Assembly (NCBI GenBank): GCA_051294375.1
Contig: CM119271.1
Location: 11,997,620-12,061,619 of the forward strand
Origin: Paraspadella gotoi
Lineage: Eukaryota > Animalia > Chaetognatha
Reading direction: 5' to 3'
Length of the DNA: 64,000 nt
Below are positions 1 through 64,000 of this stretch, in pieces. Both the position numbers and the translations under genes were made by a program. How positions within the stretch are numbered: position 1 is the first letter of the stretch; every line of letters starts with the position of its first letter. The notes under the pieces were generated by a model that saw nothing but the letters and a program-made list of their open reading frames with translations, was not told the DNA's origin and made no database searches.

Positions 1-230
1 TTCATATTGTAGTCGGGATTTTTCAACCCAGAAGAAATTCCCCTGAGTGAATAACCATTTTGGTTATGCAAGACCTCTAATATTATATTTAATATTATCA
101 TTAAACTCAAATTAATGTCAGACACTTAAAATTAAAAAATATAATATATATATTTAATTTTAATAATAACCGCTACATAATTAAATGGGGGGGTATCAAT
201 GGTCACGAATGACCACTTTTCGTCAAACAG

Positions 231-1481
231 ATCCGAAGACGAAGTGGATGGTCTGAGGTACTACGTGGACGGAACCACCGATAGCCTCTTCGAAAAATGG
301 TTTCATTGCGACGATCTGGCGAAGGATCTTCCACCAGTCATCAAAGAGTATTTTGCATCTGAGCAGGTAAAGTAAAAGATCATGGAAAGGTGCAATAGTA
401 CCCATGTTATTTTGGTGAAGCGATCGGTCGTAAGAGGAAAAAAAAAAAGCATTAAAACTATTCACAATTCCTTTTTTCTCAGCATCGAACTCAAAAACCG
501 ATCCCAGGAACCATCCCAGATCCTTGTCCGGTGAAGATCGACTCCACAACCAAGGTGAACGATCCCTTCCCACTTTCTGATTGGCTCCGTGACAACGCCG
601 GTCACCTCGACGACGTCGGTGCCAAGGAAATGTTCGGAAATTTGAAAGGAAGACAATTTCAAGTCCACGTTTATAAAGGTTAAAATCCTGTATTCGATCA
701 AGGAGCGAAAATGACAAAGAAAGAGTGAGAGAGAGAGAGATTGTATGATTGACCGATTGATTACGCGAGATGCCTTCCCCCCCCACTTCTTTAATTTCAG
801 GGACGACGCCGGCAAGGATCGATTCCATTGACGTCGCGGAGACTTTCGTCTGGCAACTCGCCGGTGATTGATGCCGACAATAACTCGAAACCGTGACAAT
901 GACATTCACCGAGTGACTCAACTGACACGAATATGGCAACTTCGGTCAATCCTAAATTCGACTCCCTGATAGCTACTTAGTAAAACTTAGCTCGTCCCAT
1001 TAACTTGGACAGCTAAGTACTCGCTTAAATCAACCGTGAGTTCCCAGTTCGATACCCTGACGCTGGTTAAGTGCGATGGTACCGGTTTAAGAACGCCATT
1101 AACATGGGGTGTTCAACTGTTCATAGCAGGTCCAAAGACCTGAGCGCCAGCTGTCGGGAGTTGCCTCATATCCAGGGCATCACAAACGTCCCACCCGTTG
1201 CCATACAAGCTTACGTATATACTCGCAGTGAAGCCGAAAGTCAAATTCTTTTTTAACTAGAATCCCAAAGACTAGTCCTCACCCCCCCCCCTCCCCCGCG
1301 CGCGACTTTCGGATATTTCTTTCCAGGTTCCAGCGTTTTATCGATGGCCGCAGAATCGGAGCCAATATCGTTGAAGACAAACTCGACGTTTCTGGTTCCC
1401 CAAGCGAAAAGTTTCGAGATGAGAAACGAGACGAAAGACGGCGTCTGCCTCGTGGCTCGACAAGATCCGAGGAGGAAATGA
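231..1481 (+). CDS. HAAO: 3-hydroxyanthranilate 3,4-dioxygenase, last four exons (5' part lies outside the window)
   Basis: Exons 231-366, 483-678, 801-863 and 1327-1481 have GT-AG boundaries in compatible phase. They translate to [26 protein letters not shown]...[16 protein letters not shown]...FVWQLAGSSVLSM...ARQDPRRK*, matching metazoan HAAO (DGLRYYV..LFEKWF..FFSSEQ..WLWQLEGSSV..QDP) as I recall it. Confidence 0.92.
943..1205 (+). mobile_element. tRNA-derived SINE-like repeat, family A, copy 1 (HAAO intron)
   Basis: Alignable along its length to the reverse complement of 12061-12314. Shared blocks include AATCCTAAATTCG, CTTGGACAGCTAAGTACTC and CCTGAGCGCCAGCTGTCGGGAG. Has a B-box-like GTTCGATACC. 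Confidence 0.7.
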
Positions 1482-1817
1482 AGGGGGGGGGGAATTCAAA
1501 TCATCTCATCCATTTCATAAAAGTACAACTCAAATGTAAAATTATACATTAGTTCAACGAATACTTAGCTATCTTACGCCCCGGACTATGGTGGAAATGA
1601 TGGGGTTTTTTTCCAATTATTGTCGAATATTTCGAGGTAATTTACTACTAATAACTATTAAATGAAACAACCTTTGCTTCTATTGATCTAGAAAAGGCGA
1701 AATTCACTATCAACAGAGAAAAACAGCGAGTCCTCTTGTAGTTAAAATAAAGTGCACAGCTGTACTTTTGACCCGTGATTCAATTGGCGCCGAAAGAGGC
1801 AAAGACTAGATAATATC

Positions 1818-4800
1818 TTATAGCTCGCTAGCACCTCGCGAAAAAGCCAAAGGTTTCAGACGCATACGCTCATTTTTTTAAAAAGTTTTCACGTCTCGAG
1901 GGTTTTTTCTCCGAAACCTCAATCTCCCGACTTCGCTTCTCTCTCACAGTCTCACCCCTTTCACGGTGAAGAGTGAAGAGAGTGAAGAGAGTGAAGAGTG
2001 AAGACTCACCCGCGATAAGTCTCAGGTTAGGAAATCTCTTCATCCCGAAGGCGAAGGTAGGCGCCGGCGCGGAGGGGATGATGGCGATGTGGTCACCGTG
2101 TCTGGTAAGAAGGATATCAAATCAAATATCAAATCTCATTTGCAAATATTGCATATTGAATATTGTATAATATTATACAATGTATATGTATATAAAATTG
2201 AAATTTTTTTCTCTTTTTAGAATTATTTTTTTTATTATTATAATTATTATTATCATTCCAAATATCATTTACATGATGTAATGATTATGTCTAATGAGAA
2301 TTGTGAAAAAAAATGGGAAAGAATGAAAGTACAATATATCCATCAAATATTGTTTCACATTTTTAATTAACTAAACCAGCAGCAACGGCCAACATCAGCA
2401 GCGCCCAACCGCAGCAGCGCCCAACATCAGCAGCGGCCAACAGCAGCAGCGGCCAACAGCAGCAGCGCTCAAAATCAGCAGTGCCCAACATCAGCGGCGG
2501 CCAACAGCAGCAGCAGCAGCAGCCAACATCAGCGGCAGCCAACAGCAGAAGCAGCCAACAGCAGAAGCAGCCAACAGCAGAAGCAGCCAACAGCAGAAGC
2601 AGCCAACAGCAGAAGCAGCCAACATCAGCAGCGGCCATCAGCAGCAGCGGCCATCAGCAGCAGCGGCCATCAGCAGCAGCGGCCATCAGCAGCAGCGTCC
2701 AACAGACATCGAGACGATTCCTACCTGTAGGACGAAATGTGCTTCTTGGTGGCCTTGCAGGGTTTGTAGGGGACGTCCATGGTGAGATTGGCTTGACGCC
2801 ACTTGTCGAATTCCGGAAATCGCCTCCTAGCGGCGTCCATCCGCGCCAGGCAGATGGCGCCCACCCAACGTTGCTGTTCGCGCCAGTTGTCCGCTGTTAT
2901 TTTCATATTCAAAATGTCGAATTCAAAATCGTTTTATAATTCAAAATTGCTTTAAAAAAGTGTTTCCTGGTTAAATTAATTATGTTAGTAAATCTAAAAG
3001 ACCCATAATACCTTTGAAATAGTAGACGCGATTTAAACCGTAGGGCTGTAGCGCCCAAAAGAAAGGAGGCTGAGGGCAATGAGGTGCTTGATCGATGCGA
3101 CATCTGGAAAAGAATTAATGAAATGAAAGGAAGGAAGGAACGAATTTATGAATGAAAATATTAATAAATCAATGAATGAATAAATGAATTGAGGAAACAA
3201 ATGAACGATTGAATAAAATATACCTATCGATGGGAATTTCCGCGATGATCGGTTTTCGCTTCTGCGACATTTTCCAGATGTGGTGCGAAAATCCTCCTTT
3301 GAGCGACTGAAACCCGTTGGCCCCGTTGGCGCCGAGTTGACCGTGCTGCTGCGGCCCGCCGCGAGTCGTCCACTCCTGCGGCGTCGGCTTGAGCGGCTCC
3401 GCCCGCTCCGTCAGCGACAGCCGACGCAGCAGTTCGCGCATTTCCTAGAAAAGTCCACGAATTTGAGTGAGAGCGAGCAAATTACGGGAAGAGAGAGAGA
3501 GAGAGAGAGAGAATACTTTAATCCAAATTCTTGATTATAATCGCTACTTAGCAATAAAAAAGGCAACAAAAGCACAAAAGGGATGACAATTATAATTAAA
3601 GTCGAGTTAAAAAAAAACAACCTTTTTCTTGTTGTACGCGTCGTCGCCGTTTTCCTTGGCGACGCCGTTTCCGCCATTGACGCCGTTTTCTCCCGGCGGC
3701 GCCTTCTCGGCGGCGTCGTCCGGCTCCTCGTGGGTCGACTCCCCGTTGGTCTTGTCCTCTAGAGGTTTTTTTTTTCAAGACCCGGATGTTCGGTCGCGGC
3801 GTCAAGTCCCCGGATGTGGAGGGCGGGGAAGTCAGGGTCGTCGTCGCTGCGAAAGGGCGGGGGAAGGGGGAAGGGGGGGGAAGGGGGGAGGGAGAGAAAG
3901 AATTTCCGAGTAAATAAAATATTTAAGGGAAAACCAGCAGTAGACACATTCGGCTTTTTATATAGATGACAACACAGAAATTGCTAGTGGCAAAAAAAGC
4001 CTCGTTTTAAAATATGAAGGAACATTTAAAGCGGAGCACGTCACGTGCGTATCGTGCGCTGCGTGCGACGCGTGCAGCGGAAGCGAAGGAATTTTTTTTT
4101 CCATGCAAAGAAACGACGAGAAAAATATTGATAAGATGAATGAATCGTTTCTTCGTTTTAATTTACATTTTTTAAAAAAGCTTTTTACTAACAAATCAAT
4201 TTTAAAAAATTTGTTTTCCCTTAATACCAAAATACGTACACAATCCCTCATGCAGTTTTTTTTTTTTTTTTTTTTGAATTAATTCACGCGTGTACGTATT
4301 CAATACTGTACATTAAATATGAGATGATCGCTATATATGGTGGTGAGGAACTTGAACATTTCTGGATGAGCGCAGGATTGAATGCATGAACGTCATCGTG
4401 ATTTGGAACTAATCGCAAATGTTAAAACTTAAAAATTAAACAGAAGGGAGATTCTATATTCAGAAGGAAGATTCAGCATTCATAAGGGAGATTCAGCATT
4501 CAGAAGGGTGATTCAGTATTCAGAAAGGAGATTCAGCGTTCATAAGGGAGATTCAGCATTCATAGGGAGATTCAGCATTCAGAAGGGTGATTCAGCATTC
4601 ATAAGGGAGATTCAGCATTCAGAAGGGAGATTCAGCATTCAGAAGGGAGATTCAGCATTCAAAAGGGAGATTCAGCATTCAAAAGGGAGATTCAGCATTC
4701 AAAAGGGAGATTCAGCATTCAAAAGGGAGATTCAGCATTCAGAAGGGAGATTCAGCATTCAAAAGGGAGATTCAGCATTCAAAAGGGAGATTCAGCATTC

Positions 4801-7800
4801 AGTGAGTGAAATGTCAGATTTCGATTTGAGCAATGTAAATTTCGCCGAAACCCGCGCGATCCCTTATTCACCATTCGGGGGGGGGGGAGACACTCTGTTC
4901 TTTCTTTTTACCTGATCCGAACATCTGGCGTCTCTCGCCCTCTATGTTTTGCAGAGCGAGCGGGGTAGGGATCGGTCCCCGTGGGGAGCTCGATGGGAGG
5001 GAGAGAATACCCCTAGGGGTCGGGGTAGCGGTGGATCGACCTCTGAGGGTAGAAGTCTGAAAGGTAGGGAGACTGGGGACCACGTCCAAAGGGGCGGACT
5101 CGGTGGTCGGGACGGAAGACTCATCGTTGGAAACGGACTCTAGCGGAGGAAGCGCGAACGGAGATTGAAGAGTGGAAAACAAAAGGCCATCGGGAGATAT
5201 TGTCGAGTTAAAAACTCAGAAAATCAGCGGTTAATGACTACTTTAAGCCTGTAAGCTACTTAAAGAGAAGCGATAAAAATTTAACAAAAATAAAAGCTTT
5301 GGAAAAATATAAGGTACGTAAAATATTCTTCATTCATTTAATAAACAAACTATGTTGCCACTGCCTTGGTGATGGGCCTCTCTCACAAAGAAACATAGCA
5401 AGAAACCGTCAAGCTTTTAATCAAGACTCTCTCATCAATTCTCAGAGTACCTGGCCTTTTATATATAAATGAGGTATAATATTGTTAATTAACCGTTTCA
5501 ATTGTATATTATATTTTTAAGTTATATATATAATTGATGTAAAAAAAGTGAACTGACCAATGGAGGAGATTCCGGGTCCGGTGCCCTCGTAGGCCTGACC
5601 CCAGGGCTCGGCCGGGTGGGCGGCGATGGTGATGATTTCGTCTTTGGTGTGGTCGATGGAGTTGCCGAATACTTGGGGCGAGTGAGCGTAGCGCAGCGTG
5701 TAATTGCGAAGGTCGCAGTACCGTCTTTTCCAACGACCTCGTGGAAGAAACAGTTTAAACCACAAGGACTTAAACGAAGAGCGACCGGGTTGTAAAATTT
5801 TTTTTTTTTACCCCGATAGAGAACAATTTGACTTTTTTATTAACCAATTTCAAAGTTTCGAGCTTGACTTTTTTTTTTAATATCTGAAGATTTTCTTTAG
5901 ATATATGGTAGATTTCTTAGGACCTTGTCATTAAGCCGTTGGTTCCCATTAAACTAATTTATTTTTAAAGCAACATTTCCTTGTTTCAATAAGACACAGG
6001 AGTAAATGAATTGAAATGAGACGGACCAAATGGACGAAGATGGACCGACGTACCGACTCAGTGCCTCTCACCAGTTAGTTTGCCTCTCATCCAGAGCCAA
6101 CCCGACATTTCCTTCTCCTCCTTTGGGAGGAGATGCTCGATGCCCAAAATATCCATCGACGATGTGGAGTAGGACCATTGACGAGCCAATCCGCGCAAGG
6201 GGCAAAAGTGGCTGAGGGGAGGAAAAGAATCTCAATCTCAGATGCATATTGTACACTAATGTACAGTAATGTACACTAATGTACAGTAAAGCGTAGACAA
6301 AAAAATTAAAATCAAATAGATTCAAAATTCGAATAGTAGATCATGAAGATGAACATTTTTAAATAAACAAAATTATTTATTATTTATTAATTTTTGCAGT
6401 AGCCTAAATTTACGCATAGTACTCGCCATAGAAAATGTCAAAATTTTAAAATGGTTTTTTCTTAGTTTAGATTTATTAATGAATTCCTTTTCAAAATAGA
6501 ACAATTTTAAACCCGCCGCTAAAAAAATGCTTCCATTTGCAAACCTGTAAAGATTTTTTCAATGTTAAATACTAATTTTAAAATAAAAACTATTCAATTT
6601 TATATTTATATAAGTTTCCAACAAAGAATTGAGTAAAGGATAGTGGTCAGATGTGATGACAGGTGAAGGTAAGGACAGGAAAGAAGGAGTAAGTATTGTG
6701 AAATGGTGAAAATGAGAGTGAGAGAGAGAGAGAGAAATCAATAATTTGGCAATGTACAACAAATATAAATAAGTAGACTTGGAAAATATTAGCTAAAGGA
6801 ATAATAGTAACAAAAAGAATAAATAAATAATTTAAGTGAAAATGAAAATGAAAAGTAGATGAAAATATGTAAGTGAGGGATAGATAAGTTAGTAAAAAAT
6901 AAGTTAAATAAGTTAAATAAAGAAAGAGCTCAAAGCCGGGCAAATGGGGGACGTTGGCGATATGGGTTATAGGTTGAGAGGATGTTTTTGTAGAGTGCGA
7001 CATGTTGGGGTCGGGCAGTGAACCGCCTGGGAATATGCCGAGAGATACTCGAATATCTCTTTGGTCTGATGGGCCTACCGAAAGCCCTCCTCTCACCTGC
7101 CGGTGAGGTGGGCGATTGCCTGTTCTTGCCTGTTTAGGTGCAGGAGTTTAGATGAAGCGATTTTGATATGTCTTAGCAATGATCGCAGGAAGATAGATTT
7201 GAAAACCCTCTCTCATTTTTATAATTATAATAATTATACATAGTACTAATCCAATAAATGTTAAAATTTCCAAATAGTTTTTTAAAAGTAGGATTTTTTG
7301 TAGATTTGGATTCGTCATGAAAAGTTTATATAAAGAAATATAACTCTTTTTTAAAAATTATTTCATTAAGTTTGTCAAATATCAGAAAAACCTATATTTT
7401 AAGCTGAAAATTCTAATTTTATATGTTAAATATAGTTTTTTAAATTTTTAACCCACTTAATGAAAAATTTTGAAAAGTGATTTTGTGTTACTCCTTTCGC
7501 TTCGTTGTTTTATATTTTCTTTTATCAACTTTTGACAAGGAATTCAAATCTGCAATCAAAATTGAGAAAAGCCTAGTTTAAAATTGTTCGATTTTATAAG
7601 GATAGTACTATATAGCCTACTGCAAAAATTAAAAAATTAAAAAATATTTTTTATTACAAATTTTTGGTTCTTTATGGAACCGGGATTCTTCATAGGTTCT
7701 TCCCCACCAACAAGTGAGCATCTGCTCTCGAAACGCGACATCTCCCGAGAGAAAAACGAAGAGGAAAACTCCTCTTCCCCGCCTTCTCTTCCCCCTCCCG

Positions 7801-10474
7801 TACGCTACCTCAGTACGCCGACACGAGACAGAATCACCGTAGCCAAGCAAACCAAGAGGGGGAATCCCGCGAAGACTTCCGGTGACGTGCCACGCCCACT
7901 TGACCGGACGTCGTAGAAGGGGGGGATGAGAAACCGCAAAAAACCAGTCCATGGACGAAAGCCGGGCCTGGAGAACCTGACGGCCAGACGAGGCAACGGC
8001 CGAAAGAGCTGTCGGGCGATCAGTCGGCGTCCTTAGACGTCCCTGGAGCCCCGCCCCTACGCTTGGGAGGCGGCGAAGACTTGCGAGGCCGGTAGGGACG
8101 GCGAGCGGGACTACGCGGACTGCCACGCCCACGCTTGCGGCTAGCAGAACAGGCGCAATGTGTGGCGCCCCGGAGCGGAGAAGCGAAGAATGGAACGCTT
8201 GAGTGACGTCTGTGGAGCGGTCTCCGAAAAAGAACGACGTGGAGGGCGGAGAACTGGACAGAACTGTCTTGAGATCCGAAGGGCAGCGTCGACAACTAAG
8301 CGCCGAGACTCGGAGAGGGCCGAACCAAAAATCGCCGCCAAACCCGACAGAGCGTCTCCAAGGGGCTTGGCAAGATCGTCAAGGTGGCCTGCGTCCACTG
8401 CACCGGGCCCTCCGAGCGTAGGGCCTCAACCATGAGGCGGAGAGCGACAGCGACAGAAAGGACAGCATGAGCGGACGCTCCGGCATCCCTCATGATGCGC
8501 TCAAAAGCCTTGAAAGCGCGCGTCGTCTTGGAGTCCTTCCGAACGGCGTCGAACTGAGCGGCAAGGCAACTCTCTTGAGCAGGAGGACGAAACTCCGCCG
8601 GCGAAGAAACATCCGACCAGCGCCGGAAACGCGTATTGGCGGAAAGCACGTCCACGACGGTAAAAGAACGTCGTCCTGGCCAACTCTGCGCAAATCCTTC
8701 CACTGCTGCAGGACCCACTCCGAAGGCTGTATAGAAGCACGACGAGACAAGAAGTTGTCAAAACCCGCAGCAGACTCTTCAGAGGAGGAACCCTCCTCTG
8801 ATCCGGAAACGGAGGCGTCGTCGTCGACTTGCGCAGACGGGGCTCGACGAGGAAGGCGTGACGCAGTCACCTGCTCGGAGCGCGAAGGCCGATCCGCCGC
8901 CGAAAGAGGCCGCCAAAGAACGCGAAGACTCCAAGTCGCTGGCGAACAAACGAAGATCGACGAAGAACGGCGAAATGGCGAACAGAGGCGTCCAAGAACC
9001 ATGAAGAAAACGTACATGGAAAAAAAGAGAAATCATTGAAAAATGACAGTCTCAAAAAGGAACCCCAAAAAACACCCACCAAACAAGACAAGCGAGCCTG
9101 AGCCGCCCTCCACCACCGGTGGTGCCAGGGGTGGACGGTGGGTGGTTGTTGGTGGGGAAGAACCATGAAGAATCCCGGTTCCATAAAGAACCAAAAATTC
9201 TATCATGTAGTTCTTCCCCACCAACAAGTGAGCTGTAACAAGACCAGGCGAAGGCCCGACAAAAAACAAACAAACAAAGTCGAGTTAGGTGGGGCACAGG
9301 AGGAAAACCCCTCTGTACGCCGAATGTACGCCAAAAAAAAGGCGAAAAAACCAAAAACGAAAAAGAAAGAAGTACTCACCGCCGAAGACTCTCCAACTCG
9401 GAACGAGACGAGCGGCGAAACTCCTTAAATTCGCGACGAACGCTAGAAAGAGCGTTGCTAATTTGGAGTAGAACTGCCTCCATCTGAAGGGGCATGACTT
9501 CGGCCTGACCAGAAAAGCCCGGAATGGCTGAGGGGTGGAGGCGGTGGAGGCGGCGGCGAAGGCGGCGGCGGAAGAGACATGAGGGTAGTCGAGTTGAAAA
9601 CACGCGCCTCAGTCCAAAAAACGGAGAGCACTGGACAAACAAGGGGCCGAAACAAGGTTCTTCCCCCTGCAGCCGTACTAAGCGCCGAGGGCAAACGAGA
9701 GGGCCGAGTCGCGGCTCTTCCTCCGCAGCCGCGCAGGGTGCGTCGAGGGCAAGCGAAAGGGCCGAGTCAAGGCTCTTCCCTCCGAAGCCACGCACAACGA
9801 AGACGAAAAAGATGGCGGCCGTGAAGAGAGAACTTCAAAAAAGCCACGTGTTGAAGAATATCTGTATTCTGAACTCCAAAAAAAGAGAAACGAAAAATAT
9901 GCAAAATTATTTCAACAAAAATAATCAAAAAATATTTTCGTAAAAAAGCCGGGAGACTGTGAGCGCAAAGGCGCGAACAGAAGAAGTGATTCTGTCTCGT
10001 GTCGGCGTACTGAGGTAGCGTACGGAGGGGGAAGAGAAGGCGGGAAAGAGGAGTTTTCCTCTTCGTTTTCTCTCGGGAGATGTCGCGTTTCGAGAGCAGA
10101 TGCTCACTTGTTGGTGGGGAAGAACTACATGATAGAATTAATGTTCACTGATCCTATGTTGTTCATAATTGACTTTTAGAATTTTCATAACTTTCACTAC
10201 GCTCTAATATAGGTATTTCATTGTAGTATTGTAGCTTTACAAATGGAAATATTCTTCTTAACCTGAAAGACTCTCAGCAGAGATAAAAACAAAATATAGG
10301 CCATAGAAAAAAAAAACCAATCTCCGCAGCGCGAGTTAAGGTTCATGACTTCACAAGACCCAAAATACACGCATATTACTCAATAGATTAAAGAGCTCGA
10401 TCTCATTACACAACTTACCTTTCGCAATTGTGTAATGGAACTTCTTTCTTGATTGGTTTCCCCTCTTCGTCCAT
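1818..10474 (-). CDS. Uncharacterised protein with a split PH domain (about 500 aa, 11 predicted coding exons)
   Basis: Exons 10474-10419, 7171-7097, 6211-6072, 5737-5558, 5139-4912, 3846-3622, 3444-3224, 3103-3012, 2893-2725, 2101-2010 and 1834-1818. Phases are compatible except for one extra base in the A10 run at 3766-3775. The PH N-half is MSGWLWMRGKLTGRWKRRYCDLRNYTLRY; the C-half is IIAEIPIDRCRID...FWALQPYGLNRVYYFKADNWREQQRWVGAI. The last two exons are less certain. Confidence 0.72.
2375..2703. repeat. CAG/CAA-rich compound tandem repeat (intronic)
   Basis: Repeated cagcagcggccaa / aacagcagaagcagcc units lie between predicted exons 2725 and 2101. Confidence 0.85.
4441..4801. repeat. 20-bp minisatellite, about 18 copies
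   Basis: Unit CA(G/A/T)AAGGGAGATTCAGCATT repeated head-to-tail with no spacers. Confidence 0.95.
5330..5507. repeat. Dispersed ~180-bp repeat, copy 1 (copy 2 at ~53900-54090; a fragment at ~1560-1600)
   Basis: Blocks TTCATTTAATAAA, TAATCAAGACTCTCTCA, GGTATAATATT and TTTCAATTGTAT occur in the same order in both copies. Confidence 0.7.
6612..6760 (-). mobile_element. Truncated second copy of the Penelope-like repeat at 50227-50370 (no ribozyme part)
   Basis: The reverse complement shares GTACATTGC, CCATTTCAC, CTGTCCTT.CCTTCACCTGTC.TCAC.TCTGACCACTAT and CTTTGTTGGAAACTT with 50227-50370. Confidence 0.7.
7659..10139 (-). mobile_element. Non-autonomous DIRS1-like (tyrosine-recombinase class) retroelement in intron 1 of the split-PH gene
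   Basis: About 140-bp inverted terminal repeats at 7696-7837 and 9986-10125, each with a unique outer extension. An internal region at 9146-9233 equals the reverse complement of the left end joined to the reverse complement of the right end. AATT occurs at both ends and once at that junction. Frameshifted gag-like ORF pieces lie on the minus strand; I see no RT, RNase H or YR motifs. Confidence 0.85.
9146..9233. other. Internal complementary region (ICR; circle-junction template) of the DIRS-like element
   Basis: TTGTTGGTGGGGAAGAACCATGAAGAATCCCGGTTCCATAAAGAACCAAAAATT matches the reverse complement of 7659-7713 (1-nt indel). AATTCTATCATGTAGTTCTTCCCCACCAACAAGTGAGC matches the reverse complement of 10102-10139. 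Confidence 0.9.
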
Positions 10475-10699
10475 TGATCCAATTTATTGCCGGAAAGTGG
10501 GTGGGTAGGGATTATTATTCTTGTTGTCGGGCCGATTGAGGACGTGATTATAAAACTGTCGAATCCAAAGCTTTAGCCAATCGATGGTTGACCCAGGGGA
10601 TTAAATCTGCCAATGGGATTTGTCGATATTGAAGTCGATTGTTGGGTGGCTGGAATCGTTGAGATGATTCTCGAGTGGTTACAATCCATCGCAGTCTAT

Positions 10700-10995
10700 C
10701 TTGGAATCGATTTTAGTCAATCGTCGAGTGGATGAAATTGATCTGAGTCGATCATGGAGTGGATGGAGTCGAACATTGAGTGGTTGGAATCAAATTGATT
10801 GGTTGGATTAAATTGATCCGAGTCGATCGACGAGTGTATAGAAAAAATCCAAGTTGGTCATCGAGTAGACAGAATCGATTCAAGTCGATTGACAAGTGGA
10901 TGAAATTGATCCTAGTCAATTGTCGAATAGAAGTCAATCCGAGTCGATCCTTGAGTTTATGGAATCGATCTGAGTCGATTGAAGAGTGGATGATC
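10700..10995. repeat. Degenerate tandem repeat (GAGTCGAT / GTGGATGAAATTGATC motifs) upstream of the split-PH start codon
   Basis: gtggatgaaattgatc and gagtcgat recur several times. Confidence 0.6.
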
Positions 10996-11336
10996 GCCTC
11001 ATCTCATCGATTCTCTTTTTTTCTTATTTTTTGTGAGATCGAGTGTTCCTGTGTATTTGGTTGTTTTTTTTTTCTAAGTGTTTCTACGTCTGTGCGAGTC
11101 TGCCTAATCTGCTTTTAAATAAACAGAAGAATAAAGCAAAACGACACTTCATTTACAGTAGTTTCGAAAAAACAAATTCTTATTACGTATTAACTACAAT
11201 ACATACAAAACGTTTCCACAAAAATTTTATTATTTCAATTATGTTATTTTTTTCCCCGTCTTGCAAAAGAATTTAATTCAATCCCTTTGCCAACCCCCTT
11301 CTCTTCTCATTCCTTTTAATCCCATCCCTTCTAATC

Positions 11337-14300
11337 CTATCTCTTCTCTTCCAAGTCGAGCACCACTGGCGAATGCCCAATCTCCTCCAAGAATCTCGCC
11401 AGATCGACTTTGCTGATTCCCGTCGTCGCGTCGTTGCGCAGCGGATGAAAATAAACAAAAGGGAATCGGTCTTCCTCATCGGCGCCGCCGGGAGCCAAGG
11501 CGGCGTCTAGCAGCAGCGTCACGGCGCCGCCGGCGTCGTTGACTAACGCGAACGGCGTCACGCAGCCCTGTTTGACGCCTAGCGTGGCTTCGAGGACGGA
11601 CTCGTCGGCGAGACGGAGCCCGCCGGGCGCGGCGACGGCCCGCGCGACGGCGTCGAGGCGAACCTCGCGATCGTGAGTCGCCGTCAGGAGATAGAGTCGT
11701 TTCTTCTTGTCCTTGAGGAAGAGATTCTTGCCCACTCGGCCTGGCACGGGCAACGAGGCCAAATGGGGCATCATGGCTTCCACGGTGAAGACCTCCGGGT
11801 GACGGATGGTCACGAATTCCATTCGCAGCGACTGGAATCTGGCCAAGAGGTCGTCCGAGTTGAGGAACGTCGTCGTTGTTGTCGTTGTCCCTTTTGAATT
11901 CGAAGACGCGACGGGCGATGGCTTCGTTTTCTCCTTTTTAGACTTTTCGTTGTCCTGGTGTACAAAATTAAGGATAACTGGATTTTTAAATTAATATTAT
12001 TTGTTTTTGGCCTTGGCCGTATAAAATTAAAGAAATATCAAGAAAATGTAAAGTTTACATTATGGCAACGGAGAGACATGTGTGATGCCCGGGATGTGAG
12101 GCATCTCCCGACAGCTGGCGCTCAGGACTTTGGACTGAAGTGACACACCCCATTTCACTGGCGTGTTTATGCCGACACCATCACACTTAACCAGCGTGAC
12201 CGTGAGGGGATTGAACCCGGAATCCACGGTTGGTGAAGGAGTACTTAGCTGTCCAAGCCAAAGGGACAAGCTGAATTTCACCAAGCTATATGGGAGGCGA
12301 ATTTAGGATTCGCCACAACATTTTATTAAAAAAATCCAATTTTTTTTGCACGCAAGATCAAAACCATACGTAGTATCACTACTTCCATCAGCGCCGTAAT
12401 AGCGCACTGGGCTAACGCTTAACATCCGAAGCCAATGGTACCGGGTTTGAGCCCTGGGAGGAATGATCCTTTCAAAAGAGAGACGAGGCGGTTAAACTAC
12501 CGGTAGCAAGCCTGAAGGCAAGGTAACTGACGGAAAAATCTTCCAGACCCACTGGGCAGTGAGCACACTCAGTGGCTATTCACGGCACGGCGACCCTCTT
12601 TCCTATCGGTCACTTCGCTTACTAAAACAATTACTCTGAAAAACTACTACATTACGATTTTAAGAATCTCCACTGTGTACTATTACTGATAGGCAATGAA
12701 TAGTATTTTTATTTCAGTAAAACTTTTCAGTCGAGAGAGAGATAAAGAACCTCTCACCCGGAGTTTTAACTCTTCCTCGCACCAAAGGAATTCGCCAATC
12801 TCCTTCCGAAACGCGGGGTGACTCTGCAGAGTCTTGAACCATCGATTTAGGCAGACGAAAGGTCGACGGAGCGATGGGGAGAGGGTGTGCTTGTAGAGGA
12901 AGAGAAGATTGCAGAAGACGGAGACGTCGGCCAAAGTCACGCGATGACCCACGAGAAAGGTTCTGCGGAGAGAGAGAGAGAGAGAAAGGGGGGGGGTACG
13001 GGCGATGAGTTAAACTTACCAAAGCTTCTCAGATTTTTAAGATGTGACAGTGTGTCTACGAAAAAGGATATTGTGAAGAGACAGTAATTATTGTTATGAG
13101 TTAATGACAGAACCGTTCAATATAACAGTCCACCATAATTGTAAAGAAATGAACTGAGATCTCCTATTTCTTAAAATATGAATACATTTTTTATACTTTG
13201 GATTATATGACAAAGAGCGCCGAACAATGGGTTAAATAAAACCATTCCCTTATAAATTGATACTGGCAAAGATTAACAATGAATTATGAAATATGAAAGG
13301 TGGATAAAGGAAAGAGACTGACGTATGACACATTTTTTTCCGCGGAAAATGGTCACAAGATCTTCAAAAAGGTGTCATTCTGTTCGTATTTAAACGTTCT
13401 TAAAAAAAAATCTTGCAAAGACTTTTTCAAAACATCTCGCTTCTCCCAGGGGCGTCAAAGTGCCACGAGCGTCAAATTTATAGATTTTTGACAATTTTCT
13501 ATATTTTCTTGTGATAATAGCCAATTTTGAATCATTTTTAAATGATATTTTATGATTTATTAGATTTATTCCAATAAAAAATCTTTCTAAGATTATATTT
13601 GCTTTAAATCAGTATCATTAAACCGGAAATAATTCCGCAGACCGAAGTGACTCTGAAAAAAACCGTTTTATTTTGATAAAAATTAAACTTAAGAAGTTTG
13701 ACAAAAAAAAACAAAAGAAAGCTAGTCAATATTGTAATTTTATTTATTTAAATATATATATATCTAATAATTCAATTTTTTTAATGTTTTTTTTTTTTAA
13801 CAAGATGACACACTGAAACCGCCGCTAAAAATAAATTGTCATTTGTAAACCAGTCAAGATTTTTAATCAGAAATATTTTTTTTCTTTTTTAAAAACCAAA
13901 ATCATTTAAATATCCAAATTTCATATTGATAGGTTATGATTTAACTTGGCTATGGGCAAAGAAAAATTGGTTAACAATTGTAGTTCATTTTAAAACTAAT
14001 TTCCAAGTCAAATCAAAACCAAATCAATATAAAATTTAGATTATATAAATTGTGGCTGCGTGTGGCGTGACCGTTGAGGGAGAAAACGGGCTTGACGTTT
14101 ACGGCCATGGATTTGATATCGCGTTTCACTTTTCCTGGTTTCTCGAGAAAAAGAACGCGACGACGATGATGAAGACGAAGAGAAACGTGAACTCGGCAAA
14201 TATCCTGATTATATTTTAAATGTACCTTAGTCAGGGGCAGTTGCATCCGATGTTGTACGGTTTTAAGACTGACAGTTTGTTTATAATTTACTGGCCTTTT

Positions 14301-15735
14301 TATGAATTATGGACTTAATTATAGACTTAATTATGAACTGTTTTAACCTCGAATTTGTAATAAACAAACATTTGAAAACACGATCGTTGCCATCTTGAAA
14401 GTCAGCCAGAAAGTTGAGCAACTCAAATAATTTTGGTTTACTACAAAGGGCGATTTTTTTTCTAGAGGCGGGTTTCATTGTAAATACAACAATACAAACC
14501 CTTGTGCCGTTATATGCAGAGTTTGGTATTACAAAACGGCTGGAACATTTTCAGACTTCGTCGTCTGAACCTTCAAAAGTCAGAAAAGTTTTTCAGCGCT
14601 TCTTTCTTGTCAACAAACGATTGAAATAAGAAAATTACGGCTCATACTGTCGTTGTCCAGCTGACAAAATTATGGAAACTCGGAGAAACGAAGCGAATCC
14701 TTGATTTACGTGAAGATCTCTCTCTGCGACAAGAGCAAGGATGAACGAGATTTGTACAAGAATTTTGATGTCACACATTTCTCAGCTATGGTCCTTTTTT
14801 ATGATTTTTTTTGTCGCCATAAAACTTTTGTTATTATCCATTATTATTCTACTTTTTAAAACTTGGTCTTTGCCAGTTTTCTTGAAGCAATTAAAAGTAT
14901 TTGAATCTGTGATCTTAACTTTTCGCTTTTAAGAAAAAGTTCATGCAAATAAATTAACTTCCGGTTTTAATATATTTCTAAAAATTCCCAATAACGGTTT
15001 TGAGTTTATTTAATTTATGATTAATATTTCAGATAACAGAGTAAAACAGATAATACAAATTTTATCATTATTTTTATATATATCTAAAAATATTTTCTGA
15101 AAAACCATGGAAATTGCTGAAAATCAATTATTTTGACGCCCGTGGCCTTTAACGCTTCTGGAAAGGCGAGATATTAAAAAAAATGTACGAAAATACATTT
15201 ATTTTTTATAGCTCTAAAATACGAAAAGAATGACACCTTTTTCATAACTCTATTGACAATTTTCAGCGGAAAAAAATGTGTCTACTGACGTAGTATGTCA
15301 GAATCGATGACTCAATCAATAAATTCCAAAGAACCTGTAGAGTAAATGCCGATCGATCATCATCAGCAGAGCGAGAGAGTCCCGCTTAGCCTTTCCCACG
15401 ACGTCGGCTTGGGCGGAGGTGATGCCCAAGAGCGGGAAGACCCAAGAGCAGACGGGAGGGAGAAGTTCTTGTTCGGCCAGGTTGAGCCACTCGAGGACTT
15501 CCGTCTTCTCATCGACGTCGCGTCCTCGCAACGTCTCGTCCGCGAGACGGTAGGCGACGGCGTTGGGCTCGAAGAGGACCGCGCCGTCGTGGAGGACCAG
15601 TTTGGGCAGACGCCCTTCGTCGGTATCGTTCGCCGAGAACGTCTCAAAGTCGGCGCCGCCGATGGCGCCGGCGATGAGCGCCTTTTGCGACCGGAAGTGG
15701 TCGCGTCGAATCACGAGCGTCCCGATCTTCGCCAT
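11337..15735 (-). CDS. Fusion protein (407 aa): eEF1Bgamma/ValRS-type GST-like domain, K/S/T-rich linker, ProXp-ala (PrdX/PRORSD1-like, YbaK superfamily) aminoacyl-tRNA deacylase domain
   Basis: Exons 15735-15335 (phase 2), 12962-12758 (phase 0) and 11954-11337 join in frame through GT-AG introns. GST part: GTLV..RSQKALIA, FEPNAVAY, LLPPVCSWVFPLLGI, FLVGHRVTLAD, LNRWFKT. Deacylase part: HPEVFTVE, KNLFLKDKK, LGVKQGCVTPFAL, FHPLRNDAT. Confidence 0.85.
12061..12314 (-). mobile_element. tRNA-derived SINE-like repeat, family A, copy 2
   Basis: Homologous to 943-1205. The minus strand has a B-box GGTTCAATCCC and a 5' hairpin GGCGAAT-CCTAA-ATTCGCC. Confidence 0.7.
12394..12630 (+). mobile_element. 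tRNA-derived SINE-like element
   Basis: tRNA-like head GCCGTAATAGCGCACTGGGCTAACGC...CCGGGTTTGAGCCCTGG (A and B boxes), followed by an unrelated body. Confidence 0.55.
13317..15295. mobile_element. Old non-autonomous DNA transposon with ~200-bp imperfect terminal inverted repeats (intron 1 of the GST-ProX gene)
   Basis: 13317-13505 (GACACATTTTTTTCCGCGGAAAAT...AAAAAGGTGTCATTC...CCACGAGCGTCAAA) aligns with the reverse complement of 15100-15295. The interior has only decayed ORFs. Confidence 0.7.
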
Positions 15736-16620
15736 CGTCGCATCGATGGATCGAAATCGAGGATTAAAAATTAAAACAAAACTGCAACGTAAAAAAAAAT
15801 GTGAGGCGGAGCCGGAGGCGATCGACAATGTAGAAAAATAGCATAAATAGTAATAAAACAAAAACTAAAATAATTGAATACTCGTTTGGGAAAAAGGAAA
15901 AAAAAAAAGTGAGATCGGTGGAACTGGAAGATAATTGACTCGATGCAAGAAATCGTGAAAGACAACTTTTTGTCATTGAAATCGAATGGGATTTCAAAAT
16001 TTAAATCTCATTACAACTTTTTGTCATGGCCGAAAAACATAAAAAAAATCATTGAAATCGAATGGGATTTCAAAATTTAAATCTCATTACAAAAATTGTA
16101 ACATTACACGTAAATCAAGCGCGTAAAACATAAAATTGTGCGAACATTTTAATCATTAAATTAAAATTGAAATTGAACGATTTGACGAAAACTTGAGATA
16201 ATTTAACAGCGCACACTCACTCATTCTCAATCTCTCTCTCTCTTTCTACCCTTTTTTCTCTCTTTCACAATCAAACTATCAAAATATTCACAATAGATAT
16301 ATATATATCTTATCAACTAAACAAGTTATCAATCTAATTTTGCATAAGGGAAATTTTCGGCAAACTGAACGCTTTGTCTTCAGCTTAGGCTTAGCCGTTA
16401 CATTCATAATCTTCATCAACGAAATGAAGTTTCGTTTCCGCTATGCCTATTACCTAATTGCCCATGGCTCTTGTCTTTTCGTTGCGATAATTACGGACCG
16501 CGGGCCCGGACAAAGTTGCAACACTTTCACGAATGTTTTTCAAGTTTTATTATCAATAACACATTGTTAAATATATCTATTATGATTAACTATCTCCCCC
16601 TTCTTTTTCTCTCTCCTCCT

Positions 16621-16671
<51 letters not shown>

Positions 16672-16689
16672 CTCTCTCCCCCACTCTCT

Positions 16690-17640
16690 TCAATACAAAA
16701 TCCTGGCATCCACGCTCCCATATCGAGGCAATATCTCCCGCCGCTGGAGGGCGAGTTGACGCAGGGCGTTTGACTCACGACGACTTCCAACTCTTCAAAA
16801 TCCCTTAGACGCAAAAGGTCTCGATCCTTGCGGAGGATCGTGTCGGGCCGCTTCCGCACCTTGGAGATGAGGTTCTTGGGCACGCCCAACTCCTCGCTGA
16901 GGACGTCGAGGAGCAGCTCGAAGTCGAGGCCGGGGCCGCGCGGAAGCTCCACCTCGATGAAGTCGGGGTCGGGGTGACCCTCGATGCGAACTTTGACCAC
17001 CAACTCGTCGGGATTGTAGCCCGGGTAAGGCGGGTTAGACGGGTAAGGCGGGTAAGGGTGGACGGTCGAACGAGGCGGCGGAGGCGGACGGTGAGCGACG
17101 CCGGATTCGAGGGCGAGGCGGGACAAGGCGGCGACGGGAAAACGATCGTCCGGGCGATCACGGTGCTGGTTCGGGATAAGGGAAGGCGGCTGCTTCTCTG
17201 AGGCGGCGGCGGCTGCGGCGGCTGAGGCGGAGCTTGTGGCCGCCGCATCGCGGGTCTCTGGTTCACTGGAAGAGAAATAATAAAAGGCGTCCTTCATGTT
17301 TAAACTAAACTCGAAGCCAGAATCTCTCTCTTTCTCTCTCTCTCTCTTTCTCTCACCCAAGCATCCGGAGAATGTCCGGCCTCTCGGTCAACTTCCCCGG
17401 CGCTTCTCCCTTCAAATTCTTGATCTTTGGATCGGCTCCGTGTTGCAAGAGAAACTTGCAGATGGTCGGGTAGCCCCGATGAGCCGCCCAATGAAGCGCC
17501 GTCCATCCGTTGAGGGCGTGGCGGGCGTTGACGTCGACGCCTGAGGAGAGGAGCGTCGAGAGGCGCTCGGCGTCGCCGATCGAGGCCGACTCGCGGAGAT
17601 CCTCCTCCAGGATGGGCGAAGAGATCGAGTGCGGCGACAT
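16690..17640 (-). CDS. ANKRD40: Ankyrin repeat domain-containing protein 40
   Basis: Exon 17640-17357 carries EEDLRESASIGD..VDVNARHALNGWTALHWAAHRG. The exon from 17265 carries ELVVKVRI..DPDFIEVELPR..KVRKRPDTILRKDRDL..DFEELE. The C-terminus RREILPRYGSVDARILY* requires a 35-nt intron at 16778-16744; unspliced, the ORF runs on to 16590. Confidence 0.88.
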
Positions 17641-20214
17641 TTCTTTTCTTCTTCTGTTGTTCAACCGACAAACTTCATATCTAAATTATCTATCTTTTTT
17701 TAAATATTATTGTTGATTTCTTTATCTTTATTAATAGTTTAAATTCTGGAAAAAAAAAAATTAATTGTTGCGATTTCCCCCCCCCCATTAAATCTACAAG
17801 AAAATTGTGGAACAAAATATTTGGCAAAACATTTATAAACCATAAAAAAATTTGGTACTTAATTCTTAAAGATTTAGACGGTCATAATTGAACACCAAAA
17901 AAAGGGAATATTTAAATGCAGAGAAATTGAAAAAAAACAACAATAAATTGAGATCGCCGAGTATCTCATGGTCAACTTTTCAAAGCTTACAATATATGAA
18001 TATGATATATATTTCATTTAAAAGGCAAGGTTTTTGAAACAACGGAAAACGTAAAACCAACATTCCGTATTAACTAAAAATCATACCATCAAGTCTGGTA
18101 ATCAATTTATCAATAATCAGCTTTTGGGACAATATGGTACCTTTAGGCGAATTTAAGATAACAGGGAATAAAATTTAAACATTATTCATCATTCAATAAA
18201 CCTGATTGATTAGCAAATACTTAGTAAAACGATTCATTGCTGCGTAACTAATGACTAAAACTATAGTAGTTGCAAATTTAAAGCACTAAATTCCTAATAT
18301 AACAAATTTTATTAAAAAAAAAAAATTATCCAAGCTTTTCACAAAGTAGCATTCTTCATAAAGGATTTAAAAAAAGGATGAATTTTATTTCTGATTTTAA
18401 TAAAAATGGTCGGCTTTTTGAAAATTATGTTCAAGAAATAAGATATATCGTATAATATAATAGTTTTTATATGGGTTGTACCAATTTTATAAATCATTCA
18501 TTAATGTATAAATATTAATTTATAAAAAATTTAGTCTAACATAGCACTGAAGGAAAAACTCATGGATTTTAAGGATGAAATCGAAATGAGATTTGAGTCA
18601 AGTTGATTATATCCTGCGATGATAGTGAGAAAACTATTTTTATAATTTTCATACACTATGTCACTTATCATAATTACTGTATGAAAAATTTACGTAATTT
18701 TTAATCATCAATTCTGAAGTACATTAGTTTAAATTGTGATAAGAGTCAAAGAGGCGGAGTAGCGGCTCCAGACATAACCAAAAAAAAAAAATTCAATCAA
18801 GACATTGACACGAGAGGAGAAGAAAACTAGAGAGAGAGACCGGTGGTGGTAAGTCGCCTCATTGCTCTCAAAAAACTCGAAAGGAAAGAAATTGAGAAGC
18901 AGCGAAAATTGTCAGAATTGTCAGTAACATAAAAGTTTAATTAATAATAAAAAAACCTTTAATATATATAATTTAGAAAAGAGAATTTAACTAAGTTTTA
19001 TTAAATAGTTAATTTTTTAAAGTTAAAACTAATCAATCATTTAATTAATTCAATAATATGAATGCATTATTGATCCCCCCATTCTCTTAATCTGCCAAAC
19101 TTTTTGCTGCTGCTGCTGTTCAAGACAGAAATAATTATATAGTTTTAAAAAAAAGGAAGAGAGAGAGAGAGAACTAGAAGTCAAGAAGGGGATGAAAAAT
19201 TGTGTAAACATGAGGTGGAAATGATCCCATGCATAAGGCAATTTAATTGTATTGATCGGGCAAAAGGTAGAAAGGTAGAATGTAGAAACCATTCTCACAA
19301 ACTTCTTCGTAAAACGGTTATCCAATACTTTCCTTTTGTAACAATTTTAATATCTATAGTGGATTGAAGCGTCATTTTTTTAAAAATTAATTTACTTTAA
19401 AAAAAAGCGACCAATTAAAAAAAAAACATTGAGCGTAGTTAAGTTAATTCCCGCAGAGTATATAAGAACGGGAAAAACGTATATAAAAAATACAAAGACG
19501 CCCGAAAATTGTCATTACTTAAACTTCCTAAACATATGTCAATTTTACTACGCGAAGACAAGTGAAAGATTAAAGTTAAAAATGAGTATGATCATCTCAT
19601 ACGAAGATTAAGAAGTTACAGGACAATAACTATAGAATATTACGGCATATACGAATAATTCTATGAAATAATAGACAAAATTTAAGCTATATGTACAATT
19701 TTATCTACTTTAGTTACACAAATAGCGGTCATTATAAAAAGGAACATGCTCGAAATTATTCTTGACACAATTTCTGGGAAGCATGAATATAAATTGAAAA
19801 GGATTGTCACTATCTTCAATAGCCCACAATTAAGGTTAAAATCAGGGAAATATGCAAATAATATTCGAGTGAGAATTATACTATTAAAATAAAAATTTTG
19901 TAACTTTTGACTTGGTTTTTACTAAAATATTATCATTGTTTTATTGAAATTTTCATATTTAAAAGAAAAAAACTTGTTGCGAAGATAGTGCATCGTTAAC
20001 ACAACTCGCAGGATTTTATGAATTATGGCATTCAAACGGGAGTGTGTCGGTTCCGCCTTAATAATTAAGGTCGCTTAGGTAAACAAGAACCAGAACGAAA
20101 AAAATATTAAAACAGTTAAAAGTATAGTGATCTCGCCAGACGTTACTATCAAAGAAAATTAATGAAAAAACTAAAAAAAAAAGATTGATGCAATAATAAA
20201 TTATTGATATAAAT

Positions 20215-20685
20215 AATTGATTGATTGATTGATGTAATAGAAATTGATTGATTGATGTCATAAAATTGATTGATTAATATAATAAAATTGATTGATTGAT
20301 ATAATAAAATTTATTAATATAATAAAATTGATTAATTAATATAATAAAATTGATTTATTGATGTCATAATAATTGATTGATTGATATGATGATAACCAAA
20401 GGATCGATGCAATGATAACCACATGACTGATGCGATAAAAACTAAATATTGATGCGATGATAACCAAATATTAATCCGATAATAATCATTCATTGATGCG
20501 ATGATAGTCATTCATTGATACGATGATAGTCATTCATTGATACAATGATAGTCATTCATTGATACAATGATAGTTATTCATTGATACAATGATAATCATT
20601 CATTGATGCGATGATAGTCATTGATACAATGATAGTCATTCATTGATACAATAAATCATTCATTAACGCGATGAGTCATTCATTG
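20215..20685. repeat. AT-rich degenerate minisatellite array (ATTGATTG / GATAGTCATTCATTGATAC units)
   Basis: Visible tandem units of about 23 bp. Confidence 0.8.
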
Positions 20686-22008
20686 TAAATAAAAACAAAC
20701 ATATGCGTGTATGAGTGAGAGGGAGAGAGAGAGAGAGAGAAAAAAAGAAAGAAAGAGAAAAGCTGGACAGCCGCTACAGAGCGAACTTGTTATTAAACGA
20801 ATCAGAAGAAACTGCGATGAAAAAAAAAGAGCGATATATAATTAAAAGAGAGAGAGAGAAAAATAGAAAGAAACTTGACAGCCGACTGCAGAGCTGAACT
20901 CGTCTTTATATAAAAATTTTTTTTTTGAAATAAAACAAACAAATGAGTGTAAAAATATAAAACATAACAATTTAAAAAACCTCAATGATGAGAAGCCATA
21001 TCTAAATTTTTAGCTTTCTATGGTTACACACTTGAGCTATTTTCAATGTTAAAACAGCGTGACGACGACGACTATGGTCAAAAGCAGAAATGAATTATCA
21101 TCCTGCCCAAGTCGGGCATTGGCCCGTCTGGCGAGATAAAAAAAAAGGAAAATGTAAATTGCATAATTAGATTTCCGGAAGGCGCTTAAGCGCGCTTATA
21201 ATCCTCATTTACTGACTTAGTCAGTACCAAGAGCGAAGACGATATGATATTTATAACTATTTAGAATAGTGTACTTAAATTGCTATCGTGACTTATTTCG
21301 CAGTCAAAAATTAGATTAATACATCTTACATTAAAAATTCGTTCAATCCCCAGGTTTTCTCAAAAGGAAAGACAGTATTTGCATTTCTCAGCATACTGTA
21401 TAGAAGAAAAACGATTATTTTTTGCATAGAAAGAATCTGAATGATATAACTCAAGTTCACTTCTAAGTTTACTTTCTAGCCTTTTGTTAATTTTAGCCAT
21501 TTAATTCAAAATTATTTATAACTGATATATACAGACATGATTGCATAATGCACACAATCCTAAAAACTTGGAAAAATGATTCATTCACAGCAACCCTTGA
21601 ATTCAACCCTAAAAATAACGAACACTTCACTTCAATTTGAAGCAGAATCATAATTGAATGGCCACCAAACGGCATCAATTGTTAATTTAAATTAATTTCC
21701 CTAAAGAATTTCGGTCGCATTAGCTTGAAAAATACTTGGTTGTGTTTTGTATATTATATATATTATAATTAACGTCTTGATTCTGTTTTTTATTTGTTGC
21801 TGATGTATGCTACTGTATCATTATTGATATGAAATAAAATTCTCATAAGTATTACTAATACAAAAAACAACCAAACTAAAAGTATGGAAATACTAGACAT
21901 CTTATCATAGTCAAAAAATATTTTAAAAGATGAGGAAAATAGTTTAACTATCTTTTTCGCGTTTGGCTTTGTAAAGAATGGCAAGCTTGCGCGGACCGAT
22001 GAGAGGGT

Positions 22009-34541
<12,533 letters not shown>

Positions 34542-35779
34542 CGTCTTTAGAGGGGGGGGGAGGGGAATAAGGAGAGTGTCTCTCTGTCTGTCTCTCTCTC
34601 AAGAGGTTAGATCTCTCGGGACCCTTTTTCCGATTTCAGCCTCGATTCATGGCGAGAGGGAGACGATCGAGAGAGATTCTCCTGTTTTCAACGCGATCAT
34701 CGTTTGTTTTTTAAGAGGCGAGTAGACTGACGTTGAGGTGAAAACAATTTTCGTTTCAAAGTTTTAATCTTCGTATTAATTATAAATTAGACAAAATCAT
34801 TTCGTATATGTCATATTTAAAAAAACAAAACTCGGCAACGAATAAAATTGAAGAAATTTTTTTTTTATCGCGAGTCACATTTCGCTGAATTTTTTTTTTT
34901 TTTTTTGGTCCATGGATCTAGGAGGAATAAAAATAAGTTATACGGATAAAAAATAAATTGATTTGTTTTCAAGTATTACTGCTACTACGAACTACCACTA
35001 GTCTAATTAATAATTACTATGAATACATAAAACTCGCAGCTACAAAGTAAAATAAAATAAGGCGACGATTGAGCAAAAAGCTCGAGGGACTCGTGCGGAA
35101 ATTTAGGAACATGATTTCAAGAACCTCATACGTAGTTTTGGTGAAGAATGCATAAGTATATATATATATCATATATGTAGATGATTTCGTATAACCGTGA
35201 CCAGAATTTTTATATTATAGAACCATAGCCAGTCTTGCTTCAAAGCTACGATATAAAATTATGCCGGCGGCATTTCCCGACAACAAGCCCAAATTTCAAA
35301 AAGTTAACTCTAAATTATTTGAAAAACGTTTAAAAAAAGTCTACAGAATTGCAACGAATCTAAGAACACAAATGACAAGAATCAAAGTCGTTGCATATCG
35401 TATTCTCTCGAAAATAAAACAACCAGTGGAACATGCATCAATCCGCGACAAGAAAAAAAATACACATCTCACAACAGATCAAATTGAAAGATAAGCTAAA
35501 GAAGCGAACGGGGAAAAGCCGTTTAAAACTTAAAAAAAGAGAGAAAAAAAGTTTTGATTTAAGAACATGTATTTTTTTCGCATTAAGCTAAGAAAAACCA
35601 GTCATGTTAGTTCTGAAAAAGTAATGCTAACGACTTCGTAGTAGTACAGAATGACGCGATTCGTACGAGAGGCACTGTCAAATTTTCAATGTAACGTAAC
35701 AATATATAGTTCTGGAGCTAAAAGAAAAAAGCTAAGAATAATAATAAAAAAAAAAATAAGTCGTAATTAAGATAGATTG

Positions 35780-35839
35780 CATCCTTGCCCAAGTGAGCGT
35801 GAGGGATAAGCACTTGTTATACCAGTATCGTCCTTTTTG

Positions 35840-35878
<39 letters not shown>
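35780..35878 (+). mobile_element. Poly(A)-tailed retroposon 3' fragment
   Basis: Short GC-richer segment followed by a run of about 34 A. Confidence 0.4.
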
Positions 35879-35881
<3 letters not shown>

Positions 35882-36139
35882 CGAACTTTCGACGATAACG
35901 ATATAATAAAAGTTAATGTCAACGGAATGATATCCTTACAAGCTTTCGTAATAAAAAAAAGCTGCCGAAAGGAACTCGCTTCAAAAATAAAAACTGAAAA
36001 AAATAAACATTAAATTTAAAGTTAAAGAGCGTCACTGTTTCAAGTTAAATTATCACGTCTTTTTAATGTAACAAATCCTAAAAACGTATAAAACTATACA
36101 AGTAATATACGATCGAAAATTTCTTTAACTCTCTCTCTT

Positions 36140-39100
36140 TCACCACTCGCCCCCCTCTCCGCCTCCGCCTCCCCCTGGCGGCGTGGGCGGTCTCGCGCTT
36201 TCCTTGTCCACGGTCCGCCGCAGCGTTGCGAATATCTCCTTGAAGAGTTCCTTGTACTCTGGCGGTGAATGATCGAAACCGTAGTCGGTGGGGTCTCTGC
36301 CCTGTTCGAGCCCGGTGACGATTAAAGAGCGGCACTGACGTTTCTTGGCGTTGGAGGATCTGAGAACCGGCGGCGCCGCTTCGAGGCGGGCGGCGTCGCG
36401 GCCCGGCGACGGGTCTTCGTCGGCGTCGCTCGATTCCAAAAATGACGGCTCCGTCTGGACGCTACGAGACACGGCGCCGTCGAGGTCCTGGACGAGGTTG
36501 CCGAGACCGCGAGGTTGGGCGGCGTCGGTGACGTCCTCCGGCGACGACGAAGACTTCTCCGCTTCCTTCTGTTTCAAGAGAGTCTCGTACTTTTGAATGA
36601 GGACGGCGTACTGCGTCCCCAACTCGGACATGAGGGACTCGGGCCCCAATTCCGTCGTCGCGCGGAGGACGGTCGAGGCGGCGTCGATGTGGATCGAGTC
36701 GATCTGTGAGAGAGAGAGAGAGGAAGAGAGAGGAAGAGAGAAAGAAATAAAAAAGAGAGAGAGAGAGAGAGAGAGAAACAAAAAAGAGAAAGAGAGAAAA
36801 ATAAACAAAAAATAGAGAGAGAGATAAACGAAAAAAATAGAGAGAGATAAACGAAAAAAATAGAGAGAGAGAAACAAAAAAGAGAAAAAGAGAAACAAAA
36901 AAGAGAGAAAGAGAGAGAGAAACAAAAGAGAGAAAAAGAAAAAAAGAAAAAGAGAGAGAAAGAGAAAAAGAGAGAAAAAGAGAAATCTCTTAAATAATTA
37001 ATTTAAAAGTTACTGTCATGTAAACATTATTCAAAGTCCCGATTCCAAATCGATTAGTCTGTGGCGCCTGACATCCCCATCGTTAAGACAACCTCATTGG
37101 CTAAGAGGACGACTTCCCTCTGCGTTGGCAAAGCGAGACCGTCCAAGGGTAACCGCGGCGCCACTGAGGGTCGGAAGGGCCAAAAGTCATCAGCAAAAGC
37201 AATAAGTGACAAAAGTAGCAACCTTCGTTCGCTTAGACAAACGCGTATGCCCTGCTAACTTCAGGTACGCTACGACAAATGCTTATGACCCTCTTCCTCT
37301 CTCTGTCTCTCTCTCTCTCTCTCTCTCCACACACACACCTGATTCCCCGGTTCCTCCATCGGCGAGACGATGGCGATCTTATTAAGCGACTCTCTGCTGC
37401 CATAGGCGCTGCCTCCGTGCTTGAGCCGGACGACGACGCGATCCTTGACGCCGATGACTTCGTCGACGTCGTCGCACTCCGCCTCTTCCTGGATCCGCAT
37501 CGTCAAGCATCGACGGCAGGCGTCCTCCAACGCCGCGCCGCACTCGCGACAAGATAGGGCCTTGGCGCCGTCGACCGGCGCCGCGGTCTCGAAGCTCACC
37601 GTTTTCGTCGCCGTTTGTCTCCGATTCGACGATCGCCGCTCCTTCGAGTCGGCGTCATCGGCGTCGTCCGTTTGGGCGCCTTGAGACGCCATCTTGGATC
37701 GCAGCGCCTCCAAATTCAACCGGAGCGTCTTGTTCTCCTCCATGAGGCTGCAGACGAAGGAGTCGTTCTCTTGCCGCTCCAACTGCCGATTTTTCTCGGC
37801 GAGGGTTAACTGGAGGAGCAGACGATCCGTCTCCTCTTGAAGGGCCTTGCACGTGAGATCTTGATTGAATCGAACCTGAAACGAGCGGGGGGGGGGGGGG
37901 CACACTGCCTGATTTTTCAAAAAGACCTCCAGGTTAACGCCCTGCTCCTTCCTCCGTCCGCCTATCTCCTACACACTCCTGATTTTTCAAAAAGACCTCC
38001 AGGTAACGCCCTGCTCCTTCCTCCGTCCGCCTATCTCCTACACACTGCCTGATTTTTCAAAAAGACCTCCAGGTTAACGCCCTGCTCCTTCCTCCGTCCT
38101 CATATCGCCTACACACTGCCTGATTTTTCAAAAATATCTCCAGGGTAACGCCCTGCTCCTTCCTCCGTCCGCCTATCTCCTACACACTGCCTGATTTTTC
38201 AAAAAGACCTCCAGGTTAACGCCCTGCTCCTTCCTCCATCCGCCTATCCGTTTAGGGAATAAAAGAATCCATGATGGATTGGTAGAATATGTTAATCATT
38301 TGTTAAGCCCTCTTTGCTCTTTTGTGTCTCTGTCCTTAGGATTTTTTGTATTTTGTATTTTGCCTCTCTCTCTTTCTCTCTCTCTCTTACTTTCTGACTT
38401 TTTATATTATTTTAACTCTGGAATGCCTTGAAAAATGATTCGTCCATAAGAATCGAAATATTGGCAAATAAAAAAAAAAATGAACTTGTAAATCGTACTT
38501 CGAATTGCTTTATACTAAAATATGTTAATCATTTGTTTTCCCGAGCTAATTAAAAGTTTGAACAGCGAAAAATGACGTCCTCAAATTATATGACAATAGG
38601 TCCGAGGTTCAGCTTAATCGAGTGTCTTCCACGAGCCAGTTTAATCATCTCCCGCCAACCTTTTTAACCATCTTCCACGAAATTGTTCTCGTGTCTCCCA
38701 TAAATCTATTTCACCGTGTCTCTCTCATAATCACTATCCACCGAGAACCAAACCTATTTAGCTGTCTCTCACAAACCTATTTCACTGTCTCTCACAAACC
38801 TATTTAACACTCCCTCTTACTTATTAAAACTGTCTCTCACACAAACCTATTATTTCTCGCAAACCTGAGTTTCTCACAGACCTATGTAACCTTCTCCCAC
38901 AGACCTATGTAACCTTCTCCTACAGACCGATGTAACCTTCTCCCACGAACCTGTTTGACAGTCTCCTCCGCCGTTTCCGTCTTCTCCGTCCCCTTCTCCT
39001 TGAGCGATTCGTCCAGCTTCTTGATCTGCGCCTCGAGGGCTTCGACCCGGACCTCGCTCGCCTCCAAAGAAGTCGTCAATGCCGCGATGGCCTCTTTGTC

Positions 39101-39957
39101 GCTCAGACTCTGACTACGAAGTCTCCTATTCGCTTCCTCCAGATCTTGAGCGTTGGTGTCAACCTTTTTTTTTTGATAAGAAATAAAGGAAGAATTACAT
39201 CGATAATAAATTACAATTATTTAGGGTAGGGGGTATTGAACGAATGAATTGGCGTGGGGGGGGGAACAATCGATCCATTTGTAATTAATACAGATCTTTT
39301 CATTGTTGCAAACCATATCCTTCCTCACCATTGCTCGACAATTTCGAAGGGGATGTGACAAAAATATTTTCTTTTTCCTCCCTTTTCCTCTCTTCAGATG
39401 TCCTCCATACCTCATTTCGTCTTGGGTTCGACAATGGTCGACATCTCTCTCCACTTTCCATTCTCATTATTAATAGAGAGACAAGAAATGCTTAGTACTT
39501 CTTGTCGTTTTCCGAAACTTTTACCTTCCTCCCCCTTTTTCTTTATTTTATCTTTGATCCTTTACTTAGAATTCATCCTTTCTTCTCTTTTCTCTCGTCT
39601 CTTCTCCTCCTCTTCTTTTCTCTTCTCTTCTCCTCCCCTTTCCCTCCCCCCTTCCTCTTCTTCTTCTCCCACCTGCTCGTACATCTTCATTCTCGTCTCG
39701 TTCAGACTCCGCAGCGTCGCCAATTTCTGCGTCAGGAACTGATTCTCCGCCCGCAGCTCCTGCGCCGCCGCTTCCGCCTCCGCAGCCTGCGCCTCCAGCT
39801 CCTGGTTGCGTTCGAGGAGAGCCTTGCCCAACTCGGCGGCCAACTGGAGATCGTACTCCCACCATTCCATGTCCGAGTTGGGCGAGAGAAGCGGAATGGC
39901 GCCAACCGAGGCCGGCGCCGTCACCGGCGCCGTCACTTCAGTTTCGTAGATCTCCAT
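36140..39957 (-). CDS. CDR2: Cerebellar degeneration-related protein 2-like coiled-coil dynein adaptor
   Basis: Four coding exons. CC1-box DLQLAAELGKALLERNQELE, then KMYEQ/VDTNAQDLEEANRRL, SLMSELGTQYAVLIQKYETLL and the C-terminal PPEYKELFKEIFATL typical of CDR2/CDR2L. Confidence 0.88.
37901..38250. repeat. ~70-bp tandem repeat, 5 copies
   Basis: CACACTGCCTGATTTTTCAAAAAGACCTCCAGGTTAACGCCCTGCTCCTTCCTCCGTCCGCCTATCTCCTA, contiguous with no spacers. Confidence 0.95.
39222..39360. repeat. Local ~140-bp duplication of ZSWIM8 intron 2 and the end of exon 2 (source 33810-33946), inside CDR2 intron 1
   Basis: Near-identical sequence TAGGGTAGGGGGTATTGAACGAATGAATTGGCGTGGGGGG...CTCACCATTGCTCGACAATTTCGAAGGG.ATGTGACA at both positions. 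Confidence 0.92.
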
Positions 39958-40717
39958 CGCGCGGCGCCTCCTCTGAGTCTGCGGGTTGGGTCGTGTGGTC
40001 AAAGGATCGCAACGCGGCGCCGCATTTTTGTTTTTTTCGGTTTCGTTCGTTTCTTATTTTTTGGACTCTGAAAAAAAACAAAAAAACAAAAAGACAAAAC
40101 GGTTGGCACAGAAGACGAGGTTTCGACAACGAACGCGTGATTTTTCTGACCCGATTTCGCGACGAGTTAAATGAAAAATAGAATAAAAAAAACGTTTAAT
40201 CATAATCACAGATGAACAGTGAAAAGAAAGGAAACTAAGACTCCCCTCCCCCGCACGGCGTTAATCTTCTGCACAATTTCAAAACTAAGATGCGAACCCA
40301 TGACAGAACGTAAACCGAGAATCAGTCAATCAGTCAATCACATTGGGATCCCAAGGTTCTCACGGTTCGAAATCTACCAACCCAACTCTTTTCCGATAAA
40401 AAAATTTTGGTTCGAAAAGAAAAAAGAAACCAAATAACAAATGAGCATCGATTTCACATCATTAGTCACATCTCGATGGCGAGTCATTTATTTTTCTTCG
40501 AAGCTACGTAAGGCAGGTCGAGTATAAAAAATATCACCGAGATAAAACAGGGCTTTTCACATTGCAACAATTGATTTTTCGCCCAATTCATATTAAATCA
40601 TATTTTATAAATGGATTCGCGAGAGGTAAACTGAGTCCAATTTCAATCCCCCCCCACTAATCCTTCAATATCAATCTCTCCCCCCCACTAATCCTTCAAT
40701 TTCAATCTCCCCCGCCA

Positions 40718-43700
40718 CTAATCCTTCAAGCACAACCCCTTGAGCTCCTTGCTGATTTCTTCCTCCTTCTCCAGCTTGGTCAGTTGGTTGAGCTCGAGCG
40801 TCTTGCCGCCGGCCTTGGCCCTCCTCAATCCGTGGATCTCCCTCAGCTTCTTCTGCAGATTCTTGATTCTTTTGTCCTTCTCCGGCTCCCCGGTCAAAGC
40901 GCCGGGGCCCATGAAGGGCGACAACTCCTTGGGAGGGCCCGAGGGGGACGGGGCTGGATCCGCGGCGGCGGCGCCGTCGACGCCGTTGGCGGTCTCGAAA
41001 CCGCTCGTCTCTTCCGCCGCTTTTCTCGCTTTTTTCGCTTCTCGTTTCTTCGCGTTTTTCGTCAACTTTCCGTCGGTTTTCGCGCCGCCTATATCAATCA
41101 ATTGAATTATCAATCAATAAACAAATCAATCAATCGATAAATAAATCAAAACGTTTTAATCAATCTAATCACAATCAAAACCACATCACAAATGACAGAG
41201 AAAATAAAATAATCTATTTTTCTCATTCTTAGAATTGGCCCAAGGCCAAAAGTCAATCCAAGCATACAGGGAGGTTTTCGGTAAAAGTTTAAGTACTAAC
41301 AGCTCAAGAGCGGTTTAAGAATAAAAAAAAAAATCAAGACTATATCGGGAAACAACGATTTCCTTTTTTGATTGATACATAATTTTACCCAAAAATCGCC
41401 CTATTTACTCTTTTTCCATAACACGTTTAATTTTTCCGCGTTCTCTTGAAATTTTTTAACAAAAAGAGAGAAAAATAACGTCACCAGACACTCAGTTCTG
41501 ACGGAGATCACCGAAACTTAGATATCAGAGGCGCTCAAGTCAGAAATCAGACGGGTCTCCTTCCAATTTTCGAAATCGGTAGGAATGGAGACTTTCCTAC
41601 TGGGCGCGGTGGCTAAAGATTGCTCAAGTCTTCTCAGGGTGCTTGCAAAAGGTCCTTACAATCTTTCACAGTTGTATAAATTCTTAGTCTACTACGGTGA
41701 TATTTACCCATCCAAATGATTTTTTAAATATTTTCCGAAAAGAGCTGGACCTCCTTGTACTCATTACAGTGTAATTTACACGCACCGAATTTATAACTAT
41801 AGACACTTTCAGATTCCGTCGTGACTAGATAACCCCCCCCCCCGTCAAACCGGCGGGCGCGAGTTCTTCATCGTCGTGAAGCTTGAAGGAGCAAGCTCTG
41901 CCCTGAGCCATCGGAGGTCGATAAGCCTTGACGGTGGATTCGGCGGCGGCGGCGGCCTTGGTCCCGCTGGAGGGATGCCGGACGGGCTTTTCCTTGTAGA
42001 CTCCGGCTTTGGCGGGTTTCCATCGAATGTCCCACAATTCGAGATCGGGAAGAGTTTCCTGGAGAAGAGAAATTGTGAGGGGGAAATGTCAAAAAATCAT
42101 CGCATTTTTCGGGACATTTTTTCTTCTCCTCCCAACGATTTTCCATAGCTCCGCTTTTCTCTTATCACTTCCCTAAGTTCCCCCCCCCAAGTCTTCCTCT
42201 CACTTCCCGACCCTTTTCTCTCACTTCCCTACCCAAACCCCCCCCAGCCCTTCCCCCCTCCTCCAACCTGATGTATACAAGTTCCGTCGTAGTGCCAGAC
42301 TTTGTATCCGTTTCCGACGCGAAGCCTGGGCGCCGTGGTGGCGGTGAGGACGTGAACGCCGTCCGGCGCCCACTCGCAGAACGTCGAATCCGGCGCCTTG
42401 GGGTTGGAGACGAGGCGCTTCTGACGAACGTCCCAGAATTCCATGTTCCCGCGGAGATTGCCGAAGCCAGAGAGGAGGAGGAGGGTCCCCTGTTTTTTTT
42501 GTTTTGTTTTTGTTTTTTTTTTTTGTTTTTTTAAGAGAGAAAATGGGGGGAAAATGCCCGTAAAAGATCGACCGAAAATTAACGAATGAAAGGCGGGAGC
42601 GGCGGCGACTGACTCACGTGAGCGTTGAAGGTGCAAGTATTGCGCGGACCTCCGCCGAAATCGTGAATCGGCTCCGCCTTGTGATTGAAGAGTTTAGCTT
42701 TGGCCGGCATGAGACCGTAGACGACGCAGAATTCATTGGAGGTCGGCGACCAGGCCACGCTGTATACGGGGCCTGTCGATGAACGTGGGTGAATATGAAT
42801 ATGAGTTGAACAATAAGCTAACGAACCAAAGAGTTATAATCCAAGGCTGTTCAGTCATTAAATACAGAAGGCTTCATATTATAAAATGAGGTACCCCTTT
42901 TTTGTGACCAGAACTCGTTCCGAGAAAAATACTGGACCAAATTTATTGAAATTTGGAATGAACGATCCCTATGTGAATACAAATAGAAATATCGAGGCGA
43001 ATTTCAATAATTGACCCTCAGCCGAGATATGGGCCCCCGGGGGGTCACCCATTGTTTGGAACAGTTGCATAGATGTTTACTCTTCCACAAAAACGTAATT
43101 ATTACCACAAAAATATTGGTTTTCCTTAATTTTTTGCTTAATAAACATCAGCTGTTCAAGTCTTCCAACACTGCTTAATTATTAAAAATTTATCAATTTT
43201 AGTTCTAAAATGTTTTTTTCATATGTTTAAAACCGTCAATGAACCTGATTCTATTAAAAAAATTTTTTTTTTAAAATTTAGCCTTTTTTTATCTCTCAGG
43301 GCCCTGTATCTCTTGTCAGGGGTTGAATATCAAAATTTGCCTCGATAGTTCCATTTATTTTGCCATTAGAACTCTAAATGTAAAATTTCAAGAAATTCGA
43401 TCGGGTAGTTTGGTGGGAACAGATTCTGGTCACAAAAAAGGGGTACCTCATTTTATAATATGAAGCCTTCTGTAAATAGCAATATAGCCACCCCCCCCCA
43501 TACCCTGTTTGTCGAGCTCAACGTTGCAACCCTCTCCGTTGGTGGCGACGTAATGCAACGCCTGGTCGCCCATGTACGATTCTCTAGAGACTTCGACGCT
43601 CGTGACGACGAGCAGCGCCGTCCCGCGTCGATTCCATTTCATCTCCACCGAATCCGCGCGGAAGAAACTCTTCTGAGCCACGGCGGCCGAATGTCCGCTC

Positions 43701-46569
43701 AGGTTGGGGTATTTGTAGAGGCGGACAAAGGAGGGGGAACCCTTCGTGCCTGTCGGAGAGGGGGAGGTGAGAGGGTAAGAGATTGGGGAGAAGGGCGAGT
43801 TGGGAGGGTGAAGGGTAAGTGGGTGGAAGGAGTTTAAGAACGAAGTTATGAAAAGATAAACAAGTTCAGTCCATCCAATGTGTTGCGCCGCAGTGACTTT
43901 TTTTTACATGTATTTCCTTATGATAAAATGACTATAGGACTATGAAATTTATGTATAACAAACGTCCTATGGTTGATGACTACTCTGCAAAGTTTTATTT
44001 CAAACAACCAGATATTACATGAAATATGCTGCATTTATTTTATGAAATATGCTGCATTTATTTTATGATCACGTGACCATAGTTTTGTCAGGACACGTGA
44101 CTACACAAGTATGAAACATATGCACAAAAAGCATTAAGTAATGTCTTACCAGTCTGCCAAATATTAACTAAAATAACTTTCGAAGCCCATGTATTTATGA
44201 CATGCACTGCATCGGAATTCAGGCTTTTATTCTTTAATATTTCAGGATTTCCTCAAGGCGCCGCTAGCAGTTCCTTAGCTTTGCGGTTTTTTCTATCTTC
44301 GGGGCTTCTCTAACATACTGTTTAGATCTTCTTTATTTTGTAAAATCACTTCTGATTACTCTTTAATCTGCTGTCCAATATACTGTTATCTAATTTGAAT
44401 TCTGTAAAATCACTGTGGCCCATGATCCTCGGACCCGCTGTATGAAAAAATACAGACATTTTTAACGTAAGTGGGACAGACCGACTGACGGACCGACCGA
44501 AATGTGACTTATAGAGTTGCTCCACGAGTACTAAAAAGAAAAATGAACAAAGAGAAAAAAAAAATTCGTAAAAAGGAAAAGATCCAGTTTCGGACTTAAC
44601 ACCATACAATTGTCCAGATATTACTTTTAATATATCCCTCTGTTAGATTACTTTATCGTTTATATTCTCTTTCTATACTTTTTTTCATTTCACCTCTTCC
44701 TCATTCTCATCTTTGTGTCTGCCTCATTTCTAATTGGATCTCCGAAAACACGTAATTCGCATGATAGAACATTTTTCCATAACGAATTCTACTCTAATCT
44801 TCTACTCTTATCCTAAACCTGGAACGTATGAAGCGACGCTGGGAGGATTGAGGTGCGGGGTGATGGCAAAGTCCACTGTCTTCTGGATGTGAAGTTTGGC
44901 TGAAGTTCGACTGAAGTCGTTGTCCTCGAAGAAGTTGAGCTCGAAACTCGAATTCGTCCTTAAGAATGATTAGAAAAAGATATATTGATAAAAATTCATT
45001 TCTCAAAGACTATTGATGGAAAATGATTATATAGTCAAAGACGATTGTGAGGCAGATCGACTAAAAGCTGTCTTACCATAGTCTATCCTTAGCCTTGCCT
45101 AAAGGGCTAAGCAGGCTAAATCATCCCAACAGTGTGCCAGGGGTTAATACCCGGTTCTGGCTTAAATGAAACGGGGCTGGATTAAACATGACAGCAAGAT
45201 GGCGAGTCACTCGCGCCTTGCTAATCCAAGTATCCTCACGTAACCATAGTTAATAGATAGTTGACAGCACATTGTCTGTAAATGATTGGTCAAAGATTAT
45301 TGATAGAAAATTATTGGCCAAAGAGCATTGATAGAAAATGATTAATCAAAGATTATTGTTAGAAAATGATTGGCCAAAGAGCATTGATAGTTTTCCCCTA
45401 ATCCCCCCTTCTACCAACTTGCAACAGATCTCCTCCTTCTCCGTCCAAACTGGTTCCCAATTGTGATGCTTCTTCTGTACGTAGGATTGCACGAGGTTTC
45501 CCGTCGCCACGTTCCACATCGTCAGATTCGGATCGCCTGGGACAAGAGGGAGAGATAGATGGGTCGTTAGAGCGATTCCTTTTCTCCCTCTCTCTCTTCC
45601 ACCTCTCCTTTCCTTTTCTTCGACTAGTCACTTAACTTTTATCCTCATTGAATCATAATCTTTACTGTCTCCTAAATATCGCGCGTCGCCCCAAAACATT
45701 AACCTAACAATTTTAGCCTAATAACATTAAACGTCATAATCATAAAGATAAGGTGCCTTGATCAATGATCATTACACAATGAATCCGGCAAACATCTCAT
45801 CCCCCATCGTGCATCAACTCCACCACCCATTCCCCTCCCATCTGACCCTTGGGATCCTTGGCGGCGACGGTGAACTGTTCCCAGAGGCAAAGGATAGTCC
45901 CTCTCGGCGAAAAGCAGATGAACTGAGTCTTTGGCATCTCCAGCGAGAGCAGCATCTGCCCGTTGGAGGTGTCGATCACGTTGACCTGCCAAGGTTTGTC
46001 GTTAGAAAGTAGCCATTCGACGTGACCCCGGTCTTTAACGATTTTTGAATTTTGTTTACAAAATGTTCAAACTTTTTAATTAAATAATATTTTTAAAGCC
46101 GATTCTGGGTAATTAAATATTGAAATGTGTTCGTGTTTTGCTAGTTTATCTTCGAAAACAAATTTTAATGACTAAATGAGAAACAAGATTTCATTACATG
46201 TATTTTTTAAAAAATTATATAACCTTAAATTACATTTAACCTACATTAATATATAAAAAAGTTTGCGCAATTTGAAAAAAGACCTTTTTTTCGGGGGGAA
46301 AAAAAAACCTAAGCCTTAGTTTTTTTTAAAAACCCCCGCGAAACCTGCTGGCCGTTGTGGTAAGCGAAGAGGGCGCCGTCGCCGCTGAAGGCGAAGACGC
46401 GGCAGAGCGGCGTCCGCTCCCCGGAGAAGGCGTGCGAGGACCGGAAACGAGGCTCCGTCGGGAAGGGTCCGTTGACGAGGAAGACGCCGTTGGCTCCGCG
46501 GGAGGCGAAACCGCAGACCGGCTCAGACTCGGGCCCGTGAGGCGAGGCGAGGGAACGGGACGACGCCAT
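40718..46569 (-). CDS. EIF2A: Eukaryotic translation initiation factor 2A
   Basis: Nine coding exons with FSPRGTILCLWE, KSFFRADSVEMKWNRRGT..SYMGDQALHY, GPVYSVAWSP..FCVVYGLMPAK, GFGNLRGNMEFWD, TATTAPRLRVGNGYKVWHY, AYRPP and the C-terminal KRIKNLQKKLREI..LELNQLTKL. Confidence 0.95.
42865..43472. mobile_element. Complete MITE (608 bp) with ~50-bp TIRs and TA target duplication (Tc1/mariner-type)
   Basis: TA-CAGAAGGCTTCATATTATAAAATGAGGTACCCCTTTTTTGTGACCAGAA at the left and its perfect reverse complement plus TA at the right. Confidence 0.92.
44440..44540 (+). mobile_element. Helentron/HINE-like end (related copies at ~33500-33540 and 57200-57290)
   Basis: GACC/GACA microsatellite followed by GAAA.GTGACTTATAGAGTTGCTCC.CGAGTACT and an A-run, recurring in three introns. 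Confidence 0.55.
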
Positions 46570-47147
46570 CGCGAGAAGAAAAATGGAGAGGGGGGGCGGG
46601 GTAAGGGAGAGGAAAGGCGACGGGAGGAGGGGGTCAGGGGGTCTCGACTCTTGACCCTCGAAAAAGCGGGAAACACGATCGATCGATGAAAAAAAAATGG
46701 TCGTCTACGGAAAATGTAAAAAGTTTGCTTCTTGACGAAGGAATATTTTGTTTTAAAAAAATAAACGGCCGTTGCTAGGATACGGATATTAAAAGCTCTA
46801 AAATAGATTGAATTAAAAAAAAAGAAACTTCATTTAACATTTGGAATGATCGAGACTCACATGATACGATTTCGCGAAAACCCAAAATACAATTAAGTCT
46901 GGAGGTAAAGGGAAACTTAATTTGTTTTTTTTCCCCCTCTTAGCCAAATAACCTTAAAATTGACATCTAAATTTCTCAAAACTAACATCAAGAAATTAAA
47001 AAGTCTACAACATCTAGAAAAGTTTTTCTTGAAAGATATTTAGTCTTAAATTTAAATCCAGAGTAGAGAAGCGACCAAGTCCCGACACCAGGGCGCGGCG
47101 TCGGGGTCCTCTCGAGGCGGCGCCAGCCAGATCTCGCCGTGGCGCGC

Positions 47148-48408
<1,261 letters not shown>

Positions 48409-50129
48409 CTCTGGACGATCGATTCCAAGTTTTTATTTAAGGTGGAGCGAGTTTTGGCGAAATAAAATCTCGTGGACTGAAAATGAAAAAAGGAAGATTG
48501 GAAACAAAGGCTTTGAGAGAAGGAGAAAGAGTGAGAGAGAAAAAAGAGCCAGAGTGAAAGAGAGAGCGAGAGACAAAGCGTGACTTAGTTTTGAAAGCGC
48601 ATTTTTATGATAAAAAAAAAGATTTCTTCAATTGGGCGAAAAATACGAAACAAAGAAGATTTTTAAAAAAATCGTCGGTCAAAGAAATTCAATCTGAAAT
48701 AATTATTCTAAAAAATAAAAAAAAAATTACACAAAGAAAAAGAATTTTTTAGAGTTTTTTCTCTTCCAAAATATTTCCATCCAATTGAGAATTTCTCAAA
48801 AGGGTCACCCCCCCCATTTGTTTTTTTTTTTTCACTATTTGACCATTCGGAGCCGAATCCTTTTTGATCAATTTTAAAAAGTTAATGCAGCTGGAAAAAA
48901 AAAGAGAAAGAGAAATAAAAAGGTCGAAAAATTCCGAGGATTTCGGGCAGAACACTTTCTCTCTCTCTTCCTCCTCCTCCTCCCCCCCACTTCTTCCACT
49001 TCAACACGAACAGGGTCCAACTCGGGAGAAAACATTCCATTGTTCAGCACGAATCAGTCTTAAAAATCCATTTGTCTGTATGTCCTCCCGTTCTCCTCTT
49101 CCTTCCCCCCTTCTCTTTCTTTTCTTTTCCCCAGCGATCGAGTCCCAGATTTCAACGTCGTCGTCGTCGTCGTCGTCGTCTTTTTCTTTCAATTCTAACC
49201 ATCGAACGCTTCGTCCGTGGACTTACGTGTCGAGAGAGAGAGAGAGATCCACTCGGCTTACGCTTTTTGTCCAGTGGAGGGCGTGCCGAATTATTCTCTT
49301 TCGGCCTGGCCCCGACCGCGCATAGTCGTTGCGCGGGTCCGGGTCGCGCAGTCGCTCATCCCCCCTTCTACTTTTAAGTCTTCTCATGTACAAACGAGTA
49401 CATATTGGCAAGCAAATGTTAACAAGTCAGTTTACTTGACTATCAACCATCGGAACTCACCCAGTTAATGCATTCACTATTCATGCACAAATTTCTTAAG
49501 CAACTGGAACCGTTAATTTATTATATTCAGAGGTTTTATAATTGCCAAACGAGTTTGCATCGTTTTAAAACTCATAATCTCAAATTGTGACTTTTTTAAG
49601 AGAAAAACGGTGTGATAGTTGACTTGAACGGAGTGCTGTTGTTGTTGTTATCCGTGTCGTGGACGTGGCGAATCCTGACCTTGCAAGTCGCCAATTAAAT
49701 CTCGACTCAACTTCTCTTCCTCATTCAAATCAGCTGGGAGAAAGATCCGACAACTACCTCTTTCTTCTTCTTCTCCTCCTCCTCTTCCTCCTCCTCTCTC
49801 TTTTTCAGATGTGGACACCATTTCAAATTCAAGTCAGCAGTTTTATTTTTTTTCTTGCCCATTGTCATTTCTTTTAATTTCCTTAATTTAACTTTATGAA
49901 TTATAAACTCGATCGAACAAGCCTATAATTGTAGTATAAACTTATTATCCTCAAATTGAAACCAATAGCAAAAAGATCTTTTGTTTCTGGTTACTTTGTT
50001 TTTAAGTTGGAAGGCCTTTATTTATAATATATACAATACATATATATAGTGTATTTATATTTATTTATAATCCTGTTTAAGCGAAAACAAAGTTTAGAGT
50101 TTGTACTACAACGATTTTTTATTTAATAT

Positions 50130-50173
50130 AAACAGACATGTTTCGACTCTTGTTCGAGCCTTCATCAGTGTTT
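50130..50173 (-). ncRNA. Minimal type I hammerhead ribozyme (minus-strand copy)
   Basis: Exact reverse complement of 50476-50519. Confidence 0.85.
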
Positions 50174-50394
50174 GACAGACTATCAAAAACTTTTGCAAAA
50201 GTAAATGTGTGAGAGAGAGAGAGAGAGTACATTGCACAAATGTATCATATTACCTCTCTCTCTCTGTTTGACCATTTCACTTTCTTTTTCAAAACTCACT
50301 CAATCTGTCCTTGCCTTCACCTGTCCTCACCTCTGACCACTATTCTGTCTCACCACTTTGTTGGAAACTTTAACTCTGTCTCTCTCTGTCTCTC

Positions 50395-50438
<44 letters not shown>

Positions 50439-50475
50439 ACACATTTACTTTTGCAAAAGTTTTTGATAGTCTGTC

Positions 50476-50519
50476 AAACACTGATGAAGGCTCGAACAAG
50501 AGTCGAAACATGTCTGTTT
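50476..50519 (+). ncRNA. Minimal type I hammerhead ribozyme (plus-strand copy)
   Basis: Stem I AAACA/TGTTT; core CTGATGA(A); stem II GGCTC-GAACAA-GAGTC; GAAA; very short palindromic stem III ACATGT; GTC cleavage triplet, with the cut predicted after 50514. Confidence 0.85.
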
Positions 50520-51439
50520 ATATTAAATAAAAAATCGTTGTAGTACAAACTCTAAACTTTGTTTTCGCTAAAACACCAAAACACAACGAAACGAAAGGAA
50601 TACCACATTAATCCTGTTTAAATATCAGTTTAAAGTCTGAAATTCCTAACAGCTTGACGATAATTCGTCAAAAATTCATAAATCTTCATTCATTTAAACA
50701 TTAGTTAAATAAGTCTAATCAAGAGATTCGAATTTGAAGTAAAATTACCTAATATTATAATATTACACAAGAGACTAGTTTAGTTTAGGTTAGTCCAAAA
50801 AAAACAAACAAAAAAAACCCAAATGTCAAGCGTTAAATTCTCGACTAGGCTATCAGACTATTAGGCTATTCAAAGTTAAATGTCAATGAAATAGTTAAAT
50901 ACATCTCTGCCTTTTAAACAGTTTAGTCATCTGGCTCTTTTTATTTGCTCATTTTTCAATATATGCAGCGACCAACTAACTTAAATTTCCAATTAAATAT
51001 TTACTAATGTATTTAATAAACTGCTATTACATAAGCCGAGCACGGTTCTTTTTATAGGAGGAAAAAGAAAATGGAAATATACCATCTCTGGAATGATAAA
51101 AACCTGAAAGGTTGCTGTCTGGACAAGAGCTTAGGCTAAGTCGAAAAATTTGTCCAAACTCAGTTTTTTTTTAAATTGCAGTTGAAGTTGGTAAGTTAAT
51201 TTTTGAGATGCGACAGAAATGAAAATCAAGCCAAAACCTTCTCTTTCCCTATTTCGACTTTCTTCTTTCGACTTTTAAAAACCACCGCCGGATACAAAAG
51301 TTAATTTAATCCAATGTTTTAAATAGGACAACAATAATAATAACAATTAAGCGAAAATTAAACCCCTACACCACCCCCCCCGAGATGTCGCTCTCATGCT
51401 GCCACATCACGAAAAAAAGAAAGCACAATTGCGGTCGCG

Positions 51440-51790
51440 TCAACGTCGCCGTGATCATCATCTTCGTCGTGATCATCATCTTCGTCGTGATCATCATCTT
51501 CGTCGTGATCATCATGTTTGTTATCGTCATCATGATCAACATGATCATAATCGTTGCCATGATGGTCATAACGATAATCATATCATTATTGTCGTCGTGA
51601 TCATCTTCGTCATGACTCATGATCAGCTTCGTCATGATCATTGCCATTCAATGTCGTCGTAAAGTTGATCATCACGAACATCCCCATAATTATCGTCATC
51701 ACGATCATCCTCATCATAGTTATCGTAATCATCATCGTTGTCACCCGTCATTCATCATTGTATTAGAAATCGTCGTCGTCGTCGCGACTT
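51440..51790. repeat. ATC/GTC-rich low-complexity repeat in the probable 3' UTR of the PH-PDZ gene
   Basis: GTGATCATCATCTTCGTC repeats and degenerate ATC triplets downstream of the stop at 51887. Confidence 0.8.
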
Positions 51791-51886
51791 CTCCCAATCG
51801 TGTCTTGTATCGTCGTCGCGTTCATCTTCGACGCGATCGACGTAAGATTTCCAGGGTCTGGTTCGACTCCATCAAACGCGACTCCA

Positions 51887-53473
51887 TCACTGAACGATGT
51901 AGTCTTTGAAGTTGCTCATTTTTTTGATTCCCCTGCGGAGGATCTTGACGAATTCCGTGGGTTGGACGACGAGGGAGATCTCGCGACCGACGGAGTTGAG
52001 TCGGTCGCGAATCTCATTCTCCTTGGGGAAGAGGTTGAGGTGTCGGGCGTTGATCTCCGTCAAGGTCCAGGCGGAAGTGGCCGTGGCGCAGGTGGGCGTC
52101 GGCCAAGGGGTCGATGCCGGGACCCCCGCATGGTCCATCAGGCCGCCAGACTCGATGCTCACGATGTCGGCCGAGTTGCCTAAATTTTTAGGACCAAAAA
52201 TTTTTTAACAATTTCCTTTAAAAAAAAAAACCGGCTCGACAGCACTGTTATACCATAGCGATTAAATTTTTTTTTTAAATACATATGTACATGCAACTAA
52301 GGAATCTTACATTTTATACAAAATAACATTTTTTTATATATTATATTTTACATATATATCTTATATATAATATCTTACCGTCCCTGACGATGCCGATGGA
52401 TTCTCCCTCGTGGGTCCGTTTGATCATGACGGCCTTGGCGTGGGGCATTCGATGGACGACCAACTCGATGGTATCCGTCCTGCAGTGTTTGATCATCTTC
52501 TGCGCGGAGGCGGCGTTGCCGACCGGAAGGGCGTTGATGCTGAGGATCATGTCGCCGATGTGAAAGGCGTTGTGGAGGTTGGGATGGTCGCGTTGCTTCC
52601 AACCCGATACCCAAACCTTAATTTTAATTCAGGGTGGTAGATGCTGAAATGATAGGGTGGTAGATTCAGGTGTAGATGCTGAAATGATAGGGTGGTAGAT
52701 TCAGGGTGGTAGATGCTGAAATGATAGGGTGGTAGATTCAGGGTGGTAGATGCTGAAATGATAGGGTGGTAGATTCAGGCTATAAGTAAATTTTTTCCGT
52801 CAATCTATCTCAGGCCAGGTGAGTTTTAAACGCTCATTAGTTATGACATAACTGAATTATTTTTAATATAGATATGTAGTCGGGCATTGCATAAGTTACC
52901 CCGCCTATAAGCATGACACTTCAGTCGTTACCCGGTGGCTCATTGGTAGGTACGGGTTCAATCCCAACCCGGTACCTACCCTGCGGGAAGCGTGAGGACG
53001 GCCTGGCCAGGACCCGTTCCAGGCTGCTCGAGGGGGTTAAAGAAGTTGCGGATAAACTCTTCAGCCCCACTTAGCGCCTTATCCACACTAGTGAGCCCGA
53101 CGTGATACCAGTGTGGATAAGGCGACAAAATATAAATAAAACAGTAAGACTAAGTTTTAACATCTATCAAATCTATATTCTAGAAAGTAATTTTGAAATT
53201 GTCTTAAAGTTTTGTTGAAAGGTTATGTACCATGATATGAGTAAGAACTTATAGCATAAATTTTATACCCTGTCTAAGAAGTCGATCAAGGCGACGCCGC
53301 GATGGGCGTCCTTGTGGCGCAGTGCCACTTTGACGCCGGCCGAGTGAGCCATCTCGCGACGAAGCAGCGCCACTTGACTTTGACGCAGCGACATCGGTGG
53401 TTGCTGGTTGCCGGGCTTCACTTTCTGCAGCGTACCTTGGTGGGAAAAAGAAGTTAGTATAAATATGGGGTGC

Positions 53474-53554
<81 letters not shown>

Positions 53555-56355
53555 AAAGTTCTCACCCAAAGCGCTCTCTTCCGGTCTCCTCGTCCAAATG
53601 TAACGCGATCCGCCCTCAATCGGTTCCGGCGCCGGAAGCTCGTTTTCTTTGTTCGACGGCGTCGTTCCGCCGGAAGCCATCAACGTTTCAGGTGGGAGAG
53701 TCGCGGGTGGCGTCGGGAAACCTGGCCCAAGTACAGATCCCTAATTGAACTACTAACAATCATAATTCTTAATAAAAAAAAAATATTACGCCTTCAACGT
53801 AATAGAACAAAATCTTCCTGACACTTGATCAAAATACTACAATATGCAAATGAGATAGATGAATTGATTTACGTGAAATTGGTACAACCAATATAAAAAT
53901 TATCCATTCATTTAATAAATAAGCTATCTTGCCCCTGACTTTGGAGGTTTAAGGCCTCACTTTTACAAGATAATGACATAGTAGGTCTCTAATCAAGACT
54001 CTCTCACAGTCTCGTTTATTCTCTCCCAGAATACTTGGCTTCCCTATCAATGAAGTGGTATAATATTTCAAAGAATGTTTCAATTGTATGAAAAGACCAC
54101 TCCCTTCCTAGGGCTACTCCCTTACATATTACTCGGGCTACACATAACGGTAAATCGTAATAAATAGGCCTATTAAATAAGTAATAATTAAACGCATACC
54201 GTTCGAGACGGGCGACTTGTAGAATTCGGAAGCGCTCCCTTGTCCATGTCCTTGTCCATGTCCTTGTCCTGTTCCATGTCCGCCATCTTCATCTGAATCG
54301 GAAGATGATTCATCGGCCTTGAGACCCGGCAAAGTCAATCGCCCCAAACGGAATTGCTCGGTGTTTCCGGAAGGCTGAACCGGTTTATCTCCACCGGGTG
54401 ATCGATCCGGCGGCGTCGGGTACGCCGCCGCCGCCGCTCCAGCGGGAGATTCCGCGCCTCGAGATTCGAAATGATCGAGAGTGTTGCGCATGAAGGGCAA
54501 CTCGACGTAGACGTTGCTCGACTTGTCTTCGACGGGCGGGTCCGACTTGGAAACCCCAGCTTTGGAGACGTTTTTCTTCTTCTCCAGCGAGAGATGGTAA
54601 GTGTCGCTGTATTTCTGGTAAGGCGGCGGAGCCTCGTCGTCCAGATCGTAATCGTTGGAATTGTGATCAGAAGTCTGATTCGCGACGGAGACTTGGGGAT
54701 CGTCGGCCGCGTAAGGAGGCGGCGCCTCCGCTTCTTTGCTGTAAGGAGGCGGAGCCTCGCCATCCGTGGGCGCCGGCGAGTCGAAGGCGCGCCACGAAAG
54801 GTCGTAGTCGGCTTCAGAGACCTCGTGCGCCACGGGGGCCGGCCCAGCGGCGGGTGGACGATCCTTTCGAGGCGCGGGTCGCATCGTCGTCGTCTTCTCC
54901 ACGAGAATCGGGAGATGCTCCTGCGAAGTGAACTCGATGGTGACGCGACTTCCCGAGACCGAGGGCGGAGGCGAGATCACCGAGCGACGTCCGGGGCTCG
55001 AGCCTTTCGACGCGAGTCGCGTGGATTCGATCGAAGAATCGGGGATCGGCGTCGCTTGACTCAAACCCAAAACCGTCGCCCTTCGTTCTAAGCTGGAAGA
55101 CTTCGAGGGCAGAGCGGGCAGAGCGGGCCGAGCGATTTTGAAGGTTTCGTCATCATCGTCGTCGTCGTCATCGTCGACTAAACGCGGATTGTCTCGAGAA
55201 CCAACATCGGACGACGTCGTCGCGGTCTTAACCGCTTCCGCTCCGAAAGCGTAGGCGCGTTTGAGGGATAGAGGACGTTCCATTCTCTCAAAAGTTTCTT
55301 CCTCGTCGTCGTCGTCGTCGTCGTCTTCTGAAGGAGCGAGGGCTTCCCCATCGAATCCGCTCGTCATCAGCGAGAGAAACAACTCGCCGTCCGTCATTTT
55401 CTTTGATCCGGAGACGAGGCCAGAAATCGGCGTCGGGTCGATGGGCGTGGAGAAGTCGATCAAGTCCGCGACCGGGACATCCTGCGAAGCGTCCGGCCAT
55501 TTTGTTTCCGGAGGAGGCGGCAAAGGATCGAAGGCCGGTGGATGAGGGGAACTCGGTCGATCCAATCCGCGACGAATCGAAGGACGAGGAACTTGGATGC
55601 TACGGAGGCTGCTCTGCGGTGTCGGCTGGGTCGTGGAAGCTGCTGTTTCTGCGATCGGCGTCGCGGCGGAAGCGTTCGACCGAAGACGCGATGGCAAAGG
55701 TTGGGAATAAGGAGGAAAAGAGTCTTGACTAGTCTGATGAGCACGGGAATTCGTCTCCTGTGCGCTGGAATTCGTCTCCTGAGCGCTGGAATTCGTCTGC
55801 TGAGCGCTGGAATTCGTCTCTTGAGCGCTGAAATTCGAGGGGTCCACGATCGCGGGGTCGGGCGCCCGTTCGACGGCTGTTCCCGGCGACGAGTCGTTTC
55901 CGGCGCCGGGAGGAGGAGGAGTGCCGATGAAGACTGAGTCGAAGATAGGCTCGCCGTCGTCGCAGAAATCTCGGTTCGCCGGACGAGAGAGTCGAGCCGG
56001 AATCGAAGGGAGAGAGGAGACAAGGTTGTTGTCGTTGTTGTTGTGATGGGAAAAAGATTCTGACGTCGTCGTCGGAATCGGAGCAGCAGGGCGCGAGGGT
56101 CGTTCGGGGAGGGGATCACGTGACGACCTAAGATAGGGAAAACTGAATGTGAATTCAGAAAAAAAAAAACAACTCTTCCAAACAAACGAACAATTTTGTA
56201 AAATATTCATTATTCAATACATATAATCTTTAATATTACCTCGTGGATCGGGCGCGACCGGTTCTGGAAACGAGGACCGGCAGCTTCTTTCCCACCTGAA
56301 GAACAAAAACACGAAAAGTCACCCAACGTCACTGATTCCCTCACCAAGCCCTCAC

Positions 56356-56416
<61 letters not shown>

Positions 56417-58106
56417 ACCTCCTCGTAAACGTTATCATCCGTCGGCGTCTTCGGCAGCGGCCTTCCTCTCGGCACCGCCCCAGTCGCCGCCGACCCGGCC
56501 GCTGCCGACCTGGGCGCCACCGACCCGGCCGCCGCCACCGCCGTACCCTCGGCGACGCGCTTGGGCACGGTGGCGGCGCCTATGGCGGTGTTCCTCCGGG
56601 TCAGCGGAGCGATGCTGGCGCCGCGGGGCAAGGGCGTTGGCGGGGAAGGATTTTCGGCGGCAGCGACGCCGTTGGGAAGGGCGCCGGACGGTTCCGACGC
56701 CGGGAGAGAGTCGTCGATGACGTAGGGATTTTCTTGAGGAGAAACTCGAGATTCCAAGATTCCCAATTCGGTCAATTTGTCGCAGATGGCGGCGCACCTG
56801 ACCCAAGGGGGTTGAAAGGTGTTGGAAGCTGAATTGACTAAATCGATTGATCATTTGTTGTTGTTTTTTTTAAGCCTCGGTTTAAAACTTAATTTTTCTA
56901 CTAACCTCATTTGAATATGTTTTTATTTAGTAGAAATTACCTGGAGATCGAAGTATATTTATCACATATCGCCATCGTTATAATGGAGCCTACCATTCAC
57001 ATAATCAAAATTTTTTTCAATAAAAAATAAAATCTTATATATCTAACAAGTTGAATCTTTTTTGTTAGACTTAGAGTCTTTAGTTTCTGCTATCGTCAAA
57101 ACTAGTCATTATTATTTTGTTTTTATAGTATTTTAACGTGTATATTTCTTTAAAAACAAAAGTCGCTTAGATTTTAGGTTTCTTCCTATCAAATGAGCAA
57201 CTAACGGACAGACATACCGACCGACAGACGGACCGAAAAGTGACTTATAGAGTTGCTCCGCGAGTACTCGCGGCGCAGCTAAAAATAAAAAAAAAAGGAA
57301 AAAGAGTTTCCCTCTCCACTGTGAAGCGAGTTTGATCTCACCACTCTTCCATGTCGATGGGTGAGGCAGCGACGAGGGTGAGGACTCGATCTCCGAGATG
57401 CAGACAAAACGTGTTCTCGTATTTCTTGTCGAAGAGATGAGAAGTGACCGAGTGACATGAGGAGAGAGAGATGGAGTTGATGGGCGGATCGTTGGCCGGA
57501 CTCGTCTCGCTCTCAAAATATTCCATGTAAGGGGTGGAACCGTTTCGTACCTGCGGTTAAAAAAAAATATATTTTTTTCGTAAATGGGTTAAAAACTGGG
57601 AAATGTAGAAGCTCATCTGATAACGACAACGACGACAACGACCAAATCGTGTCAATAACGACTCAAACACTTGACCGTTAAGTGGGTCAACCTATTTGAG
57701 CCACTAAACCAATACAATCGTTTTCTTACCTTTAGTTAGTTTTAACCGGTTAATTGTTTTACCATTGTTTTGACTTTTACTCTGTTTTTGTTCATGATTT
57801 TCGAATCATTATATCTTGATAAAAAAATACGGAAAACTTGTCTCAATTTTCAAAAGAATAATTTCGTCACCTCAGACAGATCTTTCTTTTTCAAAAGATT
57901 GATAAAAATGAACTCACCCCGAAGACGAACCATCTTCTCTCCCATCGCTTCATGACCTTGAGCCGGTAAGTGAGACCGGCTCCGGCGCCGGGCGCCGTCT
58001 CGGCCGGCGACTTGCGGAGATAACCGCTCCGAACGGCGAGGAAGTTGTCGCCGACGAGGGCGGCGCCGCCGGCGTCCCCCCACGCCAGGCCAAAGTCCTT
58101 GGCCAT
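51887..58106 (-). CDS. Adaptor protein: N-terminal Gab/DOS-type PH domain, long Pro/Ser-rich region with Tyr and PPxY motifs, C-terminal tandem PDZ-like domains
   Basis: About 9 exons. RSGYLRKSP..KRWERRWFVF/..MEYFESE..INSISLSSC..YENTFCL..RVLTLVAASPIDMEEWCAAIC resembles the GAB1 PH domain. FHIGDMILSINALPV..IELVV and GESIGIVRD..IVSIESGGL..EIN..ISLVVQP are PDZ-like. Ends FKDYIVQ*. Confidence 0.8.
52627..52780. repeat. 33-bp tandem repeat, about 4-5 copies
   Basis: ATTCAGGGTGGTAGATGCTGAAATGATAGGGTGGTAG units. Confidence 0.9.
52931..53140 (+). mobile_element. tRNA-derived SINE with 3' stem-loop and A-rich tail
   Basis: A box TGGCTCATTGG, B box GGTTCAATCCC, a 15-bp stem CGCCTTATCCACACT...AGTGTGGATAAGGCG, then ACAAAATATAAATAAAA. 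Confidence 0.7.
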
Positions 58107-58806
58107 CGAGATGGGATTGTCTCACCCCGCTAGAGGGGGAGGGTCAAAGGTAAGGCGCAATAAACGATTCGAGTCCCAAGGAGTCATGGTGGCCATAACT
58201 TGTTTGTTTTTTTTTGTTTTTTTTAGATTTTCCTTTTTTTTTTAACGAAATTTGGCTGCGGATACAGAAGGCACTTTTTGGTTTTGTTTTCGAGGCACAA
58301 AAAGGTAGTTTATTCCTCATCGGAGGAACCTGAACACAGTGAACAAGAATGTAATAACAAAGACGTAAAAATAACAAAACTTTAATCGCTTTTTCCTTCA
58401 CGAAACGAAGAGCGATTGATGGTATTATTTATTAAAGGCAAGATAACAAACAATAGTTATTAATTTCTAATTTATTTTAACCATTTTTAACGCGATAAAA
58501 TACAGTTTCTCAACATACATTGGGATCAAAGGGAAAAAACAAAGAGAAGCGGGCCAGTTTGGAATGGATTAAACCCATTATTATTTATAACGAACCGAAG
58601 ATAAAAAGAAAAACATTCGTAACGACTACAAATTTCAGTTCAACCGCAGACCCTCATAATATCATTCGCACTAGAAATAACAACCAAAACGACGACGACG
58701 ACGAGGACGACGACAAACAAAGTCTCTAATCTTTAACATTCCTTGTCGGAGTCCGGTTCGGTGATCGGGAACGGAACAGAGTCGGTGATCACAATCAGGG
58801 AACGAG

Positions 58807-59117
58807 TCAGTGATGATTAGAGGCGGCGGCGGCTGCGGCGGCGTTGGCGGCTGCGGCGGCGAGGGCGGGGTTGGCGGCTGCGGCGGGACTCTCGGTCGTC
58901 TTGGCCGACGACGTGATCCTCTTGCACAGGATCTGGTAGCAGACGGGTTCGTCGAGATCGATCATCGCGTCGGGCGAAGTCTCGTCCACTTCGAAACTAG
59001 AGTGCGGAGAAAATGTCATAATTATTATAATTATTATAATTATAATATAATATAAAATAATAAAAATAAATAAATAAATAAATAAAAATAAATAAATATA
59101 TTAAAAATATAATTATA

Positions 59118-59165
<48 letters not shown>

Positions 59166-60629
59166 ATCATGAGTCAAAATTATTCGAAAAATATATCAGC
59201 AAATTATCTATGAAGCATGATTGATAAGGTTACTTACTTAAAAATAGGCCAAATATTAAAAAAACAAAAAACAAAAAAAAAAACCAATGCCCTTTGAATA
59301 GTTACTACTATATGTAAATTAGATTGATGAAGTCAATTTAATTTTAATTTAACAACTTGCCGACAAGAGTCCTTGAAAAAGGCCATGCTGTCGTGGTTGT
59401 GAGAGAAGACGGTGCAAACGATTTTCGCCATTTCGTTCTTTTTCCCCATCAGCGTCAAGATGGCGACGAGAAACCGTCCCAATCCTTTCCGCCGAACGCG
59501 CTTCTCCAATTGAATCTCGTAGAGGTAGAGGACCTGAAAATATCATTTAAGTAAGTTGACAGAGATTTCAACATGAAACCAAAAGTGGATTTTATTCTTG
59601 GAAAGTCACAAGCAAAGACGGTGTCAGAATTTTAGACAGAATGAATCATATTGTATCATATTATATAAAATATATATTAATTGGTTAATTTATTAGTTTT
59701 TAGAGACTAATAAATTCGAAAAGTACAATCCCGCTGGTAAACAATAAACGCGAGACCTTTTATAGAAAGTAAAAAAGAAATGATAAAGTTCGCTTCGCCT
59801 TTGTGGATAAGTTGGCTGAAATTACATCATTATTAATATAAATTAACATTATATGACAGTTAACTATAATTAAAAAAAGTTTTATTGATGGAAAGGGTTC
59901 CAGGGGATAGATGCGGGATAGATGCAAAACAGATGCAAAACAGATCCAAATGTTTATCTAAAGTTTGTGTCCAACATGACAACTCCCGGAAGCAATGGAC
60001 TAAACCCTCAAATTTGGAACAAAGCTTCGGAATTTTTCAAGCCCCCAAGGAACCCCAAGGCGGTTAACGGCCGTCCTCAAGCTTCCCCTCGGGTAAGTAT
60101 ATAATGCGGATCGATCCCGGAACATCTAATAGTCAAGAGAGCAGACGGCTTTACTCTATCAACCACCGGCACACTAACCGAGAGTAGAATGTCTGTTATG
60201 CGGGATAAACTCCGAAATAATAAATCAATTGATTATTAATATAAATAAAAATATCATCCTCCTCCCCCCCCTCTACTCACTTCGCACTCTTCCTCCAGAT
60301 CGAAGCGGAAATGGACGAAAGCGACGAGAGCGCCCTCTTCGTCCCGACAGAGGAGGTACCAAGCGGAGTCTTCGGTCAGCTCATCCCTCTTGTCTTTATC
60401 CCGCCAGCCCCAGTCCGAGGTCTCGTAGAGAGTCTCCATGTTCCGCTTGGTCAGGTCGAAGACGAGCTCCACTGTCGCCGCGTCGAGAGCGGAGACGCGG
60501 CTGCACGAGACGGAGATCTGACCCAGCGGCAACGGGAGGGCGGGGGGGGGTTTCGTTTGAAGTTTTTTTTAATCTTCTTTATCTTTTTTTGTCTTTTTTG
60601 AGAATATGGATGTCTTGCTCTTTGTTCTC

Positions 60630-60687
<58 letters not shown>

Positions 60688-60850
60688 TGAGTCCGTTCCT
60701 ATCGAATCGTTGAAAGGCGGTGAAGTGGGCTAGAGGGTCGGCGAGGGCGTTGGCGGCGGCGACCCTTTCCTGAGAGGCCGTCAACTGGGCCAGGTGCGCC
60801 TTGTGGGCCGCCTTCTTCTCCTTCACCTTGTCCTTTGTCTTTCTGCCCAT
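58807..60850 (-). CDS. NAA40: N-alpha-acetyltransferase 40 (NatD)
   Basis: Four exons: MGRKTK..KEKK..VAAAN..DPL..FQRFDRNGL / FDLTKRNMETLYETSDWGW..KRDEL..AWYL..VAFVHFRFDLE / VLYLYEIQLE..RRKGLGRFL..TVFSHN / FEVDETSP..YQILCK. Confidence 0.95.
60040..60172 (-). mobile_element. Truncated tRNA-derived SINE sharing a central block with 52931-53140
   Basis: Minus strand: tRNA-like head GCCGGTGG...GTTCCGGGATCGATCC, then TACCCGAGGGGAAGCTTGAGGACGGCC (compare TACCCTGCGGGAAGCGTGAGGACGGCC at ~52977). Confidence 0.55.
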
Positions 60851-61991
60851 CGCTGCAGCTGCTGCTGCTGCTTCTGCCGCGGCGGCGACGGCGATTAAGG
60901 CCGGATTATTTTTTTTCCTCTCTAGATTCACGAAACATTTTTTTTTAAATGTGAAAGACAAAAATGAAAATATAAAAAACGAAATAAATAATGTTCGTCG
61001 ATATATATCAAAGTTTTCAAAATAGATAAGAATTTAATTCCTTGGGAGGAATTTTTAAATTAAAAAAAAAAGATCCGTGTTGTTTTTCTACGCGTTACAT
61101 TCTGGTTCTTTGTTGTCTACGACTGTCTAACTGAAACAAATCTTGACAAATGTGGCCAAATCTATGACGACGACGAAAACGTTTTTAGTGTTTATAAATA
61201 TATTTTTCTCTAATAATAAAGAATCATTTTGATGTAAAGAGGTAAAGAGTCGTAGTAGGGATTTGGCGGGACTAAGACTAATCGTAGTTACTTCCCCATC
61301 CCTCCCCTTTTCACGAGAAATCTACTAAATGATACGAAACTATTGTTGCACAAAGCAAGGTGATAAATAAATTGCACACATGCGGAGTGATTGGGAGAAT
61401 ATCAAGATGATCCTCGTTTCAATAACTATTCAGTATTCATCCGTACAATAAATCTCATTAATCAGCGATTGAAAAAGAATTAAGAAAATACAAACATTTT
61501 ACTCAAAGTTAAATACCCAAAAAATAAGAGTTCTTCTGCGCAAAAAAAAGTATCTTCTGTTATAACTTTTTATTTACATAAAGTTACATAGTTCTAACTT
61601 TCATATACTACAATGTTGTGAAAGCCTGATGCAGATTGCAGAAGAGAAAAATTTTAAAAAAGAATATGGGCCCATGAAGTATGAAATCTCGTACGAAAAA
61701 CTTAAGCAATAAACAAAAAAAATTATCCAGAGACTGCTTTACAAGGTAAATCGTTAACTTCTCAAATAATTCGTCAATCACAGGCCGAGAAAAAAAACAA
61801 TAAAAATTTAAATTTCGTAAAAAATTAATCATGATTTAAAAAGGTCCTTAAAAAAATAATAAATAGGGAGCGGCGAGGTTAAGCTTTCCCTTTTCTTCTA
61901 ATTCGAGCCAAAAGTCGTCGAGAATTTTCTCATTCTTGACTTTTTTCATTTGTCCTTTTCTTTCTTTTGTCTCGTGTCTTTTTTCTATATT

Positions 61992-64000
61992 TCAACAACT
62001 GGCGACGATGGTGTCGTACATGTAGCCGAAGCCGATGCTGTTGAGGTGGACGAGGCGCTGCTCGACGGCGCGTTGCAGCTTCCGGATTCGATCCTTGTCT
62101 TCGCCGAATCGTTCGTCCACAACGGATTGACTCAAAGAGTGAAACAAAATCTGCGCCGATTGATATTTGGAGAAACTCGAGTCCTGATTCCCGAATATCT
62201 CGTCCAGCGCCGCCGTCTGCAAAGGGAAGATTAGATTTGAGGAAAAATTTTAAAAAAAGATGGATTCAGCGACGGCATTGCACGGCCCGAGACAGGACCC
62301 GAGATGCCGCGTAAGCCCCTTTGGCCGGGTTGGATAGCCGAGTCGTAGCGGCTACACATATATATTATATATATTATATATTATATAAGCCTGATTGAAA
62401 AGGCGTCCAGTTGACCTGGCAGAGTTCGACGGCGTGATTGTAGAGGATCTTGTCGGCCGTGCAGGCGGAGGATCTCCGATTAACGCCGGGGGAGTTGAGG
62501 AGATCGAAGGAGCTCAACGTCTTGCACATCGTCAATCCTTTTTTGTAGCGAGAATTGAGTTGACGAATCGTCGCGCGAACGGACTTCGTCGTCGACTTGA
62601 AGGGGGGCGGNNNNNNNNNNGTAAGGTTTTTTTCATTTAAAAATATTAAGAAGTTTGGATTATTACTATTGAATTTACCTGCAACCTCCCCTGGGCGATC
62701 TCATCTTTGGCCAGTTGCAACGCCGCCCCCGCCAGTTGCAACGCGCGATTGTAGAGGACCAACTGCTCAGCTTTTCGAAGTCCCTCTGGCGAGAGAAGGA
62801 ACAAAGAACAAGGACGATTACACCAGCGTTTTGCCAAATACATATTTATAACAGAGGAATATATCTGTATGAGAATGGTTACCCTGATTATACATGACAT
62901 CGGTTAATATAGGTTCAGTGGAAATCAATAAACATGATCATTTACTAATGTAAAATATTAATATTAAACTTTTAAGGCAATAGAACAAAAATTTATCAAA
63001 GCTTAATCAGAATACGACAATATGCAAATGAGATAGAGGAACTCAATATCATTTCAGCTAATTCACAAATTAATCTGCGACATATTCTCAAGAGAATTTA
63101 GCGAAACCGTATTCAATTTTTTTCTCGCGAACTTAGCCCATCTTTTTTCCCCTTATTACTAAATTTTTTTGTTTTTCTTTATTTTTTATTCTCCTCTTTT
63201 TTACTTTTTTCTAATTAACAGTTTTTTTTCTTCTTACAACATTTCCTCTCTTTAAAATTGTTATATTTATTTCTCTATTCTCTCTCTCCTTTCTCGCATC
63301 TTTTACAATCCTTATCTCGACGTGATATTTAATAACTAAAAAGACTAAATCCCCCCCCCAAAAAAAAGTAGCGAATTACGTAGATACTACAGAGACGCCA
63401 TCTCACCGCCCCCACCTCCCAAAAAAAAGTCCAATTCCTCTCACCGGAAAGAGTGGAGAGTTGATGCGACGGCGCCCCCGTTCTTCCCGTTTGATTCCTT
63501 CGGTCGTTGTTGTTGTTATTGTTGTTGTTGTTCGAGGCGTCGTTGTCGTCGTCTTCCTCGTCGTCCTCGTCGTCCTCGTCCCGATAGTTATCGTTGCAAA
63601 GCGTGAGATAGGAGAGAGGCGCGGCTCGCGTCTTGGCCACGTCGACCACGCAATCGATGAGCGAGAGGATGTAGGTCAGCTTGCTCATGGTCTCGTTGTG
63701 TTCGGCGGGCAAGAGGGTCTCCTCGGGCAGATCCGGCGCCTCGAAGATCAAAGGGTCTTCGAAGTTGGAGGGAGAAGCGGCGAAGACGCAAGGGGCGCCG
63801 CCGCCCGGGCTGGAAGGAGACTGCGCCATGGGAGAACCTTCGGGCAGAGAAGGAGTGCGACGGAGAGAAGAAGGAAAATCGGGGACGAAGATGGGATTGG
63901 CGGCGAAGGGGGCGTGGTCGATGCGGCGCGGCGGAGATGTCGCCACCGTCGACGAGGGCGTCGGGTTGATAGCGTCGTCGATCTCAGTTGAGATCGAATC
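61992..64000 (-). CDS. ULK2: Serine/threonine kinase ULK1/2 (Atg1/unc-51), C-terminal MIT/EAT region; 5' part lies outside the window
   Basis: FEAPDLPEETLL.AEHNETMSKL, RKAEQLVLYNRALQL, ADKILYNHAVELCQ/TAALDEIFG..YQSAQILFHSL..AVEQRL match the ULK/Atg1 C-terminus. An N-gap at 62611-62620 interrupts an intron/exon boundary region. Confidence 0.9.
62611..62620. other. Assembly gap (10 N)
   Basis: Run of n in the sequence. Confidence 1.

Follow-up and report, generated by a model that had tools for sequence, protein, structure and literature searches.

In the arrow worm Paraspadella gotoi, one spliced gene encodes a two-domain protein in which a GST domain of eEF1Bγ type is followed by a ProXp-ala domain, and the known ProXp-ala architectures are widened by this fusion. 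The gene lies on the minus strand of the 64-kb stretch of DNA analysed, called the window here. One tree of a neighboring gene gave the arrow-worm label; from the ZSWIM8 tree, proteins of 1,400 aa or less were left out, the only vertebrate among them. The original prediction of three in-frame exons of 401, 205, and 618 nt was recovered as the same model; joined, they make 1,224 nt, or 407 amino acids and a stop codon. The architecture had been supposed undescribed, and no description of it was found in the literature searched.

Gene Structure and Splicing

The gene and its parts are located in the window as follows.

Exon 1: 15735-15335, minus strand; 401 nt, covering aa 1-133 and 2 further nt; GST N-terminal subdomain and first helices, α2 segment deleted
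Intron 1: 12963..15334, minus strand; 2,372 nt, GT..AG, phase 2
Exon 2: 12962-12758, minus strand; 205 nt, aa 134-202; GST C-terminal subdomain
Putative eEF1Bα-contact helix, aa 171-181: 12821..12853, minus strand; aligned to human eEF1Bγ N186-N196
Intron 2, the fusion junction: 11955..12757, minus strand; 803 nt, GT..AG, phase 0; skipped by the X1 contig
Exon 3: 11954-11337, minus strand; 618 nt; linker, ProXp-ala domain, stop codon
Linker: 11865..11954, minus strand; Lys/Thr-rich, ~30 aa, predicted disordered, at the start of exon 3
ProXp-ala (PrdX) domain, predicted deacylase, and stop: 11337..11864, minus strand; rest of exon 3
K278: 11727-11729, minus strand; catalytic Lys (Caulobacter K45 equivalent), where KNLFLKDKK begins
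GCVTP (GxxxP), residues 332-336: 11553-11567, minus strand
H372: 11445-11447, minus strand; H130 equivalent
3' UTR: 11225..11336, minus strand; AATAAA at ~11226-11231 by signal scan, X1 contig ending at 11225

Splicing is seen in X1, a single run that is RNA at a guess, none of the listed runs being recorded as RNA, and that is possibly the genome's own sample. A single 1,244-nt contig from it crosses both junctions without mismatch, aligning in blocks 11225-11953, 12757-12959, and 15335-15643 without a single differing letter or gap. It thereby crosses the predicted splice into the ProX exon (12758/11954), where the joint aligns as 11953/12757, 803 nt are skipped whose ends, CT..AC, read as GT..AG on the minus strand, and the shorter side is 203 nt. 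Compared by eye, the loose end that the contig has at 15335 equals the first 30 nt of exon 2 in reverse complement. The contig stops short of the first 31 codons, so the start Met is assigned from relatives, which start at the same place. When a spliced leader was looked for at the 5' end, no contig past 15643 was found. Runs X2 and X3 gave pieces of 23-35 nt only and were left out of the evidence.

The ProX exon had been said to have its own acceptor and no upstream ATG; this holds, as CCAG stands directly before exon 3 and the first Met of the exon, M247, is already within the ProX domain. GC3 is 0.80, 0.68, and 0.75 in exons 1, 2, and 3. Several fragments among the relatives end or diverge at the codon matching the intron 1 position. 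Two genes that are neighbors by chance are ruled out by the spliced contig together with the fused relatives. Rfam has no match anywhere in the 64-kb window at gathering score.

The GST Domain

By sequence, the GST domain is of eEF1Bγ type, and it lies much nearer to EF1G than to the GST domains of EPRS, AIMP3, or MetRS, in comparison sets (profile search and tree) that are without any ValRS GST sequence. It may stem from an eEF1Bγ duplicate, as first proposed, or from a copy of ValRS type. The family profile scores E=2.6e-53 against human EF1G in the PDB, compared with 3.4e-8 for EPRS, 1.4e-6 for AIMP3, and 9.5e-4 for MetRS, and AIMP2 is absent among the 48 PDB matches. Exon 1 has its best PDB match to human EF1G 5dqs (E=6.4e-17), and exon 2 matches human EF1G at E=4e-17 and Pfam GST_C at E=5.7e-7, above cut-off. 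The predicted eEF1Bγ identity was thus borne out, but its description as a motif-by-motif match was too strong. In 9 of 9 family sequences the N-terminal subdomain lacks its α2 segment, exon 1 matches no Pfam family at E<=0.1, and Pfam detects no GST_N in the window protein or in the scanned relatives P0001 and P0161. The thioredoxin-like subdomain is still folded in the predicted model of P0161 despite the α2 deletion. The α2 segment contributes to the glutathione site, and the GST domain is likely to be without enzyme activity.

In a quick tree, as the ProX tree below also is, the fusion family forms one GST clade with an SH-aLRT of 100 and a long stem of 1.11 changes per site, and given that stem, the binding partner may have changed. 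Near-duplicates were left out of the trees, as were GST matches below 175 positions or below 118 bits, except for named ones. The EF1G C-terminal domain (PF00647) is found in neither the window protein nor the two relatives scanned. When five eEF1Bγ proteins were searched against the 64-kb window by tblastn, the GST part was matched and no C-terminal exon was found. Alternative last exons in the manner of lola, with an EF1G C-terminal exon, are rejected for the window, which covers 11.3 kb downstream. That the GST domain came from AIMP2 is rejected on the profile matches and on the lack of any AIMP2-region match in the family at E<=1e-4. A motif check of the collected proteins picked out no eEF1Bα or eEF1Bβ. 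As leads only, an Atlas search with the GST part of P0161 found GST/eEF1Bγ clusters at 0.93-0.95, and the best score for the whole of P0001 was 0.82. A homodimer prediction for the GST domain of P0102 scored 0.59 against 0.63 for the control and is counted neither for nor against dimers.

The helix at aa 171-181 is one that we take to sit outside the canonical GST dimer face. It has 8 of 11 positions invariant among 9 family sequences and ranks 4th in conservation among 190 eleven-residue windows, the top three of which overlap it. Its human counterpart, eEF1Bγ N186-N196, is one of two segments contacting eEF1Bα in 5DQS (PMC9458455). The conservation is not specific to binding, since some residues of the helix are buried, and in the wider eEF1Bγ set its Arg, Trp, and Thr hardly vary. 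Only 5 of the 11 positions have the canonical eEF1Bγ consensus residue, and N186 is replaced by Cys in 9 of 9 sequences. The second contact segment (aa 132-140) has average conservation, at 0.78 vs 0.76.

The ProXp-ala Domain

The back half of the protein is assigned by its sequence to ProXp-ala of the INS superfamily and is a predicted Ala-tRNA(Pro) deacylase. The ProX exon matches Pfam tRNA_edit at E=9.9e-22, above cut-off, and has no match in NCBIfam. In the PDB it matches PRORSD1 8huz at E=7.4e-34 and Caulobacter ProXp-ala 5vxb at E=4.4e-25; PDB matches at E<1e-20 are PRORSD1, ProXp-ala, and Atu3699, with no match to YbaK at E<=1. The ProXp-ala motifs are intact, as had been read from the sequence at the outset for the Lys and the GxxxP loop, and the His is kept as well. 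Equivalents of K45, K50, GxxxP, and H130 are present in 7 of 7 full fusions, K45 being essential in the ProXp-ala family (PMC10164551). The position facing the acceptor stem, R80 in Caulobacter and N86 in human, is Gly in the window protein and Cys or Glu in its relatives, a point against the proposed docked deacylase. Gly is also found there in free-standing proteins of Acanthaster, Pycnogonum, and plants, and neither K50 nor R80 is strictly conserved (PMC10164551).

The ProX tree, to which no other INS family was deliberately added and from which ProX matches below 140 profile positions were left out, has the fusion family as one clade (SH-aLRT 96) and places the window protein within the animal ProXp-ala clade with a support of 99.

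Relatives and Predicted Structures

The same fusion is found in 12 full-length relatives from six groups, 52-56% identical, while identity between the six groups is 52-79%. Linker identity to the relatives is 19-28% vs 54-62% in both domains; that both domains are kept while the linker drifts was counted in favor of one two-domain protein. Metagenome scans for the DNA of relatives gave 228 and 597 pattern matches with 0 confirmed loci.

Folds were made of the relatives P0001 and P0161, the former with an alignment of 6 sequences and a pLDDT of only 35.3, the latter with 49 sequences and a pLDDT of 89.4. The P0161 model aligns with 5dqs_A at Z 28.3 and rmsd 2.0 over 203 residues, its GST domain having 41% identity to the eEF1Bγ structure over 203 aligned residues. 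On the ProX side, it aligns with 8huz_B at Z 21.1 (rmsd 1.9, 155 residues) and with 1vki of the INS/YbaK fold at Z 22.3 (rmsd 2.1, 164 aligned). The linker has a pLDDT of 43-45.

Other Animal Fusions of ProXp-ala

Animal ProXp-ala had been taken to be only free-standing, and this does not stand. Of 70 long matches, 46 carry it fused to AIMP2 in crustaceans, in gene models from Acartia, Pollicipes, Penaeus, Daphnia, and others, and in P0191 it is joined to an AIMP1 N-terminus. The AIMP2 domain PF18569 is absent from the window's exons, P0001, and P0161. The AIMP2 region of P0025 has no match in the fusion family at E<=1e-4, and 0 family members are among 69 AIMP2-like matches. The window fusion and the crustacean AIMP2 fusion are likely to be independent, and tethering of ProXp-ala to scaffolds likely arose repeatedly in animals. 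Hence, a scaffold with ProXp-ala is less unique than it seemed, and the tethering idea is stronger.

Proposed Function and Alternatives

We infer an activity, a partner, and a purpose for the fusion protein as follows. By analogy with ValRS, it may act as a deacylase of Ala-tRNA(Pro) that is docked on eEF1B, a proposal to which we give an even chance. The eEF1Bγ-type GST domain would dock the deacylase onto the eEF1B complex, with ProXp-ala carried behind it on a flexible linker, and the docked enzyme would strip Ala off mischarged tRNA(Pro) near the site at which eEF1A regains GTP and takes up aminoacyl-tRNA. A more tentative idea, which we lean against to some degree, is that arrow worms have an alternative eEF1Bγ-type subunit with a proofreader as its C-terminal domain, making eEF1B a checkpoint for Ala-tRNA(Pro) before eEF1A loading.

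It would be rather unlikely, in our estimate, for the GST domain instead to dock the deacylase on the multi-synthetase complex, beside ProRS, by GST-GST contacts with EPRS, AIMP2, or AIMP3. The logic there is simpler, as editing would be next to the enzyme making the error, and the human complex is indeed assembled through GST domains (PMC10452860). An association of ProXp-ala with the plant complex has been reported (PMC9425024), and trypanosome MCP3 belongs to its complex (PMC11286415). The joinings to AIMP2 and AIMP1 speak for it too; as both use multi-synthetase-complex scaffolds, they count against eEF1B docking. However, EF1G beats EPRS by ~45 orders of magnitude in E-value, and neither the 48 PDB matches nor the search with the P0025 AIMP2 region connects the family to AIMP2. 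Residues 67-104, presumably in the canonical GST dimer face, are well conserved, with 20 of 38 invariant, which would suit a GST domain that only dimerizes or stabilizes the deacylase, or aids tRNA binding, with no fixed partner complex. Plant ProXp-ala and trypanosome MCP3 both have extensions that confer homodimers (PMC9425024; PMC11286415), and in crystals the GST domains of human EF1G pair as classic dimers (PMC10452860). We still consider this unlikely, as the eEF1Bα-facing helix is among the most conserved segments.

The protein has the length and layout of eEF1Bγ, with a GST domain, a Lys-rich linker, and a compact C-terminal domain, and with no EF1G C-terminal exon in the 64-kb window it could be the lineage's own or alternative eEF1Bγ subunit with the C-terminal domain replaced, so that eEF1B carries a proofreader. 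With its long stem and α2 deletion, the protein looks more like a derived copy, which makes this quite improbable. Highly improbable is that the locus mainly yields separate GST-only and ProX-only products, with the joined form minor or functionless. Split predictions do exist among the relatives, namely P0102 with P0176 and P0105 with P0107, and 4 of 7 full fusions have a Met directly before the ProX domain. That Met is absent from the window gene, the split forms break at the intron 2 position as expected of unspliced contigs, the fused P0161 has one half matched by P0102 and the other by P0176, and fused forms are present in six groups. A fused form of P0105/P0107 was looked for among the relatives and not found.

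If the checkpoint idea is true, animals would have joined the editor to a translation scaffold independently at least 3 times, and only the eEF1B joining would be aimed at an elongation factor. At issue is how a small free-standing editor gets to mischarged tRNA ahead of the elongation factor. The sections of the literature on ProXp-ala access that we cite here consider ternary complexes, membership in the synthetase complex, and competition with eEF1A (PMC11286415; 2024 review). A natural fusion with a putative eEF1B docking domain offers a direct test of tethered editing.

Comparison With Known Systems

Free-standing ProXp-ala/PRORSD1 (8huz; Caulobacter 5vxb, 1vjf) shares with the back half the fold, the K45, K50, GxxxP, and H130 equivalents, and, for animals, the clade, but it has no 200-aa GST domain or linker, and the window protein has Gly at the R80/N86 position. 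Human ProXp-ala reportedly does not join the synthetase complex (PMC9425024), and a 2020 survey reported no such gene in the arthropods and worms that it covered. The ProXp-ala forms listed in the part of the 2024 review cited here are free-standing, plant-CTD, and ProRS-fused only.

Protist ProXp-ala-ProRS, plant ProXp-ala-CTD, and trypanosome MCP3 likewise have ProXp-ala or a close INS domain with extra domains or in a complex, whereas the window has an animal gene with a different appended domain and without a ProRS domain: a stop follows the ProX domain, and a tblastn search of the window with P0062 gave no match to its ProRS part. Some stramenopile ProRS have a GST remnant in front (P0062). 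Crustacean AIMP2-ProXp-ala has the same order of GST-fold assembly module, linker, and ProXp-ala, but its scaffold is AIMP2, a synthetase-complex subunit, and the window's is of eEF1Bγ type. eEF1Bγ itself (EEF1G; 5dqs, 5jpo) also has a GST-like domain and then a Lys-rich linker, while the window protein is without α2 and has ProXp-ala in place of the EF1G C-terminal domain. Vertebrate ValRS is the model for the proposed docking on eEF1B, being a tRNA-handling enzyme with an added GST-like domain; that domain is required for eEF1Bβ binding (PMC4394549; PMC9458455) and, according to a review, could be restricted to deuterostomes (PMC4394549). The cargo of ValRS is a synthetase, and that of the window protein is a predicted deacylase.

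Gene structure and evidence for splicing

The gene of interest encodes an eEF1Bγ-type GST domain, a linker and a ProXp-ala domain, the Ala-tRNA(Pro) deacylase domain known in human as PRORSD1. Its parts, in window coordinates, are as follows.

15735-15335, minus strand: exon 1
12962-12758, minus strand: exon 2, Pfam GST_C above cut-off
11954-11337, minus strand: exon 3, Pfam tRNA_edit above cut-off
13327-15282: element of ~1.95 kb in intron 1, imperfect inverted repeats at both ends
12047-12320: repeat in intron 2, by eye bounded by TG...CA and in part tRNA-like

All three exons stand as placed in the original prediction, with GT..AG introns of 2,372 and 803 nt and a joined frame of 407 codons plus stop. 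Exon 1 has no Pfam match; it matches human eEF1Bγ at E=6.4e-17. Six GT sites lie near the exon 2 end, of which 12758 alone is in phase 0. Three of the eight pyrimidine-rich AG sites upstream of the ProX domain are in phase 0, and a contig from sequencing run X1 uses 11954. This contig of 1,244 nt aligns to the 3' UTR and to each of the three exons with 0 mismatches, skips intron 2 with canonical ends, and terminates next to AATAAA; the loose end at 15335 matches the start of exon 2. The predicted junction of exon 2 to the ProX exon is thus crossed by one contig of a single run whose RNA status is guessed, and the first 31 codons lie outside its coverage. Words of 11300-13000 are present in X1 at 0.48, near the exonic share; intronic contigs occur there too, at a depth of 38 vs 255, depth here being no measure of expression. 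We regard the fused protein as almost certainly real.

The intron 1 element, with 34-nt arms at 88% and 175 nt at 75%, is likely a non-autonomous DNA transposon. X1 contig depth over the intron 2 repeat is very high. A second copy, at 77%, lies at 948-1205, and an Rfam search of the repeat produced nothing beyond a chance match.

A T-run with AG lies at 15782-15792, 46 nt upstream of the fusion gene's ATG. The ankyrin gene upstream of it ends ~850 nt away. The genes recognised in the window, namely ankyrin, ZSWIM8, HAP1_N-like and eIF2A by Pfam and putative Sec61β-, NAA40- and ULK-like ones, are all on the minus strand. The T-run and the same-strand gene run may reflect trans-splicing or an operon-like arrangement. 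The ZSWIM8 gene has Lineus as its best named match (52%) and no close named relative. In a tree of 39 sequences and 602 columns, with echinoderms as the only outgroup, it falls outside arthropods (99.4) and outside the nemertean-brachiopod-annelid-mollusc clade (96.5), a placement compatible with an arrow worm, though no proof of one.

Fused relatives

The ProX-exon search gave 70 matches from 7,993 scored candidates and the family-alignment search 56 from 7,994, with cluster look-ups added. Two profile HMMs run over 438 proteins found both domains in 14, namely 12 full fusions, from JGI and Logan sequence sets, and 2 ProRS fusions whose GST match is weak. The full fusions sort into six groups, with identities of 52-56% to the window protein and 52-79% among themselves; by region, identity to the window protein is 54-57% (GST), 55-62% (ProX) and 19-28% (linker). 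The database protein P0002 is alone in matching the whole profile among the best 150 of 1.84 billion representatives, therefore the family is narrow. Its members, we infer, are also arrow worms.

Several relative fragments end at the codon of the window's intron 1, and three GST-only forms stop or diverge near the intron-2 position; such break points appear as would be expected of gene calls made on unspliced contigs. Fragments P0115, P0154, P0155 and P0177 break just upstream of the GxxxP loop, indicating an extra ProX-domain intron absent from the window gene. A fused counterpart was looked for and not found for P0105 and P0107, therefore a split state is possible in some relatives. That the window locus yields mostly split products is very improbable.

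Domain identity and docking

Against PDB, the family profile scores E=2.6e-53 to human EF1G and 2.4e-40 to PRORSD1. In the predicted model of the relative P0161, a disordered linker separates two domains of good confidence (pLDDT 89.4, pTM 0.56), with 5jpo and 5dqs as top structural matches, then 8huz and 1vki. In quick trees, nine family sequences form one clade by ProX domain (101 rows, support 96), nested in an animal clade (99), and by GST domain (57 rows, support 100, stem 1.11); neither tree, the GST one built without ValRS GST, resolves a sister group. The α2 segment of canonical eEF1Bγ is missing from all nine. Within the 64-kb window there is no EF1G C-terminal exon.

The most likely reading, to which we give about an even chance, is by analogy with ValRS, whose GST-like domain is its eEF1B dock (cited parts of PMC4394549 and PMC10452860). 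The eEF1Bγ-type GST domain would dock the deacylase onto eEF1B, where it would clear Ala-tRNA(Pro) close to the site of eEF1A recharging. Human eEF1Bγ touches eEF1Bα through K147-E155 and N186-N196 (PMC9458455, in the part cited; chain numbering shifted by two in our mapping), which align to window-protein aa 132-140 and 171-181. The helix at 171-181, invariant at 8/11 positions, comes 4th in conservation among 190 windows; the loop at 132-140 is average. They match the canonical eEF1Bγ consensus at just 5/11 and 5/9 positions, and their conservation is partly structural. This fits a contact surface kept yet retuned, in a pattern that names no partner.

Docking on the synthetase complex instead is unlikely; the profile does reach other GST domains (EPRS 3.4e-8, AIMP3 1.4e-6, MetRS 9.5e-4), and AIMP2 is absent from its 48 matches. 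That the GST domain serves self-dimerisation only is unlikely too. That the fused protein is the eEF1Bγ subunit itself, which would likewise locate it on eEF1B, is improbable.

Editing site

Equivalents of Caulobacter K45, K50, GxxxP and H130 are kept in 7/7 full fusions. In the cited part of PMC10164551, K45 is essential and the acceptor stem is read by K50 and R80, neither strictly conserved. The window protein has Gly at the R80/N86 position, a residue also present there in free-standing proteins from sea star, sea spider and plants; relatives have Cys or Glu. Sequence therefore does not settle which tRNA the fusion is specific for. We predict with good confidence that the fused protein is an active deacylase.

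Comparison with other fusions

The fusion is real, spliced, conserved and lineage-restricted. No paper on a GST/eEF1Bγ–ProXp-ala fusion was found in full-text literature (main texts, mostly outside subscription journals). The parts covered of PMC11286415, PMC9425024, bioRxiv 10.1101/2020.09.11.293571 and PMC11295145 hold no description; 'tRNA' and 'synthetase' occur 0 times in the main text of PMC12460157.

Free-standing ProXp-ala forms occur in Pycnogonum, Acanthaster and fish. Among database proteins, P0062, P0278 and P0299, which comprise stramenopile-type ProRS and one ProX protein, have a remnant of GST_C ahead of ProXp-ala and fall outside the animal clade of the quick ProX tree. In P0203, P0271, P0313 and P0306, eEF1Bγ-type GST stands behind HisRS, behind DHHA1, a domain found at the end of AlaRS, or ahead of fibrillarin. 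Such proteins may mark the GST domain as a mobile tag, or they may be gene-model artefacts.

AIMP2 domain PF18569 and tRNA_edit occur together in 46/70 ProX-exon matches, with copepod, barnacle, decapod, stomatopod and krill as named carriers and Daphnia from later searches; in one, P0025, the match to AIMP2 structures reaches E=5.9e-28. Automatic database names for these proteins (P0003-P0051, P0235) are AIMP2 or PrdX, and no description of this fusion was found in the literature searched. P0191 joins the AIMP1 N-terminus (coiled coil) to ProXp-ala (4r3z, E=7.9e-14) in a JGI cluster of two members, P0191 and P0439, possibly a third independent tethering or a chimera. Both domains of the window protein are already known, and databases contain comparable proteins in which ProXp-ala is joined to other scaffolds.
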